This document shows positions 1-44,661 of a DNA stretch of 44,661 nucleotides, piece after piece (within the stretch, counting starts at the first letter, position 1; the number at the start of each line of letters is the position of its first letter). The translations under genes and the position numbers were made by a program. The stretch spans positions 1 to 44,661 of IMG/VR virus record IMGVR_UViG_3300032070_000010. The stretch is one strand, 5' to 3'. The stretch is from a virus (lineage: Duplodnaviria; Caudoviricetes). Under the pieces are notes generated by a model. It was given only the letters and a program-made list of their open reading frames with translations, was not told the origin of the DNA and did no database searches.

Positions 1-127
1 GGAAGGTTTTTCATTTTCGCATTTACAATTTTTACAAGATTCGCATGTCTGTTCTATAACAGTATTGTTATTCGCAAGTCCACAACCTCTCTTGTCATCA
101 CACGCACCTTTTATGCAGGTTGTTAAC
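1..127. repeat. Terminal direct repeat, left copy (circular contig overlap)
   Basis: Bases 1-127 are identical to 44535-44661. 127 is a common assembler k-mer and an ORF reads through the junction. Confidence 0.95.
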
Positions 128-834
128 GCCTTTGGTATGATATCGCATAGGGATACTACCGTTTCATCTCCTTTAAATCCATAGTCCTCTCTATCTTCTT
201 GATTCAACGAACTAACATGCACCGCTTTTGGTGTTGCATTGAGTGCTACGCTTACATTCGGTATTTTATTTGCTTTCTCACATATGTCAATGAAAGACCG
301 CCACGATTTATATTTTTCAGATTTTTTATATATATTTACATCCATTGTTATTTCTTTTGTTTTATCATTTGCTTGAGCATTGCTCTGATAACCTATAATA
401 TAGTCAAGATTCTCACGTTTAAATGGGGGTGAATTATCAGGATATGAAGTTCCAAGATGGCTATAATCGTGAAGTGTTCCGTTCCACTGGTCTAGTGATT
501 TTTTAAGTTCAGAGTAAGACATGAAGTATCCGTTCATCATCCTATTGCCAACTACTGCGGTTGCTCTCAGTGTTACCCAATCGTCTGTTTCTTTCATTTT
601 ATTTTGTTTTGTTTCTGTATCCAACACTTGGCTATTATCCAATATTTGCAATTGAAAGGTGAAATTAAATTCAAGTTGTTTTCCAGTATATTGAGTGCCA
701 TGTTTTTTATGTTGTTCATACATACCATGACACGATGCTGATGCTTCGTCTGGTGATTTTCCCTCTGCTATCCGAATGGGAACACACCTTTTAACGTAAT
801 CTTCCTCACTTTCACCTTCTTTTATTTCTGGCAT
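1..834 (-). CDS. Prohead maturation protease (DUF2213-like), 5' part; continues across the junction at 44534-44442 (308 aa in total)
   Basis: Missing from the ORF track because it spans the contig end. Manual translation gives MPEIKEGESEEDYVKRCV...WNGTLHDYSH...NVSV...KGACDDKRGCG. It has a GACxxxxGCG motif and lies immediately upstream of the major capsid gene. Confidence 0.75.
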   Translation of the reverse strand, partial: MPEIKEGESEEDYVKRCVPIRIAEGKSPDEASASCHGMYEQHKKHGTQYTGKQLEFNFTFQLQILDNSQVLDTETKQNKMKETDDWVTLRATAVVGNRMMNGYFMSYSELKKSLDQWNGTLHDYSHLGTSYPDNSPPFKRENLDYIIGYQSNAQANDKTKEITMDVNIYKKSEKYKSWRSFIDICEKANKIPNVSVALNATPKAVHVSSLNQEDREDYGFKGDETVVSLCDIIPKALTTCIKGACDDKRGCGLANNNTVIEQTCESCKNCKCENEKPS

Positions 835-839
835 AATAA

Positions 840-1349
840 TCACTTTTTTACACTTCTTGTTGCAATCTGAGATAGTCTCTGTTGTTGGATTGTTTTAACA
901 TGAACTGATTCTGCAAATGATACCGTTCCTTCTTGGATAGTTCCATCTTTTATTTGTTTTGCTGTAACATCCTTTGAATCCATCCAGACGTTAACATGCC
1001 ATTTCTCAGGCGGTTTAACGTATGGCTTTATCAATGCACGGATTTCATCAGCATCTTTCAATATTTCATCTAGGATGTAGAAAAATTGGTCACGCCATGC
1101 GGTATCTTTGTAAATAAACCATAGAAATAATTCAACTAACTCGAGTTGTATTATTTTCTGATGGTCGCACTTTACAAATTCTGCGGTTTCCATATTCAAC
1201 TTTGCTAAATACTGTATTCCAAGATTTCCACAGTTCATCATATCATCGTGTATGGCTTTAGCATTCGCTTGTTCACCAAGTTTTTTTCGGAGTAGCCATA
1301 CTCCCCATTTTATGATTCTCTTGTTCGGCTCAGATGATTGAATGTTCAT
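840..1349 (-). CDS. Hypothetical protein in the head module
   Basis: 169-aa ORF tightly packed in the minus-strand operon; no motif recognised. Confidence 0.8.
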   Translation of the reverse strand: MNIQSSEPNKRIIKWGVWLLRKKLGEQANAKAIHDDMMNCGNLGIQYLAKLNMETAEFVKCDHQKIIQLELVELFLWFIYKDTAWRDQFFYILDEILKDADEIRALIKPYVKPPEKWHVNVWMDSKDVTAKQIKDGTIQEGTVSFAESVHVKTIQQQRLSQIATRSVKK

Positions 1350-1351
1350 GT

Positions 1352-1900
1352 TTACGCCTTGTCAGTTTTCAACACAGATTCAAATTCTTTTTCTAGTGCT
1401 TTCTTTTCAGCATCCTCTAATTCTTTATTTGTGTTCCTAATTCCAGAGACACTTTTAATTTGATAATCTTTAACTTTTTCACTAAGTAGTTTAGACACAC
1501 GTATGACACACTCGATATACTCATCCCTTCGATGTTCGAGACTAGCCATGATTCCCTGTTTTGCGAGTTCTAAACCGCCTATTTCTTCATCAAAGTGTTT
1601 CATCACTTTTTCTTTATTTGATTCAGCGTGTGATATTGCACGAGAGATTTGAATCATAACTGGTAGAGAAATCTCCCCTTTTGCTACCTGTTCACGCCTG
1701 ATTTTTAACATTTTAATCGCAGCATCATACTGTGATTTTTGTTTAACTAATGAACCGTAAGTGTTGTTTAAATCCACCATCTCTTGAAGTCGTTGACCGT
1801 CATATTGAGAGAGTGGTGCTATGTCTGTTGGTGATGGTGCTACCTGGGTTGGTGTAACGGTGAGTTTCGGTTTGCTCTTGTTCTGATTTTTGTTACTCAT
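1352..1900 (-). CDS. Prefoldin-like coiled-coil protein
   Basis: Long helix, then a short beta-type segment (LPVMIQISRAISH), then NKEKVMKHFDEEIGGLELAK helix. This pattern resembles the archaeal prefoldin beta subunit. GGTGA RBS. Confidence 0.5.
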   Translation of the reverse strand: MSNKNQNKSKPKLTVTPTQVAPSPTDIAPLSQYDGQRLQEMVDLNNTYGSLVKQKSQYDAAIKMLKIRREQVAKGEISLPVMIQISRAISHAESNKEKVMKHFDEEIGGLELAKQGIMASLEHRRDEYIECVIRVSKLLSEKVKDYQIKSVSGIRNTNKELEDAEKKALEKEFESVLKTDKA

Positions 1901-2083
1901 TTATTTCACCAACTTTGTTATTGCATCTTTCAGCAATACAAATTGTTGTTTGGTTAGTTCAACGAAGTTTCCATTATCTGTGGTTATTTTGTATTTCTTG
2001 CCTTTTTTCGCTACCGATGGGCAACACCGCCCTGGTTGTCTACACAACTGTATGGTTTCCATACTTACATTTCTCCTTGAGAT

Positions 2084-2509
2084 TTATTTACTTTTTCCTA
2101 TAACTTTACCAAAGAAAACTGAATTTATAATTTCATCTAATCCGTCTAATGCTTGAAGTGCTGCGGGTCGCATGAATGGTCTATATGCTGCTTTTCCGCT
2201 TGTGCTGATAACTGCATTTGGATTTTCTTCATCACCAACTGGCATGAAGTAGCATCCAAATTCATTATAATATGCATAGTCCTTTCCAGAACTGTTTACG
2301 GGGTCACACACAACTCGATATCCCTGTTCGTCTGGTTCAACTCGAATATCTTCTTCCATAGTTCCAGTATCTTCGGGTGCAAGTTCGAATGCACGTTCTG
2401 CTACCTTATCAGCAAGTTTTTTTAAGACCTGCTCTGCTTTCTTCTCACTAGAAATATCTTTGAGAAATTCAATTAATTCGTCTGCACCATCAACTCTAAC
2501 TGTTACCAT
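2084..2509 (-). CDS. HK97 gp10-like tail completion/neck protein
   Basis: Motifs VRVDGADELI, APEDTGTM..DI, YAYYNEFG and RPFMRPA. Confidence 0.8.
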   Translation of the reverse strand: MVTVRVDGADELIEFLKDISSEKKAEQVLKKLADKVAERAFELAPEDTGTMEEDIRVEPDEQGYRVVCDPVNSSGKDYAYYNEFGCYFMPVGDEENPNAVISTSGKAAYRPFMRPAALQALDGLDEIINSVFFGKVIGKSK

Positions 2510-2510
2510 T

Positions 2511-4007
2511 TTATAACTTTTCCTGTTCTTTCAGAATTTCTTCTCCGATTTCTCTCTCTTTCTTTGCTTGTAATTCACGTAAATCGTTTAATGCTTTAAT
2601 CATTTCAATTTCATCATTTGTCATTTCCCGAGTAACTGGTTTTACCAATCTACTAGGGGGTTCTGGTCGTTGTGGTTCTGATGGGTTTTTTGGCGGTGGA
2701 ACATTCGGATTATCTTGAGCCACAGGTAATGGTTTTTCCTCTGGCTCATCATCGGGGTCTAATTCAACATTTCCCTCATTTATCATTCTCCTTGCCTCCC
2801 GAACAGATATTATTGGTGGGTTTGAACTTCTTGCATTAACCGCAGCAGCAGTTCTTTTCCCTAATAGTTCCGCCTCTGCCATCTCATCGATGTAAGTTAT
2901 TTCCCATTCTATTTCAAAATTACTGAAATCCCTGTCGTTTGCTTCTGCAAGTAATTTATATAATCGTAATAGATGTGGAGTGTAAACTAATTCTTGATTA
3001 TCTTTAATGTCTCGGTAATAATCTGCAAAACCTATCTCTGCACCAGTTACTCTACCCATCTCTATTCCGAGAAGAACTTGACGTGGTATAATCAACGCTG
3101 CTGCTATAGCCTCTGATATATGGTCGTAATACTGTTGCGGTTGAATCGCAGATGGATTTGTTACCTCTAATTTATATTTCTCAGAGAATGCGAAATAGTT
3201 CGGATGTTCTTTCATCAATGCCAATGCTTTAGTTCTCTCGCTCTTTTGCATTCCCTGTTTTGTTAGAACTTGTGTTCCGTGTGAGAACCACTTTAAAATT
3301 TCTCCAGTTGCTATGTCTATATCAGCACTGGATATAAGAATATTTTGTAATATATCTACCTTTGATACGCCAAAGTAATCGAAAGGTAAATCAACGGTTT
3401 TAATGTGAATTAATCTATCTGGGTGAATCCATTTGTCCTCAGATTTTTTTGAATTAATATAATGATAATAATATTGTTTTGAATCGTCATCTTTCCTTTT
3501 ATATTCAGTAATATTCTCTGAATTTAAAAGTATTAAATCCAACGGTATTGATTTCTCTGGAACTTCCTGTTCTAGTTTTTTCTCACCGTTATTATTTGGT
3601 TCATAAAATTTTATTAATATATATCCATCTCCCCAAATATCGGCACAGATTCCCGCAGTTCTGAATTTTCTCTTTATCTCAGTTGTTGTTTCAAAATGCT
3701 TAATTAAATTCAAATCCGCTATTGGTATTTTAATCCCATCTGCACGTTTGAATTTAAACCAAGCACGGAAAGTATCGGAGTTCTTTTTTATTGTTCCCTT
3801 CATAAACAATGATGATTGTAGTGCCAATTGCCGTCTTTTTTCTGGAGAAAGTCCACCAGAATATTTAGACCGCATAGAACTATAATCTTCTGGATTTGAT
3901 AAGTCATCTTCAACCGTCTTAACTTCTTTTGCTTTCTCAACTTCTTTTACTGTTTTCTTAATGAATTTTATGTTGAAGTCACTTATTCGGTCACCAATTG
4001 TTGCCAT
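2511..4007 (-). CDS. Portal protein
   Basis: 498 aa directly after the terminase; IWGDGYILI, WIHPDRLIH, IPRQVLLG, ISVREAR and a Pro-rich tail. Confidence 0.85.
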   Translation of the reverse strand: MATIGDRISDFNIKFIKKTVKEVEKAKEVKTVEDDLSNPEDYSSMRSKYSGGLSPEKRRQLALQSSLFMKGTIKKNSDTFRAWFKFKRADGIKIPIADLNLIKHFETTTEIKRKFRTAGICADIWGDGYILIKFYEPNNNGEKKLEQEVPEKSIPLDLILLNSENITEYKRKDDDSKQYYYHYINSKKSEDKWIHPDRLIHIKTVDLPFDYFGVSKVDILQNILISSADIDIATGEILKWFSHGTQVLTKQGMQKSERTKALALMKEHPNYFAFSEKYKLEVTNPSAIQPQQYYDHISEAIAAALIIPRQVLLGIEMGRVTGAEIGFADYYRDIKDNQELVYTPHLLRLYKLLAEANDRDFSNFEIEWEITYIDEMAEAELLGKRTAAAVNARSSNPPIISVREARRMINEGNVELDPDDEPEEKPLPVAQDNPNVPPPKNPSEPQRPEPPSRLVKPVTREMTNDEIEMIKALNDLRELQAKKEREIGEEILKEQEKL

Positions 4008-5377
4008 TACGTAGCCCTCCGTAATCTTCCTAATCTATCTTTAAATGTTCCACAACCAAACATTGTTTCGTCTGGTATTGGATTATAATCCGTAAGTGCA
4101 TAACGCAATGCATCACAAGCATGGTCGTCATCCTTTAATGGAATATCGTTATCTGCATTTTTATATCGGTAAGATTGAATGCTGCGAATTAAATTTGTGC
4201 ATGAACTGTGAATAGTAATCCGATGGTCTGCTTTAAATGTTGATTGAAGTTTTGCGATTCCTGGTGCTACTGCGTTGTTTGCGTATGATTTAACTTCGTT
4301 GTTATCAAATTTACCTATTGGAACTCCCAAATCGAATGCTTGTTTAACCAAATCGGCAGCACTTGGGTCGCAGTAAACCTTAGAAAAGCCATATTTTAAA
4401 TGTAACTTTTTAATAATTGCTGCAATCTCAAATGATGTTTTTTCAGATTCGTAAAATTCACTGATAACGAAAAGCGTATTTGCCTTCGTTCTCATCAATA
4501 CGAGAATGCATGTTGGGTCACGAATACCGAAATCTACCCCTGCGAAGTAACGGTCAATCCCTGGAACATTCTTCAGGTCTTGGTCGAAATCACGGACATG
4601 CTTATCGGTGTTGAACATCTTATAGATTTGCCCAGAGAACGCACCCCAATGCCCCTCTAAATATCTTCGCACCCAATCGGGGTCATATCGTGCTTCCATG
4701 CTCTTAATGTATTCTTCATAATTTGGGATAAGAATATTATCATACGTGTTTGTATCTACCGCAAAATACCCAGGTTTCTTATCCATATAAAAATACTGAT
4801 AAATCCAATGATTCTCCGCCCCTGGATTTGTGGCGAGTAATCCGAAGTGAAACGGCATATTCTTGTCTCGTAAACGTGCCATCAATTGCTTAAAAACGTC
4901 TGCTTTCATTTCAATCGGCTCATCGAGTTCGAACCAATCTAAATTACGCCCCTTTAGTTTTTCAGCATCCTCACATGCACGAAACATTATTTCAGAACCG
5001 TTATAAAATGTAATATTCATCTTTCCAGGTGATATTGTGTGTTGTGCTATCTGGATTGGTATATTATTATCATTTAAAATGCGTTGATAACCATCTATCT
5101 CGTCAATGAAGGTTTGAAATATAACATCCTTCAATTGTGTGTATGATAGAGAACCAACAAGTCCTTTAGCACCTGGATAATCAAGCGATGCCTTTATACC
5201 AACTTGTGCTAGAAGCAGGGTTTTTCCCGCACCGTATGCACCACTGTATAAACCGTAGTTGTTTAACGGTTTGCCGTTCTCACCTAAATTCTCTTGGAAA
5301 ATAAGGTCGAACACTTGCTTTTGTTTTGGCAAGAATTGGCGTGGTCTACATAAAATAATTTCTTTTTCTTCAGTCAT
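4007..5377 (-). CDS. terL: Terminase large subunit
   Basis: Walker A GAYGAGKT, Walker B FELDE, ATNP, nuclease motifs GVDFG, YCDPS and DDHACDALRY. Start moved to the ATG at 5377. Confidence 0.95.
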   Translation of the reverse strand: MTEEKEIILCRPRQFLPKQKQVFDLIFQENLGENGKPLNNYGLYSGAYGAGKTLLLAQVGIKASLDYPGAKGLVGSLSYTQLKDVIFQTFIDEIDGYQRILNDNNIPIQIAQHTISPGKMNITFYNGSEIMFRACEDAEKLKGRNLDWFELDEPIEMKADVFKQLMARLRDKNMPFHFGLLATNPGAENHWIYQYFYMDKKPGYFAVDTNTYDNILIPNYEEYIKSMEARYDPDWVRRYLEGHWGAFSGQIYKMFNTDKHVRDFDQDLKNVPGIDRYFAGVDFGIRDPTCILVLMRTKANTLFVISEFYESEKTSFEIAAIIKKLHLKYGFSKVYCDPSAADLVKQAFDLGVPIGKFDNNEVKSYANNAVAPGIAKLQSTFKADHRITIHSSCTNLIRSIQSYRYKNADNDIPLKDDDHACDALRYALTDYNPIPDETMFGCGTFKDRLGRLRRAT

Positions 5378-5462
5378 AATAAAACTCGAGTTTTTGTTGA
5401 CTGTTATGGATAAGCAATGTATCCTCAACCTATATACGACATATAGGAATTACGGTAATACC

Positions 5463-5711
5463 TTAATAATGTAAACCATATCTATTATCTTCTTGTTTCT
5501 TCTTTTTCTTCAAAAAACTCATTATTTCTCTATCCTGTGCAGAATTTCCAATTTTACGGTTCTCATGTGTGTTTTCATATTTATCTTTTGCCCTTCTTTT
5601 TGCTATATCGGTATCTCGACACGTTGAACAATATTCAGAACGATTCTCATTCCACGCAGGGTAGAAAATCTTTCCACACTTCGGATTTTTACAGCGTTTC
5701 ACACTTCCCAC
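5463..5711 (-). CDS. Small zinc-finger protein
   Basis: CKNPKCG...YCSTC. Confidence 0.7.
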   Translation of the reverse strand: MGSVKRCKNPKCGKIFYPAWNENRSEYCSTCRDTDIAKRRAKDKYENTHENRKIGNSAQDREIMSFLKKKKKQEDNRYGLHY

Positions 5712-5713
5712 CC

Positions 5714-6382
5714 CTAAATTGATTTTGTAGAATCTTTCACGTAGTTCTCTAATCGTTTGTGTAACTGTTCGAGGATTTGACAGTCCTTTTTATTGTGGTC
5801 CAACACATACGCAAGTGCCACAGGGTCGCCCAATTTTGCTTTCATCCAAAAGTTTCCCTTAATGTGATTCTTTCCTTTAATACCAAGAGCAGCACAGGCA
5901 GAATCAAGCGAATTTCTATGCAATCGCATTTTCATCTTTACCATGTAATAGCAATCCTTATGCTGCAATGCACCGAACTCGAGGAAGTCTAACTTGTGCA
6001 TCATTGCACGAGTTCGTATAAAAGGAACATCGAATTTAGTTCCATAATATGTGAGTATAACATCATATTCTTTCAATGCAACAATGAGTTCTTTTAATAT
6101 TCGTTTATCGAACTTATAGTTCTGAATATCCAGTGCGGATATGCAACCAGTTTTGTATTCGTTTTTATCTCGTGTTTTTATACACCATGTCAACATGTAA
6201 TCAAAGTTCGCTTGAAGTCCACCAGATTCTATATCAAGATAACCAATCCGTTTTTCTTTTCCTTTCTCTGTTAAATAACAGTTTGGATGTGATATATATT
6301 TATGATGGTGTCTACACGTTTGACTTGCCATTTTTATTAATTCTGTTTTACTAAACCCACTCAAATTAACCATTCTTTTCAT
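5714..6382 (-). CDS. DEDD / RNase H-like 3'-5' exonuclease (RNase_H_2, YprB-like)
   Basis: YLDIES, TYYGTKFDVPF, HKDCY, SLD..C..LGI and HNKKDC. Confidence 0.85.
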   Translation of the reverse strand: MKRMVNLSGFSKTELIKMASQTCRHHHKYISHPNCYLTEKGKEKRIGYLDIESGGLQANFDYMLTWCIKTRDKNEYKTGCISALDIQNYKFDKRILKELIVALKEYDVILTYYGTKFDVPFIRTRAMMHKLDFLEFGALQHKDCYYMVKMKMRLHRNSLDSACAALGIKGKNHIKGNFWMKAKLGDPVALAYVLDHNKKDCQILEQLHKRLENYVKDSTKSI

Positions 6383-6386
6383 CTCC

Positions 6387-6650
6387 TTACCCGAACATTT
6401 GGTCTTTATTTTCTTGTTTTTCCTTTACGTCATTTCCTTGTTTTCCGCCATTCATTTTTTGAATCGCATTTTCCAACATTCGTTCTACTTGATAGTGTTG
6501 TAAGTCTGCTTCCCGCATTCCCTCTAATATGGTTATTAACTGCAATTGAAGATGTGATAATTCTAGTTTTGTTATTGGTCTTAGGCATGTAAAATAAAAC
6601 CATACCTTTCTATACCACTTTGGCGTTCCATCAAATAATTTTGTTTTCAC
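6387..6650 (-). CDS. Hypothetical protein
   Basis: 87-aa ORF coupled to its neighbours. Confidence 0.7.
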   Translation of the reverse strand: MKTKLFDGTPKWYRKVWFYFTCLRPITKLELSHLQLQLITILEGMREADLQHYQVERMLENAIQKMNGGKQGNDVKEKQENKDQMFG

Positions 6651-7171
6651 TATACTTCATCACCTTCCATTGGAATTGTTTTTTGTTTTTCATCCGCTTT
6701 AAAAAACGGTTTCTTTACGATATCAGTTTGGATAACCTCTGGTGTTCCAAATTTTATTATAACTGTTTTTTTATCACTCGTTCTCTTTAGCATGTCTGCC
6801 TCTCGGAGAATCTTTTTTAGTTTTAACTTGCTCTCCTGTGTATCGTTCAATGCGGTGTTAAACTTCTGTCTATCCGAGGCGGTTGTTGCGTTGTCGAAAT
6901 CTTTTTCTAACTTTCTAATACGTTCATTTATTTTTATTATTTCTGGATTATCTTCATATTCTAGTCCACTGTCTGTTTCATTTATTGACGATACAACCTG
7001 TGGTGTATATTTATCATATAGGCTCTGTGCCGTTTGTTTCGATATATCAAATGAGAATCTTTCCTTTAATTTGTCTTTTAATCCCTGTGGACCGCCAATG
7101 TCTCCCTCGGTCATTAATTGTTTTGTTGCGTTTTCTATAACACCCATTTCTGCGTTTGTCCTTCTTGACAT
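6650..7171 (-). CDS. Possible terminase small subunit (HTH-like N-terminus plus coiled coil)
   Basis: LKERFSFDISKQTAQSLYDKY followed by a helical hairpin, upstream of terL. The function is inferred from position. Confidence 0.45.
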   Translation of the reverse strand: MSRRTNAEMGVIENATKQLMTEGDIGGPQGLKDKLKERFSFDISKQTAQSLYDKYTPQVVSSINETDSGLEYEDNPEIIKINERIRKLEKDFDNATTASDRQKFNTALNDTQESKLKLKKILREADMLKRTSDKKTVIIKFGTPEVIQTDIVKKPFFKADEKQKTIPMEGDEV

Positions 7172-7500
7172 TACTTCATCCCCCGTTGTTTAATTGCATT
7201 TGTTGTCATTTTTTCATATATTTTCATAAGTTCGGTATTTGTTAATTTCTCGTAAGATGATACAATGAGAACCGAATATTTTTCATTTGATACAGATTTC
7301 TCTGGGTCTACTTCATCTATTATGTCGTATTCAACTTTCTCAACGTGTATTGATAGTGTTTGTAATCGTATGTCCAATCTCTTTAAGAACGTGTGAATAA
7401 CCATCGCAACTTCATCTAAGTTCAAATCACTAAATATGTTCTTTTCTATTCTGCTCAGAGATTTCCCCCCTGTTTTGCTCGAATAAGACGTTTTATGCAT
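7171..7500 (-). CDS. Hypothetical protein
   Basis: 109-aa ORF in the operon. Confidence 0.7.
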   Translation of the reverse strand: MHKTSYSSKTGGKSLSRIEKNIFSDLNLDEVAMVIHTFLKRLDIRLQTLSIHVEKVEYDIIDEVDPEKSVSNEKYSVLIVSSYEKLTNTELMKIYEKMTTNAIKQRGMK

Positions 7501-7691
7501 ATAATACGCCCATCTAATTCAATAAATGGATATGACCTATTTGCAAATCTTGCGGTATCTATAACTACAGTGTGTTCTATATCAAATACTTTTAATCCGT
7601 GAAATATTCCAGACCCGTTTATTCGGTCTTGTTCACTTCTTATATGAACTACAACTTTTCTTCGTTGTTTTTTATTTTCCATTTTTACCAA
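7455..7691 (-). CDS. Hypothetical protein
   Basis: 78-aa ORF overlapping its neighbours. Confidence 0.6.
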   Translation of the reverse strand: MVKMENKKQRRKVVVHIRSEQDRINGSGIFHGLKVFDIEHTVVIDTARFANRSYPFIELDGRIICIKRLIRAKQGGNL

Positions 7692-7854
7692 CTCCGATAT
7701 TTTTATCCACCCAATCGTCTTGTTCTTTATATGTTGCGGGTGTTATTATATTCCACAATAATTGTGAATCACACACCACACACAATAGCGTTCCTTTCAC
7801 CCAAGTCATCTCTCGACCACATTTTACACACAATGGAATACTATTCTCTATCAT
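7672..7854 (-). CDS. Small Zn-ribbon protein
   Basis: CVKCG...CVVC. Confidence 0.7.
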   Translation of the reverse strand: MIENSIPLCVKCGREMTWVKGTLLCVVCDSQLLWNIITPATYKEQDDWVDKNIGVGKNGK

Positions 7855-8021
7855 AGTATGTCGTCACTCTCTCCATCATCCTGATTTCCACTTTCTCTCT
7901 TAATCCATTCCTTTCTAAAGTTTAAGTAACAGTATAGGCAACCGTGGTAAAGAACTCCCTCAAAGAACCAATGCTTCTCTCTAAGCATTTGCTTTCGACA
8001 GAGTGGACATATTTGTTTCAC
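7851..8021 (-). CDS. Small Zn-ribbon protein (56 aa, not in the ORF track)
   Basis: GTG start; MKQICPLCRKQ...GCLYC...DDIL*. Fills the gap exactly, with an ATGA overlap to the next gene. Confidence 0.65.
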   Translation of the reverse strand: MKQICPLCRKQMLREKHWFFEGVLYHGCLYCYLNFRKEWIKRESGNQDDGESDDIL

Positions 8022-9626
8022 TTAAACACCAACCTTTCCGTCTGGCTTAATGTGTATTATTTTTCGTTCTAAACAGTTTTTTACAAACTCGGCAGTAAAA
8101 CCATGTTCTGGTAATTGTTCGATAGTTAATTCATACTCGAACATTTCTAAACATGTTAATAATTGATTTATCCTATCTTCTTGAGATAAATCAAAATTTA
8201 TTTTTACTTTTGGAGTTTGTGTCTCAATTGATGTTGGTGACGGTCTTTGGTTACTATCATCATCTTTAAATTTAACATTTAAATAAATTTGTTTCTTTTG
8301 TCCATCTATGGTGATTCTGTCTGGTTCGCACCCTGGTAATGCATCCACTAATTTTTGTGTAAACCATTGGTCTGAAACCGCATGTAAATCGTGTTTTTTA
8401 CAATATTCTGTGAATTTTATACGCATGATATTTTTTAATTTGTAATCATCACAAGAATATTCGAGACAGTCTTGCACGAATGCCAACACTGGATTTGCCT
8501 TTCTATCATAATATCTCATTGCATCTGCTGTGGATGTATTGAATGAAACACGACCCTGTTTTTTTAATCTTTGCAGACCGATTAACGCCCAATTGAATAA
8601 ACCAGATAGTTCCTCTGGAGTTGCCAATTTGTTTGCATAATCAACGATTGTGTTTGGACCTCCCAATGGAAACTTATTTTGAAAGTCAATGAATATCAAT
8701 CTATTCCAAATACCGAGACTTCTATCCTTAATCGGTGGTGGTAAATTTGTTGCATATACGAATTTTGCGTGATTTAAAAAATCAAATGCATGTCCATACT
8801 TATACTGTCCGTTTAATATATCCATTCCAGATGCTCTCTTTAAGATTGTCGTATTTAGTGGTTCTGAGCCAATATCACCGCATATGTCAGCAGATTTTCC
8901 ATATAAGTATGCAAGTGCATACGGGTCATCTGAAAATTCTTGCGGTGCTTTTGTTGTAACATTTTCTTTTCCAATGAATGAAATCAATAGGTTTAATTCA
9001 GTTCCCTTTCCATTACGACCAGAGCCGATTAGAAAGAAAACATAATTATACATATATGTTGGATATAAGCAATAACCGAATATTTCTTGAACGAGTGGTA
9101 TCTCCTCTGGTTTATGAACATCACTAAAAAACTGTAAAATTTTTGGACATGTTGCATCCTTATTATAATCAAAATTCAATTTTCTCGTAAAATAGTAATC
9201 CTTACTATGTGGTATTGTTTCCAATGTTGATGTATTTACTATGCAATTCTTTAAATTAATTAGGTCGATATAACCATCCAATTTGTCTCTTTTTACTCTT
9301 ATTGCATAAAAGTTCTTTACGGCACTAACAACTTCCAGAACTTGGTGGGCTTTTGCGGTGTCTCCTAATACCCACTGTGCTATTGTTTTAATTCGTTGTT
9401 CACCGTTTTTTAAATATACACCATCTTTATAGTAAAGTATCTCTGAATCTTCAGAATCAATAACGAGATATCCTCTGTTTTCACCGCTTTGTGCGACACT
9501 ATCAAAGTCTTTAAACACTATATCTCCCGCAAGAACGCTTGGTAATACCTTTTCACCCTCCTTATAAATTTTAAGTTTCTTTTTTAATTCTTTTACAACT
9601 TCAACGATTTCGTTATCTTCTTCCAT
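8022..9626 (-). CDS. D5/P4-like superfamily 3 helicase (no primase domain)
   Basis: INLKNC..N...HSKDYYFT (D5_N-like), Walker A GSGRNGKGT, ATNLPP, WNRLIFIDF and a C-terminal wHTH-like region. Confidence 0.9.
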   Translation of the reverse strand: MEEDNEIVEVVKELKKKLKIYKEGEKVLPSVLAGDIVFKDFDSVAQSGENRGYLVIDSEDSEILYYKDGVYLKNGEQRIKTIAQWVLGDTAKAHQVLEVVSAVKNFYAIRVKRDKLDGYIDLINLKNCIVNTSTLETIPHSKDYYFTRKLNFDYNKDATCPKILQFFSDVHKPEEIPLVQEIFGYCLYPTYMYNYVFFLIGSGRNGKGTELNLLISFIGKENVTTKAPQEFSDDPYALAYLYGKSADICGDIGSEPLNTTILKRASGMDILNGQYKYGHAFDFLNHAKFVYATNLPPPIKDRSLGIWNRLIFIDFQNKFPLGGPNTIVDYANKLATPEELSGLFNWALIGLQRLKKQGRVSFNTSTADAMRYYDRKANPVLAFVQDCLEYSCDDYKLKNIMRIKFTEYCKKHDLHAVSDQWFTQKLVDALPGCEPDRITIDGQKKQIYLNVKFKDDDSNQRPSPTSIETQTPKVKINFDLSQEDRINQLLTCLEMFEYELTIEQLPEHGFTAEFVKNCLERKIIHIKPDGKVGV

Positions 9627-10282
9627 TATCTTACCTCAATCGTATCATCTATTAATCCCGCTAAAACCTTATGCCCAATTTTTGATAAGTGTTGCCCGTC
9701 TGTGTGCAGCATCTCTGGGTAGTGTTTTGTCATGTTGTGTAATCTAACCCTATCACAATCGAATATGAAACATGCTCTACGCAAATAGTCATTATACTTT
9801 TCTATGTTATCATTTGCACCATAATTCCTTTTTACCACTTCATCTGATACATTAACAATGTCTATAATTATTGGTTTGGCATCAGACATTACTATATCGT
9901 GTAATATTTTTCGTATGTTGTAATTGAAATCGTTGCTTTCCGTTGTCACTCTTGGAAACATTCGTGTAAAGTAATATCGATAGTGTCTGTGAAAGTAAGT
10001 AACTATCTGTCTCAATTGAAATGGTAGATAGAATAATATGAGTTTCGTATTCTTTGCATAAACTCTCGGAAAACTATCGACAAGACCCAAATGCACGATA
10101 ACGTAATCCATCCCTGGTTCAATCTTATATTCATCGCTTGTTTTTTTACTGTATGCAGATGAACGGGTCACATCGTATTTCTTACTCAAAATGTATGGGT
10201 AAGTATCTTTGTATAATATTCCCTCATCCTTTCGATGAAGCGATAGAGAATCTCCAATTATTTGAATCCTGATTTTCTCCAT
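9626..10282 (-). CDS. SGNH/GDSL hydrolase (esterase or acyltransferase)
   Basis: IIGDSL, HLGLVDS and DGQHLSKIGH. Confidence 0.85.
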   Translation of the reverse strand: MEKIRIQIIGDSLSLHRKDEGILYKDTYPYILSKKYDVTRSSAYSKKTSDEYKIEPGMDYVIVHLGLVDSFPRVYAKNTKLILFYLPFQLRQIVTYFHRHYRYYFTRMFPRVTTESNDFNYNIRKILHDIVMSDAKPIIIDIVNVSDEVVKRNYGANDNIEKYNDYLRRACFIFDCDRVRLHNMTKHYPEMLHTDGQHLSKIGHKVLAGLIDDTIEVR

Positions 10283-11469
10283 TCAATTACCTTCCTTATT
10301 GTGTTTGCAGTTATTTCTGCACTGTTTCCAAAGTATGCTAATTTTTTATTTAGAAAATCTTTTCTATATTTTATAAATCGTTCTCTATATCGTTGTTTCA
10401 GTGATTCTTCTAATGCGATATTAAACATCTCTATGTCGTCTACACGAAATTCTATTTCACCATTAAATTGGTCGAAGAAATTTAAATATTCTGGATGAAC
10501 GATGATGATTGGAACTCCCGCAACTACCGCCTCAAATGATGTATATGATGCCATTGATACCTGAACGTCTGCAACTTTTAATAAATCAGACATTGATGCG
10601 GTTTGGGTAATACTATAATTTGCACCCATTTGACTTCCAAATATAACCATCGAATATGTTTTTATATCTTCTGATGGGTGAACCTTAATTATAAAATGAA
10701 TATCGGGATTTTGCGAAATAATACCCCACAACATCCCATACATTTCTCTTACTTGATTTCTTGTTAAAATTCCCATATCCATTAATTTATTATATGGTTG
10801 TGTGCAAATCAACACAACTGGTTCTTTAACATCAATCCTTACCTTTTGATTATAGAATTTGTCCAATAGCGGATTTCCCACTGAAAACGTATTTGATGTA
10901 TCTTTTATTTGATTTGAAAACTCCGCACTCCAAAATAAATTATAATTTGTTTTTCTTTCATTTCCATAGTATTGCTGTCGTCTGCCTATCGGTGTATGCA
11001 ATAATTTATTAAATAGTGAATATACCACTATTCTGGAAATCTTTTCTTTCCACGTTTCGGGTGCAACTTCCAAGAAACTCGGTTGCATGATAAAAAACGG
11101 TCTGTTATGTTTAACCGCCCATTCGTTGCATAATCTAGTGACTAGACCACCCATATCGGAGGTAGTTATAATTGCATCTGGATTTAAAAAATTCATTCTA
11201 TCATTGATGTGTCTCTTTAATATCTTTACAGACTTAACGGTTTTTAACACATTTCTTGATTTCATATTATCATATGCAGTTGTTACCAAATTCTTGTTTA
11301 TTCGCAATGTCATATCAAAATTATCTGGAACGGCAACCCCGTTGGGTTCTTCCTCATTTGTGTCGATGTAGAAGTTCACGCCAACTTTCTTTATTTCCTT
11401 TGCGATACTGGAGAGTATCGGTAACGATAAATAACGAGGAAGTCCGATATATGCGACTTTTATGGTTAT
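10258..11469 (-). CDS. GT-B glycosyltransferase-like protein (capsule synthesis / CDP-glycerol transferase-like)
   Basis: VGNPLLD, LICTQP, IIKVHPSE, LLKVADV..S..SYTSFEAVVAGVPII. The frame extends upstream of the track's GTG to IKVAYIG, so an ATA start is likely. Confidence 0.8.
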   Translation of the reverse strand: MTIKVAYIGLPRYLSLPILSSIAKEIKKVGVNFYIDTNEEEPNGVAVPDNFDMTLRINKNLVTTAYDNMKSRNVLKTVKSVKILKRHINDRMNFLNPDAIITTSDMGGLVTRLCNEWAVKHNRPFFIMQPSFLEVAPETWKEKISRIVVYSLFNKLLHTPIGRRQQYYGNERKTNYNLFWSAEFSNQIKDTSNTFSVGNPLLDKFYNQKVRIDVKEPVVLICTQPYNKLMDMGILTRNQVREMYGMLWGIISQNPDIHFIIKVHPSEDIKTYSMVIFGSQMGANYSITQTASMSDLLKVADVQVSMASYTSFEAVVAGVPIIIVHPEYLNFFDQFNGEIEFRVDDIEMFNIALEESLKQRYRERFIKYRKDFLNKKLAYFGNSAEITANTIRKVIEWRKSGFK

Positions 11470-11861
11470 GTTGAACCCTCCCCGTATTTCACTCGTTCCT
11501 CCAATCTTACTAGTTTTTTCCGTTTCGCCATCTCAACTAGGTCATCACCATATATCAATCGCATTTGTGCCATCATTATTTCAACATCTGCGATTTCTGA
11601 TACAACATCACCGATTGTTGAACCGTTGTGATTTCTTCCCCATTTTGCCAGTTTCACAATGAGTTCACTAAGTTCTTCTATCGCCATTCCGATTTGTGCT
11701 TGTTCACCCCAAAGATTCAAAGCACGTTGATATATTGATTTATTGCAAACACCAGTTCCTTCACACTCGTCACACACGTCATCTAATTCGTGTTCATGGT
11801 CACCATCTTGATATTTATAATATATGATTCCACTTCCATTGCATTTATTGCATTTTAACAT
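11466..11861 (-). CDS. MazG-like nucleotide pyrophosphohydrolase with an N-terminal DnaJ-type Zn finger
   Basis: CNKCNGSG and CDECEGTG; AIEELSELI...EIADVEIM...KL.RL. Confidence 0.85.
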   Translation of the reverse strand: MLKCNKCNGSGIIYYKYQDGDHEHELDDVCDECEGTGVCNKSIYQRALNLWGEQAQIGMAIEELSELIVKLAKWGRNHNGSTIGDVVSEIADVEIMMAQMRLIYGDDLVEMAKRKKLVRLEERVKYGEGST

Positions 11862-12004
11862 GATGCCCCTTCCTCTTTTTTCTCTATTTCACCCGTTCCA
11901 TTGCACTTGTCGCAGAACTCCCACATTGCATCCACGCCAGTTGAGGTTATCCATAGGATTCCACCCTCTCCATTGCATTTATCACATTTTTTACATTTGC
12001 TCAT
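11855..12004 (-). CDS. DnaJ-type Zn-finger micro-protein (49 aa, not in the track)
   Basis: MSKCKKCDKCNGEG...CDKCNGTG. Confidence 0.65.
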   Translation of the reverse strand: MSKCKKCDKCNGEGGILWITSTGVDAMWEFCDKCNGTGEIEKKEEGASC

Positions 12005-12225
12005 GTTCTCACACTCGCCCAGAAAACATCCTTCCCAATATACATATTTGCCTGTTCGTGAATTTCTAACAGTTTCTTACGGCATTTGTTACAAATATAA
12101 TGGGTTCTCGATTTGTCCTTTGAGTATGCAAGATTCTCAGAACTATACTCCTTTGGTTTTAGAGGTAAATCGCATACTTTACAGTTAATTTGTTCCATCG
12201 TAACCACATTTGCATTTTTCACCAA
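12001..12225 (-). CDS. Small Zn-finger protein
   Basis: CKVC...CNKC. Confidence 0.65.
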   Translation of the reverse strand: MVKNANVVTMEQINCKVCDLPLKPKEYSSENLAYSKDKSRTHYICNKCRKKLLEIHEQANMYIGKDVFWASVRT

Positions 12226-12245
12226 TTTTCACCCTATATCGCCTT

Positions 12246-12506
12246 TTACACTTCGGACACGTCACTTTCATTTGCTCTACACCATCCATACCATTTTTTC
12301 CGATGACCGCCCAATCGGGCTAGGATAAAGTGATATAAACACAGATAGGACCACCCGCCCACAATGTAGACTTCAGCGAATGGTTTACGATGACATTTTC
12401 CATTCCAATCGCAGTGGAACTGTGCATCAAATTTTTCCTTATCGAGTTTCTTCATAAGGTCATCTAGTTCTCTTTCTAATAATTCATTTGGGGGGTTTAA
12501 TGTCAT
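12246..12506 (-). CDS. Hypothetical Cys/His-containing protein
   Basis: 86-aa ORF in the operon. Confidence 0.65.
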   Translation of the reverse strand: MTLNPPNELLERELDDLMKKLDKEKFDAQFHCDWNGKCHRKPFAEVYIVGGWSYLCLYHFILARLGGHRKKWYGWCRANESDVSEV

Positions 12507-12507
12507 T

Positions 12508-12753
12508 TTATTCCTTCCAACACAATCTACTCGTGCAGACCACGATTGCCCCAGAAATTGCCACGAGAAACCCCAGAATAAGCGATTCTACGCACTCGAG
12601 AACCGAAGCAACGGTAATTGCTGCACCAAACGTAAAAACGGCACATCCGACAAGAATTTGCAACATATCCCGTTTACGCAGAAATTGAACCTTTCGGTCT
12701 TTCTCCCGCTTGAAGTCATCCCCATTTATCCATCCTAAGTTTCCCATGTTCAC
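12508..12753 (-). CDS. Small membrane protein (2 TM)
   Basis: Two hydrophobic segments; GGCGGTGAACATG start context. Confidence 0.6.
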   Translation of the reverse strand: MNMGNLGWINGDDFKREKDRKVQFLRKRDMLQILVGCAVFTFGAAITVASVLECVESLILGFLVAISGAIVVCTSRLCWKE

Positions 12754-12929
12754 CGCCCCAATAGATAAGCAATCTCGTATAGTTTATAGCATATGATTGC
12801 CAGTAGAGCAATCTTGAATAGTTCGCCTAAGTTCACCGTGATTTTCATCATGTTCACGCTATCCTCAATAACATCATAATTACACCCCTTTATATCCCCT
12901 CGCATAACGATTGTTAACTACATAGCAAT

Positions 12930-12955
12930 CCCTCCCCTTATATAAACCCTTGCTA
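12930..12955 (-). promoter_or_regulatory. Archaeal-type TATA promoter for the leftward operon
   Basis: Minus strand reads GCAAGGGTTTATATAAGGGG (TTTATATA box), upstream of a long co-oriented gene run. Confidence 0.55.
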
Positions 12956-12959
12956 TACT

Positions 12960-13985
12960 TCGGTGAACGTGGCGGTGAACGGCAAAAAACCGCCATATAT
13001 ATAATATTAGAGAAATCCGCAAAAATCCGCAGAAAAGCCGAAAATAAAAAGAATTAGACCAGAAATAATTAAGTTCCAGTGGAAATATAGGTCATTAACG
13101 ATTGTTAATAATTGGTCTGTTTTTGACCCCCTTTTTGACTTTGGGCGGTTTGGGTGTTCACGGTAAAATAGCAAGACCCTGTCCGAGCAAAAAACCAGGT
13201 TCAACAGTGTTGTGCTATGGTTTTATGGACAGGGTAATTTCTACTTGTTGATTTAAAAATGGTGATTATACTAAACATAGATAAAATACTATGTCCAGAA
13301 TGCACCACTTTTAACAGGTTACTCCGAGAGAGTGCGTGGACAGGGTAAGATTGTGGTCATTTTACCTGCACATATATACAAATATATATATATTTATATA
13401 TCTTTGACTGTCGTAAATTGCCTGAATTAACACTCGTTAATTTTAAATTAAATAAATTAAATCTAATTCTTTGTAAATTAATTCTCTCCGAGAAGCGAAA
13501 ATTAAATAAATTAATATTATATGATGTTTCATATAAAAATCAGTATTGCAACAAATTCAGGTGTGCTATCGTTGCGGGGTAGCACGACCTCCAGAATTAG
13601 ACCCCAGGATGTAAGTCACTACCCCTCGATTTTTATTTTTTCTGCGGGATTTTAATGGGGGTATATATACTTATCGCAACACTTATATAGTATATGATTT
13701 AAAAGTATATAAAGTATATCATAAATCGAAAGGTTTATATACCCCAGATTTCCTGGATTTGCCTGAATTAACAATAGTTAATTTATATATATAAATGTAA
13801 GTCTTTAAGATAAAAGATATATAATTATATATATAAAATAGTGTTAACCGTGCTATTCCTCCGAGGGGGAGATATATGATTATATATATAAAAGTTGAAA
13901 TTGCCACTTTAAACGGTTAACATGTATCGTGCTACGAAACATAAAAAACGTGCTACGGTTAACTATCAGTAAACATAAAAAGAAA
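12960..13985. other. Large non-coding region with many paired repeats and AT-rich tracts (candidate origin or genome-end region)
   Basis: No credible ORF. Repeats AAATCCGC x2, GGACAGGGTAA x2, TTGCCTGAATTAACA x2, AAATTAAATAAATTAA x2 and several GTGCTA. Confidence 0.5.
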
Positions 13986-13997
13986 AAATAAGGTTAA

Positions 13998-14240
13998 TTA
14001 AACACTATATACCCTTACTCTTACTCCGTATTTATTATTACTATCCGATGCGATATAGTAATTTAAACCTTCTTTATCGCATATCGTCACTATATCCCTT
14101 AATATGGGAGTAGTTAGTAATTCACTGGTTACTATTATTTCGTTTCCATCTGGGTCGATTTTAGTGTTAACTCCCAGGCTCAACCGTGTTATTTCATGTC
14201 TTAATTTTCTTAATACCCGTTTTTGTTGGTTAACTAACAT
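13998..14240 (-). CDS. Hypothetical early protein (80 aa)
   Basis: ATG at 14240 with a GGAGTG RBS and an upstream duplicated promoter. Confidence 0.75.
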   Translation of the reverse strand: MLVNQQKRVLRKLRHEITRLSLGVNTKIDPDGNEIIVTSELLTTPILRDIVTICDKEGLNYYIASDSNNKYGVRVRVYSV

Positions 14241-14302
14241 ATTTTTACACACTCCTTATTATATATTATATCGCTTCTTACTTATATGCTTATGGTGTAA
14301 TT
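14238..14302 (-). promoter_or_regulatory. Duplicated promoter-RBS-ATG module, copy 1
   Basis: AATTACACCATAAGCATATAAGTAAGAAGCGATATAAT...AAGGAGTGTGTAAAAATATG, nearly identical to 15580-15644. Confidence 0.75.
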
Positions 14303-14385
14303 CTTACACTTTGGTTAACTATCGGTGAACACTGGTTTTAAAGCGATTTAAAGCGTTATTCCCGTTTGGGCTACATTGCCCCGTT

Positions 14386-15123
14386 TTAACCTTTTAAATC
14401 GTTTGGCGGGGCTGAATTAAAGGTTCTTACGTCAATATTTAATAAGTCTATAGTATCGTTATTGATAAACTTATAGTTATTGAATTTTTCCCCGTTTATG
14501 TCTTTAAGATAATAAGCATAATCAAAATTACTCTTATCCCTGGAGTATTCCATATTTTCTTTAATATATACCCATATACACGCCTGGCACTCACTAGGTT
14601 TTATATTTAAATCCCTTGAAATATGGTTTATTATTGTTGTAATATGTCTTATGTCTGTTATTGTTGGCACTCGCTTTTTATTGTTGGTGAAAAACTTAAT
14701 CATATGAGTATCTATAACTACTTGTGATAAATCGCCCCGTAACGCTAGGGTAAAAGGTTTAATCTTATTAACATGTGGTAATTTACCCGATAATATACGC
14801 TTTATGTTACCTTGAATAGATTTATTCGCTATTCCATAATTTAACTCGTAAGGGGAGTTATTATTAATTATAGACTGATAAGACATTAATGCAAAGTCTA
14901 TATTTGATTTAAGGTTATTTTGTTGACTGGTAACACTGATTAGTTTTAACATTAAATCGTAATTATACGGGAATTTATCCTTAATCATATTAAGGGAATT
15001 TTTATACCAGTCTTTATATTTGATATATTTTAAAACTATTTCTTTTAATTCTTTATTTGTTGGTATATTATTATCTTTCCTATATTGTGTTAGTGTTACC
15101 CTTGAATTTAATCTTTTTATCAT
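14386..15123 (-). CDS. Phage protein with an HhH-GPD / DNA glycosylase-like signature
   Basis: DWY, SVTSQQ, KIKPF..AL.GD..QVVIDTHM and P..CQACIW. Start moved to the ATG at 15123. Confidence 0.55.
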   Translation of the reverse strand: MIKRLNSRVTLTQYRKDNNIPTNKELKEIVLKYIKYKDWYKNSLNMIKDKFPYNYDLMLKLISVTSQQNNLKSNIDFALMSYQSIINNNSPYELNYGIANKSIQGNIKRILSGKLPHVNKIKPFTLALRGDLSQVVIDTHMIKFFTNNKKRVPTITDIRHITTIINHISRDLNIKPSECQACIWVYIKENMEYSRDKSNFDYAYYLKDINGEKFNNYKFINNDTIDLLNIDVRTFNSAPPNDLKG

Positions 15124-15127
15124 TTTA

Positions 15128-15582
15128 TCACTTATCCTTTTTACCCGATAAATTATTAATATAATCGTCAATTAAGAATAGTTTTTTTTCTTTATTATAC
15201 TTCTTATTTAATTCGTATATTTCTAAATAATCTTTTTTACTTAACTTCATATTTTCACTCCTTTTTATATCCACATAATTATTTCTATTTCATCGGGCAC
15301 TTTTTTATAGTTTTTCTTTTTGATTATGGTTAACTCCTGGTTTAACTTCATTTAATCACTCCTTACCAGTTAACTGGTGAATACGGTTAGTGACTATTAC
15401 CAGTTTTTCAATAAAGATAAAATCGTTTATCTGTGATTCGTCAATAACTCCAATAACTAACATTTTTATAGCCTCCCTGAATTTTCGAGTATTACTAATA
15501 GGTTAAAGAGTATATCGGTATTTTTTAAATTACCAGATTCGTATTTTTCGTTTGTTTCGTTTATTAAATCTTTAATTTTCAT
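15128..15582 (-). CDS. Run of four micro-ORFs: 15466-15582 (38 aa), 15356-15463 (35 aa), 15265-15351 (28 aa) and 15128-15250 (40 aa)
   Basis: Manual translation. Each has an ATG with GGAGTG or GGAGG upstream, and they tile the gap head to tail. Confidence 0.6.
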
Positions 15583-15644
15583 ATTTTTACACACTCCTTA
15601 TATTCTATTATATCGTTTCTACCTTATATACTTATGGTGTAATT
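15580..15644 (-). promoter_or_regulatory. Duplicated promoter-RBS-ATG module, copy 2
   Basis: AATTACACCATAAGTATATAAGGTAGAAACGATATAAT...AAGGAGTGTGTAAAAATATG. Confidence 0.75.
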
Positions 15645-16028
15645 TTAACATTTTGATAGTATTATCTCTTTATTTTCTAATAAATCGTATATTGAATATT
15701 GCCCGTAAAATTTACCAGTGTTAATAGATTTTTGTTTTTCTGATAAGATTAAAATTAACTCGATAATAAATAGTTCTTTATCTTTATCGTAATAGCCCCC
15801 GATATAATTATTAAACGGGAGTAACTTAAAATTTTCGTGATAGTAAATAACCTTATTTTGATATCTTTCAATTAAAGGTTTTTTTACTCCCATACAATAA
15901 CGCTTTTTATTACTAGGTTTTACTTTGTTTATTCTATTATACTTAAAGCATATTGTAAAACCTTTATAGTTATTATAAGCATATCTTTCAAGTCTATTAA
16001 TTATATTGTTTATCTCTGTTAACTCCAT
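15645..16028 (-). CDS. Early protein, possibly SAM-lyase-like fold
   Basis: GFT...IGGYYD...IEL...G..YGQYSIYDL pattern; GGAGTG RBS before the ATG at 16028. Confidence 0.45.
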   Translation of the reverse strand: MELTEINNIINRLERYAYNNYKGFTICFKYNRINKVKPSNKKRYCMGVKKPLIERYQNKVIYYHENFKLLPFNNYIGGYYDKDKELFIIELILILSEKQKSINTGKFYGQYSIYDLLENKEIILSKC

Positions 16029-16068
16029 ATTTAACACTCCTTTATTAAAGATTAAAGAATAAGTATAA

Positions 16069-16176
16069 TTAATTAAAAAAACCTATATGTTCTTTTAACC
16101 AGTTATACTTATTTTGTCTTTTACGTTTCAACCATCGATAAACGCTTTTTTTCGTTTGGTTAGTTTTACTTATCAT
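16069..16176 (-). CDS. Basic micro-protein (35 aa), first leftward gene
   Basis: MISKTNQTKKSVYRWLKRKRQ..., preceded by a partial third copy of the early promoter (about 16196-16230). Confidence 0.45.
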   Translation of the reverse strand: MISKTNQTKKSVYRWLKRKRQNKYNWLKEHIGFFN

Positions 16177-16741
16177 TTTATCACATATCCTTTTTTCTTA
16201 TACTCTATTATATCGTTTCTAGTATTTATAATTTTTGAGATAGAATAACACTTTGATATAATATCACTATTCGACCCGTTTATTTTTATTTGATTTTAGC
16301 ATATTAATTAATACGGTCCATAAATCGATTTAAATTTTTAGCATATAGTAACACGTTTTAAAAAAGATAATCGATTTTGACATACTAGCACTTTGACATA
16401 ATTACACGAAATGTTTAAATAACAGAATGACTAAATACCATATAGTGATAATAATGAAGTGTAATAATTGGAGTAATATAATCAAAAAGGTAAAATACCA
16501 TAAACCATGTAGTTACAAATACGAATAATAGAGAAATGATAATATGTCAAAAGACTATAATATCAAAATGGTAGAACACCAAAACGGTGAACAACCGAAA
16601 CGGTCAATCGGCAACACACGGACAAACGGACAAACCGACAAAACGGACAAAATTGACGGACAAAAAAGATATATAAATATATATGAATCGGCAAAAGTAA
16701 TATAAAGGTGGACCGACAAATAGATAGGTAAGGTGAAAAAA
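16177..16741. promoter_or_regulatory. Divergent control region with operator-like and tandem repeats
   Basis: Coding strand switches here. TTTGAYATA x4, CGGACAAA-type tandem repeats, a rightward AAAAGTAATATAAAG box and an AGGTGA RBS. Confidence 0.65.
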
Positions 16742-17161
16742 ATGAAATATAGATTTGGACCAGATGATTTAAAAAATAAGAAAGTCACACATAAAAATAT
16801 GAAGGTAATATTTAGATTAAAGTGCAATATGAGTAATCATACATTGGGGCATCATATCGCAAAGTGGGTATATCTCGATGATGATAAAACAGAAGCGAAA
16901 ATTACGACAAACTATATCACGGTGTTTTTACCCAAGTTGTGGAGACAATATGTGTGTTATAATGAAAAAAATTACTCATTTGATGAAATATTCTCAGAGG
17001 TTGTATCACACGAATTGCTGCATGAAGTATTGTTTCGTATAGATGGCGTTAAAGCGTGTGGAGGATTAGACAAATTAAACGGACAAAAGTATCTGTTTCG
17101 TGATGCCGAGAAAATCGGGGCAGGTATTCCGTTGAATAGAAATAACAAATCGGAGGAATAA
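16742..17161 (+). CDS. Small HExxH (zincin-like) protein
   Basis: SHELLHEVL; ATG at 16742 after AGGTGA. Confidence 0.7.
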   Translation: MKYRFGPDDLKNKKVTHKNMKVIFRLKCNMSNHTLGHHIAKWVYLDDDKTEAKITTNYITVFLPKLWRQYVCYNEKNYSFDEIFSEVVSHELLHEVLFRIDGVKACGGLDKLNGQKYLFRDAEKIGAGIPLNRNNKSEE

Positions 17162-17164
17162 AAA

Positions 17165-17365
17165 ATGCCAACAATAAGAGAATATCTGACGGACCTAGCA
17201 AATAGGAATACGTCAACAGAGGCAGATGATATGTTTATGAGCAATATCCTGACAAAACTCGGGATTGACGGGCGTTGCACCTGCGGAATTGTATATATTA
17301 AGCCGTATAATACCGCACCGACAGATATACACACGTTTGCAAAAGCAATATTAAAAATGGAGTAG
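17165..17365 (+). CDS. Hypothetical protein
   Basis: 66 aa, GGAGG RBS. Confidence 0.7.
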   Translation: MPTIREYLTDLANRNTSTEADDMFMSNILTKLGIDGRCTCGIVYIKPYNTAPTDIHTFAKAILKME

Positions 17366-17374
17366 TGAAATAAA

Positions 17375-17572
17375 ATGGATGAAGTAGAACTAATAATTGC
17401 ATTCGAAAGTGGAGATATAACCGCCAAACAAGTTTTGGAGTTATTCTCGATGCTGATAAAAAACGGACACGCTTGGACTTTGCAGGGAAGTTACGGAAGA
17501 ATGGCGACAAAATTAATTAAATCGGGCTACCTATCGGACCACGGAGATATTTTAAAAGAACCGGAGGCGTGA
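17375..17572 (+). CDS. Conserved small phage protein
   Basis: LF..LIKNGHAWTLQGSYGR.A..LI..G motif, familiar from phage early regions. Confidence 0.7.
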   Translation: MDEVELIIAFESGDITAKQVLELFSMLIKNGHAWTLQGSYGRMATKLIKSGYLSDHGDILKEPEA

Positions 17573-17576
17573 ACAA

Positions 17577-17741
17577 ATGAAACTATTTGTAATAACCATA
17601 TCAAAGTTCGTTGGAACTTTCATAAACCAAAATATCATAGAATTACAGGCAGAAAAAATGACGGACCTATTACCGAGTCTAGCATACTACAAACAAATAG
17701 ACTCATATACGAAAATACAGATTGAAATTGAGGAAGCGTGA
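17577..17741 (+). CDS. Micro-protein (54 aa, not in the track)
   Basis: MKLFVITISK...IEEA*, bounded by two repeated junction motifs. Confidence 0.65.
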   Translation: MKLFVITISKFVGTFINQNIIELQAEKMTDLLPSLAYYKQIDSYTKIQIEIEEA

Positions 17742-17746
17742 ACAAA

Positions 17747-18145
17747 ATGCGTGAACTAAAGAAAGAATTTAACCTGCACATAACGAAAGAGCCGATGATA
17801 AAACAGTATCACGGGGTGTTGCTAATGAAGTATAAATCAAACGGAGTAAAGCCCCACGGTATCTCAATGAAGCGACAGGCAGAAGCCCAGATGGAATACC
17901 ATTGCTCGAGGGAAACCTGCGGTGGTTTTATCTTGGACAATACGGGAGACATGAAATTAAATAAGTGGGCGTTAACGTGCAGAAATTATAAAATGTATGG
18001 GCATAAATCACCCATTGGTAGCGTCATTGGTATACTATCCCACGAATTTATGCACTACCTATTAACGGATATTCCACAGGCAAATGACGAGTGGGATAAC
18101 ATAGCACACGAATTAGAAACAGATGGATACTTAGGAAGTGGTTAA
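17747..18145 (+). CDS. Small HExxH (zincin-like) protein
   Basis: SHEFMHYLL...WDNIA. Confidence 0.7.
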   Translation: MRELKKEFNLHITKEPMIKQYHGVLLMKYKSNGVKPHGISMKRQAEAQMEYHCSRETCGGFILDNTGDMKLNKWALTCRNYKMYGHKSPIGSVIGILSHEFMHYLLTDIPQANDEWDNIAHELETDGYLGSG

Positions 18146-18146
18146 A

Positions 18147-18269
18147 ATGAACGCAGAACAAAAAGCAAAGTATAAAATTGAAATGAGCAATATCCTCGCA
18201 TGGGGCGGAACGAAAGAAGAACAGTTGAGTGCATTTATTCAACTGGTTGAAGAAATATTGGAGGCGTGA
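18147..18269 (+). CDS. Micro-protein (40 aa, not in the track)
   Basis: MNAEQKAKY...ILEA*; fills the gap between neighbours. Confidence 0.6.
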   Translation: MNAEQKAKYKIEMSNILAWGGTKEEQLSAFIQLVEEILEA

Positions 18270-18271
18270 AC

Positions 18272-18940
18272 ATGAAAAAATCCGATATAGATGAAATATT
18301 GATTAAACACAAAAAATGGCTGAATAGCGAAATAGGTGGTGAATGGGCAAACCTTGAAGGGGCAAACCTTAAAAGGGCAAACCTTAGAGGGGCAAACCTT
18401 GAATGGGCAAACCTTGAATGGGCAAACCTTGAAGGGGCAAACCTTGAAGGGGCAAACCTTGAAGGGGCAAACCTTAGAGGGGCAAACCTTAGATGGGCAA
18501 ACCTTGAAGGGGCAAATCTTAGAGGGGCAAACCTTGAAGGGGCAAACCTTAAAGGGGCAGACCTTGAGGAGGCAAACCTTAGAGAGGCAAACCTTAGATG
18601 GGCAGACCTTGAGGAGGCAAACCTTAGAGAGGCAGACCTTGAGGGGGCAGACCTTAGAGAGGCAGACCTTGAGGAGGCAAACCTTAGCCGGGCAGACCTT
18701 AGACGGGCAGACCTTAAAGGGGCAAACCTTAGAGGGGCAGACCTTGATTTTAGTTGTTTACCCCTGTGGTGCGGAAGTTTTAAAATGAAAGTAGACGACA
18801 ACATATTAGAACAACTATTAACGCACATAAGACGATTAGATGTGTCCGACTGTTCTACCGCAAATAAAAAACTTGTCCGTTCTATACCGAAACGTGTAGA
18901 AGATAAACTGCGTAAACGACACAATATAACGGAGGCGTGA
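18272..18940 (+). CDS. Pentapeptide repeat protein
   Basis: More than 25 A(N/D)Lxx repeats; ILIKHKKWL N-cap and LDFSCLPLWCGS C-cap. Confidence 0.95.
   Translation: MKKSDIDEILIKHKKWLNSEIGGEWANLEGANLKRANLRGANLEWANLEWANLEGANLEGANLEGANLRGANLRWANLEGANLRGANLEGANLKGADLEEANLREANLRWADLEEANLREADLEGADLREADLEEANLSRADLRRADLKGANLRGADLDFSCLPLWCGSFKMKVDDNILEQLLTHIRRLDVSDCSTANKKLVRSIPKRVEDKLRKRHNITEA
18345..18746 (+). repeat. 15-bp tandem repeat (GGCAAACCTTNNNNN / GGCAGACCTTNNNNN)
   Basis: Directly visible; it encodes the pentapeptide repeats. Confidence 0.95.
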
Positions 18941-19045
18941 ACAAAATGCGTGAACTAAAGCGATTGATAAGACTATCGGCAGTTACTAAATTAGACATCA
19001 TACGATATATATTAGATGAACTAACTACGTTTGTTATGTATGGAG

Positions 19046-19402
19046 ATGAGTGAAAGGATTGGTAAAAATAAACCACGAATAAGAACAAAAGAACAAAACA
19101 GACAACACAATAAAGAATGGAGACAGCGTGTAAAAATAGACGTAATATCACATTACGGACATGATGGAAAACCAACTTGTGTCAGTTGTGGATTTGATGA
19201 TATACGTGCATTATCCATTGACCACATATTTAATGATGGTAGTTCACAAAGAAAGTCAATGCCTGAAACAAAAGGTAGTTGTTTTTATCCATGGTTGCGA
19301 AAGCATAACTACCCAGTTGGCTATCAAACACTTTGCATGAATTGCCAATTTATTAAACGGTTTATGGTATTTGAACAACAAAATCAATATAAAGGGGTGT
19401 AA
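19046..19402 (+). CDS. HNH-type endonuclease
   Basis: CVSCG..DIRALSIDHIFNDG...YQTLCMNC. Confidence 0.8.
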   Translation: MSERIGKNKPRIRTKEQNRQHNKEWRQRVKIDVISHYGHDGKPTCVSCGFDDIRALSIDHIFNDGSSQRKSMPETKGSCFYPWLRKHNYPVGYQTLCMNCQFIKRFMVFEQQNQYKGV

Positions 19403-19404
19403 TT

Positions 19405-19764
19405 ATGATGTTATTGAAGGACAATATGAAAAAAGAACGAAATAGAATCGGATTATTGCAAATGCTCAGAGAACAGGAAATACGTGATTTAAAAAATGAA
19501 AATGTAAAACGTATTGCGTCTGATTCAATCACGACAGAAAATGATTATTCAGAAAACTTTAATAATGATTGTTGGACTGAAGTTGGCGTCTACACACAAA
19601 TTGATGTGTATAATAGAGACGATGGTAGACAAAACATATTTAACAACAAACGAATGGTATCTAATTTAAACAAAGAAACAGACAACGATTTCAATGAGAG
19701 ACAGTTCAACATACTTAAAATGTTGAAACAAAAAAGAAAACAGGAGGACAAAAAATATGAGTAA
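19405..19764 (+). CDS. Hypothetical protein
   Basis: 119-aa ORF. Confidence 0.7.
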   Translation: MMLLKDNMKKERNRIGLLQMLREQEIRDLKNENVKRIASDSITTENDYSENFNNDCWTEVGVYTQIDVYNRDDGRQNIFNNKRMVSNLNKETDNDFNERQFNILKMLKQKRKQEDKKYE

Positions 19765-20080
19765 TATTCACATCCACTGTGGCGGTGAACTTACGCTACA
19801 AAAAGAAGGAAATTCCCGAGAGTATGACCTATACTTCTGTGACAAATGCCGAAAGGTAGTTAAGGTTTTCACAGCACCATCGTATGATGAATATGTCGCA
19901 GAGGGTTATATTAAAAAACCTGCGGTATATTTCTTTATGCAAAATGGGGCACAGTTTTGTTCAAAATGTGGAACAATGAATAGCACACATGATAAGAAAT
20001 GTAGAGGGTGTGGCGGTAAACTTACAGTGAACATCCCAAAACCACGGACAATTACAGACACAGGGAGGTTTGGACTATGA
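19757..20080 (+). CDS. Double Zn-ribbon protein
   Basis: HIHCGG, CDKC, CSKCG and CRGCG. Confidence 0.75.
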   Translation: MSNIHIHCGGELTLQKEGNSREYDLYFCDKCRKVVKVFTAPSYDEYVAEGYIKKPAVYFFMQNGAQFCSKCGTMNSTHDKKCRGCGGKLTVNIPKPRTITDTGRFGL

Positions 20081-20172
20081 TTACACTAGAAAACAAATGT
20101 CCTAACTGTGGTGCATTTAATCACCCAAACAATAAAAAATGTAGAAAATGTGGGGCGTGGTTACACATATGA
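20077..20172 (+). CDS. Zn-ribbon micro-protein (31 aa)
   Basis: CPNCG...CRKCG, with ATGA overlaps at both ends. Confidence 0.6.
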   Translation: MITLENKCPNCGAFNHPNNKKCRKCGAWLHI

Positions 20173-20369
20173 TGAAAAGCATTGTCTATATTATGTATTC
20201 GCATAAACGACACTACATCGATTCAGACAATTGGTATTATGATACAAAGATTCACGGAATATTCACCGAAGAAGATGTATCGAAGTATAGACTTGAAAGA
20301 AAAAAAGCAAACGTTAAATGCATGATTGTTCCATTAAATAAGTTCGTTGAATCTGGGGTTGAACTATGA
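20169..20369 (+). CDS. Hypothetical protein
   Basis: Coupled ORF. Confidence 0.65.
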   Translation: MMKSIVYIMYSHKRHYIDSDNWYYDTKIHGIFTEEDVSKYRLERKKANVKCMIVPLNKFVESGVEL

Positions 20370-20701
20370 AGATAAATAAAATCATCGGCAAACCAATCTA
20401 CTTCATTGACAAAAACGGGGCGTGGAGAATTTCAATAGCAACTTCCGTTGTTGGTAACACGATTACAACAACCGATGCAGTTGGTGGTAAGGAACGGATA
20501 CACCCAACGACAAGTAAAATATTCGGTGTGGTAACTTATAGCAAGAAACAACAGGTTGTCTTTGAAGAAATAGAATTTAATCAAATACGAATTGGAAAGA
20601 ACATAAAGAACAAGGTTATAAAAAAGGAAATAGATGCAATGAAAGTAAAACCACTTAGGACAAAGCGACCCAGAGCAGGTAGACCAAAGAAGGTGAAATA
20701 A
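20366..20701 (+). CDS. Basic hypothetical protein with an AT-hook-like C-terminus
   Basis: RPRAGRPKK. Confidence 0.7.
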   Translation: MKINKIIGKPIYFIDKNGAWRISIATSVVGNTITTTDAVGGKERIHPTTSKIFGVVTYSKKQQVVFEEIEFNQIRIGKNIKNKVIKKEIDAMKVKPLRTKRPRAGRPKKVK

Positions 20702-21030
20702 TGGCGATAACAGACATTCACATAAACAAAAAGATAATAATTAAACACATAGTAGATACTAGCCACGTTTCGGTGTCATTCGCTAGTCACTATGTCCATG
20801 ATAAAGAAACAATGTTGGGGTTCTATAATCTAAATTCAGCACACATCTGTTTGATGTTGGATAGAATAAACGATGCAGATAGCGAATCATTTAAAAATAA
20901 ATCAATGGAGGAAAAGGTTTGCTATTGCCTAACACACGAAGAAATACACCACTGGTTAAATGAAAATGAGGGTTCAATGACCTGTTGGAAATTTGACAAT
21001 ATAGCGTTTAAATTTATGAGAGGAATGTAA
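20701..21030 (+). CDS. Small HExxH (zincin-like) protein
   Basis: THEEIHHWL...G..TC..FDNIA. Confidence 0.7.
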   Translation: MAITDIHINKKIIIKHIVDTSHVSVSFASHYVHDKETMLGFYNLNSAHICLMLDRINDADSESFKNKSMEEKVCYCLTHEEIHHWLNENEGSMTCWKFDNIAFKFMRGM

Positions 21031-21056
21031 AATGAAAAAGAGATTCGAGTTGGTAG

Positions 21057-21374
21057 ATGAAGAAGGATATATTTTACTTGTCTATGAGTGGGAGTAATAA
21101 TATGACAGTAGAATTTAAAAAAGGTCATAATAATTCACGTCACATTGAAGAAAAATTATTGGACAAAGAAGAATCAATATGGTTTATTTCATTCCTTGAG
21201 GAAGAAATACAAAGACACAAAGAGGCAATAATGAAGTGCGATTATCTAATGAGGTTCTTTCATCTCGTTCCCGTTGTTCGTATTGCATACGAGAGTTCAA
21301 TTCTAGGACATAGGGATGATATCGTAGCAACACAAAAAACAGTGGATTATTTAAAAGATAAATGGAGGATTTAA
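21057..21374 (+). CDS. Hypothetical protein
   Basis: 105-aa ORF; the true start may be the MTVEF ATG. Confidence 0.65.
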   Translation: MKKDIFYLSMSGSNNMTVEFKKGHNNSRHIEEKLLDKEESIWFISFLEEEIQRHKEAIMKCDYLMRFFHLVPVVRIAYESSILGHRDDIVATQKTVDYLKDKWRI

Positions 21375-21542
21375 ATGAGTGCAAATAAAAAAGCAAGAGA
21401 CAAAGCATACTTCGAAATAGCGACAATGGGTAAGGTTTCACATCCAACACATAGGCAGGTTACATCGGCAAACAGACAAAAGAAAGACCGTAAACGTGCA
21501 GAACAGCGTGAACTAAACTTAGCAAGATTCAAGCGTGATTAG
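21375..21542 (+). CDS. Basic micro-protein (55 aa, not in the track)
   Basis: GGAGG RBS; MSANKKARDK...FKRD*. Confidence 0.55.
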   Translation: MSANKKARDKAYFEIATMGKVSHPTHRQVTSANRQKKDRKRAEQRELNLARFKRD

Positions 21543-21705
21543 AGATGACGACAGATTCGCTACTTAAAGAAATTAAATCATATCGTTATTTATCACCAAA
21601 AGAAATAAGATGTAGAAAAATTAGAAAAATAATTAAAAATAATAATAAATCGTTGATATCACGTGCAAGAGAAATACACGATTTATTCGATGGGGTGTAT
21701 TAAAG

Positions 21706-22551
21706 ATGACGATAGTTATTCCAGAACAATTAAAGAATTATGCCTTTCGCTTTATTAGAATAGATATGGAAGGACCGAGTGCCAGAAAGAAACCGCTAGA
21801 CATAGATTGGCAGAACACAAATAACTATGCAATAATTGATAGAACTCTTAGAGATTGGGTAATGTTCGGTAACAATTATGGCGTGGTTTGTGGTTACGGA
21901 AACCTTGCGGTGATAGATGCCGATGACCCTGAGATAGATTTTCTGGTATTAAACCGATTGCCAAAGACGTTCACGGTGAGAACAGGAAGCGGTGGAAAAC
22001 ACTATTATTATATTATACCAGACTTGGAAAAGAAATTTGTTCTGACAAAAGGAGACAAGCACTATGGGGAAATACAGTGGAAAAATTCTCAGGTCGTTGG
22101 TCCTAACTCTGTTCATCCGAGTGGAAATAAGTATGTGGTTGTGGGTGATTATGCTATTGCTACTATATCGAATCAACACATAAAGGAAGTGTTCGAAAAA
22201 TTTATAACGCCAAATACCCCAGAGAGGACTTATCAAGGAGAAAATCCTCACCAATATATTGACCTATCTAAGATTGTAAACTTAGAAAACTTCAGACAAA
22301 AGGGCGGTGAGTTTGTTGGAAAACATCCAATACACGGTTCATCCACTGGCGGAAACTTCAGTATCAATATCGAAAAAGGACTATTTCACTGTTTCCGTTG
22401 CGGAACGGGAGGCGGTGCTGTAAGTTTAATAGCAATGTTGAACGGACTAATTAAATGTTCAGATGTAAGAATGGGTTGCATTACACCAGAGATTCGTGAA
22501 CAGGTTGTCAAGATAGCAAAAGAACAATATGGTATAATAATAGAGGATTAA
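21706..22551 (+). CDS. Bifunctional DNA primase/polymerase (prim-pol) with a C-terminal CHC2-like Zn finger
   Basis: KKP...WQ, NYGVVCG..LAVIDAD, TVRTGSGGKHYYY, VVGPNSVHPSG; HPIH...FHCFRCG.GG. Confidence 0.9.
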   Translation: MTIVIPEQLKNYAFRFIRIDMEGPSARKKPLDIDWQNTNNYAIIDRTLRDWVMFGNNYGVVCGYGNLAVIDADDPEIDFLVLNRLPKTFTVRTGSGGKHYYYIIPDLEKKFVLTKGDKHYGEIQWKNSQVVGPNSVHPSGNKYVVVGDYAIATISNQHIKEVFEKFITPNTPERTYQGENPHQYIDLSKIVNLENFRQKGGEFVGKHPIHGSSTGGNFSINIEKGLFHCFRCGTGGGAVSLIAMLNGLIKCSDVRMGCITPEIREQVVKIAKEQYGIIIED

Positions 22552-22553
22552 AA

Positions 22554-22856
22554 ATGCAATCTAAATCACAAATTAAATATAATAACTCATTAAAAGGAAT
22601 ACAAAGAAATATTAGATATGAGCAATCAAAAAAATATAAATCTCTTAGAAAAGAATATAACAAATTGCACCATTATATTAATCTATTCAGACAATATCAT
22701 AATTTTGTTATGGAAAATTGTGCAATCTGTGGTTCAAATAAAACTGAATGCCATCATCCAAATACAAAATTACCTCTGCATATTTATTTTTTATGTAGAA
22801 AACATCATTTAGAGCAACACGGAATGATTGAAAGTAGTTCAATCTTAAAGGAATGA
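22554..22856 (+). CDS. HNH-like protein
   Basis: CAICG...ECHHP...FLCRKHH...H. Confidence 0.7.
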   Translation: MQSKSQIKYNNSLKGIQRNIRYEQSKKYKSLRKEYNKLHHYINLFRQYHNFVMENCAICGSNKTECHHPNTKLPLHIYFLCRKHHLEQHGMIESSSILKE

Positions 22857-22868
22857 TAAGGTGATAAA

Positions 22869-23111
22869 ATGAGTGAATTAAAAAAACTTTGGGCAAAACG
22901 AAATAAATTACATAAGAGAACGCAGGTCCGTCTGAGTGTTGTTGACGACATATTATTAAATCATAGACGACAAACCATTCGTGCTATCGATAGGACAATT
23001 AACGATATGAAGTGGTATAGACGACAAAACTATTCATACGTTGACGGCTCTGTTACTGAAGTTAAAATACCTAAAAACAATAAGAGAGCAGAAGAAAGCA
23101 AATATTTATAG
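22869..23111 (+). CDS. Hypothetical basic protein
   Basis: GGTGA RBS. Confidence 0.65.
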   Translation: MSELKKLWAKRNKLHKRTQVRLSVVDDILLNHRRQTIRAIDRTINDMKWYRRQNYSYVDGSVTEVKIPKNNKRAEESKYL

Positions 23112-23118
23112 GTGTATT

Positions 23119-23550
23119 ATGAAACTAAGGAAAGCGATATCACTAATATTGATTATCACAATGATATGCACCATAGTAACAGCAGGTCTTATGACATACA
23201 TCGGAAAACTTCAATCGAATATAACTGTCGAGCAACCAGTTCGCCTAGATTGGCACAATTACGACAAAACAGTTATGGACAATTTCACTGGAATTGGGGG
23301 CAATACGGTGAAACGAAACCACACGCTTGAGATTAGGTGCGATAGAAATGTTAATTTAACCATAACAACGAAGGCAGTTCAGGGAATATTAACATACTAC
23401 GAATACTACGAAGGGGTTGTTTGCCACAGTCTAACCAATCCTCAACTGTTGTCACCTGGAATATACACGATTACATTCTGTTATGAGTTAGACCTAAATC
23501 TTACACCTGCAAAATATATATTACTTAGCACACTATCGGTGACAAAATGA
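23119..23550 (+). CDS. Secreted or membrane-anchored beta-rich protein
   Basis: Signal-like MKLRKAISLILIITMICTIVTAG followed by an Ig-like beta pattern. Confidence 0.65.
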   Translation: MKLRKAISLILIITMICTIVTAGLMTYIGKLQSNITVEQPVRLDWHNYDKTVMDNFTGIGGNTVKRNHTLEIRCDRNVNLTITTKAVQGILTYYEYYEGVVCHSLTNPQLLSPGIYTITFCYELDLNLTPAKYILLSTLSVTK

Positions 23551-23744
23551 CGAAAGTAGAGAAGCGAATAGTTATATTTCCGCAGAAATTTAAATCAGTG
23601 ACGTTAACTATCACTGATGCGGAATCATTTAAAGAGGCAGATGAATTGCTGATACACGAAGTATCACGATATCTTGACCTATTGGAAAAGGAAGATATAG
23701 AAGTATTAAAACGAACAATAGGATTGGTGGTAATAAATGAGTGA
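23547..23744 (+). CDS. Hypothetical protein
   Basis: Coupled ORF. Confidence 0.65.
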   Translation: MTKVEKRIVIFPQKFKSVTLTITDAESFKEADELLIHEVSRYLDLLEKEDIEVLKRTIGLVVINE

Positions 23745-24012
23745 AGAAGGAAAGAAATTAGAATTGAACCTGAAAGACAATGTTGCAACAAAAGAATCGT
23801 TTGGTGCGGAAGGACCAACAAAAGAGCAACTCCAGACGATTGAGAAACAAATCATACTTGTGCTGCTCGACACAAAGAAAATGCTAACAACGGCTGCTGA
23901 GTTATACACAAAGTTGCGGTGCTTCCACTTGGTTATATCTTTGGATGCATGTGTGAAAAACATCGATGAATATCTTGCGGAGTATGAACGACAAAAGGCG
24001 GTGAGCAAATAA
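23737..24012 (+). CDS. Hypothetical protein
   Basis: Coupled ORF. Confidence 0.7.
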   Translation: MSEEGKKLELNLKDNVATKESFGAEGPTKEQLQTIEKQIILVLLDTKKMLTTAAELYTKLRCFHLVISLDACVKNIDEYLAEYERQKAVSK

Positions 24013-24200
24013 TGTTTGCTTACAATATCGATAGGTTAGTTCAGAAGATAGATGATTTTCTAGCATATGATGTATCACTGAGAATGGCAGAGGAATTTAT
24101 GAAAACTCCAAGCGATGAATATGCAGATTGGCAAGATGAATGCAAAAAAGAATTTGACAAAATGCAACGACAGATATACAGATTTATACTGGAGTTCTAA
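24012..24200 (+). CDS. Hypothetical protein
   Basis: TAATG coupling at both ends. Confidence 0.7.
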   Translation: MFAYNIDRLVQKIDDFLAYDVSLRMAEEFMKTPSDEYADWQDECKKEFDKMQRQIYRFILEF

Positions 24201-24511
24201 TGACGAATAAGAACTATGTGAAAGGTGCAAACTTCGAGAGAAAAGTTAAAAAGCAATACGAAGAATATGGATATCTCGTATTCAGAACTGCGGGGTCACA
24301 CTCACCTGCTGATTTGATAGCATTTCCACCTTTGAGAAACATCAAAGAGTGGCAACCAATATTAATCCAATGCAAGAATACAAAGAAAGTGTATCTTCCA
24401 GATGATATGAAAGAACTAAAATCAATTGCAGAGGAACACGGTTTACGTGCAGTTCTCATAAGTAAAAGAGATAAAAAACCAAATTTGGTTACATGGATAG
24501 TGAAAGAATGA
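24200..24511 (+). CDS. hjc: Archaeal-type Holliday junction resolvase
   Basis: KGANFER, GYLVFRTAGS, DLIA and LIQCK. Confidence 0.85.
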   Translation: MTNKNYVKGANFERKVKKQYEEYGYLVFRTAGSHSPADLIAFPPLRNIKEWQPILIQCKNTKKVYLPDDMKELKSIAEEHGLRAVLISKRDKKPNLVTWIVKE

Positions 24512-24996
24512 ATGAAGAACCACAAAAGAAAGACTTAACGGTTGTTCTTATTCCAGTAACAGCACAACCTCCAACATTTGGTATGATAATGTCAATCATG
24601 GCTTTGTATGATAAGTATGATGAGTTCGTGATTTGCGTTAGGGATGACCCGATAGTGCTAGACACGGAGACTATCGTTAAAATGCTATCTCTAATATTCA
24701 GATTACCTAAGTTCATGGTTATATCCCACACGCAAAACTTCGAATCTCTGGTTGAGTTTCCTCAAGACCTTCCGTTCTTTAATTACGTTGCTACGCTATC
24801 AGAACGGGTGCATACAAACTTGGTATTGAAGGGCTACGGTAGTTATCTAATACCACGTGCTATGGGGTTTGATGAGATGTTTCACCGCAATGCTTGGAGA
24901 CAGAGCAATGCACTGGAAATATTACGTTCAAATATTAAACAAACAAAATTTAAAGATTGTGTAAAAAAACCTGAGCCACAGGAGGAAGGTGATTAA
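24508..24996 (+). CDS. HUP-fold nucleotidyltransferase-like protein with a degenerate HIGH motif
   Basis: VLIPVTAQPPTFGM...YDEFVICV resembles the PPAT/cytidylyltransferase pattern xxPGTFDPxTxGH...DxVxxxV. Confidence 0.5.
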   Translation: MNEEPQKKDLTVVLIPVTAQPPTFGMIMSIMALYDKYDEFVICVRDDPIVLDTETIVKMLSLIFRLPKFMVISHTQNFESLVEFPQDLPFFNYVATLSERVHTNLVLKGYGSYLIPRAMGFDEMFHRNAWRQSNALEILRSNIKQTKFKDCVKKPEPQEEGD

Positions 24997-25338
24997 ATGG
25001 CATGGACCAGTAGACAGGAAAATGAGGATGTTGTGTTTGTCGCATTCGGCAAAGAGAATGCAAAGGGCGATAATACATACCTTGTTGAAGCAGGTGGAAG
25101 TATCGAAGGTCACGTTACGAAGATAGCAAACTCTGAGACATACAAGAAAGTCTATACCTTACAAGTCGATGGTGTCGAAAAGAAAGTCGTTATCACTGGA
25201 AAAACTCTGTTGATAAAACAGATGGAACGCAACGAAGTTAAAGAAGGCGACCTAGTGCGAATCACTTACATTGGTATGTTCAAGACAAGCAGAGGAAAAC
25301 CAGGATACAACCTGAAAGTCGAAGTTGATAGGAATTAA
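24997..25338 (+). CDS. OB-fold single-stranded DNA-binding protein (putative)
   Basis: G.SIEG, G.T.L...M, VKEGDLVRITYIG...G...; located in the replication cluster. Confidence 0.6.
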   Translation: MAWTSRQENEDVVFVAFGKENAKGDNTYLVEAGGSIEGHVTKIANSETYKKVYTLQVDGVEKKVVITGKTLLIKQMERNEVKEGDLVRITYIGMFKTSRGKPGYNLKVEVDRN

Positions 25339-25369
25339 ATCCTATCTCTTTCATTCTTTAGAGGTAAAA

Positions 25370-25663
25370 ATGGTAGACTATAAAATTTGGGTAATATGGT
25401 GGTGGGATGAAGAACCTTCCACATTTGAAGATATAAAAAGGGATTGTTCAAAAATGACCGATACTGAAAAAGAATCATTTCATATATTAAAACCATATGT
25501 TACACCAAAAGATATTAAACACATTGAATATACAAAACAAACAAGTCTCGATGAGGTTATTAGGTTCTGTCAAATGCGTGGATTTACAAAATATGTTATT
25601 TTCAATTCAGATTTCAAACATGTTGCCACAGATGGTAAACATGTTTTACTAGGATTAGGATAG
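25370..25663 (+). CDS. Hypothetical protein
   Basis: GAGGT RBS before the MVDYK ATG. Confidence 0.65.
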   Translation: MVDYKIWVIWWWDEEPSTFEDIKRDCSKMTDTEKESFHILKPYVTPKDIKHIEYTKQTSLDEVIRFCQMRGFTKYVIFNSDFKHVATDGKHVLLGLG

Positions 25664-25823
25664 GTGAAATAATGGAAGAAAGAAAGCATGTTTGGTTAAG
25701 AAGGGAAAGATGCTTTGCACAATATGGAAATCTTAAACATCATTATTCATATTATTATTATATATGCGAAGATTGTGGTATTATAATATCAGAAGAAGAA
25801 TATAATAAATTGGAGGAAGAATA

Positions 25824-26699
25824 ATGGAAACACCGATGGTAGAATTAAAAACATATGCAACCGATAATGTCCGATTCTTTGCAAAACTAGAGGGTGTGTC
25901 AATCGGTGGGTCAATTAAAGACCGAGTTGGTGATTGGCTAGTTCACCAGGCGGTGAAACATGGCTATTTAACGAAAGGTGACACCATTATTGAGGCAACA
26001 TCGGGAAATACTGGCATTGGATTGGCTATTGCTGCGGTAAAATACGGTTTTCCATGCAAACTATTAGTTCCAAAGTCAACTGCAAAAATGAAGATTAAGA
26101 TGATGAGAGCCTTCGGTGCTACCGTTGAAATCATCGATGGAACGATTGACGATTGCATTGGCTTAGTTGAGGGAATGGCTGCAAAATCAAATTACGTGTG
26201 GCTAAATCAATATGACAATGAGGAAAGTGTCGAATGTCATTATAGAACAACTGCGAGAGAAATTGAAGATTGGATGTGGAATTACATAAAACGCAATCAA
26301 TCGATATTTAATAATTCTAGTAAAAAGCAATTTATACTTGTCGCTGCAATGGGAACAACAGGAACTATAATGGGATGTTCAAAGTATCTAAGTCCTCAAG
26401 GATGGACAATCTACGGTGCAATGCCAGACCCAAAAAGCAAGATTGAGGGATTAAAAAACTTACATATTCAACGCAGACCGAAGATATTTGACCGCAGGGA
26501 AATAGACCAAGTGATTTGCGTGAACAGTGCAGAAACGAAACGTGCAATAAAAGACCTTGCACTGAGAGAGGGTATCCTAGCAGGTCCGAGTTCTGGTGCT
26601 GCGTTATGTGCTGCACTATTCGTTGCAAACTTACAGCCTAAAGATAAGAAAACAAATATCGTTGTAATATTCGCAGATAGGGGTGAACGCTATTTATAA
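25824..26699 (+). CDS. cysM: PLP-dependent cysteine synthase (CysM/CysK family)
   Basis: AKLE...GGSIKDR (PLP lysine), EATSGNTGIGLA, NQYDN, MGTTGTIMG, IEGL, GPSSGAA and DRGERYL. Confidence 0.9.
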   Translation: METPMVELKTYATDNVRFFAKLEGVSIGGSIKDRVGDWLVHQAVKHGYLTKGDTIIEATSGNTGIGLAIAAVKYGFPCKLLVPKSTAKMKIKMMRAFGATVEIIDGTIDDCIGLVEGMAAKSNYVWLNQYDNEESVECHYRTTAREIEDWMWNYIKRNQSIFNNSSKKQFILVAAMGTTGTIMGCSKYLSPQGWTIYGAMPDPKSKIEGLKNLHIQRRPKIFDRREIDQVICVNSAETKRAIKDLALREGILAGPSSGAALCAALFVANLQPKDKKTNIVVIFADRGERYL

Positions 26700-26719
26700 A
26701 TACATGGGGTTGATATAAA

Positions 26720-27052
26720 TTGTTCGATAGAAAAGCATACGCTAAAAAATATTATAAAAAATATCGAAAAATAAATAGAAAACGATATAATAAATATTCA
26801 GAAAAACACAGACAAAAAATTAGGTGCTTTCTAAATGATATTAAATCAAATGGTTGTGCAATATGCGGATATAATAAACATATAAAAATATTGCATTTCC
26901 ATCATGTTACTAAAAAATATAAAAAATTCAATGTTGATTCTGGAACGGTTGGGATGAAGCAATTAATTAATGAAATTGATAAATGTGTAATATTGTGTGC
27001 AAATTGTCACTATGAAATGCATCTTATAGAAAATGGAGAGATAAAAAAATGA
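26720..27052 (+). CDS. HNH endonuclease
   Basis: CAICGY...LHFHH...EIDKCVILCANCH. Confidence 0.85.
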   Translation: MFDRKAYAKKYYKKYRKINRKRYNKYSEKHRQKIRCFLNDIKSNGCAICGYNKHIKILHFHHVTKKYKKFNVDSGTVGMKQLINEIDKCVILCANCHYEMHLIENGEIKK

Positions 27053-27312
27053 TAGCAGACCTAATATTGACCGCAGCGAGTGTTGGATTTGTTGTTGCGG
27101 ATTTAAAACAGGCATGGAAACTCTGGAGTAATAAGCATTATGATGTTTCAGCATTCAGTATTACACACTTCAGACTTAAATTAACATCACTCGTATTGGT
27201 GATTATCGGCTACACGCTAGTTGGCGTTCACGTTGCGTTAACTGTGGCAATTTCACAGTTATTATTGAATATCTACATAGCAAATAGAATTGGATGGAGG
27301 CATCATAAATGA
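27049..27312 (+). CDS. 3-TM membrane protein (PQ-loop/SemiSWEET-like)
   Basis: Three hydrophobic helices and a Q.WKLW..K...S..S pattern. Confidence 0.5.
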   Translation: MIADLILTAASVGFVVADLKQAWKLWSNKHYDVSAFSITHFRLKLTSLVLVIIGYTLVGVHVALTVAISQLLLNIYIANRIGWRHHK

Positions 27313-27803
27313 AAGAAAAAGTAATGTTTACAAAAAAATTTAAGCATCTCGACCTATACTTGGCACACAACTTTGATAGACGACACGAATTTAGAATCAT
27401 AGAATTGGAATTAGAGAGACTATATAATATAAATCTTCACAATCCATTTTTTGATTCTATGGAAAGAAAAGACAGGAGATTGATTTTGTCTAAAAAGGCA
27501 AGGCATGACGAAGCGTGTATCGCTAAAAAAACTATGGCGGAATGTGAAGAATTGGTTTACCGTGATTTATCTAATATAGACAATCGTGATGGTCTATTCA
27601 CAATAATACACGAACCAAGTTTGGGAACTGCATTTGAAATATCACACGCACATAAAACAGGTAAACTTGTATTTGTTGTAAGTGAACGATATAGCGACCA
27701 TCCCTGGATTAGAGTTTACGCAGATTATCGATTTAAAACAATGGATGAATTTATAAAGTGGTTGAGTAAAAATGGCTACAAAAAAGAAACCAAGTCCGTA
27801 TGA
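27309..27803 (+). CDS. Nucleoside 2-deoxyribosyltransferase / N-glycosidase-like protein
   Basis: LYLAH, NPF, RDLSNIDNRD and SLGTAFEI..A...GK.VFVV. Confidence 0.8.
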   Translation: MKEKVMFTKKFKHLDLYLAHNFDRRHEFRIIELELERLYNINLHNPFFDSMERKDRRLILSKKARHDEACIAKKTMAECEELVYRDLSNIDNRDGLFTIIHEPSLGTAFEISHAHKTGKLVFVVSERYSDHPWIRVYADYRFKTMDEFIKWLSKNGYKKETKSV

Positions 27804-28017
27804 TTGCATTAAAGGAAGTCCTATACTTGAACGTGGCGAGAAACTCGTTCCGTTCTGTTGTTTCGGTGAACAACGAAACTGGACTGAAATAGCGAAAGAA
27901 CTGGACATAATTACAGAACGCTACGGGAGTGAGTTCCCTAAATTTGACATGCGTGAGAAGGGTTGGGTTTATATATATACAAGAAAAGAGGGAAAACGGA
28001 GGGTGTTTATAGAATGA
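27772..28017 (+). CDS. Hypothetical protein
   Basis: 81-aa ORF. Confidence 0.65.
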   Translation: MATKKKPSPYDCIKGSPILERGEKLVPFCCFGEQRNWTEIAKELDIITERYGSEFPKFDMREKGWVYIYTRKEGKRRVFIE

Positions 28018-28460
28018 CCGAAAAGAAATATCCTTATCACAAATACTTTAAAGACCTATCGAAATACTCAGATTCGCTTGATGTAAATAAATCAACATCT
28101 TCATCGAGATTTGGTTTAAAACGTGCAAGAGATATTTTCACGATGGGTAGAACATACTATGGCGAGGGGGGATATTATATTGGAATGTTTAAGGATTTCA
28201 TATATCTTGCTGCACTATTCCCCCTCGTTCTTGCTCAAATCGGTGTTTCTAACGTATTCTCAATGCCACTGGTTCTTATTTACCTATTGGCATGTATGAT
28301 GATGGGTTTCTTGTCTTATCGTGTGTTTAAACTAGCACGGTCTGAGAAGGAATATGAGGATAAGAATAGTGTAAGTCGTTATATGACCTGGGCAATGCTC
28401 AAAGAGATACAAGAGGAACTTATAAAACAGAGAAAGAAAGTTGGAGGAAAGAAAAAATGA
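28014..28460 (+). CDS. Membrane protein (2 TM)
   Basis: Hydrophobic hairpin; ATGA coupling. Confidence 0.7.
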   Translation: MTEKKYPYHKYFKDLSKYSDSLDVNKSTSSSRFGLKRARDIFTMGRTYYGEGGYYIGMFKDFIYLAALFPLVLAQIGVSNVFSMPLVLIYLLACMMMGFLSYRVFKLARSEKEYEDKNSVSRYMTWAMLKEIQEELIKQRKKVGGKKK

Positions 28461-28837
28461 AGATAGCAATGCCGAATGTTGTTCAATGCCGAAGAATATA
28501 TACACTATTGGAAAGTTTTTATTTGGAAAATGTATTGAAAAAAGATATAAAAGATTATACCAAATTTAACCATGCAATTATCATATTCTGTTCATCTTAT
28601 AATATAGTAAAACCGCATAGAATAAGATTTCGAAGAAGTTTCAAAGATGACCGAAAATGTCTTGGAAAATGTTATGAATCTGGAAATATAGACATATTAT
28701 ACCCATGCAATTTTTATGGTGGTGATGTAAAAAAGTGGATTGGTGTTGTGTATCACGAACTTGGACATTATTATTTATGGGCAAACGCAGAAGAAAAGGC
28801 AATAGAATTTGAATTGAAAATGTTAAAAAGAAGGTAA
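28457..28837 (+). CDS. HExxH minigluzincin-like protein
   Basis: GKCYESGNI...YHELGHY...E..A.EF. Confidence 0.7.
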   Translation: MKIAMPNVVQCRRIYTLLESFYLENVLKKDIKDYTKFNHAIIIFCSSYNIVKPHRIRFRRSFKDDRKCLGKCYESGNIDILYPCNFYGGDVKKWIGVVYHELGHYYLWANAEEKAIEFELKMLKRR

Positions 28838-28841
28838 GAAA

Positions 28842-29120
28842 ATGCCATACATAAAATCAGACGATAGAAAAAAATTTAAGGCAGTTATGTTCCCATTCTT
28901 GGTGAGTGCGGAACTAAACAGATTGACCGCAGGTGAGTTGAACTATCTGTTTACCCGTATAATCGACAGGCAATTAGATGGTGCAAACTATGCCCGTTAC
29001 AATGAGATTATAGGGGCACTGGAATGTTGCAAATTAGAACTTTATAGACGGCTACTGTGCCCGTATGAAGATAAAAAGAAAAAAGAGAACGGTGACGTTT
29101 ACACAAATTCAACTGAATAG
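28842..29120 (+). CDS. Conserved phage helical protein
   Basis: MPYIK..DR, GELNYLFT, YNEIIGALECCKLELYRR..PYED.K...NGDVY. Confidence 0.8.
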   Translation: MPYIKSDDRKKFKAVMFPFLVSAELNRLTAGELNYLFTRIIDRQLDGANYARYNEIIGALECCKLELYRRLLCPYEDKKKKENGDVYTNSTE

Positions 29121-29122
29121 GT

Positions 29123-29174
29123 GAGAATAACGGGTATATCGTAGAATAAGGGTCAATTCCTCCGCCCTTATTCT
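29123..29174. terminator. Inverted repeat at the convergence of the two gene arms
   Basis: AGAATAAGGG-N12-CCCTTATTCT, a perfect 10-bp inverted repeat. Confidence 0.65.
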
Positions 29175-29419
29175 TTCATTTTAAATAAAAAAAGATACAA
29201 TTTTCTTAATGGGGTTTCTCTTGTTATTAGATGTTCTATTAGGTCATCGATAATGCAGAATACGCCAACTCCCATAATGCTTATCCATAGAGGACTTAGC
29301 GAATCTAAATTACCATTACCGATTCCCAATATTAAATTATAAGTTCCAAATGCAAGAAATGAAATCCCATAGAACAAATGGTGATTTCCCCAAGCGATAA
29401 ACTGAACTGGCGGTTTCAT
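29168..29419 (-). CDS. Membrane protein (lysis module?)
   Basis: Two TM segments; HH..G and DD...H residues. Confidence 0.7.
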   Translation of the reverse strand: MKPPVQFIAWGNHHLFYGISFLAFGTYNLILGIGNGNLDSLSPLWISIMGVGVFCIIDDLIEHLITRETPLRKLYLFLFKMKE

Positions 29420-29449
29420 AATTAAAGAATAATGGATGGTTTTTCCATC

Positions 29450-29674
29450 CTATTTTTTTACGAGATTTTTCAGGTATTCGTTTAGGTTAAACTCCCCGAA
29501 GTCCAACCCTCCGTTTCCACTTGCTCGTAGCACTAAGTTAGCGATTGTTAATATCGCAACTTGTTCCTCTAACGCAATGACGAATCCATATCTTGATTGG
29601 ACTATCATGGCTATTAGAGCAAGTATGTTTGCCCACAATATCCTTGATTGATACCATTTTTTTACTTCTGCCAT
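29450..29674 (-). CDS. Holin-like protein
   Basis: KKWYQSRILWAN, two TM segments, NLVLR; located at the end of the late operon. Confidence 0.6.
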   Translation of the reverse strand: MAEVKKWYQSRILWANILALIAMIVQSRYGFVIALEEQVAILTIANLVLRASGNGGLDFGEFNLNEYLKNLVKK

Positions 29675-29677
29675 AAT

Positions 29678-29971
29678 TTATCTCCTTATATATCTATCTA
29701 ATAATCCTAAAAATTCACCCCATTGCCTCATTGAAAATAGGATAACTGGCGTTAAGAGGTAAACAAAAAAAGGTAATGCCAGTAGTATCCATATTTTCTC
29801 ATGTATTAATAAACCGATGAATAGTGAACCAAAGAAAAATGAAATACAGAGTATTGCATCTTCGTATGTTCCAACGGTAAATCCACGTTTCTTATACATC
29901 CAGTTTCGAACTCTAAGCAACGTGAATATTGCAATCAATACAATGAACATCGATGCTATTTCTATTACCAT
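29678..29971 (-). CDS. Membrane protein (3 TM)
   Basis: Hydrophobic ORF; ATG at 29971. Confidence 0.65.
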   Translation of the reverse strand: MVIEIASMFIVLIAIFTLLRVRNWMYKKRGFTVGTYEDAILCISFFFGSLFIGLLIHEKIWILLALPFFVYLLTPVILFSMRQWGEFLGLLDRYIRR

Positions 29972-30234
29972 TTGAACACGCTTATTCCCAATCCTATGAT
30001 AGATATTGATATTCCTACGAACCAACATAACATTTTTTGAGTTGTCTCGATTCGTGTAACACGAGTTTCTAATGCTTGATTCTGTGCTAAAAAATAAAAT
30101 AGTATATCCTTACTTGTTACTTTTGATGAGGCAGCAATAATTTCGTCATCCTTAGTTTCCATTGTGAATTGTTTTATTGCCTGAATTAACAGTTTCATGT
30201 CGTCTTTATCCACCCGTTTCATTACTTTCTTCAT
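29965..30234 (-). CDS. Coiled-coil plus C-terminal TM protein (lysis-associated?)
   Basis: LETRVTRIET followed by a TM helix. Confidence 0.65.
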   Translation of the reverse strand: MKKVMKRVDKDDMKLLIQAIKQFTMETKDDEIIAASSKVTSKDILFYFLAQNQALETRVTRIETTQKMLCWFVGISISIIGLGISVFKW

Positions 30235-30235
30235 A

Positions 30236-32932
30236 TTACCTCACCAATTTTAAAGATAGTGTGTATTCAAATACGTCTAATCCTATTGGTCTATAAATAA
30301 AACTGTCTATCACGTATGTTCCATCCCACTCAGTTCCCAACAGTGAAATTGTTATTTCCGTTCCGTTGTCTGCGATGTCTGCAATTTTGTTGAATCGAGT
30401 TAATGCATCATCTGCACTTTCATATCCAGTGAACGTGATTCTCTCATCGTTGATATCTTCGATATATGATGTGTAATTTCCGCTTCTGAATGAAAAACCA
30501 ATTGAATTAAACCCAAGACTTCCATCCAAATTATCCCAATACGGTCTGCGGAGATAAACCAGGATAGCACCAGTGGAATCCAACATTTCCATATCCTTTG
30601 AAGATATCGCCATGATATAATCAGATATCGCCAGTGTATCGGAAAGACTTAGCGTTTGATTCTTTAATATTGTCATTGCAGATGTTAACGCCAATGTGTC
30701 ATATATTGAAAGCAAATATGCAGATTCTTTTAAGTATAATATTGCTTCCTTTAATGTTAATGTATCACTAATATTTTTATAGAATGCCTTTACAAATGTT
30801 TCTGTCATTGTTAGATTTTCATTGACAGACCTATTAAAAGCCGTAGCGGTTTTAATGAGGTCATTTAATGCTAGTGTATCAGATAGTGTTTTAAAGTATG
30901 CGGTATATAGACTTGTGATACACGAATCAGATATTGCAATAGTGTCACTAAATGTTCTTATAAATCCAATTTGTCTCCTAATTAGGTCATTGAGTGTTAC
31001 CGTATTCGATAGGTTCTTTCCATATATGAATGATTTTGAATCGGAGAACGATACCGAATCAGATAAATCCAATCCTCTTAAATATTTAAAATCATCGGAT
31101 ATTGTTAATGTTTCTGAGAAATTTCTATTAATATATTTTAGTGTTGCTATGGCATCGGATACTGCACATGAATCCGATAATTTCCATCCGAATGTTCGTG
31201 CTATTGCATCGGATATTGATAGGGTATTTGATAGATTTTTTCCGTATGTGAATGCCTTTGCATCCGATAGTGTTAGTGTTTCTGATAGCAACAATCCACG
31301 TAAATATTGAAAGTCATCTGATATTGATAGTGATTCAGAAAATCCCTTTCCAGGTTTTTTAGATATTAAATCTGATAATGATAATGTATCCGCTACGGTT
31401 CTTTTCCAAACGGATGTTCGAGCAATTGAATCGGATATAGTTAATGAACTTGCTAATGCTTTTGTTAATGCATTACCCGCATTTGTTTCTTCTGCACCGT
31501 AACTTGAAACGGTAGTTTCTGTATCTGGTCTTTCTCTTAAAAAAATCCAATCCATGCTGCATCCGTGAGTTTCACCATTGCTAACTGCGTAACCAAGAGC
31601 AGGTTTTATGCTACCAGTTGGGTCATTGGTTGATGAATTTGCTTTCTCCGTTCCATTATATTTACAAATAATGTTTGTGCTTGTTCTAATTATATCGTAT
31701 AATGCGTAAGTTTCGTCATTTGGTGAAACACAAGCAGCACTTTGATATGCTACGGTATCTGACCAATACCAATATTCAACCGATGCACCACCATCTGCTA
31801 AATTTCCATATTCTGGTGTTGTATATGGTGATGCTGCGGTAATACCAAATCCCGTATTTATCATTCTGCAACTACCAGTTGCTTTTGCCCTAAATCGCAA
31901 TGCGTGATTTCTTCCATATGCATTTTTTGCTGAATATCTGGCAACTTGATGATAATTATAAAATACTGCAATGCTGCTTCCCATTGATTGTAAAAATGCA
32001 GTTCCAGTTAAATCCCATTTTGTTAAATCCATTGCAACGCCAGTAAAATCATCAAAGAATGCGAATGTATTGTCTCCATTTGATGTTGTAGATGCAGCAG
32101 CATTTCCATAATACATATAAAGTGCAGCATCACCATTTGTTTCTATCCACACAACCGCAACACCATCTGTGGTGTATGATTCTATCCAATAGTCAAGTTC
32201 TGCATTTTCAGCAGAGTTTGTAAATCTCAAATCATTGAAATCTGTATTACAGTGACTTTCACAGTTAACATCACAACTACCTTCTCCAACATCACTACCG
32301 ATTAATATTTTTATTTGATAACCTGCGGAAGCATTTGATAGGTTATATTTTTTCTTATACGACCAACTTGCATTCCACCAGGCATATTTAGATAATGTTG
32401 ATGTAACTAATTTTGAAAATTCTAATTTTGGTATGATATCTATTGAAAAATTTCCTAATTTTGCAGATTTATTTCCACAGATATCAATAATAATATACTC
32501 ATCTTTTTTAATTTTTAATGAAGATATATCTTTTATTTCTTTCCAGATTGACCTTACTTCTATTTCATTTTCTTTATATTCTTCAATTATTGGTGATTGG
32601 CATGGAGTTCCGTCTAAAAGTTTAGAATCCCTATATCCAATTACTCGTTCTTTTGTTTTTTCTACGGTAGTTGATGTTTTTATTAATATCTTATATTTAA
32701 TATTCCATTTATTTGCATCTGATACTGATTCTGTAGTTGTATGTGATAAAAATTTAAGTAAATCTGGTGTATAGTCACCATCTATCTTTATCGCTAGTGG
32801 CATGTGGGCATCGCATAAAACCTGTTCGTGGTAGACCATCCTATCTTTATCTTCTACCCAGGAAAAACCGAGTTCACTGTATTGCTCTCGTGTTTTGATG
32901 AGAACTGTCGTTATTTTCGCCATTTTAATCAC
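30236..32932 (-). CDS. Tail adhesin/fibre: DUF2341-like domain, S/D/T-rich repeats and a C-terminal Dit-like domain
   Basis: WWNASWSYKK, DFNDLRFT, LDYWIE, LYMYYGN, FFDDF; repeated LS(D/E/N)TL.(I/L)SD. Confidence 0.8.
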   Translation of the reverse strand: MIKMAKITTVLIKTREQYSELGFSWVEDKDRMVYHEQVLCDAHMPLAIKIDGDYTPDLLKFLSHTTTESVSDANKWNIKYKILIKTSTTVEKTKERVIGYRDSKLLDGTPCQSPIIEEYKENEIEVRSIWKEIKDISSLKIKKDEYIIIDICGNKSAKLGNFSIDIIPKLEFSKLVTSTLSKYAWWNASWSYKKKYNLSNASAGYQIKILIGSDVGEGSCDVNCESHCNTDFNDLRFTNSAENAELDYWIESYTTDGVAVVWIETNGDAALYMYYGNAAASTTSNGDNTFAFFDDFTGVAMDLTKWDLTGTAFLQSMGSSIAVFYNYHQVARYSAKNAYGRNHALRFRAKATGSCRMINTGFGITAASPYTTPEYGNLADGGASVEYWYWSDTVAYQSAACVSPNDETYALYDIIRTSTNIICKYNGTEKANSSTNDPTGSIKPALGYAVSNGETHGCSMDWIFLRERPDTETTVSSYGAEETNAGNALTKALASSLTISDSIARTSVWKRTVADTLSLSDLISKKPGKGFSESLSISDDFQYLRGLLLSETLTLSDAKAFTYGKNLSNTLSISDAIARTFGWKLSDSCAVSDAIATLKYINRNFSETLTISDDFKYLRGLDLSDSVSFSDSKSFIYGKNLSNTVTLNDLIRRQIGFIRTFSDTIAISDSCITSLYTAYFKTLSDTLALNDLIKTATAFNRSVNENLTMTETFVKAFYKNISDTLTLKEAILYLKESAYLLSIYDTLALTSAMTILKNQTLSLSDTLAISDYIMAISSKDMEMLDSTGAILVYLRRPYWDNLDGSLGFNSIGFSFRSGNYTSYIEDINDERITFTGYESADDALTRFNKIADIADNGTEITISLLGTEWDGTYVIDSFIYRPIGLDVFEYTLSLKLVR

Positions 32933-34352
32933 AGAACTCCAACTCTAACATCCACTCATATGTGTTTGTTTTCTTAGCGACCTGATGCCATCCGAATGAA
33001 ATTATATTGTAATTTATTGGAAGTCCAGTTAAATAACCAGTATTCATTTCGGTGTATCGTAAACCTGCGATGTTTATTGATTGTTTCAATTTGCCTAATG
33101 CTCTAATACAGTGTATGATATCCTCACAGGTTGATACGCCATCGGTGCAACCATCCCAGAGAACTCCAGATAATATCATTCGCTTTGATGAACGACCCAA
33201 TCCGTAAACTTCCCTGTCTCCAGACCAGAAGTTTAGAGCATTTATATTAATATTTTGAATTACTTGAATATCAACTGGTTTTGGAAGATAACAAGTTGAA
33301 TCTGATGAAGTCCTAATTTCAGCATAACACTGTGTCGTTCTTATTTCAGGACTATAGAACACTGGACTGTAATTTACAACAGCATAACATTGAGTTGTTC
33401 TCGGTTCTTCTCCAGAACTTCCCATATAAAAGTATTGAACGAATCCAACGATTAGTGCATCTATTTCCGCCCAAGTCCAAGCGACATTGGTGAATGGATT
33501 TAATAACCAAGTATCTGTGTATAATGCATACTGCATTGTTAGTGCCTTTCCAGTTGCAGTATAAACTGTTCCATGTGTCGTTATTGAATTTGCAACCATA
33601 TTTCCGTTAACTACATTATTTCTACTTCTATTATAAATAGTAACTGAATTTATTGGTCCAGTTTCAACAGTGTGGTCTGTCATATTGAATTTTGCATTTC
33701 CACCAGATAACCAATAATTACAAAATATATAAGTTGAATCATCATCTGGACTTACATCATCTACAAAACTCCATAAATTTGCAGTTGTGAAACCAGGATA
33801 ACCACGAACACCACCATAAGAAGAATCAGATATCGGTCTTAATGTTAAATCAGAAGTTCCTGGTGACATACTCGGTGAACTACACACAATACCTATCTGA
33901 AGATTTGCTATGTCTATCCAGGTCCAATCCGTTGCACTTGATAATTCTTTTTCCCACGTGTAACTTATATTTGCATAACTTGATGTTAATCCAAAATCAA
34001 TAGATTCTTCAATTGTAGTTCCACCATCGATACTGTATAATATTTTATATATGCCAAGTGCTGCCTGTGGGTCTAAGTTTGATTTTGCCCTGGCAACTAT
34101 TCGGACTGATGTTATATTTCCGAGTGGAGTTGGGGGGTCAATTGTCCATAGGTCGCTAACTTCAGAAACATAACTATTGTAAACATAAGAGGCATCATCA
34201 TCGGCAATAACATCATCAACGCACTCCCATCCGTCACCAGTGCTTGTTGGTAAATCATCTATTGCACCCACTCCGTTTGGTCTTAAAACCATCGGAACTT
34301 GTGCTGTATTTAGCGTATATAATGCGATAGTTGGAACAGATGGACCTGGCAT
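32925..34352 (-). CDS. Tail protein with two nested beta-rich domains and a C-terminal Dit-like domain
   Basis: Duplicated LRP, W..VDDV..DDD..Y, WTW..I..L..G and RTTQCYA motifs. Confidence 0.75.
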   Translation of the reverse strand: MPGPSVPTIALYTLNTAQVPMVLRPNGVGAIDDLPTSTGDGWECVDDVIADDDASYVYNSYVSEVSDLWTIDPPTPLGNITSVRIVARAKSNLDPQAALGIYKILYSIDGGTTIEESIDFGLTSSYANISYTWEKELSSATDWTWIDIANLQIGIVCSSPSMSPGTSDLTLRPISDSSYGGVRGYPGFTTANLWSFVDDVSPDDDSTYIFCNYWLSGGNAKFNMTDHTVETGPINSVTIYNRSRNNVVNGNMVANSITTHGTVYTATGKALTMQYALYTDTWLLNPFTNVAWTWAEIDALIVGFVQYFYMGSSGEEPRTTQCYAVVNYSPVFYSPEIRTTQCYAEIRTSSDSTCYLPKPVDIQVIQNININALNFWSGDREVYGLGRSSKRMILSGVLWDGCTDGVSTCEDIIHCIRALGKLKQSINIAGLRYTEMNTGYLTGLPINYNIISFGWHQVAKKTNTYEWMLELEFCD

Positions 34353-34354
34353 GT

Positions 34355-34912
34355 TTATCCTCTTATGGGTATTTCAATTTTAAAGTCTGGTAAACTTGCA
34401 TCGTTTCCGTGCAATAGCACACAATGAACATTTGTGCATACCGCTTCAACTTTAACGTATAGTCTTTCCTCATCTTCTATCTTCTTTTCTTCCCAACAGT
34501 CAATCCAGAATGGAAAACACACGCTGTCTCCAATCCCAAGACCACCATTCCATGCGAGTGCTTTATTGACTATAACATGCCCAGTTGACACCAATTCTTC
34601 ATCAGAATTATCAGAACCCATCTTACATAGAGTAACTCGATATGAAGTGACTTGTGTTGCACCACCACTTGCTTCATATACTACAAATCCTTTGATTACT
34701 CCCTCAACGAAGTAAATCTTTTTTGTGTAGAATGGGTATAGGAAACTTACAGTTGTAGAAGCGAGTGTTGAATCCGTAGTGTCACAACTTGAATCTATAT
34801 AATCTCTGTCTAATGTATAGTGATGTGCTGAAAACAATCCGAAATTGAAAGACCAATGATTCGGATAGAATCCATATAGAGTTTCATAATATCTCTGGTC
34901 GTCAAGTGACAT
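34355..34912 (-). CDS. Tail-tip structural protein
   Basis: Beta-rich 185-aa ORF directly after the tape measure gene. Confidence 0.6.
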   Translation of the reverse strand: MSLDDQRYYETLYGFYPNHWSFNFGLFSAHHYTLDRDYIDSSCDTTDSTLASTTVSFLYPFYTKKIYFVEGVIKGFVVYEASGGATQVTSYRVTLCKMGSDNSDEELVSTGHVIVNKALAWNGGLGIGDSVCFPFWIDCWEEKKIEDEERLYVKVEAVCTNVHCVLLHGNDASLPDFKIEIPIRG

Positions 34913-34914
34913 AA

Positions 34915-37830
34915 TTATCTTCTCCTATATTTTGATGAAAGTTTTCCAGTTGAATTGTATTGCATGAGTTGTGAATCTATCGCCATTGTAACTGCTGCTG
35001 CAATATCTTGTGGACTTGCATCGGTTTTAACTGGAATAGATATCGTGATATTTCCTATTGACACACCACCGCCATTTTGACCTGCGGGAGTTACCGATTC
35101 TCCCTTATGAAGCATATATACACCAGTTGATGGAACGTAATCTGTTCCTTCAGCATATCCCTTCACCCCCATTCTATTAAAGAACTGATTTGTTGGTGAA
35201 CGTTTTTGAAACCATTCTTTTGCATTTTTTGGAACATTCGCCAAAGATTCCGTTCCAAATACCTTTTCATATGCTGATTTAAGTTCTGGATTAGACACAA
35301 TTTGTATTAATGTTTTTTCCTTATCGTTTTCTGACTTTTTCAATTTTTTCTCATTTATGCCCAAATCTGTCGTTTGTTCTTCATATAATTTTTTTTGTGC
35401 TGCCAGATTATCTCTTAAATTCTGTGTATCCTCATCACGAGTATCCATCAATATCCAGAGATTGTGTCTTTCATTGTCTATATATGCATTTAAAATGGCA
35501 TTTGCTTCATCATATGCTATTTTTTTTGCTGAATTAGTCGCAGAATTATGTTTAACATCTGCATTATATTGATTTTCCATTTCTTGAATCCTTAATTGTG
35601 TATTTTCAATTTCAAGTTGTTTCATCATTTTCTTTTCTGTTCTTGTATTTCCATGCCTTCTCATCATACCGATTAATTGTAATTTAAGCATTTCAATATT
35701 ATTTCTAGCCATAGCAATAGCCAAATCATTGTTTGCTTTTTCCGCTTCTTCTGTTTCCTTCTTAGTATCCTCCATTGCAGAATTATATTCGTATATTGTT
35801 TTTAATGCATCGTTCATACTATGTCCGTATTTATCGAATACTCCAGTGTATTCTCCTATGAACTCTGAACCATACTTTGCAGCCATATTCGCATATTCAG
35901 AAAATCTTTCATTTTTTGTTTGTGCTTCTGAAACTGCAATACCATATTCTAATATATTTGCAGAACCTTTGAACGGAACATTCAATTGTTCATTTAAATC
36001 CGATATACTCGATTTTAATAGAACTATTGTATCTTTTGTATTTTTAATTGATGAATCCATATCATCGAATGCTGATTTTACACCATCAATTGATGGTTGT
36101 AATTTTGATTGTGCATCTGTCAAATTTTCCATACTTGCGGTAGCACCTGCATCAAGGACTTGAAGTTGATTAAGTAATGCAGGTCCAAGTTGTTTAAGAC
36201 TTGTCTCCCCACCCTGAGATTTTGCTTCCTCATCTATCTGAATCATTGTCAATCCCAAGTCTTTCAATGCTTGATTTGTCTTATCAAAAACTTTTGTATC
36301 AAAGTTAGTTCCTAAATTTTTCATATATTTTGATTGCAATCCCAATAAATCTATTCCCTCTTTTGCCACTCTAATATTTTCCTTTTTTGTTGCCAGTGCT
36401 TTTAATTCATCGGCATTCGCTGAATATGCGTTCATTTCTCCCCAGGGTATTGCTTTTTGCGGTGAAACGCCTTCTTTTAATTTTTCTAAAACTGTTTTAT
36501 CTCCAGTTTCTACAGGTTTCACTAAATTATCGAACCATGCTTGTTTTATGGACATAACCGCTTTATCAAAGGTTTGAACGGCTGCATCGGCATTTCCACC
36601 AGAAAACAAAGTTCCCCACCATAGTTGTGCTTTTTTCCACCAGATATCAACGCCACTCCATACTTCACCAATACTTCTCTCTATCTTTTGCATTGATTGT
36701 TCTAAGATATTAGCCATCTGTTGTTGTGTGTTCATCATTGCTGCGAGTGCATCCTCAGTTTTTCCAGTTGCAGTTTCCAATAATTTCATATCATCTGTAA
36801 ATCCTTTTAATCCTGTTTCTCCAGTTAACGCAAGTGCTACCCGCAAACTTCTCATATTTCCAATCAATTTTGGCAATATTTCAACACCGTATTTTTCAAC
36901 GGCTGCTGATAATTGTTCAAGAAAACCAGTTAGTCCATGAGTTTGTAATGCAGTTGCAGACATTTCAATTCCATATTTTCTTGCTGCATCGGCTGCTTCT
37001 TTTGTTGGGTCTGCTATTCCTTGTAGTAATAAACCAAGACCACGAGTAACTGAATCTATGTGTTGCCCTTGTCTTGTTGCAGCAGACATTGCAGAAGTTA
37101 CTTCATCTAATGAAACACCAAGATTTGCAGCAATTGGAGTAACGTAACCTAATGAATCCTCCAAATCTTTAAATGTAAAAACACCACGAATAACTGATTG
37201 AAATAATTTATCCGATACCTCACCCGCATGTGCAGCAGATAAACCATATGCATTTAAAACACCAGTGAGTGTGTTAACCGCACTCGTTGTTGTTGTTACA
37301 CCTGCTATGGCTGCTTTTGTCGCAACTTCTAATAAACCTATTGCATCTTCAACTTTAAATGCTGCTGATACTATATCGTATAAACCTTTTGTCATATCAC
37401 CAACAGATTTTCCGAATCTTATAGATAATTGTGTGATACCAACTTCCAATGATGGCAATGTATCACGAGTTGTTGAATCTAAAATTGAACTTACTTCCGC
37501 CATTTGCATTTCAAATGAACGAAATGATTGCACAGATTCATCAATCCACTGTCTTAATTCTTGATATGCTTGTGTTCCCATACTGATTACGGCATTTAAT
37601 CCGATGAATCTCATCATGGTGCTATTCAATGCTGAACCCAATTTGCCTTGAGTTGTTGCTACCTTATAAGATGCAGTTTCTACGCTTTTTAATCCATTTG
37701 ATGTGGTAGTTGTTACAGTTTTCATTCCAACTATCGCACCATTTAATCTTTCAATGCTCGTTTGAGTTGTCTTTGCAGTTCCTTTATCTGTTATTTGTAT
37801 GACGAGCCGTTTCACTACATCTTCAGCCAT
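34915..37830 (-). CDS. Tail tape measure protein (TP901-like core)
   Basis: FE.QMAEV, GLYDIVSA, TGVLNAYG, GVSLDEV; long helical region; GYAEGT.YVP..G..MLH.GE.V. GGTGA RBS before the ATG at 37830. Confidence 0.92.
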   Translation of the reverse strand: MAEDVVKRLVIQITDKGTAKTTQTSIERLNGAIVGMKTVTTTTSNGLKSVETASYKVATTQGKLGSALNSTMMRFIGLNAVISMGTQAYQELRQWIDESVQSFRSFEMQMAEVSSILDSTTRDTLPSLEVGITQLSIRFGKSVGDMTKGLYDIVSAAFKVEDAIGLLEVATKAAIAGVTTTTSAVNTLTGVLNAYGLSAAHAGEVSDKLFQSVIRGVFTFKDLEDSLGYVTPIAANLGVSLDEVTSAMSAATRQGQHIDSVTRGLGLLLQGIADPTKEAADAARKYGIEMSATALQTHGLTGFLEQLSAAVEKYGVEILPKLIGNMRSLRVALALTGETGLKGFTDDMKLLETATGKTEDALAAMMNTQQQMANILEQSMQKIERSIGEVWSGVDIWWKKAQLWWGTLFSGGNADAAVQTFDKAVMSIKQAWFDNLVKPVETGDKTVLEKLKEGVSPQKAIPWGEMNAYSANADELKALATKKENIRVAKEGIDLLGLQSKYMKNLGTNFDTKVFDKTNQALKDLGLTMIQIDEEAKSQGGETSLKQLGPALLNQLQVLDAGATASMENLTDAQSKLQPSIDGVKSAFDDMDSSIKNTKDTIVLLKSSISDLNEQLNVPFKGSANILEYGIAVSEAQTKNERFSEYANMAAKYGSEFIGEYTGVFDKYGHSMNDALKTIYEYNSAMEDTKKETEEAEKANNDLAIAMARNNIEMLKLQLIGMMRRHGNTRTEKKMMKQLEIENTQLRIQEMENQYNADVKHNSATNSAKKIAYDEANAILNAYIDNERHNLWILMDTRDEDTQNLRDNLAAQKKLYEEQTTDLGINEKKLKKSENDKEKTLIQIVSNPELKSAYEKVFGTESLANVPKNAKEWFQKRSPTNQFFNRMGVKGYAEGTDYVPSTGVYMLHKGESVTPAGQNGGGVSIGNITISIPVKTDASPQDIAAAVTMAIDSQLMQYNSTGKLSSKYRRR

Positions 37831-37834
37831 ATCA

Positions 37835-38082
37835 TCACCGCTTTTTACTTGCGATTTTATCCGCAATCATTTTTTGTTGTTGAGTTGATAATTTTCTAAC
37901 TCGTTGAGTTGGAGGTCTATTTTCATATATCATTTGGTTTATAACTCCTTTGAAATCCCTAAATGACATATTCAATATATCAGACATATTACCAACTGTT
38001 AAATATACTTTATATCGCCATTCAATCAAATTTTTTAATTGTTCCTCAACTGTTAAATCGGGGGGGTCTATTCCCCTTTCTG
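37835..38082 (-). CDS. Tail assembly chaperone, -1 frameshift extension (gpGT-like part)
   Basis: The -1 frame is open from the slippery site: SERGIDPPDLTVEEQLKNLIEWRY...SKKR*. Confidence 0.7.
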
Positions 38083-38089
38083 AAAATCC
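38063..38089 (-). other. Programmed -1 frameshift signal
   Basis: G_GAT_TTT heptamer, 6-nt spacer, then GGGG-AATAGA-CCCC hairpin. Confidence 0.7.
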
Positions 38090-38397
38090 TGGTTATTCAC
38101 TTCTATTCCAGATTTTCCAGAATTGTAAACAGCAGCCCAAAGTTCAACGAAATCATCTGGGTGCATTGATTGTAAATCTTTTTCAGTTACCTTTAAATCA
38201 ATATCGTGTAATGACAACAGCATCATCTGTAATCGATATGTTTTATCATAATCAGATTGTTTCATTACTTTCAATCTTAGTTTTTCATCAAGTGGCAACA
38301 TCATTTCTAAAAGTAGTTCGTGTTTTGCCACAGTCCACTCTGGCATTGTGAAGGACTTTCCTTCATTTACAAATTTTAAACTATATTGTTTAGACAT
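38068..38397 (-). CDS. Tail assembly chaperone (gpG-like)
   Basis: Lies between the tail tube and tape measure genes and ends in a slippery sequence. Confidence 0.75.
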   Translation of the reverse strand: MSKQYSLKFVNEGKSFTMPEWTVAKHELLLEMMLPLDEKLRLKVMKQSDYDKTYRLQMMLLSLHDIDLKVTEKDLQSMHPDDFVELWAAVYNSGKSGIEVNNQDFQKGE

Positions 38398-38408
38398 GTT
38401 TTACCTCA

Positions 38409-38461
38409 GACCCCATGTTCGAGTTGAACGAACATCCAATGTGGTATCTTCCCTATGGGGT
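38409..38461 (-). ncRNA. Mini-tRNA-like element 1 (acceptor stem plus T-arm)
   Basis: ACCCCAT-21nt-GTTCG-TTCAACT-CGAAC-ATGGGGT-C: 7-bp and 5-bp stems with a canonical T-loop. Confidence 0.65.
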
Positions 38462-38469
38462 ATTAAATA

Positions 38470-38490
38470 ATAAAAAGGGGGGATTCCCCT
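38470..38490 (-). terminator. Hairpin plus U-tract after the tail tube gene
   Basis: TAA-GGGG-AAT-CCCC-CCTTTT. Confidence 0.55.
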
Positions 38491-39383
38491 TAGACTGTTG
38501 AGTATGAGAATGTTTTTCCAGTGAATGGTGCGTTCTCCTTCATTATATCACCAGAGATGTTTACATCTATTTCACTGTTTTTCCACTTGCAGTTTTCAAG
38601 TGTTATCTCAGGTGCACCTGCACCACCGAGAGCAACCACCAAATCGAACTCCGCTTGGTTGACAACATCGGATAGGTGTTTTCCACCACCTTCATTCAAA
38701 GATATGTCACAAGACCCAGAGATGTTTAATTCACCTGCGAATGCATATTGTTTTTCAAGTGAATCATGGTCGAAGTAATTCTTTGTTCCGTTGTCGATTG
38801 TGAAATCAATTGAATTGGTGATGTATGCCAAATCTCCACCGTTTGCTTGGATAGACCCCGCTACGTTGAATGCACATATGTCTCCACCTAATGCACCTGG
38901 TATTGAACCAGTTGGTGTTGAATCGGTAACTACACTTTTCACATCAAAGTCCATCACATACACATATTCATTGTTTATGCTAGATGAAATCTTACATGAT
39001 TTATTTACTGAACCTTTAATCCAGTATGCTGTTGCATCTGCACCAGTTGGACTTATACATGAATTTGTTGTTAGATAGAAAGCGATTGATGTTAAAGCAC
39101 AAGTTGCACCATCACGCACAACTGCATCATCAAAGAGTGTATCACCAACTTGTGGGATGTATTCCAAATGGAATGAGTAGTCATTGCATTGCTCGAGAAG
39201 ATAACATATCTCTGGTGCATCTATTCCACGTAGTCCTTTGTGTTTGTCTCCTAGCGTAACTTTTGCATCGAGAACCTTAATAGATATTGGTTTTCCCGCA
39301 TGTGTGGGAACTGAACCAACACCATATGAAGTTTCTACATAATAACGTATTTCACCCTGAAAGGGTAGTCCTAAATTCGCCAT
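38490..39383 (-). CDS. Major tail tube protein
   Basis: YYVETSYGV, SIDFTIDN, G.LNISGS.D; strong GGAGG RBS; located upstream of the chaperone and tape measure genes. Confidence 0.8.
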   Translation of the reverse strand: MANLGLPFQGEIRYYVETSYGVGSVPTHAGKPISIKVLDAKVTLGDKHKGLRGIDAPEICYLLEQCNDYSFHLEYIPQVGDTLFDDAVVRDGATCALTSIAFYLTTNSCISPTGADATAYWIKGSVNKSCKISSSINNEYVYVMDFDVKSVVTDSTPTGSIPGALGGDICAFNVAGSIQANGGDLAYITNSIDFTIDNGTKNYFDHDSLEKQYAFAGELNISGSCDISLNEGGGKHLSDVVNQAEFDLVVALGGAGAPEITLENCKWKNSEIDVNISGDIMKENAPFTGKTFSYSTV

Positions 39384-39410
39384 TGTTTTTTCCTCCTTCT
39401 TTTAATCCGA

Positions 39411-39878
39411 TTATGAAGCACCGAATGTTATTGTCCAAGTAATTTTCAGTGTATCAGCACCACCTTTGACGATACCCGCAAAGACTGAACGACATAGCAT
39501 TGTTCCCGCAGCAACATCATTAAAAATACCTGCTTCTTTTAAAGTTGCGGTGGCATCACCTGCTGCCCAATCTCCAATGTATATGACATCGTTATCATCA
39601 CCACCACCACCTTGAGTTCTACTTGTTAGTGCATTTCTATCTACTTCTGCACCGAGAGTTGTTTGTGCTGCATTGTCGTTTGCATCAGATGTTCCAACCG
39701 CCATATATCCCATTGAAACTTCGCTTGTTCCTGTCATTTTCTTAGCGATGTGAGCATCCCCAACAGCCATGATGGTGTTGTGAACGAATCGTTCATCCTT
39801 TAGTTGTCCATCAGGACCAAAAACTTCGATGTGAAGTTTTCCTATTGCTACAAATTTTTCTTTAACATTTTCCTTCAT
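39411..39878 (-). CDS. Virion structural protein (tail collar/fibre-base-like)
   Basis: YMAVGT, TTLGAEV.R, EAGIFN..GTM..R and K...DTL.ITW.ITF. Confidence 0.7.
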   Translation of the reverse strand: MKENVKEKFVAIGKLHIEVFGPDGQLKDERFVHNTIMAVGDAHIAKKMTGTSEVSMGYMAVGTSDANDNAAQTTLGAEVDRNALTSRTQGGGGDDNDVIYIGDWAAGDATATLKEAGIFNDVAAGTMLCRSVFAGIVKGGADTLKITWTITFGAS

Positions 39879-39901
39879 TTATTTTTCCTCCTTCAATTTT
39901 T

Positions 39902-40255
39902 TTATTCTAATTTATCTTGATTTTCAAGATATTTTTTCCAATTACAATTTCTACATAATACTTGATAACCAATTGGATAATCAAGTTTATTTAAGTAGAA
40001 ATATATTCCCATTTTATTTGTTTCCTTTCTAGTTTTATTTCCATCGTTATCAATATGGTCTAAATCTAAACAATCAATATCATTAAATCCACATTTATTG
40101 CATATCATATGCCCATCAGAATATATAAATAATGCAATTTGTTTCATTTCCCATTTGTAATTTTTTTTTCGTTCTAATTCATGTTCTGTGTTATTTTCAT
40201 AGAAATTTCTATGCCATTGTCTACAATAATCTGAGATTTCTTTTTTTGTTCTCAC
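39902..40255 (-). CDS. HNH-type endonuclease (homologue of 19046-19402)
   Basis: CNKCG..DIDCLDLDHIDNDG...YQVLCRNCN. Confidence 0.8.
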   Translation of the reverse strand: MRTKKEISDYCRQWHRNFYENNTEHELERKKNYKWEMKQIALFIYSDGHMICNKCGFNDIDCLDLDHIDNDGNKTRKETNKMGIYFYLNKLDYPIGYQVLCRNCNWKKYLENQDKLE

Positions 40256-40746
40256 GGTCTATCCCACCAAATTATTGAAATTTCCATCACACGATGATAA
40301 ATAACCTGTCGAGCATGTGTTTCTACTAAAACACGACCTGTGCTATCCATGTTCATAAAGTGACAATTCGGTAAAACACCACATTGATTTATTCTTATTA
40401 TATCGCATAGTTTGTCTGATATTAACTTACCAAATTTGTTTTGTTCTATATTATCACTCTTTTGCCAATACACATGAACATCAATTACCGCTTCGTGTTT
40501 TCTAGTTCTAGCACGGATATCTTGTGGTGCTGCACTCTCATGCAGCAATCCAAATTCTACGAATGGAAGCGGTGGTAATACATCTGATTTTGATTCTTCA
40601 GTTAAGTAAATCGATATCTGGTGGACATTCCCATTGGCATCCGTTATTGTAATTATTCTCTGGTTTGTTCCAGTTTGGAATAAATCCGCAGCAGTTGTTA
40701 TCACTGTGCGTAATGCTTCTCGTGGGTCGAATGAATCGAAAGTCAT
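40252..40746 (-). CDS. Tail terminator-like protein
   Basis: LPFV, IDVHVYW and YHRVMEI; positioned before the tail genes. Confidence 0.6.
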   Translation of the reverse strand: MTFDSFDPREALRTVITTAADLFQTGTNQRIITITDANGNVHQISIYLTEESKSDVLPPLPFVEFGLLHESAAPQDIRARTRKHEAVIDVHVYWQKSDNIEQNKFGKLISDKLCDIIRINQCGVLPNCHFMNMDSTGRVLVETHARQVIYHRVMEISIIWWDRP

Positions 40747-40748
40747 AA

Positions 40749-41690
40749 TTAACGACCTGAACCAATCATTGGAAATCCAATTTGTTCTATTAAATCCTCA
40801 TATCGTTTTAAGAACCGTTGTGTTTCAGTTGCACGATTTGATTGTAAATCTGCGAGTGTTGCCTTATCCAAACTCTTGAAAGCGATTAATGCTTTGTGTG
40901 CTGCTAAGTAAGCAACTGCTTCACGCATTAATGCCTGGTTGTATGTCTCTGATTGATGAGAATATGTAACCATCGCTGCTTTTATTGTGCTTGGAACGGC
41001 TGCACCGCTAATTTGTGTTAATTCAACTATCCCGTTATTTCCATCGGTGACTGTTGCTTTTCCAACTACTCGAGTTCCAGTGTCATCAATATATGCGAAG
41101 GTAACATCTTCTCCACATGTGAGTTCACCGAATCCAGTTACCGCAGTATCTCCGTTTGAATCCGCTATCGGATAGTTTCTTACTTGGAAATTTTTATTTG
41201 TTCCATCAAAATATAATCCTGTATCTGGGTCGCATAATGGTTGTTCATTTGTGTGAAGTTCGTATATTTCTCCCAATGTCTCAAGATATGCATACCATGC
41301 AATCATTGCAAGTTTATAATCAGACATATCACTTTGTTGGAATGCCCCAGATAGTTCACGAATCCTTGATAGAACATCCCAGGGAAATACAACGAAATTG
41401 AAAAATGAAAGTGAATCATATGTTGATGTTTCTATTTTAATTGAATATATACCAAATGTTGCCGTTGATGATAAAGAAAAATCATAATTGTAAATACCAA
41501 CACCAGTTGTTGGCATTGAATCATTTGATACCAATGCAACACCGCATGGGTCATAAATTGAAATGCTAACGGAACTTGGGTCTACCATCGCACTCGTTAG
41601 AATATTTTTTATATATATTTGTGTATATACTGAATCACCTTGAGAATAAATGCCCTGTTCTTTTGGCTGCGTGATTATGTATCGCTTCAT
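40749..41690 (-). CDS. Head-tail adaptor with an N-terminal Ig-like domain
   Basis: VDPSSVSISIYDP.G...GIY.Y; VTYS...MREAVAYLAAH. Confidence 0.6.
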   Translation of the reverse strand: MKRYIITQPKEQGIYSQGDSVYTQIYIKNILTSAMVDPSSVSISIYDPCGVALVSNDSMPTTGVGIYNYDFSLSSTATFGIYSIKIETSTYDSLSFFNFVVFPWDVLSRIRELSGAFQQSDMSDYKLAMIAWYAYLETLGEIYELHTNEQPLCDPDTGLYFDGTNKNFQVRNYPIADSNGDTAVTGFGELTCGEDVTFAYIDDTGTRVVGKATVTDGNNGIVELTQISGAAVPSTIKAAMVTYSHQSETYNQALMREAVAYLAAHKALIAFKSLDKATLADLQSNRATETQRFLKRYEDLIEQIGFPMIGSGR

Positions 41691-42337
41691 AAACTATCAC
41701 CATACTTCCAGTTGTAAATTGTTTGTGCTGCAAGAAATACTGGAAAATACTCTTGCATTATTTCATCATATGTTTTTGTAATAAACGTGTATTCGCCATC
41801 TCGTATTTGAAGTATTCCAACACCTTCAACTTTAATTCCAGTTTGCTCGTGGAATGCTTGAACATACGCAGCCATCTGTAACCAGTATTCATCGTATATC
41901 CCACGAGATGTTTTCCAATCTAATATGTAAACCTTTCCATCAAATAATCCAATGAAGTCGCAAGTTCCCGCATATCGATATTTATCACTCCAAAGATGTT
42001 GTTCAAGTGCTTGAGTATTTATCTTGTGCAACTCACGCCACTTGTTGAAAACCTTAATGCTATCCATTAGAAATGAATCGTAATTTTCTGATAGTTCTTC
42101 TCCCTTCAGTGTCACTTCTATTAGTTTGTGAACCGTTGAACCAAAACCTGAACGGGTCTTTAATATTTCTTTTGCTTTTGTTGCACCAGTTTTTGCATAC
42201 CAAGCACGGAGTTCTGGTTTGTCTATGATGCTGTTTATTCTCGTCACACGAGCATACTTAATTCCTCTTATCAAGTAATGATTGTCCGTGCATATGAACT
42301 CACTTGGAGTTTTAATATCCCAATTTTTTTCTTGCAT
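41687..42337 (-). CDS. PD-(D/E)xK exonuclease (Cas4/RecB-like)
   Basis: RVT.I..I.KP.L..W, GSTVH..IE, E..L, YAGTCD, LDWKTS and LQMAAY. ATG at 42337. Confidence 0.88.
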   Translation of the reverse strand: MQEKNWDIKTPSEFICTDNHYLIRGIKYARVTRINSIIDKPELRAWYAKTGATKAKEILKTRSGFGSTVHKLIEVTLKGEELSENYDSFLMDSIKVFNKWRELHKINTQALEQHLWSDKYRYAGTCDFIGLFDGKVYILDWKTSRGIYDEYWLQMAAYVQAFHEQTGIKVEGVGILQIRDGEYTFITKTYDEIMQEYFPVFLAAQTIYNWKYGDSL

Positions 42338-42339
42338 AT

Positions 42340-42381
42340 ATCTCTCCAAAGACTTGAACTTTGGTGTGTGCCACTAAAGAT
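42340..42381 (-). ncRNA. Mini-tRNA-like element 2
   Basis: ATCTTT-AGTGGCACACA-CCAAAG-TTCAAGT-CTTTGG-AGAGAT: 6+6 bp, a T-loop and a D-loop-like AGTGG. Confidence 0.55.
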
Positions 42382-42400
42382 TAAAGAAGGGATTTCTCCC

Positions 42401-43171
42401 CTATACGTTCTGATATTGTTCTTGGTATTCATCTTCATCGTCTATTACCGCAAGTTTACGGATTTTACCAGATGAATCAACTATGGTTATGTATCCAGTT
42501 ATTGTCTTTTCACCATCGGTTGAATATTCACCGAATTTAACTAATCCGTGATATGATGGGTTTAGATAAATATTCCTATCGTATGCTGTCGGTGATGACA
42601 TAGATGCCGCACTAATCACTGAATCCATTATTCCTGGCGTTGGTGTGCTAACCCCAAAACAGAAATAATATCCGTCACCTGGGTCTACATTTACCGATGC
42701 ATCGGATGTGAAAAACCTTATTTCGTTATCGGCGTTGTCATCAGTTGCTAAACACATTCCATTGCCTGATTGCATCCAAATGTAAGGTTCGTATGTTTCA
42801 TTGTTTGCCGCTATAGTGAGAATCATTTCTTTGAATTCTCCACCCGTCATTATTGATTCGCCATATCCGCTATCTGTTACATTAGAAACATCAAATGTGA
42901 ATGCCACATTTTCATAGCATTCATCCCAAATATAAAATGAGGTTTCTGCATCCATTGGACATTCGAAATTTCCAAATTCCATTAACATATACAGTAAGAA
43001 ATACATATCTAGGTAGAACCACATTTCCATGCTGATTCCGCCCTCATTGCAACACCAGAAGTTTGATGTGTTGTCGAAATTCCACCACTCACCAATGTCA
43101 ACTCTCATAAAGAATGGAACATATCCATCTGGGAAGTTCGGTGGTAGTTCGGGAAAGTCATCTCGTGCCAT
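42401..43171 (-). CDS. Putative minor capsid / head decoration protein
   Basis: Directly after the MCP gene, GGAGG RBS, acidic and aromatic, C-terminal GYITI.D..G..RKLAV. Confidence 0.5.
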   Translation of the reverse strand: MARDDFPELPPNFPDGYVPFFMRVDIGEWWNFDNTSNFWCCNEGGISMEMWFYLDMYFLLYMLMEFGNFECPMDAETSFYIWDECYENVAFTFDVSNVTDSGYGESIMTGGEFKEMILTIAANNETYEPYIWMQSGNGMCLATDDNADNEIRFFTSDASVNVDPGDGYYFCFGVSTPTPGIMDSVISAASMSSPTAYDRNIYLNPSYHGLVKFGEYSTDGEKTITGYITIVDSSGKIRKLAVIDDEDEYQEQYQNV

Positions 43172-43187
43172 ATTTGCCTCCTATTCT

Positions 43188-43217
43188 AAAGAATAAGAAA
43201 GAGGATTTAGTCCTCTT
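43188..43217 (-). terminator. Hairpin plus U-tract after the major capsid gene
   Basis: AAGAGGA-CTAAA-TCCTCTT-TCTTATTCTTT. Confidence 0.65.
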
Positions 43218-44442
43218 AACATGCGTCAGGTGTTCTGATTAACCGAATTGCACCAGTGTCGAGTTCATCGATACCAACATACATGTGGATTGCCACAGTT
43301 GTTGAATCACAATCGATGTCTCGGTCCTGTTCCATCTTCGGTTTCATACCCCATCCTTCTCCAACTGCTCGAGATGAATCGAGAATTACCGCTACAGTTG
43401 TATTGGTAACAGTTGAGCAGACGGTTGCACAGTTGTATTCAATTACATCCAGATTTCCAATTTTGGAAAGTTTATTTCCATCAAAGGATATTTGGAATCC
43501 CTGTTGACTGTTTGCCTGTTGGTATTTGAAGTATGCAGCAAGTTGTGGTCCGAGAATAACCTTATCTGGTCTGTAACCTGCATATCTCATGGCTGCTTCT
43601 TGTGTGATAATCAGATTATATAATCCGATTGCTTGGAAGCAACAACTGTCGAGAGAAGGTCCAGAGCAACACTCATCGAGATGAACGTGTGCAGCAGCAG
43701 ATGTAATCAATTGATTCCAGATTTCGGTATCGACCTGTTCGGCAAGAGCATCGGACATATCCTCAAGAATACCATCCTTTACAATGTCTCCCGCAAGTTG
43801 CAAGTCGAGTTCACAAATCTCAGCAAGGTCACCGTATGAATCCAAGTGTAGACTTACTTTGGTAAATGAACTTGAGACACAAGACAGACACTCACATGGT
43901 CCGAGTGGTCCTTGTGCTGTTCGTTTGCCACGAATACGGATGGAAACAGTATCTCCTTTTCCTCTTTCGAAATCTACGCCACGAACTGTAACTTTACCTG
44001 CTAGTTGTCCTTTGCAATAGAATGCACCCCAAACCATACTGGCAAATGTTTCATTTGGTGTCCAAGCAGATACATCGTTGTCACAACCTGAATCGGAATC
44101 AACGAAATCATATCCACCAGTTACCCACTCAACACTACCATATTCAACTGGAGTGTATTTGTGGTTCTTCATGTATTTGTTTCTGAACACACCGAGGTCA
44201 GATTTTGGTTTCTTGGTTGCCTCGCCTGTTACTTCAATTCCAGTATTTTGTGTTTTACCGATTGCTTCGATAATCTCTTGTTTCAGAGCATCACGTTCTT
44301 TCTTCGCAGCCATCTCTACTTTAACTCGGTCAATTTCTGCCTGTTCATTGCGTAGAGCATCTGATTCTGCTTTAAGTCTTTCTGCCTTTTGTTTTGCAAG
44401 GGCGTTATATTCCGCCTCTGCGTTTTTCAATTCATCACTCAT
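43216..44442 (-). CDS. Major capsid protein (HK97 fold) with an N-terminal coiled-coil scaffold; cysteine-rich
   Basis: Follows the protease. P..F...VW, GDTVSI, ALAEQVD.EI, PDKVILGP, KIGNL.V and YVG...L...AI; strong RBS and a terminator. Confidence 0.88.
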   Translation of the reverse strand: MSDELKNAEAEYNALAKQKAERLKAESDALRNEQAEIDRVKVEMAAKKERDALKQEIIEAIGKTQNTGIEVTGEATKKPKSDLGVFRNKYMKNHKYTPVEYGSVEWVTGGYDFVDSDSGCDNDVSAWTPNETFASMVWGAFYCKGQLAGKVTVRGVDFERGKGDTVSIRIRGKRTAQGPLGPCECLSCVSSSFTKVSLHLDSYGDLAEICELDLQLAGDIVKDGILEDMSDALAEQVDTEIWNQLITSAAAHVHLDECCSGPSLDSCCFQAIGLYNLIITQEAAMRYAGYRPDKVILGPQLAAYFKYQQANSQQGFQISFDGNKLSKIGNLDVIEYNCATVCSTVTNTTVAVILDSSRAVGEGWGMKPKMEQDRDIDCDSTTVAIHMYVGIDELDTGAIRLIRTPDAC

Positions 44443-44534
44443 TATTTTTCCTCCTTCAATTTTCTAATCCTCTCTTTGAAGTCTGCTAATTTTTTAGCAT
44501 CTTCATCACTCATCTTCTCGTCAGCACCGCTAAC
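44442..44534 (-). CDS. Prohead protease, 3' part (VSGADEKM...KLKEEK*)
   Basis: In-frame continuation of the ORF starting at 834. Its TAA overlaps the capsid ATG (TAATG). Confidence 0.8.
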   Translation of the reverse strand, partial: VSGADEKMSDEDAKKLADFKERIRKLKEEK

Positions 44535-44661
44535 GGAAGGTTTTTCATTTTCGCATTTACAATTTTTACAAGATTCGCATGTCTGTTCTATAACAGTATT
44601 GTTATTCGCAAGTCCACAACCTCTCTTGTCATCACACGCACCTTTTATGCAGGTTGTTAAC
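44535..44661. repeat. Terminal direct repeat, right copy
   Basis: Identical to 1-127. Confidence 0.95.

Follow-up and report, generated by a model that had tools for sequence, protein, structure and literature searches.

Genes and RNA features at the tube-chaperone junction

The window, i.e., the whole stretch of 44,661 nucleotides analysed here, is a complete virus record with direct terminal repeats, in which genes for a terminase, a portal, an HK97-type capsid, a tail tube, a tape measure, a primase and an Hjc-like resolvase can be read. On its minus strand, the tail tube gene is followed by a terminator-like hairpin, a short element resembling the top half of a tRNA, and the gene of a putative tail assembly chaperone. 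This tube-chaperone junction is referred to as site B and the junction behind the capsid gene as site A, and the features of both are collected in Table 1.

Table 1. Features of the two tRNA-like elements and their surroundings in the window
Feature	Positions	Strand	Remarks
Tail tube gene, 297 aa	38490..39383	-	Pfam Phage_tube_2, E 2e-4, below cut-off
Terminator-like hairpin (38491-38475) with U-rich tract	38462..38491	-	directly 3' of the tube stop codon, before +1
Site B element, tRNA top half, 52 nt plus discriminator C (38409)	38409..38461	-	same type in L048, L057, L070
Acceptor-like stem, 38461-38455 with 38416-38410	38410..38461	-	7 Watson-Crick pairs; ensemble probability 0.92 in context
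T arm, 5-bp stem 38433-38429 / 38421-38417	38417..38433	-	7-nt loop TTCAACT, 38428-38422
Linker, 21 nt	38434..38454	-	D-loop-like GG run (38453-38451); 3-bp vestigial hairpin (38444-38436)
Shine-Dalgarno GAGGT of the chaperone gene	38403..38407	-	begins 2 nt past the discriminator
Tail assembly chaperone G, 109 aa	38068..38397	-	ATG at 38397; by position and slip site, no family match
Terminator-like hairpin before the site A element	42387..42402	-	
Site A element, 42 nt, discriminator A (42339)	42339..42381	-	12-bp stack, 11-nt linker with GG, T loop; in R1 training set
PD-(D/E)XK exonuclease gene, 216 aa	41687..42337	-	start codon at 42337, one base after the discriminator

The original prediction described a 53-nt element at site B with a 7-bp acceptor stem, a 5-bp T stem, a T loop and no CCA, lying behind a hairpin and ahead of a GAGGT motif. 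Its sequence and coordinates are exact, both flanking signals are present, and the element possesses no anticodon arm. The small hairpin in its linker is also predicted in the copies of the same type in the related loci L048, L057 and L070. The neighbouring genes had been named as tail tube and chaperone, and these assignments hold by a Pfam match below the cut-off for the former and by position together with a slip site for the latter. This probable -1 slip site, GGATTTTC (38089-38082, minus strand), lies near the end of the chaperone gene; the -1 frame (38029-37835, minus strand) stays open to 37835, which gives a G/GT pair, and the tape measure gene comes next. GGATTTTC is kept in 16 of 16 complete chaperone copies, three truncated copies having been left out. 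Elsewhere in the tail module, an HNH endonuclease-like gene (39902-40255, minus strand) is inserted.

When the RNA fold proposed for site B was computed in context with ViennaRNA, the acceptor stem was recovered firmly, while the T stem reached a probability of only 0.31 in a model that does not include tertiary contacts. Competing folds win in several relatives, and the folding energy is unremarkable against shuffled sequences (z of -1.5). In 200 simulated genomes (order-3 Markov), no full element occurred, and the T arm alone appeared 0.075 times per genome. Neither ARAGORN nor Rfam called the element in the window, where the tRNA cloverleaf RF00005 with its anticodon arm is absent.

A second element and the start-codon register

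The same scan found a second mini-tRNA in the window, at site A, which the original prediction did not contain. Model R1, built on the 42-nt class, detected no third element in the window, and on the site B element it recognised the T arm only (E of 2.7).

At site A, an ATG lies 1-2 nt past the discriminator in 17 of the 20 elements counted, compared with 2% at random positions. This flush register spans the exonuclease gene as well as an unrelated small gene, and mini as well as full tRNA forms. Eight of the 17 flush genes have no Shine-Dalgarno (SD) 4-mer, and in nine an SD-like word lies within the paired 3' strand. Seven more tRNA-like elements at the capsid junction, outside the count of 20 (L028, L037, L071, L108, L109, L117 and L128), are followed by SD-led genes, so that the overall flush figure becomes 17 of 27. 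Judged from the sequence, a tRNase Z cut at a flush site A would leave a leaderless mRNA. Site B has trailers of 11-14 nt, and an SD-like word is present there in 16 of 19 loci; since the chaperone gene is flush with the element in only one of the 19 (L009), the site B element has no start-codon argument in its favour.

An internal promoter was also considered and rejected, because no TATA-like word was seen by eye at promoter distance from the site B +1, and such a word precedes only 2 of the 17 flush genes, leaving 15 start codons without one. Relatives that carry no element at site A (L019, L025, L027, L031 and L112, with L021 and L030 judged by eye) often have a TATA-like word after the capsid gene, approximately 33 nt before a start codon that lacks an SD. 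The gene concerned is mostly the small gene that follows tRNA-Thr in L026, L032 and L033. Promoter and tRNA cut may thus be alternative routes to one leaderless mRNA. In L050 (4460-4490) and L058 (2226-2256), a 7-codon frame begins 2 nt past the site B discriminator and its stop overlaps the chaperone start codon, a possible case of translational coupling.

Conservation and covariation in relatives

Homologues of the tube gave 130 loci with 96 distinct junctions, L045 being the window's own contig. A hairpin with U tract was seen by eye in nearly all 96. Subsequently, a fixed-geometry detector was applied by position at the tube-chaperone junction. The element is present in 19 of 19 distinct loci with a tube identity of at least 55%, the window included, compared with 3 of 18 loci at 46-55% identity and 4 of 56 below that, against a detector background of 89 in 20000 windows (0.45%). 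In the distant groups this detector is imperfect: in L098 and L117 it responds to hairpins whose loops resemble a T loop, and the elements of L027, L066 and L113, all of which were seen by eye, escape it. That it fires in only 7 of the 74 loci under 55% identity indicates that tails are also built without the element. In L098 (894), L116 and L117 (4168), the terminator-like hairpin after the tube gene itself has a T-loop-like loop, and many hairpins of this virus family have loops rich in TTCA.

Compensatory changes had been proposed as the test of the element in the tube-chaperone junctions of relatives, and such changes are there. In a MAFFT alignment of 18 elements of the commonest, 42-nt class, 95.3% of 214 cells are paired, compared with 66% in shuffled and 41-65% in slid alignments. 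Double-sided changes occur in all 12 pairs, 59 cells in total, with the T loop kept, and RNAalifold unaided returned the same 12 pairs. The 18 elements were chosen after a pairing scan, which favours this result, whereas the positional count above is free of that bias.

A wider set of 36 curated anticodon-less elements was then compared, five of 41 having been dropped (two from a third junction and those of L056, L113 and L128). All 36 have C56 and A58, in part as a consequence of the search pattern. The linkers of 10-29 nt contain GG in 35 of 36 cases, where 34-56% would be expected. The discriminator is free (T in 17, A in 14 and C in 5 elements), and none of the 36 carries CCA; a free discriminator fits tRNase Z and not a synthetase. 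A G1-C72 pair is found in only six, and most elements begin with U or A, which is unlike most tRNAs. An aminoacylated tRNA mimic, such as the tmRNA domain or a viral tRNA-like structure, was rejected on the grounds that there is neither a fixed discriminator or acceptor identity, for which G3-U70 would be an example, nor a CCA. Combined, covariation, T loop and D-loop-like GG bear out selection for the tRNA mimicry originally claimed, and the site B element is real, selected and tRNA-derived.

There are only two copies per genome: in four near relatives that are 95-100% complete, R1 gives exactly two matches each, at sites A and B, most of them being training sequences. Among 38 viral loci matching a sequence pattern, R1 yielded one weak, non-canonical match, and a pattern for the window's own type found none in the viral contigs searched. 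Third-junction elements, mini or full tRNA-like, follow an HK97-gp10-like gene in L010 (3468), L011 (3746) and L089 (2742); these are more distant relatives, and the window has no element there.

Exchange of types and origin from tRNA genes

Within the near clade, site B is occupied by three types, measuring 52 nt (as in the window), 51 nt and 42 nt. The types are mixed among viruses with 87-89% identical tubes, the sister loci L048 and L049 carry different types, and in L070 two types stand in tandem, 2 nt apart. In distant relatives, the same junctions hold full tRNA-Ala, tRNA-Thr or tRNA-His genes, forms with D and T arms only, or nothing. Full tRNA genes lie at the site B junction in L011, L063, L071 and L110; in these, and in L033 and L117, Rfam RF00005 scores above its cut-off.

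D and T arms without an anticodon arm are found at site B in L027 and L066. In a quick tree, on which these kinships rest, L027 is the sister of L110 (support of 97) and L066 groups with L063 and L011 (support of 100), from which it follows that the anticodon arm of a tRNA-Ala was lost twice. In L012, the site A element retains the acceptor stem and T arm of the tRNA-Thr found in L011 and L033, but only 13 nt are left of the part in between. For the two elements of the window, no parent tRNA can be named.

Virus and probable host

The window capsid had no match among the annotated phages searched, and its terminase shares less than 30% identity with annotated phages among the matches listed. 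The Hjc match, early-region repeats of TATA-like character and ribosome-binding sites of the GGTG/GAGG kind, as judged by eye, point to an archaeal host. The tube relatives lie in genomes filed under five phyla plus one further name, a spread over phyla that suggests misbinning. The viral tRNA-Ala of L110 matches the tRNA-Ala of the order of G001, a Thermoplasmatales genome, with E of 1e-7 or better in 62 of the 118 genomes of this candidate host order, compared with 0 of 81 in the Asgard phylum and 0 of 81 in Chloroflexota, which served as comparison groups. Thermoplasmatota are therefore the likely host phylum, and the virus probably infects sediment archaea. RNase P RNA and RNase Z, both above the cut-off, are encoded in five of five genomes probed from the candidate host order.

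A comparison of 20 kb of the window with 401 Thermoplasmatota genomes for CRISPR spacers or shared genes gave short matches only, and the one inspected is coding DNA. Searches with cysteine synthase, capsid and terminase named no host. In the 118 host-order genomes, R1 returned five weak matches, four of which were judged to be noise. The fifth is an intergenic acceptor/T-arm-like fold on a Thermoplasmatota chromosome (L163; G065:C1:32863-32908, minus strand), possibly a tRNA remnant or a host t-element.

The window itself contains further features outside the two junctions. A cysteine synthase-like PALP gene (25824-26699, plus strand), a possible auxiliary metabolic gene, is kept in many relatives. 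Three copies of an AT-rich repeat of 62-84 nt (14230-14316, 15572-15658 and 16197-16258) precede early genes on the minus strand and contain TATA-like words; they are probably repeated early promoters. A perfect 31-nt inverted repeat (12865-12895 and 19387-19417, 6.5 kb apart) flanks the early region and covers a start codon on each strand, which could reflect an invertible segment or a shared promoter or ribosome-binding site.

Proposed cleavage of the late transcript

Different versions of the element, up to complete tRNA genes, occupy the same two spots, and these spots therefore most likely mark sites cut by tRNA enzymes. We propose, with a probability of about 0.65 and on comparative sequence grounds, that the elements are tRNA-derived t-elements that punctuate the late transcript through host enzymes. 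Cutting by RNase P and tRNase Z would be the best explanation, to which the site A start codons at the predicted tRNase Z cut lend additional support.

In this model, captured host tRNA genes parked behind late terminators would be the source of the modules. The anticodon arm would have been lost more than once, the lost parts being those read by the ribosome and the synthetases, with retention of the top half that is read by tRNA-processing enzymes. Presumed transcriptional read-through of the hairpin and U tract behind a virion gene with strong expression would produce an RNA with a 12-bp acceptor/T stack, in which the GG of the linker may dock on the T loop. Host RNase P would then cut before +1 (38462/38461 at site B and 42382/42381 at site A), and tRNase Z after the discriminator (38409/38408 and 42339/42338, respectively). 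The upstream mRNA would be left with a protective hairpin at its end, the chaperone mRNA would gain a new 5' end with an 11-nt leader that is just the Shine-Dalgarno, and the exonuclease mRNA would be leaderless, with a 1-nt leader. Expression would presumably be affected by the cuts. The predicted unpaired probability of the SD rises from 0.41 to 0.65-0.69 on cutting. Sequence-specific masking of the SD by the leader was rejected, since shuffled leaders mask it as well (0.33).

A substrate of archaeal RNase Z may lack the D or anticodon arm, and the cut falls behind the discriminator; the enzyme needs the acceptor stem, methanogen enzymes required a mature 5' end first, and a C after the discriminator hampers other RNase Z enzymes (available text of PMC7479834). 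Haloferax cells cut t-elements from artificial transcripts with both enzymes (available text of PMC4326828 and PMC4946936). The scarcity of G1-C72, the need of RNase Z for a mature 5' end and a C after the discriminator in 7 of the 36 elements count against cutting.

The original prediction also suggested that the element may set the stoichiometry of tube versus chaperone. It does lie at the junction concerned; however, most of the distant relatives show nothing but a hairpin and U tract there, so that the element is dispensable at this junction and the hairpin with its tract, not the element, would be the general tube/chaperone step-down.

Alternatively, the fold could remain uncut and act as a structural block in the read-through transcript, either protecting the capsid or tube mRNA ahead of it against decay from the 3' end or keeping the downstream start site closed up to its opening by a ribosome or protein. 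We regard this as unlikely. The elements' constant position immediately after hairpin and U tract, at the ends of highly expressed genes, is compatible with such a block, as are the poor +1 bases for RNase P and the SD-like words in the paired 3' strand of nine of the 17 flush genes. However, a block needs neither a fixed 12-bp length nor a T loop nor GG, the full tRNA genes found at these positions have to be cut, and the 1-2 nt register holds even where no SD exists.

It is similarly doubtful that the released mini-tRNA, which the original prediction considered as a decoy, is itself the useful product, an abundant late RNA occupying host factors. RNase P, tRNase Z, the CCA-adding enzyme, T-arm modifying enzymes or an antiviral tRNA-binding protein are conceivable, if improbable, targets. 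Both cuts would release such an RNA, its genes are placed behind the strongest late genes, and types are swapped among close kin; the best point in its favour is the tandem of two different elements in L070, which is superfluous for one cut site. On the other hand, no discriminator or acceptor identity is conserved for aminoacylation, there are only two copies per genome, and the site A start-codon register is explained by a cut in cis. Nor is there an anticodon loop, a target of tRNA nucleases, with which to bait them. A tentative combination, to which we give little weight, would have exchangeable anticodon-less modules both provide ready-to-translate, partly leaderless late mRNAs via tRNase Z and, excised in amounts matching capsid and tube expression, sequester the tRNA-maturation enzymes of the host or a defence that senses tRNA in the late phase of infection.

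Decaying tRNA pseudogenes without present function are very improbable and largely refuted by the covariation. The elements do derive from tRNA genes, are missing in most distant relatives and include ragged copies (L059, L113 and L128); against this stand the 95% pairing with 59 double-sided changes, the fixed 42-nt geometry and retention in all 19 near loci, between which the tube proteins diverge by as much as 45%.

An attP remnant, with the 3' half of a host tRNA as the integration site, is hardly credible, even though tRNA-like genes of archaeal viruses can be attP sites (HF2; available text of PMC8707807): tyrosine integrase (PF00589) occurs in 0 of 5 complete genomes (control 14 of 14), no Pfam match of 55 ORFs is a serine recombinase, the sequence is wholly different among viruses with 87-89% identical tubes, the 5' acceptor strand covaries with the 3' half, there are two sites inside the morphogenesis operon, and the match to a host tRNA 3' half by which the original prediction would have recognised an att site was found for the 24-nt 3' half in 0 of 118 incomplete candidate-host-order genomes within three mismatches, which together with the missing integrase argues that this is not an att site.

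Comparison with known systems

The viral elements share the marks of t-elements: an acceptor and T arm with a conserved T loop, a missing anticodon arm or canonical D arm with a degenerate D region retained, and an intergenic, sense-strand position after a hairpin and before an SD or ATG, where they are presumably co-transcribed. In animal mitochondria, tRNA excision reportedly releases mRNAs whose 5' ends lie at the start codon or beside it (Ojala, Montoya and Attardi, 1981). Those tRNAs decode, whereas most punctuation marks of this virus family cannot.

The t-elements of plant mitochondria are likewise acceptor/T-arm mimics with a conserved T loop and without an anticodon arm or canonical D arm (available text of PMC1920247 and PMC5499578); they sit at gene boundaries and are read as cis-signals for RNase Z and RNase P (available text of PMC1920247). 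Here, in contrast, a prokaryotic virus would borrow the enzymes of its host, the case is made from sequence and not from mapped ends, the modules are interchangeable, and a living series leads from a full tRNA gene to the 42-nt form at one junction.

Among eukaryotic RNAs, mascRNA, a tRNA mimic without an anticodon, is excised from a long transcript. The murine herpesvirus MHV68 uses host tRNase Z on its tRNA-like TMERs (available text of PMC7773990). Both systems are eukaryotic, and their products are microRNAs or the end of a long non-coding RNA, not protein-coding late mRNAs.

Upstream of the 5S rRNA of Haloferax volcanii, a t-element is cut by tRNase Z and RNase P, forming the end of the neighbouring RNA (available text of PMC4326828, PMC4946936 and PMC7714728), and it works in vivo on artificial constructs (available text of PMC4326828). 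This element is chromosomal and lies beside rRNA, whereas the viral elements lie between protein genes; the two are likened by description, not base by base. Work on Haloferax tRNA-like elements by Hoelzle (2012) may cover mRNA-linked cases. The phage RNAs phi80 M3, P4 CI and P1/P7 C4 are substrates of RNase P, a host tRNA-maturation enzyme (available text of PMC5499578 and PMC11143913). They are regulatory RNAs without an equivalent of the T loop (available text of PMC5499578), whereas the elements described here keep it and lie at mRNA junctions.

In the literature searched, which included few subscription papers, we found t-elements without an anticodon described for no prokaryotic virus in a position between protein genes, and the class appeared only in mitochondria, Haloferax and a herpesvirus. 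To these, the present virus family adds a graded series, repeated loss of the anticodon arm and module exchange at fixed junctions. If the proposed cleavage is correct, it would amount to mitochondrion-style tRNA punctuation in an archaeal virus and would offer, besides codon supply and anti-defence, another reason why viral late operons contain tRNA genes. It would also reveal how t-elements originate, with one and the same junction still harbouring the full tRNA, the D+T form and the 42-nt form. Elements of 42 nt would be natural minimal substrates, refined by selection, for defining the needs of archaeal RNase P and tRNase Z, and could serve as small parts for splitting transcripts in Haloferax. 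Since ARAGORN and Rfam miss these elements, the class may be common and unannotated.

Larger RNAs behind the capsid gene

Some relatives carry other tRNA-related RNAs after the capsid gene. In L117 (226-297), this is a full tRNA-His(GTG) with an encoded G at -1 facing C73. Larger RNAs in L108 (418-620), L109 (1343-1540), L028 (6850-6975) and L037 (6318-6430) gave no Rfam match at the gathering score; they have tRNA-like ends, with an acceptor-like helix and a T arm, around conserved inner hairpins. This layout recalls tmRNA, which to our knowledge is not expected in an archaeal virus. The RNAs of L108 and L109 enclose a basic, Cys-containing frame of 29-30 codons, which is shortened in L028.
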